A stretch of 38,316 nt of DNA, taken from NCBI GenBank assembly GCA_002189035.1, contig NEEC01000069.1, positions 1 to 38,316 of the forward strand, read 5' to 3'. Within the stretch, counting starts at the first letter, position 1. Each line of letters starts with the position of its first letter. Positions 1 through 38,316 of the stretch are shown piece by piece. This stretch comes from Utricularia gibba (Eukaryota; Plantae; Magnoliophyta). Both the position numbers and the translations under genes were made by a program. The notes below the pieces were generated by a model that ran no database searches, was not told the origin of the DNA, and saw only the letters and a program-made list of their open reading frames with translations.

Positions 1-37
1 AGAAGGCGTGCGTGCGTGCACGGGAGTAGTCAGTCAC

Positions 38-83
38 CTGTATCTCCGATGATTATGTACTTGAAGAGATAATCGTACGACAT
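38..83 (-). CDS. RABB1: Rab2/RabB1-type small GTPase, first coding exon (gene continues beyond the left edge)
   Basis: The reverse complement of 83..38 reads ATG TCG TAC GAT TAT CTC TTC AAG TAC ATA ATC ATC GGA GAT ACA G, i.e. MSYDYLFKYIIIGDT(G). This is the Rab2/RabB N-terminus leading into the P-loop, and a GT donor follows at 37-36. Confidence 0.9.
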
Positions 84-648
84 CTCCCGACCGAGCAGAA
101 GGACGACCGACGATCGCAGGCACAGGAGATGAAACTTGTAAAGGAAGCAGATGCAGAAGAGAAGCAACAGACCGCGTGTATATCTACACCACGTCGCTCA
201 AAGCAAAAATGACAGCTGGATTCGAAGGAACTAAATTTAAAAAAAAAAAAATTCGATGCATTTTCAACCTGACGACGTCACTTCCCTTGACACAACTCGC
301 TGCTCCCAATTTCGGCAATTCTTCTCGAATTAGAAAATCGGTTTAAAGCGAATGTTCCAAATTTGGCATATATTATAATATTTTAGACAGTAATTTAACG
401 ACAAATCCCCTTAAATTGAAATATTAAATTTGTAAAATTCAAGATATTTTGCTTGCTCGCGGTGCACCGGGCTACGGCGGTATTTGTCTGATCAAGTTCT
501 TGTAAATTTATGAAGCCGTAGCTAGAAGAAAATGTCTGATTCAGGAGTCCATTCAAAGCTTACCCCTCATACACCAGCACTTTGATCATCCATTGGCGCA
601 GATAAAGCTATTAGCCTGCGATTCAGCTGTCGCGCCATTGGATTTTTA

Positions 649-1094
649 TCAGAAGCAGCAGAGCCACTTCTTCTGCATCAACATAACGTGGGGGCGATTT
701 TGAATTGTTAATCAGAGAGAATTGGGGGATTTGATTTGAGTACCTTTCCGGGGTAATCTTGCGGTTCTGGAGACGAAGCCGTGTTTCCGTTGGTCGGACC
801 ACCCGCGACCGTGCCTTTGGTTTTCTTCTCGTCTCTTGCTTTGGCAAAAATCACGGTGAAACCATCTGCCGACGCCGGATTATTGGCATCCCACTCGCCG
901 AACTTCGGCAGCGGGCGACCTCTCTCCTGCTGCAAAGTCACAAATGTTTCCAATCACCATTCCGATCACTAGGTCGCTGGACCCTTGAGCCAAACCGCAT
1001 ACGCAGAATTACAACGAAACGTTGGGCAAGATTATGCTCCCGAAATCGCGATCGTAATCATGTAACTAAATGAAGGAAGACTTACGGACGTCAT
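649..1094 (-). CDS. NOI/RIN4-family small protein with AvrRpt2 cleavage-site domain (72 aa, 3 exons)
   Basis: Exons 1094-1086 (MTS, donor GTAAG), 929-744 (QERGRPLPKFGEWDANNPASADGFTVIFAKARDEKKT...PGK) and 672-649 (KKWLCCF*). The protein carries the PKFGEW NOI motif and the C-terminal WLCC membrane-anchoring motif. All junctions are GT-AG and phase-compatible. Confidence 0.92.
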
Positions 1095-1493
1095 TCACGA
1101 TCGCAGGAGCTCGGCGAAGGAGGAACGAACGAACCGACGAACGAATGAAGACGCTTTAAAAACGAAACCCAGAGGTCCTCAGGAGCCAGAGGGAAAATCA
1201 ATCAAGGTAATGGCGCGCCAATCACAAAATAGATTAGATTTTTCCACTTATAAAATTTATTATAAATGAAATTGAAAATAAAATATCCCAAGATTTCTGT
1301 TTTAAAAAATAATAAAATTTATTCTCTAATGGCCAACATTTCATCCACGTGGCTTTTCTTGTATTAAGTATTCGCTGGGGCTGCGAGAAGCCACGTAATA
1401 CGGCCAAACTTTAACCGCCTGATCTCAACCATATATATATGGGAGGGCGGCGAATTTGAGATGTTGCAACGGGAGGGTGTTGAGGTTCCGTGA
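1095..1493. promoter_or_regulatory. Short divergent (shared) promoter region between the NOI gene and SDH2
   Basis: The two start codons point away from each other 399 bp apart. The region contains an AT-rich core, a G-box CACGTG at 1346-1351 and a TATATATAT tract near 1430-1440. Confidence 0.5.
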
Positions 1494-2517
1494 ATGGCGT
1501 CTGGATTGGTTCGGCGAGCGGCTTCTCGTTCTCCGGTGTTATCGCCCGTAGCGAGAGCGCTGTTTTCTCGGCAGCACACGTCGGAGGCAGAGGCGCAGGT
1601 AGTCGAGCAGAAGGCGAAGGACACGTCTACGCGCAAGGTTTTTCAGATCTATCGGTGGAATCCTGATTCTCCGCAGAAGCCGGAGCTTCGGAACTACGAG
1701 ATTGATCTTAAGGACTGTGGTCCGATGGTTCTCGATGCATTGATCAAGATTAAGAACGAGATCGATCCCACTCTGACCTTCCGTCGCTCCTGCCGGGAGG
1801 GGATTTGCGGTTCGTGCGCTATGAACATCGATGGAAGTAACGGTTTGGCGTGTCTGACGAAAATATCAGCGGGAAGCGAGAGTATGATTACGCCTCTACC
1901 GCATATGTTCGTGATTAAGGATCTGGTGGTGGATATGACCAACTTTTATAATCAGTACAAGTCGATTGAGCCGTGGTTAAAGAGAAAGAATCCACCGGCG
2001 GAGCCAGGGAAGGAAATTCGGCAGAGCAAGGAGGATCGGAAGAAGCTTGATGGGATGTACGAGTGCATTTTGTGTGCCTGCTGTAGCACATCCTGCCCTA
2101 GCTACTGGTGGAATCCCGAGTCTTATTTGGGACCTGCTGCCCTTCTCCATTCGAATAGGTAACTGATTCAGCATATCTCGCGCCAGTCTGTGATTTATTA
2201 TTTGTGGTCGCGAATCCCTGTGCAATTTACTTATAGAGCGTAATTTAAAATTTTTTATATGTGATATATCCAACGTCCGCATCTGCATTTATCCCCATTC
2301 CCTGGACTCTGTAGTTTATCTGTTTCTCCCTTGTTATTGTTGCAGATGGATAATGGATAGTCGTGATGAGTTCACAAAGGAGCGGCTTGATGCAGTGAAT
2401 GACGAATTCAAGCTATACCGGTGTCATACCATTTTGAATTGTGCTAAAGCTTGTCCCAAGGGCCTGAATCCTGGAATGCAAATTCAGAACATCAAGAAAC
2501 TGGAGCTTACATCCTAA
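1494..2517 (+). CDS. SDH2: Mitochondrial succinate dehydrogenase iron-sulfur subunit
   Basis: Exons 1494-2158 and 2346-2517. The protein has an Arg/Ser/Ala-rich targeting peptide and the Fe-S motifs [28 protein letters not shown] and [19 protein letters not shown]. Stop TAA at 2515-2517. Confidence 0.97.
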
Positions 2518-2575
2518 ACAAATGAAATCTCTATTAGAAACTCTTAATAAAAGCTCACCATGGAGAACCTTGCAG

Positions 2576-2668
2576 TGCATGCCCTGGCATGTTCTTCTCT
2601 ATGAGCCCTCTTAGGATCCTTGCTCATGTATACATCATAGATTTATAAGCTCTCATGCACTATGCATG
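2576..2668 (+). promoter_or_regulatory. Cluster of three RY (CATGCA/TGCATG) motifs around a TATA-like site
   Basis: TGCATG at 2576-2581, TTTATAA near 2642-2648, CATGCA at 2654-2659 and TGCATG at 2663-2668, about 170-260 bp upstream of the Cys-rich peptide ATG. Confidence 0.4.
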
Positions 2669-2832
2669 CCTCACTGAATGAAACGATGGCTGTTTTAATA
2701 GATTTTCCGCACCTCTGGTGCATTTGGAATGCATCCCGTGGTGCAATTCTAGTAGCAACCACAGGTTTCGTGTGATCCTTTTGCACGCATATTTATTTGT
2801 GTTTGCAGCTGCGGAATCCCTCTCATCAACGC

Positions 2833-3115
2833 ATGATGCTTCAGCGGATGCTCCTTCCTGGCTCCCTGTTGATTCTCATGGTGCTGCATCATATCCCATC
2901 ACCAACAGACGCCGGAAGGCGAATTCTCGACGAATACATCACGGTGACAGGTGAAGTATTCTCTCGAGTTTCTTCAAGCTTGCTCTTTTTGTGAGGGAGC
3001 CTCATCTGGTTCTCGTTGCGCAGGGTGTCACAATGAGTGCGACGTAGCTTGCTGTTATTGTGATATTACTAGGCAGCCTCCCATCTGCGTGCGCTGCTGT
3101 CAAGGCGATCCATAG
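2833..3115 (+). CDS. Putative small secreted cysteine-rich peptide (69 aa, 2 exons), family not recognised
   Basis: Exon 1 is 2833-2950 (donor G|GTGAAG) and exon 2 is 3024-3115 (acceptor TTGCGCAG|); they join in phase 1. Translation: MMLQRMLLPGSLLILMVLHHIPSPTDAGRRILDEYITVTGCHNECDVACCYCDITRQPPICVRCCQGDP*. It has a hydrophobic N-terminus and 8 Cys in the C-terminal 29 aa. Confidence 0.75.
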
Positions 3116-3998
3116 TCAGAGAGACGGAAGCGAAAGCGGAAGCTTCAACATAATTAATGCAACCATTTCGCATCGTCATGTGCACGTCTCCTCCTGTCCT
3201 CCATCATCATCCCTATCCCCCAATCAAACACCTCATTCTTCCCTAATTTTAAACATGAATTAATACTTTATTATATTATACAAATACATTGCGCCCCGCC
3301 TTGCTGGCGTTCGAACATCAACATCGTACCCACTACCCACCTTCGACCAGTAGAATTCGGCGTGCTCCATTAATTGAAGTTAAATGGTCATCTTTTTCGA
3401 ATTTTAGGGACTTGTAGGTTTCAATGTTTACGATCTTTTGCAATTGAAATTTGTTCACATCAAAACATTTTTACGTAACTAAATACATCATCTATTTCGT
3501 ATAATCTTTTCAAAAATAATTGAAGCATGATATACTCCCTAAGACATGGCCTCCACGAACTGTACACAGATCTAGAAGAATATTCGAATCGGAGGAGTTA
3601 TTTTTTATTAGCACAAAAAGTTGAAGCAGAACTCTTTTCAAGTGTTTGTAATTTAAGAGAAGAAGGCGGGTCTTGAAGTTGTGGGCCAGTTCCTTATCTT
3701 GAGTGTGTAGTCCGCACAGAAACAGTTAGAGGACGCCGTTTCGACTTCCGGTGGGCGAGTTGCAAAACTTGAAGCTGATCCACGTAAGGGATGGCCCCAA
3801 TGGCGTCGCCAAATCAGATTATAGTTTCGTTGCTTCGCATACCGACGAACAAAAGTGAGTCCTCATGCTTATCAACAGCCGCTTGGACCTACAATAATGG
3901 AGAGGGGCACTATTTTGTCATCCTTTTAAAGGCGAAAAGTGCCGCCTCTTCGTTCTCACAAAAGTCCCTTCATTTCCTAAGCGAAGAATACGGGAGAA

Positions 3999-5378
3999 AT
4001 GGCGGCGTCTTGGAGCTCTGTTGAGCTTGAGGTTTCTTTTTATGTGCTGGGCTGGATTTCTTTTTTCTCCTGGGCGTTCTGTTATTACCCTCAAGTTATA
4101 TTGAATTTCACCAGGAAGAGGTGGGTTTTGCTTGGCCGCTCTAGACATTTGCTTCCCACATCACATTCGCCTCATCTCTCGATGTTTGTCAGTGTGCAGG
4201 GCCTGAACTTTGATTTCGTGGCGTTGAATGTGACGACAAACATCTTCTATTTGATATACAATGCTTCTGTTTTCTTCAGCCCCGTCATTCAGACACAGTA
4301 TAGGCAGAAATTTGGCGTCGATCAGGTCCAGTTTTAACACCTTGCTCTGGATTGTAAGAATGTTCTTTTTTTTTCCTGCTTCTTCACATTCCTTCTTGAG
4401 TGCAGATGATTCCTGTGGCAGCCAACGACGTAGCTTTTTCAGTTCATGCTGTTATTCTCACATCCTTGACATTGTCTCAAGTTGCAGTATATGAGGTAAG
4501 CTTGGCATATCATTCTTCCTTGCCATTTACATTTTCTGTCCTACGTAGTATTCTCTAATTCTTAAAATTTTGTATTCACATTTGCAGCGTGGAAACCAGA
4601 AAGTCTCCAGAGTTGCTATTGCCATTCTAGCTGTGGCATGGCTAGCTGCTGCAGCTTGCGTTGCTGCAGCTCTGCCTACCCATTCTTGGTATTGGCTAGT
4701 TTCTTGCTTCAAGTAAGCTCTCTTCCATAACATGCCTTCTCCCCGCTCGCCCCCACTCTCACAATTCTCACAATTCGTATTTGGTGTTCCAGCACTCTGC
4801 AGATCGTCATGACCATCATCAAGTACACCCCTCAGGTTTGAACTCATAAAGTTGCCTCCTTTCTTAAAATGCAGTAGACTTTAGTTCTGCCACAAAGTCT
4901 TACCTCAAATCTGTTTAACCTGAAGGCTGTCTTTAACTTTCGACAAAAGAGCACGGTTGGATTCAGCATCGGATTCGTCCTGCTCGATTTCATCGGCAGC
5001 ACGGCGAGCGTAGGCCAGATAGCCATGCAATCCATAGACCAAAGTGAGTTCTGTTATGACACTTCGCAGCAGAATTGCCCTCCCTTGATTCATTCATTTC
5101 ATTCATGCATCGTCGTGCGATGACTGCAGGATCGCCGGTGAACATGTACGGCAACATCGGAAAAACTCTCCTCTCTCTGGTACGCCTTAGCATTCAGTCT
5201 GTACTGCGATTTGTTGAACTAGTGATGTGAAGGATTCGGAAATGACCGCCTGTTGCAGGTGAGCTTGTTCTTCGACAGCCTCTTCATGGTCCAGATCTTC
5301 CTGCTCTATCCTCCCAAAAAGACTTGGAGCTCGGAGTCCCAGAAGCCCCTACTGCAGAACGCTTGTGAAGAGCCATAG
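3999..5378 (+). CDS. CTNS: Cystinosin homolog (PQ-loop transporter), about 8 exons, divergent
   Basis: Spliced translation includes YYPQVILNFTRK|SVQGLNFDF, MIPVAANDVAFSVHAV, RGNQKVSR, IIKYTPQ|AVFNFRQKSTVGFSIG, LLDF, QSIDQ, YGNIGKTLLSL and FFDSLFM. Two PQ motifs are present. Stop TAG at 5376-5378. Confidence 0.93.
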
Positions 5379-5568
5379 ACCAATTTTTGCAGAAGATTAG
5401 TTTAGTTTCGATTTTGTGAAATGAGTCTGTTGTCAGGGTGGGCGAATAAATAAATAAATACAAGCAAACCCTAGCTCAAGCTTTTTTTATTTACGGAAAT
5501 AATTTCCTGTTATTTTTATATTAGTTTTCTATGGAAAACTATTTTCATTTTTCCAATTTTGGTAATTC

Positions 5569-6299
5569 TTATTCATTGTTCATGTTTTTTTTCCTCTTTC
5601 GGTAACCAAAAAAAATAAGGTCGCGTTCTAACATGGGGTGGGCCCCGATAACATAAGGTAACGGTTTCGGTTCTTGGCGTAAAGACAAAAGCCACGTGCC
5701 AGGAATTCTTCTCAATCCATTTGAGGTCTCATGTTGAATACCAATGGTGGGCTTGAGATGGATGGATTTCACCTTTAGAAAAAGCCTTTCCATTTCTTTT
5801 TTGATCCATCTACATTCTCTTTGCTCATTAAGAGAAGTCTTCTTTACTCGAGGCTCACTAAGAGGATTCTGCTTGGTCAAGTCTTCTTCGTGATTTTCAA
5901 TATGATCATTTTGCCCACTTCCATCAATAGGAGCAGTTGAAACATGGCTATCAGAATAGGCCATAACATCTTTCAAATTATGAAGATGTGCATCTTCATT
6001 TTTTGATGCTAAAGCATCAGAAGCTTCCACATACTTCTTGTGTGATGATGAAAATGCTGACCACCTCTCCTATGAAAAGGACTCTGTCATGCATCACCAG
6101 GACTAAACGATTCTTAGCATTTTCAAACTGCAATAGCTCTGGAAAACGTGGAGACGCCACAGATTTCCAGAAGAATTAAAGGGTGTATTTGTTTGTTTGT
6201 GTCGTTGGTTGTCTGTGTGGCTTCATTGGGTACAGCAGAGGCGTAGGAAAAACCATGAATTAAACAAGATGAACCTACATTAAGGTCAGGTTGTTGCAT
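5569..6299 (-). pseudogene. Decayed WVD2-like 7 / TPX2-family gene fragment
   Basis: From ATG 6299 the sequence reads MQQPDLNVGSSCLIHGFSYASAVPNEATQ, then MTESFS*ERWSAFSSSHKKYVE (TAG at 6072-6070 where the family has W). These match my recollection of the WDL7-type N-terminus (SSCL..FSYAS..PNEA...FMxESLxWEKWSxFSHxxYVEE). The following conserved block (RYSRPGSVAQKKAFFEAHYK) is absent. Confidence 0.55.
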
Positions 6300-7258
6300 A
6301 CAACTGAGAGATGCACAGCCTCAAAAACTGGAGGGAGCAAAGCAAAAACAAAATCCAAAACATAACATTATTGAATGTTCAGCACATGAACTTTCCAGAT
6401 TTCGGTGGGGGATGTTTCCTCTGTCTCCTGCTCAGTTACTTAGAACTTGAAATTCAAACGTTAAAGAAAGAACTGTTGTTAGATGAAGAAGACGAAGTTG
6501 AAATGCAGTTCAGAACTATGAACTCAACCGCTGTTCAGTACGATTAGTTTTTTCGTAAACATTGGAATTTGAGTATTTTTAGAAATTTTTAAAAATAGAA
6601 TACTAAATCAATGTTATTGAATATTTCTGGATAATATTTTTACTTTTAAAATAACAAAAATAATTTTCGCAGGAAACATAATTAATTTATATTTTTAATT
6701 ATAGTAGAAATATTTCTAAAATCAAATTATACTAACAGTAAAAATTAAAAGTAACAGCATTACTATTTCTATAAATTATTTCTATTTCTAATTTATATTT
6801 TTAAGAAAGTATAAATAGTTCGAATAAATATTCGGAAACAATACAAGACTTTTTACTGTTTCAATAGGGGCCGTGTTTTGAATTGTTTAACTGTGACTGA
6901 TTAACTTCCATCGCGGTTAAAAAATTATTTACCGCGCCCGCTTCTGTCTGTTCTCGATCTTCACCTCGACGCTAAGGATGAATTCAGTTCTCTCTTTTAG
7001 GTAGTTTCGTTTCGTGTTTTCGTTCAAGTTTTTTAGGTAATATTCTATGCATTTTCGTCGTTCTTATAATCTTGTGCGATGTCTCGTCGTGTTTGGGAGG
7101 TGTTCTCCATGGCTCATGATGGATATTACTAGCCCATTCTTGTTTTGTACTTCACGGGAGTTGGTATTGCGACCATCCATTTTCTATGGGCAATTTCAAC
7201 TCTTGGTGGTTGTTGTAGGATGAACAATTACTCAACTGTGTGCTCGTGATCAGTGAAG

Positions 7259-10200
7259 ATGGCAGATAGAGGTGTCTCAGATCTGAGACCTTCTAAGAAG
7301 AAATTAAGATTGGCTCTTGTTGTCATCATTTGCCTATGGATTGGAATCGTGGGGCTGTACAATTTGTCGAAGCCGATTTCAAATGGTTGTGTCATGACGT
7401 ACATGTATCCAACATACATTCCAATACCTATGGCGGAAAATGGTGCTTATAAGAAGTATGGTTTGTACTTATACCATGAGGGCTGGAGAAGGATTGATTT
7501 CAGTGATCACATTAAAAAACTTAATGGCGTTCCTGTTTTGTTTATCCCTGGAAATGGTGGAAGCTACAAACAGGTGTGCAACTGCTTGAGGAAACTTTTT
7601 TTGATGTAATTACGCGATGGCTGTGTAATCCAAAGGCATTTTCGTATTCTTTGAGAATTTTTAGTGATCCGCAGATGAAATTTTATATTGGACAACCACG
7701 CTAACCCAAAGAGGTGAACCATTATTCATGTTTTTTGGCAATGGCATAGGTCAGATCCCTCGGAGCAGAATCAGATAGGGCGTATCACGCTGGACCACTT
7801 GAATCAAACTCATTCCACGCTTCCACAAGTTTTGTGGCTGGAGTGGGTGCCAGCTTGAAGAACATATCGTTACCCAACATATATAATACTAGGCTAGATT
7901 GGTTTGCTGTTGATCTTGAAGGTGAACACTCTGCGCTGGATGTTCATATAGTTCAAGAACATGCAGAATATGTAGTGTACTCCATCAACAGAGTACTGCT
8001 CTCTCTCTCTCTCACACACATTCAATAATTGTCTTTCCTTGAAGAAGTTCTGGAATCGTTTTATACATCCCAAGTTAGAAAAAACTTCATGCTGCTAATC
8101 CTGTCACCTTTGTTTACGTTCCTGTCATGGTCCTGCATGTAGATCTTGGATCAGTATAAGGAATCCCATGATGCTCGAAGAAAAGAAGGTGCTTCTGTTG
8201 TTGGTAGCCCACCCAAAAGTGTGATATTAGTCGGCCATTCTATGGGTGGTTTTGTTGCAAGGGCTGCTTTAGTGCACCCGAACTTGAGGAAGAATGCAGT
8301 TGAAACGATAGTGACACTTTCAAGTCCACACCAGTAAACATGGAATCTCAAAAAATAAATTTTCAGTTTATCATTGTCCTGCAGGTTTTCATGGTTTTTC
8401 CTCATTTTTATGCAGATCTCCTCCTGTGGCTTTCCAACCATCGTTGGCCCAGTACTATAAACGTGTGAATCTGGAATGGAGGAAAGGATACAAGGCTCAG
8501 ATCTCTAACACTGGATATTACGTTTCTGATCCCATCCTTTCTCATGTTGTTGTCATCTCAATCTCTAGTGGCCATAATGATTATCAGGTAAATATTGGAG
8601 AACGTGAAGTGTTCACCGGGTAATAACATTTGGATTTTCTGTTACTGTTTCAATTTGAAAATTTTTGGCATCAAGTATGTGGTTTGCTCTATTGATCCTG
8701 AAAAATAGAAGTAGATGGTTTTAGATTGCCGTTATGATCCTAGGTTCGTGCAAATTTGGAGTCCCTTGAAGGAATTGTTCCAGAAACCCATGGATTTATG
8801 ATCAGCAGCATGAGTATGAAAAATGTTTGGTTGTCAATGGAGCATCAGGTTATCTTGTGGTGCAATCAGCTTGTCGTGCAGGTAAGTTATTTTCAATTAA
8901 CTGAACTTGTCTTTTTCACTAGATTCGTTGATCTGGAATTCCTACTGTAAATGCAGGTCTCACACACTCTCCTCAGCTTGATAGATATGAAGACAGGCCA
9001 ACCTATCGCTGATGCAGAGAAAAGACTTGGAATTTTTTCCAAAATGCTTCAGAATGGAATCCCAAGAAGCTTCATCTCAAAGTGGCAACCACACCTGGCC
9101 CAAAAGACCAACAATCTTTCAAATAATGCACGATTAATTCCGGGTAATTTAATGTGAAGCTTACCTGAAAAATACTTCAATCTGCTATTTATCCCCATTA
9201 TATGGTCAACCAGTGTTTACAAGACTTGAGGCTCCTCATTTATGGTTTCCTGGTTTTATTTATGCTAATCTCGTTCATCCCTTTTGGCTTTTATATACGC
9301 TACTCTGCCTCTAATTGGAGTCTTGTAATTTTCGTTATATTCTTCATATTTGTGGTATGATACTCTTTAAGAACTCCTAGACATTTTAAAATAAATCAGA
9401 CTTGAGGATTTCTGATGCCCCAAAATGCCCGAATAATGCTCACTGGATTGAAGATGGGAAACAAAGAGACATTCACATCCAAATAAAGACACTCATTATT
9501 TTGGCAAGGGATGGAAGAAGACGGTGGTTGGACTTTGAGAAACTGGTAAAGTTCAGTTAGTGTGTTCATCATCTTTTTTTTTATTCTTTATTACTTTGAG
9601 TCATGATAGTCTTGCAATGCGAAATTTGTCTTAAAAATCCACTTCAAAATTTTTAGAGATTCTTATTTATCAACGAAATTTCATATGATATACATTTGAA
9701 CCATCAATCTAAAAGAGGACCAAAAATTTCCTTTCATAATAGTATGGTGTCTTCATTTAAGAAGGATTCAAAGAGATTATCGTACAGGATCCAGGTAGGA
9801 AAAACCACTTTGTTTTTGTCACAAACCTTTCACCTTGTTCTGGTGTAAGGCTCCATCTCTGGCCTGAAAGAAATACTTCAGCTTCAATATCTTTTTCGAA
9901 AAAAGGCGTCGTTGATATCACATCAAAAATGGTCCCAATTCCCTCCCGACCTTCTCCCAAGCAGGTATGGCCTATCACATTATTCTCTTCCATAAGAGAC
10001 TTAGGGTACTCTTGGCCTTGACTTCTTGTGCTTATTCCGCAAGATTGAGCCAGGCAGCCAAACAGAGCAAGCCCCTCCTTCTGCTGTTTTTTGGTTGGAT
10101 CCTCAGGACATGGATGGCTTCAGGTTCCTGACAATTTCAGTGGCTCATCTGGTACATCTCATCTTTGAAGTTTTTACACATATCTTGATTGATAATTGCT

Positions 10201-13200
10201 GGTTTTTTTTCCTAATGGACGTCCCATTTTTCAGGTTCCATAAGACATAATTTTCTTGTATAATTTTATAAAGCTGTCCCAAGATTTTAAATATTTTTAG
10301 TCGTTTACTGAGGTTGGCATGCGTATCACAAAAAAAAAATAATAATAAAAAATAAAAAATCAAAGAACAAAAAAATTTGGATGCTATTTGCTTTTGAAGC
10401 AAGTTAAGCATAGAAATCTTACCACGTGAGTTGACTGAATGAAAACCAATGACTTTACTGAAATATTCATAGCTTCACTATGTAATGGCATCACTCTGTC
10501 CCTTAAACTAACAGGATTCCTGCCCTATTACTCAGCCTCCAAATGTTAGATCTTAAATTCTGTTCTCAGGTTGTTTCAGGTGGACCTCCGCCAGCAGCTT
10601 CAATGGGAATAGGACAGTTTTTTGAAACCAACGGTGGAAACCACATATTTTCCCCCAGCATGCTGTTTCAGACGTTATACTCAGAGAAGGTTCTGCTTTC
10701 AATTCTTAATGATAGTTACAAAGATGAACCTGTTTGCTACATTAATCTGGTATAGGATAAAACCTGATTACTTTTGGTTTTCAGGATTTGAATATGGAGG
10801 AGGATCATCCTCTTGCTGTAAATATTATGCTCTCTATTAGCATTGGTCTGCTACCTCTTTCATTATCCCTAACAACAACTGGATGTGGAATTAAGAAGAA
10901 TGATTATGTTGTGGAAGAATCAGGTGATTGATGAGTTAATAGTGAGTGTTTATTCACCCTCATGAGTTATGAGTTCCCTTAGTGATCAATGTTTGTTTGG
11001 AACTTATAAAGATTAATAGAGAAATAAAAAACTGTATATTGAGTCCTAAGTGGGTTGAAGGACTCAATAGTTCTGACGGGGTCATAGTCCCTATAGAATC
11101 TATCACTTCCTTTCTTTTTATTCCTCCTCCCGTGACTTATGTTTTCGGTGCAGAACTCTGTAAACTTCGCTGTTTCCCCCTGTGGCACTTGCTTGGGATG
11201 GAACATCTGGTTTGCATGTCTACCCAAATTTGCAGTCTGAGACACTTGTTGTGGATTCTTCTCCTGGCTTTTTGACTTCTTCTCAAGACACTGACAAAAC
11301 AACTGTGCTGATACTTGTACTCACCGTTAATCTTTTCATTTAACAAGGAAACCTCCATCTGTTTTTGGGTTTCTTAGTATTCCTTGTGCTCATCCTAATA
11401 GTTTTTGGTTCCCTGACATCTGCAGGCTGATCCACTCTGTTCATATAAAGCTACTTTTGGTGTTTCTCTTGGTAGCGCAGTGGGTAGATTCTTGATGTTA
11501 TATTTTCCAAGGGTAATATTTAAAGCTCTTTACCATCATAGACTTCATTCTGGTTCATGGGTCTGAATTTTTTAACCGCTATTTCTCAAAACTTCAAAAT
11601 GAGGCGTTATATTTTATTTCACTTTCCTACCCATTTACTTTTGGCACATATTACTGTTAAATGTATGTTTCTCTTCTTTGCAAATTCTCTGAGTTGCTTT
11701 CATTATTTCTCTAATGGATCAAAAACCATGCAGATATGTGGACTTTGCTTTGCAGTCATCTTTTTTGCTCTGATGTGCCAGACTTATGCACGGGATCTTG
11801 ATAAGCCTATACCTTCAGTTCTTTCTGCTATTGAATCAAATATGAGCAACTCAAGGACATTTTTGCTCCTCGTTGCAATTCCCATTGCTCTCATTTTGCT
11901 CTTATCTTTTCTCATCTTTCACTCTTCACCTCCAACTACAACCTTTTGTATTGTTTCAATCCTATGCTATATTGTTGCAAATGGCATAGTAGTTTTGCTA
12001 ACACTACTCTCCCAATTGTTTTTCTTTGTCTCCGGAAATTTCCATGTATCAATAAAGAAAAGGTTAGTCGATCTGTACATCAGCACATGTTTTTATTCTT
12101 CCTTGTGTTCATGCACTTCATTGCATGCCGTTCCATTATTATTTTGTAATCAAATGAATGAGATCCTTTGGATTAAAAAAAAATGCAGTTGGCAGTTAAA
12201 GGAAGGGAATATGAGTTTTCCTTGTGTTCGATGGCTTATCAATTTTTGGTTCAGATTCGTATCAGTAAAGGTAACCTTATGTAGAATTTATTTTTATGGA
12301 TGTTTCCGCCCATCTCGTTTAGGAATGTTACTGGATTATCCAGATTTGATTGTACAAATCTTCATTTTTTCATTTGTGCAGATTATAAGAGTACTCAGAA
12401 TGAATGCGATCCATTTTACCAGTGCCATTGCCATAGTCCTCATCTGTCTTGTACATCCAGCGTTGGGTCTCTTTGCATTACTCTTGTCACATGCTTCACA
12501 GTGCCATGGCGCTCTCTCCAGGCATCAGCTTATTTTTATTCCTTAGCACTTAGATTCATTGACCTCAATCCTGTCGCCCGTTTCTGATATTGCCTGTCTG
12601 TACACAGTTCTCTGATGGCTTCACTTCGCAGCCGTTGTACCAATGAGCAGCTTTATGCATCTCAAAACGAGGGCGATAACAATATATCTGATACAGATGG
12701 TATTGCCAGTTCAGAATCTGCAAGGAGCTACAATGAAACTCAGTTGGAGATCTTTCACCACCAACATGGCATACTTCTCCTGCATTTACTCGGATTCCTT
12801 ATGCTTCTACCTTCTCTCGTGGCCAGGTTTCAGGTACATGAAATCTCCCACATGCACTACCATACTACAACATTTAAACAATCCTTCCCCTATTTGCAGC
12901 GTGCCGGAACTGGCAAAACCCTGCCTCCTCTCGAGGATTCTACACTTTGTATCGGCATCATTCTCCATGGCTTGAGCCATTCTATCCCCGAATCAGGTCC
13001 ATTTTCGTTGGGAACGCAGGTGACTCCCCGGTGGGAGCTCAGAGTGAGGCTTGTCTGCTATCTCCTGGCCGGACATTTCTGCTTTGTGTGCGCCTTGGCA
13101 TCAGCTCCCTACAGAGTGTTCTATGCAATGGCGGCAGTTGGAGTGCTCTCATTCAGCTGTAGGATCATGGGGACGAGGCACAGAAACAAAACGGGAGAGA

Positions 13201-13232
13201 CGCGCCACAGATCCAAAAAACACTCCCACTGA
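7259..13232 (+). CDS. PGAP1: GPI inositol-deacylase (PGAP1/BST1-like alpha/beta hydrolase), multi-exon
   Basis: N-terminal TM followed by NGCVMTYMYPTY, LYLYHEGW, GVPVLFIPGNGGSYKQ|VRSL, DWFAVDLEGEHSA, the nucleophile motif GHSMGG (near 8230), TLSSPHQ, SMKNVWLSMEHQVILWCNQL and IEPGSQTEQAPPSA. Several C-terminal TM exons end in HRSKKHSH* at 13232. Some internal junctions were not resolved. Confidence 0.93.
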
Positions 13233-14093
13233 ACATTTTTTGAGAGTTCCTCTTATCTGATTTTCAATCATTTTTGAAGCTGACTGCTTTTTCCCCTCAG
13301 TTACTTAATACTACAACAATGGCATTTATTTATTTATTTATTATTTGATGAGAGAGTAGATTCGAAATCAGAATTGGTCAAAATTACTTATTTATTTTAA
13401 ATATCCTAAAAGTGACTGATTTTTTTTTTTAATTTGACCGAGTTTGTGAGTGTTTTGATTCTTTAGTAATTAATTGTGGAGAATAAATTAATTTGAATAA
13501 ATCAGTCAAAACTAATGATAAAAATTATATTCTCATCAATTTTCTAAAGGATTCCACGCGTCTCGCGTCTCGTCCCACGATGACAACCTAATTCCTCTGA
13601 ATTCGCTCTTTTCTTCCGGTTTGGGCGCTATTCGAACGTCTGCGTTCATTTAAGGCGCTTTTTCGGTGGTATTCTGCCACCATTCCGCTGCATTGAGCGT
13701 TTCAAAGGGCAAACCTGTTATTGGATTTGTATGCGCAGCAGAAATAGCGGAGTCCGCTGCCTGATTTCGTGTTCGTTTTTTTTTTTTTTTGTTTGCGTGT
13801 TCGTTCGATGGTTCTCGTATCCATTTATTGCTTTGCCCTTGTGGAGTTCTGTCGTCCGTTACCGTGATTGTTTTTGGGTTTTATCCATTTCGGATTGAGG
13901 ATCTGGTATTTTGGAAAAAGGAGAAAGATTGGAGCCGATTTTTCGTGGTTCATTGGCCGTATGGAAAGGGGTTGCAGCCGAATTGTTCTTTGTTTGAGGG
14001 TTTGGAGTTGAAAATCGGGTCTTTCTAGTGTCATTCTGGCCATCGGTGTAAATTTTGCTCCGTCTTGTTTTTGTCTTTTCAAGTGGGCAAGAT

Positions 14094-15819
14094 ATGGTGG
14101 TACATCTAGAGGAGAATGTGAGTGGGCGGTGTTTAAAGCAGGAACGAAGAGATCCTGAAATAAAGAATTCGGTGAATGGTGAGGATACAAAATTAGATGG
14201 GGATTCCTTCAATTTCGATGATTTGCTGCCTAGCGATCCTTTTGGAATGGAGGTGAGCATAAATTTACCCAACGATTTTACTATAGATTTCAACATCAGT
14301 CTCCCTGTGGATCCTTTTGGGATGGATTTCAGTATAGAGACCACTGTGTCTTCTGTTGGTGATTGGATCAAGGATTTTGGGTTGCAAACATCCCAGAAGG
14401 AGAAAGATAGGGGTACTATTGAAGATGGATTCGAAGATGATGAATGTGTTGCAAAAGTCAATTTTAGTTTGCCTACTCCTGAAGAGGAAATAAAAAATGT
14501 GGTGGTCGATGCTGATTCAATGATGCACGAGGAAGATGAAGCAAGCAGTGATCACAAGTCACTCTCTAGTGAAATGAAGGATTTTATGCTATTTGATTGT
14601 GAAAAGTGTGAACATGACGATAGGAGGAGTTTCAGTTCTGATGAGGAAGGTTCTCAGGTGGATGCTATACTTTTTTCTCTTGGCTATCTTAGCATCAAGG
14701 AGTTGTTTACAGTTGAACGCATTTGCAAGAGATTGAATGATGCTGTTCGGGATAATCCTCCCTTTGGAGAAATATTGCTATTGGCCATCCTTTTTCTGAT
14801 TTGATTACAGATAGTGCTCTTTTGAAACTAACAAATAGAGCTCAGGGTACACTTCACAGCTTGAGCCTTGTGAAGTGTCCGAAAATCACTATTTCTGGTC
14901 TGAGACACGTACTCCAAGCCAATGCACGACTGACCAAGGTCTGACTATGTTTCCAAGATCTCTTTTTTAATGATTACTGTTTCCTTTTCTTTACTTCTTC
15001 CTTTTTTAAATTAAATATATGGAAGGCGCTTTGTGTTTGTCGATGTTGCTGTTACCACATGCCATTCTTAATTTCTTATATCGCTGGTGATGCATGGATT
15101 TAAGAATAATTGGTCATTAATGTTACTACACGTTTTATTTATGAATCGCTTTGCAGATAAGAAGATTTAAAAAATCTTAAGGCTTGTCACCGTTATTATA
15201 TTAGTTTTTCAAGCCTTAGAATTTATTGGAACAAGTTTCATCCTATTTCTACACCAGGATATGTTCTCTAGCGAGGAGTTCTAATATGGTATCTACTTTT
15301 GTGGTGCAGTTAAATGTGGCAGGATGTATGAAACTCACTGTTGGAAGTGTTTATGAGACAATAAAGATCTTCAACTCTGCTGCCCAGCCGGGTATAAAAA
15401 AGTTGAGGATTGGCAACCTAAATGGTTTGACAGAACAGCTCTTCAATGATTTTAAGCTTCTTTTAGGTGATAATGGGAAAAGGCAATGTGAAAACTATAA
15501 ACCAAGATTTTTTCGTGATGGAGAAGTGTATCTTTCCCTGGAAGATGAGCGTGTTATAGACATTGAAATATGTCCAAGATGTCAGCGGCCTAGTCAAGTG
15601 TATGACTGTCCTGCAGAGAACTGCCCAGCCAAGATCAATTCCACCGTCTGCAGAGCTTGCATATGCTGCATTCCTCGATGTGTCCACTGCGGCTGCTGTT
15701 TGGTGGACAGACCATATGTGGAAACCTTTTTTCTGGAGCCACTTTGCATCCCCTGCTGGACCTTAACGGATATGACTTGGGAGTGCCTAGTTTCTGTTTG
15801 TTGCCACATTCAGGGGTGA
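14094..15819 (+). CDS. SKIP14: F-box protein SKIP14-like (F-box, LRR-like region, Cys-rich C-terminus); one apparent -1 frameshift at about 14760
   Basis: Exon 1 (14094-14938) contains LPSDPFGM and the F-box ILFSLGYLSIKELFTVERICKRL. After a 1-nt shift it continues WRNIAIGHPFSDLITDSALLKLTNRAQG. Exon 2 (15310-15819) contains IDIEICPRC..VYDCPAENC..CRACICCIPRCVHCG. Confidence 0.88.
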
Positions 15820-16911
15820 CATCGTTGCTAGAAGCATGATCAGTATGTTATATTCCATCTGTTTGTTGATATGAACAAGTAAGCTGGTTCCCCGAAGCCT
15901 GGTTTTCCTGCGAACGGAGTTACTTGGCATGGATTTCTCATAAATACTGATGCCCCCTATTCAGCTGTGGAGAGACAGATTACCATCCATAGTTGTTCTT
16001 GCGAAAGAGATTACTATCGCCGTGCTGTAAAGGGGATTCGGAAGACGTAGAGCAGAAGACATGAAATGCGAGATGAGTAGCATGAGATGTGACCAGAAAG
16101 CTGCGAGGAGTGTGCCTGCGCAGGAGAACCCCCTGAAGTGACTCTTGCACTGTTCAGCCTAACCACGAGAACCATTTATCTGTGAGGTGTGATCCCAGGA
16201 AACTTTGGAGCACCACTTGCTGCACTCTATTCACCCAGCTCGGCGCAGCCCTTTGGATTCTTCGCCAGCTTGCAAGGTTTACCCCTCTTGATCTCCCCTT
16301 CTGTGTGATGCGAGTCCACGGCTGCCGACAGACAGACTGGCTCTTCACCAAGGTGAGGCTCTCAACCAAGATGAAGTCCCAGCTTTGTGGGTCTTCTGCC
16401 GTGTCTTTCTGAACCATCACGTGTCATTGTCCGTGGAACTTACCAGTATTCTAGTCAACATGCTTTCTTTTTTTATTCCGATCATCTCTTATCGGAGCCC
16501 CATCAAAAACCAGTCATGGGAAAGTGTGGGCCAAGTCCATGGGGAGAATTGGACCTTAACCCATTTTTAAAAATTAACACTCACGAGCCCATCGAATTTC
16601 ACTGTAAGGCTATGGCGTTAATTCCAGCAAGCGAGTGTAGTCCCTGAAAACATCCTCAGCAGAAGTTAAACTGGATGTGTTCAATGTCGTCGTCTGAAAA
16701 CATGTTACCGTGTGTCCAGAATGAGCACTGCCCAACCCCACTGTCAATAATTCTGATACAGAGGAGTCGTGTATCCAATAAATGGCATTCGATTCGTTCA
16801 GCGCAAGGCGAGTGCAGGCCACATGGACACAGTGCACAAAAGAAGGGAAGCATGCTTTAGGAGCACATGGCGCTCGGAGCATCCATTTCTCCCTAGGACA
16901 GCGCGGCTTGC

Positions 16912-16935
16912 TTGCGGTTGCGGTTGCGGTTGCGG
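16912..16935 (+). repeat. (TTGCGG)4 hexanucleotide microsatellite
   Basis: Read directly: ttgcggttgcggttgcggttgcgg. Confidence 0.9.
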
Positions 16936-18003
16936 CTGAGATTACTTACCACTAGCCAGCTCCTGTCATCCGACGGCTGTGCCCCCGATCCGAGAGAATG
17001 CGACACGTCCCCACGCTCGGTTGCGACTTGTCCTAAAGGCAAGGGGCCCCGCCCCCTCCTCGTCGTCTTCTTCATTCCTGCTTTTTCCATCACATCGGGC
17101 GGGCATTTTCTGCTTCACAAGTTTTCGACTAATCCCATCTCGTTTTCATAGATCAGAAGCGAGGAATTAGGGCAGGATTGTGATGAATTTGGGGCCGGCG
17201 AAGTGGTTCATCGTCGACAGGTTTAGAGGTGGGAGGGGATCACGTGCTCCTCGCCACCTTTTTATTAAGACACGGCAACCACCAATCATGCAAAAACACG
17301 CATCATAAATTTTAATTAAATAATGTTTGGTCCTCCATTAAAGTTCATATAGTGTATTTTAATTTACATACAATTAATATATATTATTATTTAATGTGAT
17401 TATTTATCCATTATAATTAAATATATCATAATATTATTAATATATATATACATATATGTCTTATTCCCGGTTCATAACAAACTCCGAACCCGGTTTGGGA
17501 ATATTTACCCCGTGCCCCACGTGGAAATGTCGGGGGTACTTTTGAGAATTGGTATAAAGTAACTTTATTGCAAATGGCAGGCAGGCGGCATGATGCCATT
17601 GGAGAATATCCCATTCAATTAAAAAATCTCGCATTTATTTATTTGGAATCACTAATTTGTTATTTAACCTTTTTTTAATCGAATTAAAAGTTAAAAAATA
17701 ATAAATAATGCACAAATTGTGCAGATAAGGGATAGGCAGTTATCAAGCAATAAAGTGGTGCGGGTGGGGGACTACCGGTGGCCTTTCCGGCAGCCGCCGC
17801 CCAAAAGTGACCGGAGGACTTTGGAAGTTTTCTTTTCTTATCCGTTTTGTAAGGGGGAAAGGTAATTGAAAGGAAATCTGACGTATCTTACACATCATGC
17901 ACTTAATTGGTCATTAAAGTGGGGGCGATCGGATTTGTGCAGCCAGCGCCAGCGGTTGCCTTGTTGAACCTTTTCGATTCATCACCAGCACCACGGAGAG
18001 AAA

Positions 18004-20042
18004 ATGTCTCTGCCCATGAACTTTCCGCTGAGATGGGAGAGCACGGGGGACCAGTGGTGGTACGTGTCTCCGGTGGATTGGGCGGCGGCGAATGGGCATT
18101 ACGACGTCGTGCGTGAACTTATCCGACTGGACGCTAACAACCTCATCAAACTGACGTCCCTTCGCAGAATCCGGAGACTGGAGACTGTTTGGGACGACGA
18201 GGCGCAGTTTCAGAATGTCGCCAAGTGCAGGTCGGAGGTGGCGAGGAATCTATTGATTGAGTGTCAGGGCAAAGAGGGGAAGGATCCATTAAATGGTGGC
18301 GGATATGGCGGTTGGCTTCTTTACACGGCGGCTTCTGCGGGGATTTGGGTTTTGTACAGGAACTATTGGGGCGAGATCCGTTATTGGTGTTCGGGAAGGT
18401 GAATATGGGTTACGGATATTCTTTACGCCGCCGCGAGGAGCAAAAATACGGAGGTCTTCAGAATTGTTCTCGATTTCGCGGCCTTTCCTCGCCTTGGGGA
18501 CCAAATCGGGACGCGATTCCGTCGGCGTACAGGCTGGAAATCATGAATAGGGCTCTTCATGCCGCCGCGAGGGGCGGTAACCTCAAATTGCTCAAGGAGC
18601 TTTTGCGCGATTCCGTATCCGAGGACTCCTTGATGGGATACAGAGATGTTAACGGCGCCACGATTTTGCACGCCGCCGCCGGCCGTGGACAGGTTGAGGT
18701 GAGACAACTATCCGATAGAAAAAAAAAAGAAGAACTCTTCAATTTCTACTCCAGAGACTGACTGATTCTGTCCCCCGGAAAAAAAATTATTTTTGCAGGT
18801 GGTGACAGATTTGCTTTCTTCTGCACCGGAGATGGTGTTTTCTACAGACAACCACGGCAACACGCCGCTGCACTTGGCCGCAAACAGAGGCCATTTATCC
18901 ACCGTGGAAGCATTAATCTCCTCATCCCCGACGCTCATCACCGCTCGGAACGACGCAGGCGAAACATTTCTCCACGCTGTCATCTCAGGCTTCCAGAACC
19001 CCTGTTTCCACCAGTAGATCACCAAATCAATCTCCTGAAGCGGTTACTGAACGGAGAAATTTTCAATATCCAACAAGTGATCAACGCACAGACCAACAAA
19101 GGGAAAACTCCTCTCCACCTAGCGATCACGGAGAACGTTCACTCCGATCTTGTCGAGCTTCTAATGACCGTCGAATCAATCGATGTAAACATCCGGGATG
19201 GAGATGGGTTAACCCCTTTGGATACTCTGCGCCGGAAGCCGAACACTCCGTCATCAGAGATCCTCACCAGGCAACTGATTTCCGCCGGAGGTATTTTCAG
19301 CACGCAGGATTACTCCGCGAGAAAAGTATTCGCCTCCCATATCAGGAAACAGAGTATGGGTAGCAGCCCCGGAACCTCGTTCCGGATCAGCGACATCGAA
19401 ATATTTCTCTACACCGGAATAGAGACCCCCTCAGAACCGTATCGGCTGAGCACCACAATCTCTCCGGATATATACAACAGCCCGCCGCCGAAAGGCGTGA
19501 AACCCGAGTCTTGTTCTTCTGCAGGTCATCCACGCGGAAAAGGGATTCTTTACACATGGTCCAAAACCTCAGAGAAGATCAAGAAACTGGTGGAAGTCAA
19601 ATGCACCACCGCGAATTCAGACCAAGTTCACATCCCTCTCCGGCAGAGATTCTCCAAGCCAGGCGCCGCAACCTCTTCTTCCAACATCAGCAGCGGTTAC
19701 TGCAATAAACGCCCCCTTTCAGTCCATTCGAGTCCAATGGCGAAAAAGAAGCAAGCTTCCGAAACAGCACAGAGAAACGGGAGACCCCAGAAATCGCGAT
19801 CGAGTTCATTCTCTAAGTTATCGTTCTCTTCTTTGAGTTCCTTGGAAGCCATCGGAAAAGGAGACATTCAATGCGACGGCGAGATTTGTGATACCCTGCA
19901 GGCGCGGAGGCAGACCCAGCGCAATCTCTGGGGAACAAGGAGACTCATGAATCGTTATCTCTGCTTCGGCGGTCTGAGGAAACATCCTCTGGCTCAATCG
20001 AAGAAGCCGTACAACGATCTCGGCGTCCTCTCCGCCGCTTGA
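18004..20042 (+). CDS. Ankyrin-repeat protein (2 exons: 18004-18698, 18799-20042), interrupted by about 5 apparent -1 frameshifts
   Basis: Motifs include WWYVSPVDWAAANGH, RRIRRLETVWDDE, GYGGWLLYTAASAGDLGFV, EGEYGVTDILYAAARS, NRALHAAARGGN, GATILHAAAGRGQVE, GNTPLHLAANRGH and GKTPLHLAI. The C-terminus is Ser-rich. Conserved blocks switch frame at G-runs 18339, 18393, 18407 and 18508, and again near 19010. Confidence 0.9.
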
Positions 20043-20219
20043 CTCATCACCTGGGTTCTTTCGTACAGTGGGTATGCATCACATTCACACAAGCCATAAC
20101 ATATGTTGACCTTTGTTTGACTTTTTTCAATAAATACTGTGTGTTATTTTAAAAAATAATATCAATTTTTTTAATGGAGCCTAAATATTAATTTATTGAG
20201 TCAGAAGCCATCATGGATC

Positions 20220-20329
20220 TGGGCCTTCTTCGATTGTGTCTAGTTGGGCCTACACCACGGGCCCATCAGTGTTTCTCTAGCTGATGCTTTCGGACGCGGG
20301 CCCCTATCCTTGTCGGGAACTGGGGCCCA
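20220..20329. promoter_or_regulatory. Cluster of Site II / TCP-type (TGGGCC, GGGCCC) motifs upstream of LHT1
   Basis: Motifs at 20220, 20245, 20259, 20298 and 20321, five within about 110 bp. Confidence 0.4.
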
Positions 20330-20988
20330 TCCAACATGTCCTTTTTTGAAAACGACCGCAAGTGCACCAGTTCATTGAGGAAATAAAATTATAGAATAAT
20401 ATACCTTAATGGAAAAACATGTGGAAATTAAGAAATAAATAAAAAATACATATAATATTAATTATATATTAATATTTCTTTCTTCTTCTTCTTTTTTTTG
20501 TATAAATAGGAATGGGCTAGTTGGGCATTTATTCCATCGGGAAAGTGGCTTGACTTTTGTGAACAAGCTACCTGGGAAACATTAAAAAGCCTCTCTTTCT
20601 TGTTTTGATTTTTTCTAAAAAAAATCCCCAAAAAATATCAAATACAGTTTGTTTTATTCCCAGTTGCCTGGACTTTATGGGTGAACTGCTGCAGAAATTC
20701 TTATGGTACTTGCGCTCCTCCCATTGAAGAAAGACCACTGCTTTCTGATTCAACGCTATGTATGTTTTTGAAATAACTTCAACTGCGATACATCCGCCTT
20801 TCTTTTTGGGCGGTTGTGTTTCTCCTTGGAAGACATGCTACCGCTCTCTAGGGTGGGGGTTTGTCTCCTGGGAAACTTGGGTGCTGTTTTTAAATGAAGA
20901 TCTTCAAATATAAATAAGTTGCAGTGCAGGTAAAAGGGAAGGTAAGTGGAAGTGGGTAGTTTCTTCTGTTCCTGCTTTGGATCTCAGC

Positions 20989-23039
20989 ATGGGAGCAGAA
21001 GGGGACAGCTACTCCAAAGACGTAAGTGTTCTTGTTAGGCCTTCGGCCAAGTCGAGGATCATAAGCACTATGAGATTTCCTTCTGAGAGCTGAGAGAATT
21101 TGGGTTTAGATGGGTGTGCTATTACATGAATTTAAAATGGTATGCATACGCATTCTAACTGAATCAGAAGTGAGTTTACAGGCTTCTGGAGGGGTTGATT
21201 TTTTCGTCTTGTTCTTCGCAAGAGTGAATTTTTTGTATCCTGTAAACCAGGTTTGTATGTGGCGGTTGTGTGTGATAGGAATTTGTGGACAATCGGACTG
21301 AAGAGGAGAAGGCAATCGACGCATGGCTTCCCATCACAGCCAAAAGAACAGCCAAATGGTGGTACTCTGCTTTCCACAATGTCACCGCCATGGTCGGAGC
21401 AGGAGTCCTCAGCCTCCCCTACGCCATGTCCGAGCTCGGATGGTAACCAAACACACTCCTTGTCATCCAAAAACCTCACGAATCGAATACTAAGAGTGCG
21501 ATGACAGGGGACCAGGAGTCACAGTGATGATCCTGTCATGGATCATTACCCTCTACACCTTGTGGCAGATGGTGGAGATGCACGAGATGGTTCCCGGAAG
21601 GCGGTTCGATCGGTACCATGAACTGGGACAGTACGCCTTCGGAGACAAGCTGGGTCTGTACATCGTCGTCCCTCAACAGCTGGTCTGCGAGGTTGGAATC
21701 GACATCGTGTACATGGTGACGGGTGGAAGGTCACTCAAGAAATTCCATGAGTTGGTGTGTAGGGATTGCAAGCAAATCAAGCTTACATACTTCATCTTCA
21801 TATATGCATCTGTGCACTTCGTGCTCTCCCATCTCCCCGACTTCAATTCCATCTCCGGCGTCTCATTAGCCGCAGCAGTCATGTCCTTGAGGTACCCCAC
21901 ATAGTGATCCGTTGTAGATTGAGTTTTTGAGGCTTGTTTGCAGAAGCCGATCACCATTCATTTACTTCCGGTGGTTGTTTAGTTACTCCACGATTGCCTG
22001 GACGGCGTCCGTGCACAAGGGAGTGCAGCCAAATGTGGAGTACGGCTATGCAGCCTCGACAACATCGGGAACTGTTTTCAACATCCTGAGCGCGTTGGGG
22101 ATGTCGCGAACGCGTACGCCGGGCACAACGTTGTTCTAGAGATTCAAGCCGCGATGCCTTCGACGCCGGAGAAGCCGTCGAAGATCCCCATGTGGCGAGG
22201 CGTCGTCGTTGCGTACATCATCGTAGCCCTGTGCTACTTCCCGGTGGCGTTCATCGGCTACTGGATGTTCGGCAACGTCGTACAGGATGACATCCTCATT
22301 TCCTTGGAGAAGCCCGCTTGGTTGATCGCCATGGCCAACTTATTCGTCGTGGTTCATGTCATCGGAAGCTATCAGGTACACAAAACCAACACATGAACAC
22401 ACCCACTGCTTCAGCTGTTCCGAGCTCAGCTGCTTCCCTTTCCAGGTGTACGCAATGCCGGTTTTCGACATGATGGAGACGGTCCTGGTAAAGCAAATGC
22501 GATTCAAGCCGACTTGGCAGCTCCGGTTCATCACACGAAACATCTACGTTGGTACAGTGCATCTGATCTCATCACTCCTCCATGCCCTGTCTCTTCTCCT
22601 GTGTCATCCCCTACGGTTTCTTGATTTCCAGCATTCACCATGATCGTGGGCATGTCTTTTCCCTTCTTCGGCGGCCTTCTCGGGTTCTTCGGTGGCTTCG
22701 CCTTCGCCCAACCACATACTTCGTAAGCCATAAACTGCTTCTGCACTCACTTTTGCCCCTCTGCACCTGTCTGAATCTCAAACCGCTGAATTTCGTCCAG
22801 CTTCCCTGCATCATGTGGCTCGCCATCCGCAAGCCCAGAAGATTCTCCCTGTCGTGGTTCACCAATTGGTAACTGCAGCTACCAATTCGAAAATAGGTTG
22901 CATTCACTGAGATTGTTCACTGAAAACAGAAAACTGGCAGATTTGCATCGTTCTTGGAGTGCTGCTGATGGTGATTTCCCCGATCGGAGGGCTCCAGCAG
23001 ATCATCGTCCAGGCCAAGAGCTACACCTTCTTCTCCTGA
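20989..23039 (+). CDS. LHT1: Lysine/histidine transporter 1-like (AAAP family); one apparent -1 frameshift at 22097-22100
   Basis: Exon 1 (20989-21021) encodes [11 protein letters not shown]. Later exons give [104 protein letters not shown] and SPIGGL. It ends YTFFS* at 23039. Confidence 0.95.
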
Positions 23040-23521
23040 GAAAAAGGGGATGATGTCACACGGCGGCCACCCTCAAACGCCCATGCGCAGCATACTTTGT
23101 AGTTTCCATTGCTTATGCTTACGATTCACCAAATGAGAAATAGAATCTTAAAAGTATTATAAATATATGATATTCAATTTACTTGCATAAAATGAATATG
23201 ATATTTTATTTTTAGTTTTAGTTTTTATGTTGGGGTGAAAATGAAATATTTTATATATAATATATTACATGAATTTTATATCAAAAAGTTAGCATGATAT
23301 AATTAAATAGATAATAGAGTGTATATTAATATTAATAGATTGTATCTAAAATGTATTTCATGCATGTTTTTCTGATACATCAAATCATTAATTTCAAGAC
23401 CATGTAGATAGATATTGAAAGGTACATGCTACATAATATAGATAAATGAGGATACAAACTTGCAACACAAATGCCAGCCAGCCGTGTCCCCTTGGAAGCC
23501 GGACACTTGAGACACTGAAAG

Positions 23522-23549
23522 CTCTCTCTCTCTCTGTCTCTCTCTCTCT
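23522..23549 (+). repeat. Interrupted (CT)n microsatellite, probably in a 5' UTR
   Basis: ctctctctctctct-gt-ctctctctctct lies just upstream of ATG 23560. Confidence 0.85.
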
Positions 23550-23559
23550 TCATCACACG

Positions 23560-24106
23560 ATGCCTCTCAGATTCTGCTTCTTCGTCTTCCTCACGTTCCA
23601 CATCATGCATGCATCTCCGTCGTCTCAGGCGGTGGCGGCGACGCCGTGCTTCCCCACCTCGAAGGTTCGTCTTAAACCAACACCCTTCTGCAAAACGTTT
23701 CTACTTTGTTTTCTTCACTTTTAAACTGACTCAGAACCCAAACTTCCCCGCATTCCATGCTGCCTGGTCGGAAAAGCCAACACCTGTCGCACACACAAGG
23801 AAACTGCTAACGGAATCAGGTTCTTCAACGCTACCGTCGCAACATTTTTCTTTTCTTTTTTTTTACGGCTGTTCTTTTGACCACATCTCCTACAGGGAAG
23901 AAGAGTTCACGTGATTGGGAGAATCAAGCAGCAAGATCTGAGGTACAAAAATCCACCATGTACAAAACAACGTATTTTTTCAACACACACCTGTCGAGTA
24001 TGTTTCTCTGATAGACGTCACCTCTGAGAGATTAGATTCAGCTCATGGGTCTCTCACTAAACCTGAGCTGGGTGGGATCGTAACCAAGACACCTCGGAAA
24101 CCCTGA
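23560..24106 (+). CDS. Possible multi-exon small secreted peptide precursor; last exon uncertain
   Basis: Exon 1 is 23560-23664 (MPLRFCFFVFLTFHIMHASPSSQAVAATPCFPTSK, signal-peptide-like). Exon 2 is 23735-23819 (NPNFPAFHAAWSEKPTPVAHTRKLLTES) and exon 3 is 23896-23942 (GKKSSRDWENQAARSE). These three are GT-AG bounded and phase-consistent. The candidate fourth exon after the AG at 24013-24014 is ambiguous. Confidence 0.45.
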
Positions 24107-24841
24107 TCTCACAAAGCCCATTCAAAGTAGAAAAGCTAAAACTGCAAATTTGTAGCAACATAAGATATGAGCATTTCACCGAGGCTCATATATGGTGTAC
24201 TACGATAAAATGTGGACCCTTTACTGTACTCAACTCCATTCGCACAGTACATCAAATGGCAGGCATTCGCCTCTTCCATGTAAATTCGAGAGTGACATTT
24301 CTTCGCCCTTGTCTGATCACCTGCGCCTCCCTATACTTTTTACCAGTCTTCTCCTTTCTTAAACTTTTCCTGTGTGTGATTAGCGGAGCTCTTGTCAGGC
24401 TGGGGATTCGGGGCGAGGAGGAGGACGAGCGAGTATGATGCTGGACATGAATCTTAAGGATGAGGGTTTCTTGGCAATGGACTATCTGCCGCCGCGTCGG
24501 AAATCTCCGATTCACAATTGAGTTGATTCCGGCGCTCCTGATAAGGAAGGCTTGGTGGATTAATTAATTACTCAGAAGTCTGCACTTTGAAGATCTGATG
24601 TTTGTGTCGAGTGGGGTGTGTCGATGTACTCGTTAAGTGATAAAAATCCGAACGTAGATATTTTTAATAGGAGATTTTTTTAATTGATTTTTCATTTTTT
24701 TGAAAATTAAAAAAAATAATTATTGAATTGTGAAAACCCATGTAACCTTACTCTGAAATAATATTCAACAAGTAAGAAAATCTTGATCTTTGTTGTACTG
24801 GGCTGGGCTGGGCTACAGTTGTACGGATTGGGTCGGTAGAT

Positions 24842-25100
24842 GGAACCGTCGCGGCAGTTGAATCGATGGTCAAGATTTTGAAAAGGTTGCATCGGCAGTC
24901 GGCACCCTAATAACTGCAAACTGCCCAAAAGAATATCGAAGATAACGATGGGGAGCAAAACGAGAATCATGAAGAGGAACCGTCGCGGCAAATCGACGGT
25001 CAATATATTCAACTGTTGAGAATAAGTGCTGCGAACTGCCGGAAGAGTAACGAAGAAAACGATGGGGAACAAAACGAGAATCTTGGAGAGGAAACTCGAC
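24842..25100 (+). repeat. Imperfect overlapping tandem duplications covering the 5' end of the downstream ORF
   Basis: GGAACCGTCGCGGCA..AATCGA(T/C)GGTCAA occurs at 24842 and 24976. GAAGA(T/A)AACGATGGGGA(G/A)CAAAACGAGAATC(A/T)TG(A/G)AGAGGAA occurs around the ATGs at 24948 and 25062. Confidence 0.85.
24948..25019 (+). other. Upstream ORF (23 aa), paralogous to the start of the downstream gene
   Basis: MGSKTRIMKRNRRGKSTVNIFNC*, compared with the main ORF start MGNKTRILERK. Confidence 0.55.
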
Positions 25101-25595
25101 GAACTCGAATGCCAACTCGGAGTACGCTGCACCACCACCGACGCCAGCGACTTGGAGCAGCGCTTCTCCTTCCTTGAAAAAATCCTTGCCGCCGAAATCA
25201 CATCGCGGCCGGATAATTGCGACCAGTTTCACGAGATTGGGCATCGTATCGCCGTTCTGAAGGCCGCGTTTGTGGATCGGAGCGATCATCGTCATGACTC
25301 GCCGAGTTCCGAAGATTCAACCACTGTTTGCACCGCTTGCATACACAACCTCCAAACCGAAGACGCTACGGAACCGTGCAGCCCGAATTCTTCTAGCGTG
25401 GAGGATAATGCCGAAGCGGCTGCAGCGGCAGCGGAGTCGAAAAGGCCAAGGTGCCATGGTTTTCACAAGTATTGCGCGGTTTTCAGTTTCGGAGTAATGA
25501 TTGGAGCCATCTTGGGTGTGCAGTTACTCTCTCCAATCAACGCCCACTTCTCTGCTTTTCCAGATGCTTCTCTGTTTCTTCTTCCTCCTACTTGA
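25062..25595 (+). CDS. Intronless plant protein of unknown function: N-terminal helical/coiled-coil region and C-terminal TM segment (tail-anchored-like)
   Basis: Open 177-aa ORF: ILERKLDELECQL..DLEQRFSFLEKILAAEITSRP..IGHRIAVLKAAF, an acidic/Ser linker, the hydrophobic segment CAVFSFGVMIGAILGVQLL, and the end LLPPT*. Confidence 0.8.
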   Translation: MGNKTRILERKLDELECQLGVRCTTTDASDLEQRFSFLEKILAAEITSRPDNCDQFHEIGHRIAVLKAAFVDRSDHRHDSPSSEDSTTVCTACIHNLQTEDATEPCSPNSSSVEDNAEAAAAAAESKRPRCHGFHKYCAVFSFGVMIGAILGVQLLSPINAHFSAFPDASLFLLPPT

Positions 25596-25809
25596 GAGTT
25601 TCTGATGCTGAGCATTAGATTCTTTCTTTAGATCGCAAATACTAGGCACTAGTTACTGATAGTTGACTTCATTACTTGTTGCAGTACATGGCTAATGTGA
25701 AATAGATACCTAACTTATCACGTTACATTACCTGTGTTGGCTAATGGGTTTTACCTTTCGCAAAGCAGCAGCAACGGTTTTTAACGTTCTGTGCGTTCTG
25801 AGTTAACCA

Positions 25810-26968
25810 ATGGGTGATGATGGTCCAATAGAGTTATGCAGGGTCTTCCAGAGGCCTGCGTACCAACGAATCATAGACATTTATGCACTAGTGACACCCT
25901 CTGAATCAATAGTTGGAGTAAGTTACCTTGGCCTGGTGAGGTACAAGGTGATTACGCAATAGGAATGAGAAGGCAGCCAGACATTCCTTGGGAGTCATTG
26001 TTCCTCCCTATCCATGTTGTTGACATCACCAGATCCTTTATGACATTGAATCTATAGGGGTTATACTTGTAGTTGCTCCGATTTCCACGTTAATCTTGTC
26101 GTGCTTCTGGATGTCGGTTTCAATCCTTCCATATAACTTTTGAAATGCTGGAAATGCTGCTGTTCTCGTCCACACCAGGAGACCCTCTTGCTAGTTCAAC
26201 TGCTGCACTGCATGCAACCCTTCGAAACAGAAGGATACTTCATTCAAAGTGTTGTTGGAGGAAACTTCGAGGAATACTCTCATCAAGTTGTCCACCCCCA
26301 ATTCAAATAGAGTAGGAAATCGAAATGAAATAAAAAGATCATCGGGATTTGAGTTCGGGATGCGCGCCTCTTCGCTGTGCTTGTCATCCTGAATAAATTC
26401 AATCCTCTTCCCGTTCACTTCATGACGATCTTGAACACTTGCGGAGATGCATCCTACAAGTATAGAAATCCAACATTACAGACATTGAAATCCATCTAAA
26501 AGTGCACAACAAACAGCATCTGAACAATGTATCCAAGAACATTCAAGTGTAGAAACCTCAGAATAGCGTAGTCTAAAGTTTTAAAACTATTCACATGGAG
26601 AGACAGAAGATTATGTAGAGATTCACATAATCAGAAGTAGACAAGTAGCTCAGGCCGATCAGAATACGCGTCACGCCAAGAACTATAAGAATTGACATGA
26701 TCCGAACATTAAACAATCAAAGAATATACAAAAGAAACGAACATCTAGGAAGAGCAATGCGTGAGCAAAAACAATATACCAGATGTTCTAAGGACCTTCA
26801 TTCAAAAGCGAAACAGATTCATCACAGAAGTACTGATCCGAGGCGTCGATTTTGAATACGTCTGAAATCATAGAAAATAAGGAAAAACAAATACCTCTAG
26901 CCTCTACGCTTCTCCGATTTCTTGGAAGACAATGGAATGGAGGTTCCAACCCCATTTTCAGAGCTCAT
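25810..26968 (-). pseudogene. ALA-interacting subunit (ALIS/CDC50/LEM3) pseudogene
   Basis: Exon 26190-25927 reads QEGLLVWTRTAAFPAFQKLYGRIETDI (family: QEDLIVWMRTAALPxFRKLYGxIE), then frameshifts into NY..Y..LVMSTTWIG and later LYLTRPR. The last exon from 25855 reads RPLEDPA*LYW (family: RxLGDPSYLSW), with TAA at 25836-25834. The putative first exon MSSENG..SKKSEKRRG* has TAG at 26899-26897. Confidence 0.8.
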
Positions 26969-27527
26969 CTTGAAGAATCGGGAGGAAGGCGCTCGATGGT
27001 AGAGACTAGTTGAAGAATCGCGATCCGTACTGTTGAAAGAGGCGGGCGGGGTTGCCGCTAATTGGTTTATATTTCTGGGCTTGTGTTTGATTGGGCTGAT
27101 TTTGGGTCACCTGGACGGTGGTCCATGAACGTCCGATAAAATTATTATTTTTTGGATTAAATAGACTTACTGTACTGCGCAGAAATCACATGCGCCTGCA
27201 AAGGGAATCAATCTCTTTTTGTCGTGGATATCCAAATTTTATTAAATAATAAAAAAGGGAAATCCTTAATCCGTAATCAATAGGCCCTTTTTCGTCCAAA
27301 TATGTTTATTTCAAAACCGCGGCGAAACACAAACGCAATCATTGACCTCACTATTGGAACCAGGGATGACGCATTTACCCCTAGTTTTTTACTGGAATTC
27401 CAGCTGCGCCCCCTATAATCAGCCGGGGCTGGCCTTGAGAGATTTCTTTGTTTTGACGAGATCATCGTCTTCTACCCTCTCTTTATCCACATCGGAAAGG
27501 CGCTTTGTTGAAGTGCGATTTCGCAGA

Positions 27528-28979
27528 ATGGGAAGATTTGAGCTTGTAGAGTACTCTCCATTCTATACTCTTCGCGAAACAGCTTCCGTTTTTGCAGCGC
27601 CGAGAGTTTTAGTTTCGAACCCCTTTTTCCAGTCGAGCGCCATTGTAGACGAGCTCGACTACGCTCTAGATCTGCTCAGCTTCCCATCCAAGCGCTCGGT
27701 TTTGGTTGATGACTTGGAGACTATAACCGATCTGATTCGGATCGACGAAACGCCGTTTCACCGGACCACCCTCCGCGTAGGGGCTCGCAGATTTGCTGCC
27801 CCTGAAGATTTATATTTACGAGCCTTGAGCGATAGGGTTTCAGCTTTGGAGCTGGGCTTTGATCGTTTGGTTTTGGCGGAGGAGAAGCCTCTAGATAGGA
27901 AGTACACTTGGACGGCGGAGTTTAAGGGCCCGGAGAAGGAGCGGAAGTACAAATTGGCAAGGGAAATTAAGGATGGGAAGAAAGGGAATGTTAAATGGAC
28001 CGCTGAGATCAAAGGGAAGAGCGCTGGCGGTTTACCCATTGAACACACCTACACCGTCGAGTTAACCGAAGGGAAGGGCAGTAAAGAGAAGAAGAAAGTT
28101 GACAAGTCGAAGGAGAAAGGGAAAGCAGTAGCTTCTACCTCTACTGCTCGTCTCATTGAGATTGAAGAGCCTTCAAGACATGGAGCCATTGTTCTGAGAA
28201 AGGTTCCTCCTTTTTCTTTAGCTTTTCTGCTTTCGTGCAAGCAAATATGTGGGAAATTCCTGCCATTGAGATCTATGATTCATTGCGAAAATTCGCCGCT
28301 TTAGAAATATCTAGATCTGGTGTTGATTCATATAGAAATTGCATTACTGAGATTTTGTGCGTAATTTGTTGGTATGGCGCTTGAAGCTTGACGTTTGGAT
28401 GGTTTTGAAATAAATGGCAGGCTTTTGTTAAGAGAAGGGGCACCGTGAAAGAACTATCTCTGCAAGATTCAGCAGCTCTGATTCAGAGGACATTCAGGGC
28501 TTACCTTATCCGGAGGTCTCAGGCGCTACGTGCATTAAGGGAACTTGCTATAGCCAAGAACAAGTTGAAGGAGATCAGATCTTTCTTCAACAACTTCACT
28601 TACCGTCGCCGTCTCGTGAAGGATGCTGAAGAGCGCCAGCGGTTTTCTGAAAAGATCATCGTCTTGCTTCTCACCGTTGACGCCATTGAGGTAACACAAT
28701 TAAACAACACATTTGCTGCTTCATGTTCAAACTTTAAACTACTAAACGTGAGCGAGACATTTGTCTTTGAATCAGGGTGCTGATCTGATGGTCCGAGCTG
28801 CTAAAAAATCGATGGTGGACGAGCTTGAGACGATTCTCGACATCGTGGATCCACAGCCTACTGGGAAGTATCTTTCAGTCCGGAGGAGAACATTCAACAT
28901 GCCGGATCCCACAATCAACAAGGAGCTTGCTGCTGGTGTTGCTGAGGTTGTTCACATGCTTGAAGAAGAGGCGAGTTGA
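27528..28979 (+). CDS. BAG7: BAG family molecular chaperone regulator 7-like
   Basis: Exons 27528-28202, 28421-28690 and 28776-28979. Motifs: LSDRVSALELGFDRL, RKYTWTAEFKG, KWTAEIKG, RLIEIEE, the IQ motif IQRTFRAYLIRRSQALRALRELAIAK, ERQRFSEKIIVLLLTVDAIEGAD and TFNMPD. Confidence 0.93.
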
Positions 28980-29270
28980 GCAGTATGTTGTGTTTGTTTC
29001 TCCTCCATTTATGCTTCCTCTTTTATCAGGAGAGACTGCGTAGAGTTGCTGGTAACGTCCAGTAACTTCAGTCTGCATTTTCTGCGGATTTGTGTTCTTG
29101 TTTGACATCCCAACTCTTGTTTTCATTAATTTCCTCAGAACTTGGGTATGGTTTTCCTGAATCACTTTTGATTACATATATATTCCTATCTTGGTAAGGG
29201 TCTCTGTGGATGAGGGCCCGATTACAGCACCGCCGGTGCAACTAAGCAAAGGAAAACGGAAAACACCACC

Positions 29271-29834
29271 TCAATAGTGGCGATTGCAGAGCGCAAGGGC
29301 GTTACTGGTGACACGAACGGTGTTCAGCATCCACGCCTGCACGGATCTCTTCGGCCGGCCATCCAAAGCTCGACCCGAAAACCCATCCATACAAGTGTTA
29401 TAATCCGTGAGCGCGGTACTGACCCACGTCTGCACATTGCTCATCCTCCACGACAGCTCGGATCCCTTGACCCGCCCGGCGATCTTCATCTCCTCGATCG
29501 ATTTGCTCAGCCGATCCTTGCTATCCGCCAGCAGTTCCACGCAATCCCGCGCGGCGGCACGTTCCTGTGGCTTCAGCCCAGGGAGCTTCGCCAATTTCGA
29601 AATGAACACCTCCGCCGATTGGGCTGTCTGCAAACTGACGGCAAGAGCGGCGGAGGCGATTTGCTGCGGATTCCTCTGTATGGCGGAGGAATGGCTGAGC
29701 AGTGATCGCACGCAGATGATCGGGTATCTCGTGGCGCGGCACGATTGAACGATGAAGCTTGACTGCGACGCCGCTGCAATACCAAAAATGCAGAAGAAGC
29801 AAAGGAGCAAAGGGAAAGACGAAGCAGCAGCCAT
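29271..29834 (-). CDS. Pectin methylesterase inhibitor / invertase inhibitor family protein (intronless, secreted)
   Basis: Signal peptide MAAASSFPLLLCFFCIFGIAAA, followed by FIVQSCRATRYPIICVRSL, AARDCVELLADSKDRL and MSNVQTWVSTALTDYNTCMDGF. It ends SNALALCNRHY*. Confidence 0.95.
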   Translation of the reverse strand: MAAASSFPLLLCFFCIFGIAAASQSSFIVQSCRATRYPIICVRSLLSHSSAIQRNPQQIASAALAVSLQTAQSAEVFISKLAKLPGLKPQERAAARDCVELLADSKDRLSKSIEEMKIAGRVKGSELSWRMSNVQTWVSTALTDYNTCMDGFSGRALDGRPKRSVQAWMLNTVRVTSNALALCNRHY

Positions 29835-30750
29835 TTTCTTCCTCTCCACACCAACTTCCCCTTTCCTCCTCGCCGCTGCAAACAAACCTCCCGGGAGTCA
29901 CAATTATATAGTATTCAAGCACTGGAATTCTACTGGGCGTTGGCGGTTGGGCCCACACGTCGAGACTTTCCATTGAGTCTTCTTGATGGGCCGCTATTCG
30001 AGCATTAATTCCGGAATTTCATGGGCATGTCGGCCCTCCCACACGTCGCAGGTCCCATTCTTGGACGCCCCGACGTCAAAAGTGTGTCTGAACGCGTAGA
30101 TTTTCAAGGCCTGCTGCTGCTGCTCTTTTGTCACAGTCTTGGAGGCAACCTCAACAATTCCGGTAGTGTAGACTAGTCGACCATAGACGAAGACTTTGTG
30201 CACTTTACCTTTAAATCTATGATTAATTCGTGTGTTGCACACGATTAAAAATATACCATGTGGGAACCCCTCCCTCCCTATGTTTATATCACTACACTTC
30301 TTAGCTCCCTTGCGTTCATAAACCAATGTTTGAAATTCGACAAAATTTCGGATTTCAGATTTCGATTGAAATACCGAATTTCGCAATCACCCTTATTACC
30401 CATATGTATAAATTTTGGATGATGGAATTTAAAATCATGTTATAAGCTCTAGAATCAGCCGCCGGTGCCGTGAAGCCAAATTTCATGTTTTCATATATCT
30501 AGGGGATTGAATATTTCAACGTTATGGTTGTTCTTCATCATTCGTGAGCCTCTTTTACATTTTCTTGGCCCATTTTATAGTTGGGCCTATAAGAACAGTG
30601 CGGCCCGAATAAGTCCGTATCTCACCGACACGTTGTGTATTTTAGTACTCAAAAGTAGAAACTTCCACGATTGGTGGTCCATGCAGGTTGTCGAGGTTCG
30701 TCTGGTCAGATTAAACAGTATCCAGAGGGATACTTGTTCATTCATTGCCT

Positions 30751-33401
30751 ATGGAAATGGCAGAAATGCTTCTTCCAATCCTTTCGCTCACATCCGTCGT
30801 ATGTTCGGCCAACGACGGCCCCGTCGTGGCGGCGTCGCCACTCGTTGAATTCTTGAGCGGCTTCAGGGGGCGGCGTACCGAACGTACGGTGGGGACAATG
30901 ACTTCGACCCCAAGCTCTACGTGGACCTGTCGCTTAAGCGAAGCCTTGCCACGACAGCTGCCGCATTCGACGAGCTTCAGTTGAGCGAAAGTAGTGGCTT
31001 TGAGGAAGGGGCACTGAGCAAGTTCATTGGAGAGTATTTTGGCGAACCAGAGGATGGACTGGAGGCGGCGGAACCGGTGGATTTCGTGGAGGAACCCGCT
31101 GATTTCTTGCCGGAAGTTGAGAACATTAAGGTTCGCAATTGGGCCCTCGAGTTGCATGGGCTCTGGAAGAGCCTGAGCCGGAGGACTTCAAATCGGGTTC
31201 TTGAGAATCCGGAATCTTACACGCTGATTCCTTTAGATAACACAGGAATCGTGCCCGGATCCAGATTCCGCGAAGTCTACTACTGGGACTCTTACTGGGT
31301 AATCAGGTGATTTATAGGCGATCTTGGATGCTTCTTTTATTTAGTTAAAGAGAGCTCCCGGTTTCAAAATTTTCTCCACAGATGAATTTAGCGATATACA
31401 AACACAAAAAAGAAACTTTGTGTTTCTTGATGACCCGTGTTGTGACCAGATGACCAAGTGATAATTTTATGAGTTTTTGTGGTGATTAGGGGTTTGCTAG
31501 CGAGCAAGATGTGTGAAACAGCAAAGGGAATAGTATACAATCTCCTTTCGTTGATTGAAAGATATGGCCATGTTCTCAATGGTGCTCGGATCTACTATAC
31601 CAACAGAAGGTAATTTTTGAGGTGTTCTCCACAACTTCTGTGATTTTAATCTATCCATCACGATGAAAAATGCCATCATTGTCTCATTATCTGTAAGCCA
31701 ACCTCCCCTGCTGAGCTCAATGGTTATGGATGTATATACTCGAACTGGAGACGTCGAACTGGTGATGAAATCACTTCCATTACTGATAAAAGAACACGAG
31801 TTTTGGACATCTGGTACTAGTTTTTGAATGCCTGGTGTTTTTACTGGTACATCTATTGGGGTTTTTTCATCCTTGAATTGTTTCTTCATTTGAAGGGTTT
31901 CACGAGCTGGTTATTCGGGATGCACAAGGGTCGACTCACAGGCTAAGTCGATATAATGCCATGTGGAACCAGCCTCGCCCTGAGTCTGCAACTCATGTAA
32001 GAACTCCCATTTCAAAGAAGAAGTGTTTATTTTTCTCTTCTGCTTGTTTGAAGATCAACTAATTTGTCGCTCAGGACGAGGAAACAGCTGGAAAAGTCTT
32101 GAATGAGACCGACAGAAGTTGTTTATATCGTAACATTGCATCTGCTGCTGAATCAGGGTGGGACTTCAGCTCCAGATGGATGAGGTGTTGTTCAATATTT
32201 ACTTGAGTCTACTACTCCGTTTCATGTGTATAAGGTGTCTGGAAACCAAGTAATATTGTATCCTTCTGTGGGTCGCCCATCTTTGCAGGAATGACTCTGA
32301 TCTTGCCACTCTTGCTACAACATCAATCATACCTGTAGATTTGAATGCTTTCATTCTCAAGGTAAAATAAGGAAACCTCCTGCATAGAGAGCTGATCTGA
32401 TTGCTTGATTCGTTATGTTTTTTTTAATGAATTCCAGATGGAAATTGACATAGTTTCACTGGCAAAGACTACCGGAGATGCTACCACAGCTTCACATTTC
32501 ATGAAGGCTGCCAAGGCTAGGAAACTGGCTATCGATTCTATTCTGTGGAATTCCGAAATGGGACAGTGGCTAGATTACTGGTTGACTGATTCAAACCCCG
32601 AAAAGGTGACGGTGTTTCATCAAATCTACACCCTTTTGTTGGTTACTGTTTTTTATCAATCTCCCTTGCCTTAAAAAAGAAGGTTCATGAGTGGGAAGAA
32701 TCGGGACAGAACCGCGAGAGTTTTGCATCCAACTTCATACCCTTGTGGATTCAGCCATTCCACTCAGGTTTCTTAAATCTGAATGCTTTATGTAATTTAC
32801 TTTGTAATATCATCTGTTTGACTATGAAGATGACAAGATTGTGAAGAAAGTCGTTAGTGCTCTGGACAGCTCAGGCCTTATCTGCCCTGCCGGAATTGCA
32901 ACTTCTCTGATAAACTCTGGTCAACAATGGTACTCCAATTGCACAGAAACTTGTGCTGTGATGGCTTTTTTGTTTGATCCTGTTACCATTCGCAGGGATT
33001 TTCCTAATGGATGGGCACCTCTTCAGCACGTGATCGTGGAGGGGCTGTGGAAAACTGGATCAGAAACAGCAAGGGCCATGGCTAAAGACATTGCCAACAA
33101 ATGGATCAGGACAAACTATGCTGCTTACAAGAAGACAGGAGTGATGCATGAGAAGTACGACGTTCGGAAATGTGGTGAATATGGCGGTGGTGGCGAGTAT
33201 ATACCCCAAGTACGTGCCTACCTTTTCATCTCAACAAAAATAACATACTACATGCAATGAATTAACAAAATGGCCAACTTCACAATCTCCTTGTTTTGCT
33301 GTTGTTTGTTGAAGACTGGGTTTGGTTGGACCAACGGCGTAGTATTGGCATTCCTGGAGGCGTATGGATGGTCTGAGAGCTTGGACTTACAGTGTTCATA
33401 G
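30751..33401 (+). CDS. TRE1: Trehalase (GH37), multi-exon; one apparent -1 frameshift at about 30855
   Basis: Motifs: FDPKLYVD, VPGSRFREVYYWDSYW, VLNGARIYYTNR|SQPPLLS, RYNAMWNQPRPES, IASAAESGWDFSSRW, IPVDLNA, QQWDFPNGWAPLQH, MHEKYD and GGGGEYIPQ|TGFGWTNGV. Stop at 33399-33401. Confidence 0.96.
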
Positions 33402-33735
33402 GATGATGCTGCTTGCTGTCCTGATTAGCAGCACAATAATGGGAAAGATGGATACTCAGTAGAAGAAACCATCTAGTGAACCGTCTGAAACTTCATTCAG
33501 AAACTTTCTGTTTCCCACATTTCCATGTTGCATTCACTGAGAACCGTCCGGTTTCTACAGTGGTTTATCATTAATGTTATGGATAACAGCAATACTGGAA
33601 AGGGTGCCTTTGCATCTATTTAGAACTCTCTGGTTCAATTTTGTGTATGTTTATCACACAACAGGAGTCCGTTTCCGGGGGACTGACAAATGGTAAAGAT
33701 CATGTACTTAAAAAGGTCACACATTGCAGCAAGAA

Positions 33736-35240
33736 CTAGCCGAAATGAGGAAGCTTACACTTGGTAATCGTATGAGGCCTGCCCACACTAGCTGCTGGAG
33801 AATCCGGTGGAAAGCGAAGATGATCTTCATTATATCTGATTGAGTGAAGACAAAGACCGTGAGGGGGGACAGAGAAGGCATATTTTGCAAGCTCCTTCCG
33901 ATCCCGAGATTCCAGAATTTCAGAAACAATGCAAGGTGGAACTGCTTCCCTTCCTACTTGAAGCAACAAGGCTACCTGTAGGAGAATAAGAAGAAATGGG
34001 GGATAAGATTTTCGTAAGAAAACTCCAAACGAGAAAGCAGCCAAACAGGTTACAAATTTTACCATGTTACGAACTTGTCTATACAAAAAACCCGAACCTT
34101 CAACATGCAGCTGCAAAACAGGCCCCTGGGAAACATTGATGCCATCTCATTTGCATAGCTTCATGCATAAACGAAAAGTAGTGGAGATTACTGGGGTTGA
34201 GGCATACCATTTCATACAAATCGAAGCAAAGGATATTCTTCACGGGATTTGGGGTGCGATCATTGCGAGAAGCATTAGCAAAAGCAGAGAAGTCATGAAT
34301 TCCAACAAAATGTTTAGCAGCATCCCTCATTGCAGATGGATTGAGATTGTAGACGCTATGATAAACATAGTTTCTGAGGCATGGATCCATGACAGTATCA
34401 TTGTATATCTTGTAAGTATAAATCTTGCTTTTAACAGAAAACCGGGCATGGAAATCAGGTACCACAGATCTTATTTCTCGGATTCTTATATCAGGGGGCA
34501 GAATTCCATTCAATGCCTTGTGAATTTCATCCAAGCTATGGTAGTTGAATGGTGTGATGAAGTGAGCCACCTGGGAAGGAAGGCCATGTTTGCATCTTCT
34601 TCTTTTTTTTTTTTTTTTTATGAATAGTGAGATTGTTAACCATGAACAGACCTGACCCCAAGCATGCACCCCAGCATCTGTGCGGCCTGCTCCAACCAAA
34701 CACAGTTGATGCCGCCTTAATTTCGTAATCTGAGTCAAGGCTTCTTCCAGAATGCATTGTATTGTTGGTGTTGACTGCTGATACTGCCATCCTACATTAC
34801 AAAACCTTAATCATCATACTTACCGAAGATTTTTAACTATACAAAAAAGTATGTGAGTTGTGAAGGACACCACAAGATAAAGTTCCAACTTCAAGGCAAG
34901 CTTCAATCATTCACTAGTGAAAAAGCATAAAGATAGTACACGTTGAAACCACAATGCCCATAAAAACTTGCAGAGATTGCACCAAACATAATAAAAGAGG
35001 AAAAAATGTGTAATTAGGCTAACCAAAAGTTATGTAGAAGATCACAGATACACGAAAGACAAGGATGATTCAGCAAGTATGGTGAAAGTAGGTACGCAAG
35101 AAAGCGCACAGAAAGAGGGGAAGGAGAAAACCAACTGAAGGACGAGAACCTGAATAGCGAGTTCCATCATATGAGATTACCACCCGCCACTTAAACCCAG
35201 TAAGAGGCAATCTTTTGCTATCGTCCTCTTGACTAACCAT
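33736..35240 (-). CDS. TRUA: tRNA pseudouridine synthase A (TruA/Pus1 family); N-terminus may extend via further exons up to about 35813
   Basis: Exons 35240-35150 (KWRVVISYDGTRYSG), 34791-34652 (WQYQ..LVGAGRTDAGVHAWGQ, catalytic Asp), 34570-34208 (FHARFS, GIHDFSAF), 34125-34063 (GSGFLYRQVRNM) and 33975-33736 (PPHGLCL). Confidence 0.94.
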
Positions 35241-36307
35241 TGACTATCTAGAAGCGAAATACATCAAATGCGGCGGGATAAACATGCAAACAATGGAATA
35301 AAGTTATGTGCTTGGAGCGGTGTTTCCGGTTTATTTGCAAAACAAGGAAGTACAGCAAGCATTTCAATTTGAAAACAGCTGGGTTGCAATTGATATCATT
35401 TTTTCATCCGTAGAAAAAGAAAAAAAAAAACGAAACCTTGAGCTCGCAGAGGGATGACCTTGGACGCGGGACTTGAGCGGATTTAAATTCCAATGCGCCA
35501 ACCCCCAGCTCCTGAATGTTTACGCGAGCATCCAATACATGAAGCAGAGTATTTACCGCCAATTGATAAAGAATCAAGAAAAAAGCTCGCCAACGAGACG
35601 CCCAGAGCATACATTCGGTTCCGACGGATAAATACTATACTAACGGTTTCTTTTCTTTTTTCAGAAAAGCAAGTACTTGAGTCTTAACGAGAACTTCAGA
35701 TTTCCGAACCCTAGAGATACTAAACGGGTAGCTCAATTACACACTTTCAGAAGCTTACCGTTGCGAATCGGAATCCAAGGAGTCGGCGACGCTTGTGGGT
35801 GGTGGCGTAGCATCTCTCCGGCGGATTGTTATCAGCAGACGATTTTCGATATTTGAATAAAAGGAACTATAAAATATTATATTTCATACACTTTATTTCT
35901 TCATCTATATAAAGTACCCCTTATAATAAAAAGAAATAAAAATTATATTTTAATGAGTAAAAGATTCCAAACATTTTTTTTGATTAAAATTTTTTTGAAT
36001 TTATTTATTAAAATTATCTTAAAGTATTACTAATCAAATACAATGTATTTCTGGAAAATCGATTTGAAAATTCAGTGACTTATGAGCAAATTAGTCCATT
36101 TTTAATTTAATTTTACATTTTTTTAGTAATATTCAAAATTTAAATTCAAAGTTTTGAACATATCTTGTTTTAAAAATTCGAAATTTTAATATTCCATAAA
36201 ATTTAAATAGTTGTATTCAAGTTTGCCATATTTGGAAATATTTTTTTAAAATGGTGTAATGATATTACTAATGAATGATAATGCGAAAAGCGAAAGGACG
36301 AGGTCCA

Positions 36308-37035
36308 TTAATACAGAAGCTGCAGATACTCGTCGTACACCTTCCCCAGCATTCTCTCGTCGCCGGCGCATTCCGGCGGCATTCCCCAACCCAGCCCCAG
36401 TAAATCCGCCTCTTCAACTTCCACTGGCGGCTGCGGCGGCGGCGGTGACGGCTGCAATTTTTTGACGCTGGTTGAGGCGCAAATCCTAATCGCCTTTGGG
36501 GCGTAAATTTTCGTCCCCTGAGTGGCACTGTTATCATTCTTGCTGCTACTGATGCTATTGCGTCCACCTTCTGGTTTCACGAACTCCTTGTGTCTGGATG
36601 GCGACGTGGTCGTCTTCTTGTGGAGATGCGTGTTCCAGTAGTTTTTAATCTCATTGTCAGTTCGACCCGGGATCCGCCCCGCTATAAGTGACCACCGGTT
36701 CCCCAGGAGACGGTGGAGGCGCAGGATGAGATCGATCTCCGCCTCGCTCATGTTGCCCCGCTTTATTCCCGGCCGGAGATAATTCATCCACCGCAACCGA
36801 CAGCTTTTCCCACAGCGCAGCAGACCTGCCCAGACACACAATACAACTGTCACGCCACTATAACAATTATCTTAAAATTGAATACATCAGAAGTAGACCA
36901 ACCGGCTTTCTCGGGAAGGGATCGCCATCGGCCCACGCCGTGCTGCTGAATGTAGCTCGAAAGAAGAGCGTCTTCCTTCGTGGACCAGGGACCTCGTCTG
37001 AGTCCAACTTTGGGGCAGCACGGAGATCTCCCCAT
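36308..37035 (-). CDS. MYBPA1: R2R3-MYB transcription factor, MYBPA1-like (216 aa, 2 exons)
   Basis: Exon 1 is 37035-36903 (133 nt; [18 protein letters not shown]) and exon 2 is 36825-36308 ([34 protein letters not shown]). It has the bHLH-interaction signature DLxxRxxxLx6LxxxR, a KIYAPKAIR box and the C-terminal [10 protein letters not shown], as I recall for the PA1 clade. Confidence 0.88.
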
Positions 37036-38060
37036 CGCACGCACTCGAAAGCTTTCACCTTTTCGCGTCTTTGCTGCGCTGTGGACATGTAGCATTTATA
37101 GCGGGACGGAGATAAGAAAAAGAAGCTCCCGGAATGCAGGTTTGCGCTGCAGAAAAGTACCACAACTCTCCATCTCCTCCTTTCATTCCACCCGACCCGG
37201 ACCCGGATAGAAACCCAAATTGGAACTGTTCCTTTTTTTTCGTTGCTGTCAAAGTTGCAACTCGTAGGCAGTAAAAATGAATAATAACTAAGGAATGTGG
37301 CGCGATGCTTGGAGATGCCGGCTGTACGTGGCGTCTCCTGAGAGCTCCACGTGTAGGGAGACTAGCCAAAGGAACGATGGAGGCGGAGGGGATTGACGTG
37401 TGGACGCACACACCATGCATTTTCACGTCGTCAGTAATTAATTACCTTACCTACACCTACCTCCTTCAATTAGGGCATGCCCCACTCAACACTCTCATTA
37501 ACTGTAGGTGATCGATTACATGAATTTACAATTTCTTATTTCATTTTTTTTAAGAATAAGATGCATAAATTAAATATATAGAGATTAAATATTTCGAACA
37601 CTTACTCATTTAACTACATTATAATAAAGATATTATACTTGGTACAAACATTTTGAAATTTTTTTATATGCTAAATAATTATTTATTATATAATATTCTC
37701 TATCAAATATTTCAATTTTGTCTAGTTTTTTTTTTATTTTTATACAAATAAATAAAGGGCACGTTTTAAATAAATCAAATATAGCATAAACTAAAATTTG
37801 AAGTTATGTTTAAAACAAATTCTATTTTTGAAAAAAAAAACTATTAAAAATAGTTTTATTAAAAAATGAGCGAATTCTGTTACAAAAAAATCATAAATTC
37901 ATGAATATTTTTTATTTTTAAGAAGATGTAAACCTAATTTTTATTTTTCAAACATTGATTTTTAAGAAACATAACCAATCAAAGATTTCATTTACTTGCA
38001 GGTGAATTTGAGTCGACAGGCATTGGGTTTAGTACCCATTTTTCGGCAGTTGATTGGTCT

Positions 38061-38095
38061 TGGGCCCATTGGGCCTGTGGTCAGGGAGAGGCCCA
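38061..38095. promoter_or_regulatory. Site II motif cluster, possibly the promoter of a gene at or beyond the right edge
   Basis: TGGGCCCA at 38061, TGGGCC at 38070 and GGCCCA at 38090. Confidence 0.35.
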
Positions 38096-38316
38096 CAGCG
38101 GTAAATTAAAATTGGGGAAAAAGTGAAACACTATTTTGAGTTGACTTGGCTAGTGTAAATAATTTGTTTTATGGATGTTTAGCACTTGGAGTTGTGTTAT
38201 AATGGGATGGTTTGGATGTATAATTAATGGTTAATTATTAATTGGAAATATTGGGAAAAAGGTTTTGTATTGCTATCGTTCACTTTTACAGAGGACACCG
38301 GCGGTGGTGGTGTGGC

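What the first reader, a model, noticed from the sequence alone, without database searches (positions are those of the whole stretch)
2833..3115. Hidden spliced gene for a 69-aa secreted peptide with an unassigned 8-Cys pattern
Seen in sequence: joining 2833-2950 to 3024-3115 across a 73-nt GT-AG intron gives a hydrophobic signal-like N-terminus, a likely cleavage at TDA|G, an RRIL dibasic segment and a domain spaced C-x3-C-x3-CC-x-C-x8-C-x2-CC with a QPP turn. The ORF track misses it because of the intron. Established knowledge, as I recall it: this spacing is not that of defensins, nsLTPs, RALFs, EPF/EPFL or snakins. Inference: a four-disulfide signalling, antimicrobial or inhibitor peptide from an unannotated or poorly described family.
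Basis: partly seen in the sequence, partly recalled or inferred. Interest (0 to 1): 0.8.

Follow-up and report, generated by a model that had tools for sequence, protein, structure and literature searches.

The report
Unannotated conserved plant cysteine-rich peptide gene

Summary
Exon 1 (2833-2950), a 73-nt GT-AG intron and exon 2 (3024-3115) give the 69-aa product with C-x3-C-x3-CC-x-C-x8-C-x2-CC.

An exhaustive HMMER search with the 30-aa Cys domain, followed by profile searches, found about 65 relatives in eudicots and monocots. Nearly all are 67-90 aa "hypothetical proteins". All 8 Cys and one Pro are invariant in 54 aligned sequences.

The residues across the predicted splice (…ITVTG|C…) recur in the clean relatives. 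Six loci, from rice to Lamiales, have an AG acceptor exactly 2 nt before the first Cys codon. dN is 0.18-0.25 against saturated dS. SDH2→peptide order is kept in Genlisea, Salix and soybean (also seen in Sarracenia).

There is no Pfam match, no fold match, and no mention found in the searchable literature. The exact protein is not in the public collection.

One caveat stands. In the only RNA run of this species that covers the locus, the contigs retain the intron and run on from SDH2, so splicing here rests on comparison, not RNA.

The function is inferred. AlphaFold2 predicts a β-hairpin whose loop carries [KR]-Q-P-P. I read it as an extracellular ligand first and a protease inhibitor second. 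It is a real, moderately interesting, unnamed family.

The parts
2833..2950 (+). Exon 1 coding part. It holds the signal peptide (about 2833-2913, 27 aa, predicted cleavage after ...TDA), a short propeptide GRRILDEYITVT, and the first base of the split Gly codon.
   Evidence: The ...Y-I-T-V-T-G motif just before the first Cys recurs in the relatives. AlphaFold2 puts a helix over the N-terminal hydrophobic stretch of the orthologue P0012.
2951..3023 (+). Phase-1 GT-AG intron of 73 nt (donor ACAG|GTGAAG, acceptor TTGCGCAG|GG).
   Evidence: Six loci from other plants have an AG acceptor at the same place, 2 nt before the first Cys codon; in four of them a matching exon 1 with a GT donor gives introns of 97-212 nt. 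In this species the intron is retained in the only RNA-derived contigs over it.
3024..3115 (+). Exon 2 coding part: the 8-Cys domain (Cys codons between 3026 and 3100) and the TAG stop.
   Evidence: It matches relatives at 57-78% identity. All 8 Cys and Pro59 are invariant. It is the only stretch downstream of SDH2 that aligns at DNA level with Genlisea and Handroanthus.
3116..3201 (+). Probable 3' untranslated region. RNA-derived contig cover stops at 3201.
   Evidence: record 3 spans 3018-3201 and depth is zero beyond 3240.
2742..2832 (+). Short spacer between the usual SDH2 transcript ends (2661-2741) and the ATG. It would have to hold the promoter and 5' UTR, and it is covered by the read-through contig in run X1.
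   Evidence: X2, X3 and X7 contigs end at 2741, 2725 and 2661, while X1 record 1 runs on to 3017. A TATTTAT stretch lies near 2791 (read by eye; function not tested).

Best explanation
This is a real protein-coding gene of two exons that the public protein collection does not hold. It encodes a 69-aa prepropeptide made of a cleavable signal peptide, a short propeptide and a C-terminal 30-aa domain with eight invariant cysteines. It belongs to an unnamed, low-copy family found across flowering plants, both monocots and eudicots. In eudicots the gene sits in a conserved block just downstream of the SDH2 (succinate dehydrogenase iron-sulfur subunit) gene. The likely mechanism is inferred, not shown. 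The peptide would enter the secretory pathway and fold into a β-hairpin (strands CCYCD and ICVRC) locked by four disulfides. The hairpin displays a rigid loop, I-x-[K/R]-Q-P-P. I expect it to act outside the cell by binding a conserved protein partner through that loop. A receptor is the most likely partner (a signalling ligand like EPF or stomagen); a protease is the second choice. Shown here: the gene structure, conservation, purifying selection and synteny. Inferred: secretion, disulfide bonding, ligand function, and splicing in this particular species.
For: The structure is in the sequence. An exhaustive phmmer search with window:3023-3112 gave 10 true relatives, E 7e-7 to 7e-4, and the domain is C-terminal or within 20 residues of the C-terminus in every one. 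Profile searches gave 60 and 27 hits across Lamiales, Solanales, rosids, Caryophyllales, Ranunculales, Poales and Alismatales. The 8 Cys plus one Pro are invariant in 41-54 sequences. Spliced-type relatives carry the same junction residues...TVTG-C.... An AG acceptor lies 2 nt before the first Cys codon in all six loci checked, and a matching exon 1 with a GT donor was found in four of them. dN is 0.18-0.25 with dS saturated. Only exon 2 aligns at DNA level downstream of SDH2. Gene order is SDH2 - peptide - ATP12 in Salix and soybean and SDH2 - peptide in Genlisea, and Handroanthus keeps the peptide gene although no SDH2 is called there. AlphaFold2 on the domain gave mean pLDDT 79.7, with strands 10-14 and 21-25 around the loop. 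The domain carries a net charge of about -2, counted from the sequence. Loop position 17 is K or R in 47 of 54 sequences. Low copy number and high conservation fit a ligand better than a fast-evolving defence peptide.
Against: No spliced RNA was seen in this species. In the one run that covers the locus, contigs 2344-3017 and 3018-3201 retain the intron and are continuous with the spliced SDH2 mRNA, and none of the other RNA runs found held it (share 0.00 in six; no cover past 2741 in X2, X3 and X7). Contigs show presence, not absence. The propeptide here is about 10 residues shorter than in the relatives and lacks their R-L-P-F-L motif. No receptor, expression pattern, mass-spectrometry or disulfide evidence exists. 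Fold searches found nothing. The full-length model has low confidence (pLDDT 63).
Confidence: 0.85

Rival explanations
1. The peptide is a standard-mechanism serine-protease inhibitor. The disulfide-closed hairpin loop would present K/R as the P1 residue, followed by Q-P-P, in the manner of Bowman-Birk inhibitors and sunflower SFTI-1.
For: The loop is C-D-I-x-[KR]-Q-P-P-[LVI]-C, closed by two invariant Cys at the tip of a predicted β-hairpin. If K/R is taken as P1, the invariant Pro falls at P3', where Bowman-Birk inhibitors have their Pro. UniRef's automatic name for the Salix viminalis member is 'Bowman-Birk ... domain-containing protein'. The rare replacements at position 17 (T, L, A, I, Q, V) include residues that I recall serving as P1 in some Bowman-Birk inhibitors.
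Against: The canonical loop is nine residues, C-T-P1-S-X-P-P-X-C (PMC7760496). Here it is ten residues, with no Thr at P2 and no Ser at P1'. No Pfam Bowman-Birk match appears at E<=10, even for the Salix protein. No Bowman-Birk chain appears in the PDB profile search. Defence inhibitors are usually abundant, multi-copy and hypervariable at P1, whereas this family is low-copy with P1 87% K/R.
Confidence: 0.22
2. The peptide is a secreted antimicrobial peptide, a hepcidin-like disulfide-laddered hairpin.
For: It is a small secreted 8-Cys hairpin. The language-model search listed a hepcidin-like cluster at score 0.76. That is a lead only.
Against: The domain is acidic or neutral, not cationic (counted from the sequence; consensus). 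The family is low-copy and strongly conserved rather than expanded and fast-evolving. A score of 0.76 is in the range that shuffled proteins reach.
Confidence: 0.08
3. In this species the stretch is not an independently expressed, spliced gene. It is transcribed only as an unspliced read-through tail of SDH2, so it is an intact relic or an unused copy while a paralogue does the work.
For:: the only cover is continuous with SDH2 mRNA and retains the intron. Only about 90-170 nt separate the SDH2 poly(A) sites from the ATG. The propeptide is shortened. An earlier unchecked note (s1-277571) reports a second copy elsewhere in the genome.
Against: The ORF, both splice sites, all 9 invariant residues and the nearly invariant ones are intact, and every substitution in the domain is one also seen in other members. 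Contigs cannot show that a minor spliced form is absent. Cover stops at 3201, about 85 nt past the stop codon, as a proper 3' end would. Intron-reading products for this family are common elsewhere: a Logan contig product (P0005) and deposited gene models (P0008, P0009, P0059, P0063).
Confidence: 0.12
4. The protein is a membrane-anchored mini-protein that binds a metal or a 2Fe-2S cluster through a CDGSH-like site in which the His ligand is replaced by Cys. It would not be a disulfide peptide.
For: The only PDB profile hits are two CDGSH proteins, 3tbn and 6avj/CISD3. As I recall the CDGSH motif, C-x-C-x2-[ST]-x3-P-x-C-D-G-[SAT]-H, the register C50-x-C52-x8(P59-x)-C61-x3-C65 matches it residue for residue, with Cys in place of His. 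The gene is linked to the Fe-S subunit gene SDH2 in four eudicot orders.
Against: The E-values of 1.1 and 1.9 are at chance level, and the two hits are homologues of each other, so they count once. No Pfam zf-CDGSH match appears. The protein ends 3-5 residues after the last Cys, so the rest of the NEET fold has no room. The N-terminus looks like a cleavable signal peptide (short hydrophobic core...V-Q-A|S), which would lead to a compartment where, as far as I know, Fe-S clusters are not assembled. Four further invariant Cys would be left unexplained. In eukaryotes gene order is not evidence of shared function, and rice lacks the linkage.
Confidence: 0.04

Closest known systems
Deposited 'hypothetical proteins' of the same unnamed family, e.g. 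Handroanthus impetiginosus PIN07020.1 (P0004), Erythranthe guttata ABFS82_08G004600 (P0012), Solanum lycopersicum A0A3Q7FC06 (P0014), Glycine max AAZX31_16G061600 (P0029), Oryza sativa DAI22_05g101500 (P0055), Spirodela intermedia CAA6659636.1 (P0011)
   Same: They share the signal peptide, the propeptide ending ...Y-[IV]-T-[IV]-T-G, and the C-terminal C-x3-C-x3-CC-x-C-x8-C-x2-CC domain with invariant Pro. They share the phase-1 intron before the first Cys. In eudicots they share the position downstream of SDH2.
   Different: The window's copy has a propeptide about 10 residues shorter (GRRILDE instead of ...RLPFLINPQxLxPSQ). It has His at domain position 3, a residue seen in only 3 of the 54 aligned sequences, Genlisea among them. 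It is not in the public protein collection.
Bowman-Birk inhibitors and SFTI-1
   Same: Both have a disulfide-closed, Pro-Pro-containing β-hairpin loop with a basic residue, and CC/CxC-rich scaffolds.
   Different: The loop here is 10 residues, not 9. It lacks Thr at P2 and Ser at P1', and the Cys framework differs. No HMM match was found.
ESF1 / PCP-B class cysteine-rich proteins (Brassicaceae embryo surrounding factor 1, pollen coat protein B)
   Same: Both are secreted 8-Cys plant peptides. UniRef's automatic names call four members 'Embryo surrounding factor 1 brassicaceae domain-containing'.
   Different: ESF1 and PCP-B are described as an α-helix plus a three-stranded β-sheet, with a conserved aromatic residue after a Cys (PMC5215366). 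Here a 30-aa domain is predicted as a plain β-hairpin with no helix. No Pfam match appears for any member, including the four so named. No PDB or Swiss-Prot fold match was found.
EPF/EPFL/stomagen-type secreted cysteine-rich ligands
   Same: This is the working analogy only: a signal peptide, a propeptide and a C-terminal disulfide-locked β scaffold that presents a loop, with low copy number and deep conservation.
   Different: The Cys spacing differs and there is no sequence or HMM similarity. No receptor is known.
Hepcidin (animal 8-Cys hairpin hormone)
   Same: By my recollection of the hepcidin sequence, both are 8 Cys in about 25 residues with CC-x-C and C-x2-CC elements, forming a β-hairpin with a disulfide ladder. 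There is a language-model lead at 0.76.
   Different: The resemblance is convergent at best, from a different kingdom. The score lies within the range of chance, and no alignment exists.

Membership tests
Unnamed pan-angiosperm 8-Cys prepropeptide family (this report) | C-terminal domain C-x3-C-x3-CC-x-C-x8-C-x2-CC with an invariant Pro two residues before the sixth Cys | tested here: met
   all nine invariant columns are present in the window's product.
Unnamed pan-angiosperm 8-Cys prepropeptide family (this report) | Significant sequence similarity to other members | tested here: met
   E 7e-7 to 7e-4 with a 30-aa query against 1.84 billion proteins, at 57-78% identity.
Unnamed pan-angiosperm 8-Cys prepropeptide family (this report) | Phase-1 intron splitting the codon just before the first Cys | tested here: met
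   the AG acceptor position is identical in the window and six other loci. Spliced RNA in this species was not observed.
Unnamed pan-angiosperm 8-Cys prepropeptide family (this report) | N-terminal signal peptide | tested here: inconclusive
   The hydrophobic core and small residues at -3/-1 were read from the sequence. A helix is predicted for the orthologue. No signal-peptide predictor was available.
Unnamed pan-angiosperm 8-Cys prepropeptide family (this report) | Eudicot position immediately downstream of SDH2 | tested here: met
   window; Genlisea; Salix; Sarracenia; soybean.
Bowman-Birk inhibitors | Nine-residue reactive loop C-T-P1-S-X-P-P-X-C | tested here: not met
   The loop here is C-D-I-T-R-Q-P-P-I-C, ten residues with no Thr-P1-Ser. 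The motif definition is from PMC7760496.
Bowman-Birk inhibitors | Match to the Pfam Bowman-Birk model | tested here: not met
   no Pfam match at E<=10 in 46 members.
Bowman-Birk inhibitors | Protease inhibition | not testable with these tools
   This needs an enzyme assay.
ESF1 / PCP-B | Match to the Pfam ESF1 domain or to a solved ESF1 structure | tested here: not met
   Searches found no Pfam match, even for members that UniRef names ESF1. Searches found no PDB or Swiss-Prot match.
ESF1 / PCP-B | Cysteine-stabilised α-helix plus three-stranded β-sheet | tested here: not met
   predicts two strands and no helix (pLDDT 79.7). The fold definition is from PMC5215366. This is a prediction only.
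CDGSH iron-sulfur domain (NEET proteins) | Motif C-X-C-X2-[ST]-X3-P-X-C-D-G-[SAT]-H with 3Cys-1His ligation | tested here: not met
   The spacing and the Pro match, but D-G-[SAT]-H is V-R-C-C here. The PDB hits have E of 1.1 and 1.9 only. No Pfam match appears. The motif itself is recalled from established knowledge.
Defensins, nsLTPs, snakins/GASA, RALFs, EPF/EPFL, thionins, knottins | Match to the family's Pfam model | tested here: not met
   no such family matched any member at E<=10.

The most novel reading that the evidence does not exclude
The invariant C-x-C-x8(P-x)-C-x3-C core is a CDGSH-type 2Fe-2S or metal site with all-Cys ligation. It would sit in a tiny N-terminally anchored protein that has stayed next to the Fe-S subunit gene SDH2 since before rosids and asterids split. 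That would make it a new minimal NEET-like redox or metal protein rather than a disulfide peptide.
Probability: 0.04. Interest if true: 0.85.

Novelty: new variant of a known kind. Interest (0 to 1): 0.5.

Why it matters
Secreted cysteine-rich peptides are a well-known kind of plant gene, but the conserved, low-copy ones have mostly turned out to be developmental ligands such as EPFs, TPD1 or ESF1.

This family keeps 60-80% identity in its 30-aa core from duckweed and rice to tomato and soybean. It has no Pfam model and no name, and I found no paper on it.

No Brassicaceae member appeared in any search. If that absence is real, it would explain why Arabidopsis genetics never met the family.

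That makes it a concrete candidate orphan ligand, or a regulator of an endogenous protease, and it can be tested directly in crops.

The result also shows how often annotation fails on this family. The gene is missing here, and it is mis-built or fused to neighbouring genes in Genlisea, Rehmannia and Sarracenia.

Tried and rejected
- **Word-index search with the 69-aa product:** blank. The blank is unreliable, because P0004 shares many 5-residue words with the query yet was not found.
- **Pfam:** scanned the window's product, 41 family members, and the five members that UniRef names ESF1 or Bowman-Birk. Only scattered single chance matches appeared.
- **PDB sequence profile:** only chance-level CDGSH hits.
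- **Fold searches:** Foldseek against PDB twice, AlphaFold DB Swiss-Prot, and VIA-align wide. No matches, which is expected for a 30-aa model and is no evidence of a new fold.
- **Protein atlas:** generic small Cys-rich clusters, plus the family's own two unnamed Streptophyta clusters.
- **Literature:** Utricularia plus cysteine-rich peptides, six orthologue locus tags, and five family motif strings such as CCYCDI all returned nothing. The PCP-B paper's supplement lists counts of 'PCP-B-like' genes in Mimulus and Sesamum but no sequences, so I could not tell whether they are this family.
- **Tandem paralogues in the window:** a regular-expression scan of all six frames found only this copy.
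- **Earlier scan notes by sequence or place:** blank.
only the Arg column is conserved across the family. Relatives have R-L-P-F-L there, so I do not rely on it.
- **Chance ORF:** rejected on conservation.
- **Exon 2 as an alternative last exon of SDH2, as in the Sarracenia model P0002:** rejected as the main reading, because Handroanthus keeps the peptide gene with no SDH2 called and rice has it elsewhere.

Full report
**1. The observation**

- Exon 1 (2833-2950) translates to a 39-residue stretch plus one base of a split codon.
- The intron starts GT at 2951 and ends AG at 3023.
- Exon 2 (3024-3115) gives Gly, then CHNECDVACCYCDITRQPPICVRCCQGDP and a stop.
- Without splicing, the exon-1 frame stops inside the intron (ORF 2797-2994).
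- The N-terminus has a basic residue, a 13-residue hydrophobic core and small residues at -3/-1 (T-D-A).
- A stop-free 26-codon window here holds 9 Cys. Block shuffles of the window reached 8 once in 100 and never 9.
- A six-frame scan found no second copy in the window.

**2. Setting**

The gene lies 316 nt after the stop codon of a succinate dehydrogenase iron-sulfur subunit gene (SDH2). SDH2 occupies exons 1494-2162 and 2344-2517 and matches Fer2_3 at E 3e-33. The neighbours are:
- upstream, on the minus strand, a NOI/RIN4-type gene (AvrRpt-cleavage domain);
- downstream, a PQ-loop (cystinosin-like) gene and a PGAP1-like gene.

**3. RNA evidence in this species**

Only one of the RNA runs found holds the locus (X1). 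When laid on 2300-3700, X1 gives two contigs:
- a 1352-nt contig that is spliced onto the upstream SDH2 exon at 2344 and then runs unbroken to 3017;
- a 184-nt contig covering 3018-3201.

No joint was reported, so the intron is present in the assembled RNA. In X2, X3 and X7 the SDH2 contigs end at 2741, 2725 and 2661, which are the normal SDH2 3' ends.

These are assembler contigs, which drop minor forms, so a spliced mRNA is not excluded. Cover ends about 85 nt after the stop codon, as a 3' end would.

**4. Relatives**

The word-index search with the 69-aa product was blank. Later results show that this blank was a miss.

An exhaustive phmmer search with the 30-aa domain (window:3023-3112) against 1.84 billion representatives gave 11 hits at E<=0.001. 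Ten are clear relatives, with 57-78% identity over the whole domain, and the domain lies at or within 20 residues of their C-terminus.
- Four are clean 67-80-aa prepropeptides: Handroanthus, Rumex, Rhynchospora and Spirodela. Their sequence runs ...[YH]-[IV]-[TVS]-[VI]-[TSK]-G-C-N-N..., the same residues that the predicted splice joins here.
- Profile searches raised the family to about 65 proteins. They come from Lamiales, Solanales, Apiales, Fabales, Rosales, Fagales, Malpighiales, Malvales, Sapindales, Myrtales, Saxifragales, Caryophyllales, Ranunculales, Poales and Alismatales.
- Nearly all are "hypothetical" or "uncharacterized".
- No Brassicaceae protein appeared. This is absence of evidence only.

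In alignments of 41 to 54 sequences, all eight Cys and Pro59 are invariant. Gly40, Ile54 and Pro58 are nearly so. Every substitution in the window's domain is one that other members also show. The exact product is not in the 15-billion-protein collection.

**5. Gene structure and selection**

I fetched six loci: Handroanthus, Genlisea aurea, Salix, rice, Sarracenia and soybean.
- All have an AG acceptor exactly 2 nt before the first Cys codon. In four of them a matching exon 1 ending ...TVTG-like with a GT donor gives introns of 97-212 nt.
- In Genlisea the true exon 1 begins M-M-L-R-K-R-G..., much like M-M-L-Q-R-M... here. The GenBank model EPS71790 misses it.
- Downstream of SDH2, only exon 2 aligns at DNA level with Genlisea (71%) and Handroanthus (74%). 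The intron and flanks do not align.
- For the domain, dN is 0.18-0.25 while dS is saturated or above 1.3. That indicates strong purifying selection on the protein.

**6. Synteny**

The order SDH2 → peptide holds in Genlisea. The order SDH2 → peptide → ATP12 holds in Salix and soybean. Sarracenia has NOI followed by a model that fuses SDH2 to the peptide. Handroanthus has NOI … peptide → ATP12 → PQ-loop, with no SDH2 called and only a 15-codon trace of it.

The block therefore predates the rosid-asterid split, and the peptide gene persists where SDH2 is gone. It is not merely an SDH2 tail. Rice has the gene in another setting. From memory, not tested: the Arabidopsis order At5g40645 (NOI), At5g40650 (SDH2-2), At5g40660 (ATP12), At5g40670 (PQ-loop) is the same block without a known peptide gene.

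**7. What it is not**

- *Pfam.* No member matches any Pfam-A family beyond single chance hits. That holds even for the five members whose UniRef names say ESF1 or Bowman-Birk.
- *Bowman-Birk.* The canonical loop is C-T-P1-S-X-P-P-X-C (PMC7760496). The loop here is one residue longer and lacks Thr and Ser.
- *ESF1/PCP-B.* These are described as a helix plus a three-stranded sheet (PMC5215366). The domain here is predicted as a bare hairpin.
- *PDB profile search.* It gave only two CDGSH iron-sulfur proteins, at E 1.1 and 1.9. The motif register is striking: C-x-C-x8 with Pro, then C-x3-C in place of C-x3-H. It is still statistically chance-level and fits poorly with a cleavable signal peptide. 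I keep it as the novel case at 4%.

**8. Structure**

- AlphaFold2 on the family alignment, with the Erythranthe protein first, gave pLDDT 63 and a helix over the signal peptide.
- On the domain alone, with the window's sequence first and 54 rows, it gave pLDDT 79.7. Strands fall at residues 10-14 (CCYCD) and 21-25 (ICVRC), around the loop I-T-R-Q-P-P.
- In that register Cys13/Cys22 and Cys10/Cys25 face each other. This is my inference, since no coordinates were available.
- Fold searches returned nothing. For 30 residues that is uninformative.

**9. Mechanism**

*Shown:* a conserved, selected, two-exon gene for a small protein with a signal-like N-terminus and an invariant 8-Cys C-terminal domain.

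*Inferred:* secretion, four disulfides, and a rigid hairpin that presents [KR]-Q-P-P.

The family is low-copy and deeply conserved. The domain is slightly acidic, and in this species the locus was held by a single RNA run. I therefore favour an extracellular signalling ligand (about 0.45 of the total). A protease inhibitor comes next (0.22), then an antimicrobial peptide (0.08) and a metal or Fe-S protein (0.04). About 0.12 goes to the view that this particular copy is an unexpressed relic.

**10. Novelty and verdict**

The kind of gene is known: plant secreted cysteine-rich peptides. This family has no name, no model and no paper that I could find. The window's member is unannotated.

An earlier unchecked note of this scan (s1-277571) reports a similar hidden gene, with an x7 loop, on another piece of the same genome, so the scan has met this family before. 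Another note (s1-219312) guesses that the genome is from a bladderwort relative. That fits the closest match being Genlisea, with SDH2 exons at 81-87% DNA identity and a shared His at domain position 3.

Interest is moderate, at 0.5.

Noticed in passing
window 2344-2484: RNA runs X1, X3 and X7 each hold a second SDH2 contig with 13 differences over these 141 bases. Its word depth (55-76) is higher than that of the window's own copy (17-20). This points to a diverged, more highly expressed SDH2 paralogue elsewhere in the genome.
   Followed up: no
window 3201-3990: The ATP12 gene that lies between the peptide gene and the PQ-loop gene in Handroanthus, and after the peptide gene in Salix and soybean, has no trace here by tblastx. 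The block has lost it.
   Followed up: partly
L002 1433-1882 (Genlisea aurea KE527802.1): The GenBank model EPS71790.1 (P0003, 124 aa) reads a wrong frame upstream. The real exon 1 (M-M-L-R-K-R-G... to ...Q-Y-I-T-V-R, ending at 1671) and a 119-nt intron give a normal family member.
   Followed up: yes
P0001 (Rehmannia KAK6155249.1), P0002 (Sarracenia KAL6960486.1 'Sdh2-1p'), P0026 (Salix 'Succinate dehydrogenase'): Deposited models fuse or mislabel this peptide gene. One is a 507-aa chimera of a CCCH zinc-finger protein, an antisense reading of the NOI gene and the peptide. Another joins the SDH2 last exon to the Cys exon. A third is a 74-aa family member named succinate dehydrogenase.
   Followed up: partly
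L001 3978-6001 (Handroanthus): No SDH2 gene is called between the NOI gene and the peptide gene, and tblastx finds only a 15-codon trace. SDH2 seems lost from this copy of the block while the peptide gene stays intact.
   Followed up: partly
window 2797-2809: The stretch tttgtgtttgcag, 24 nt before the ATG, looks like a strong splice acceptor. No spliced contig uses it in the runs examined.
   Followed up: no
window 15592-15678 (+) and 14975-15052 (+): Two other stop-free stretches hold 6 Cys in 26 codons. The enclosing ORFs (14055-14801 and 15226-15816) have no Pfam match.
   Followed up: no
P0056, P0065, P0066 (Erythranthe tilingii and E. nasuta, chromosome 11): Monkeyflowers carry a second, more diverged locus, with two adjacent family genes in E. 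tilingii (11G064600 and 11G064700), besides the SDH2-type copy on chromosome 8.
   Followed up: no
The word-index protein search returned nothing for the 69-aa query, although P0004 shares at least nine 5-residue words with it and is within the length range. A blank from that tool can be a miss even for close relatives.
   Followed up: partly
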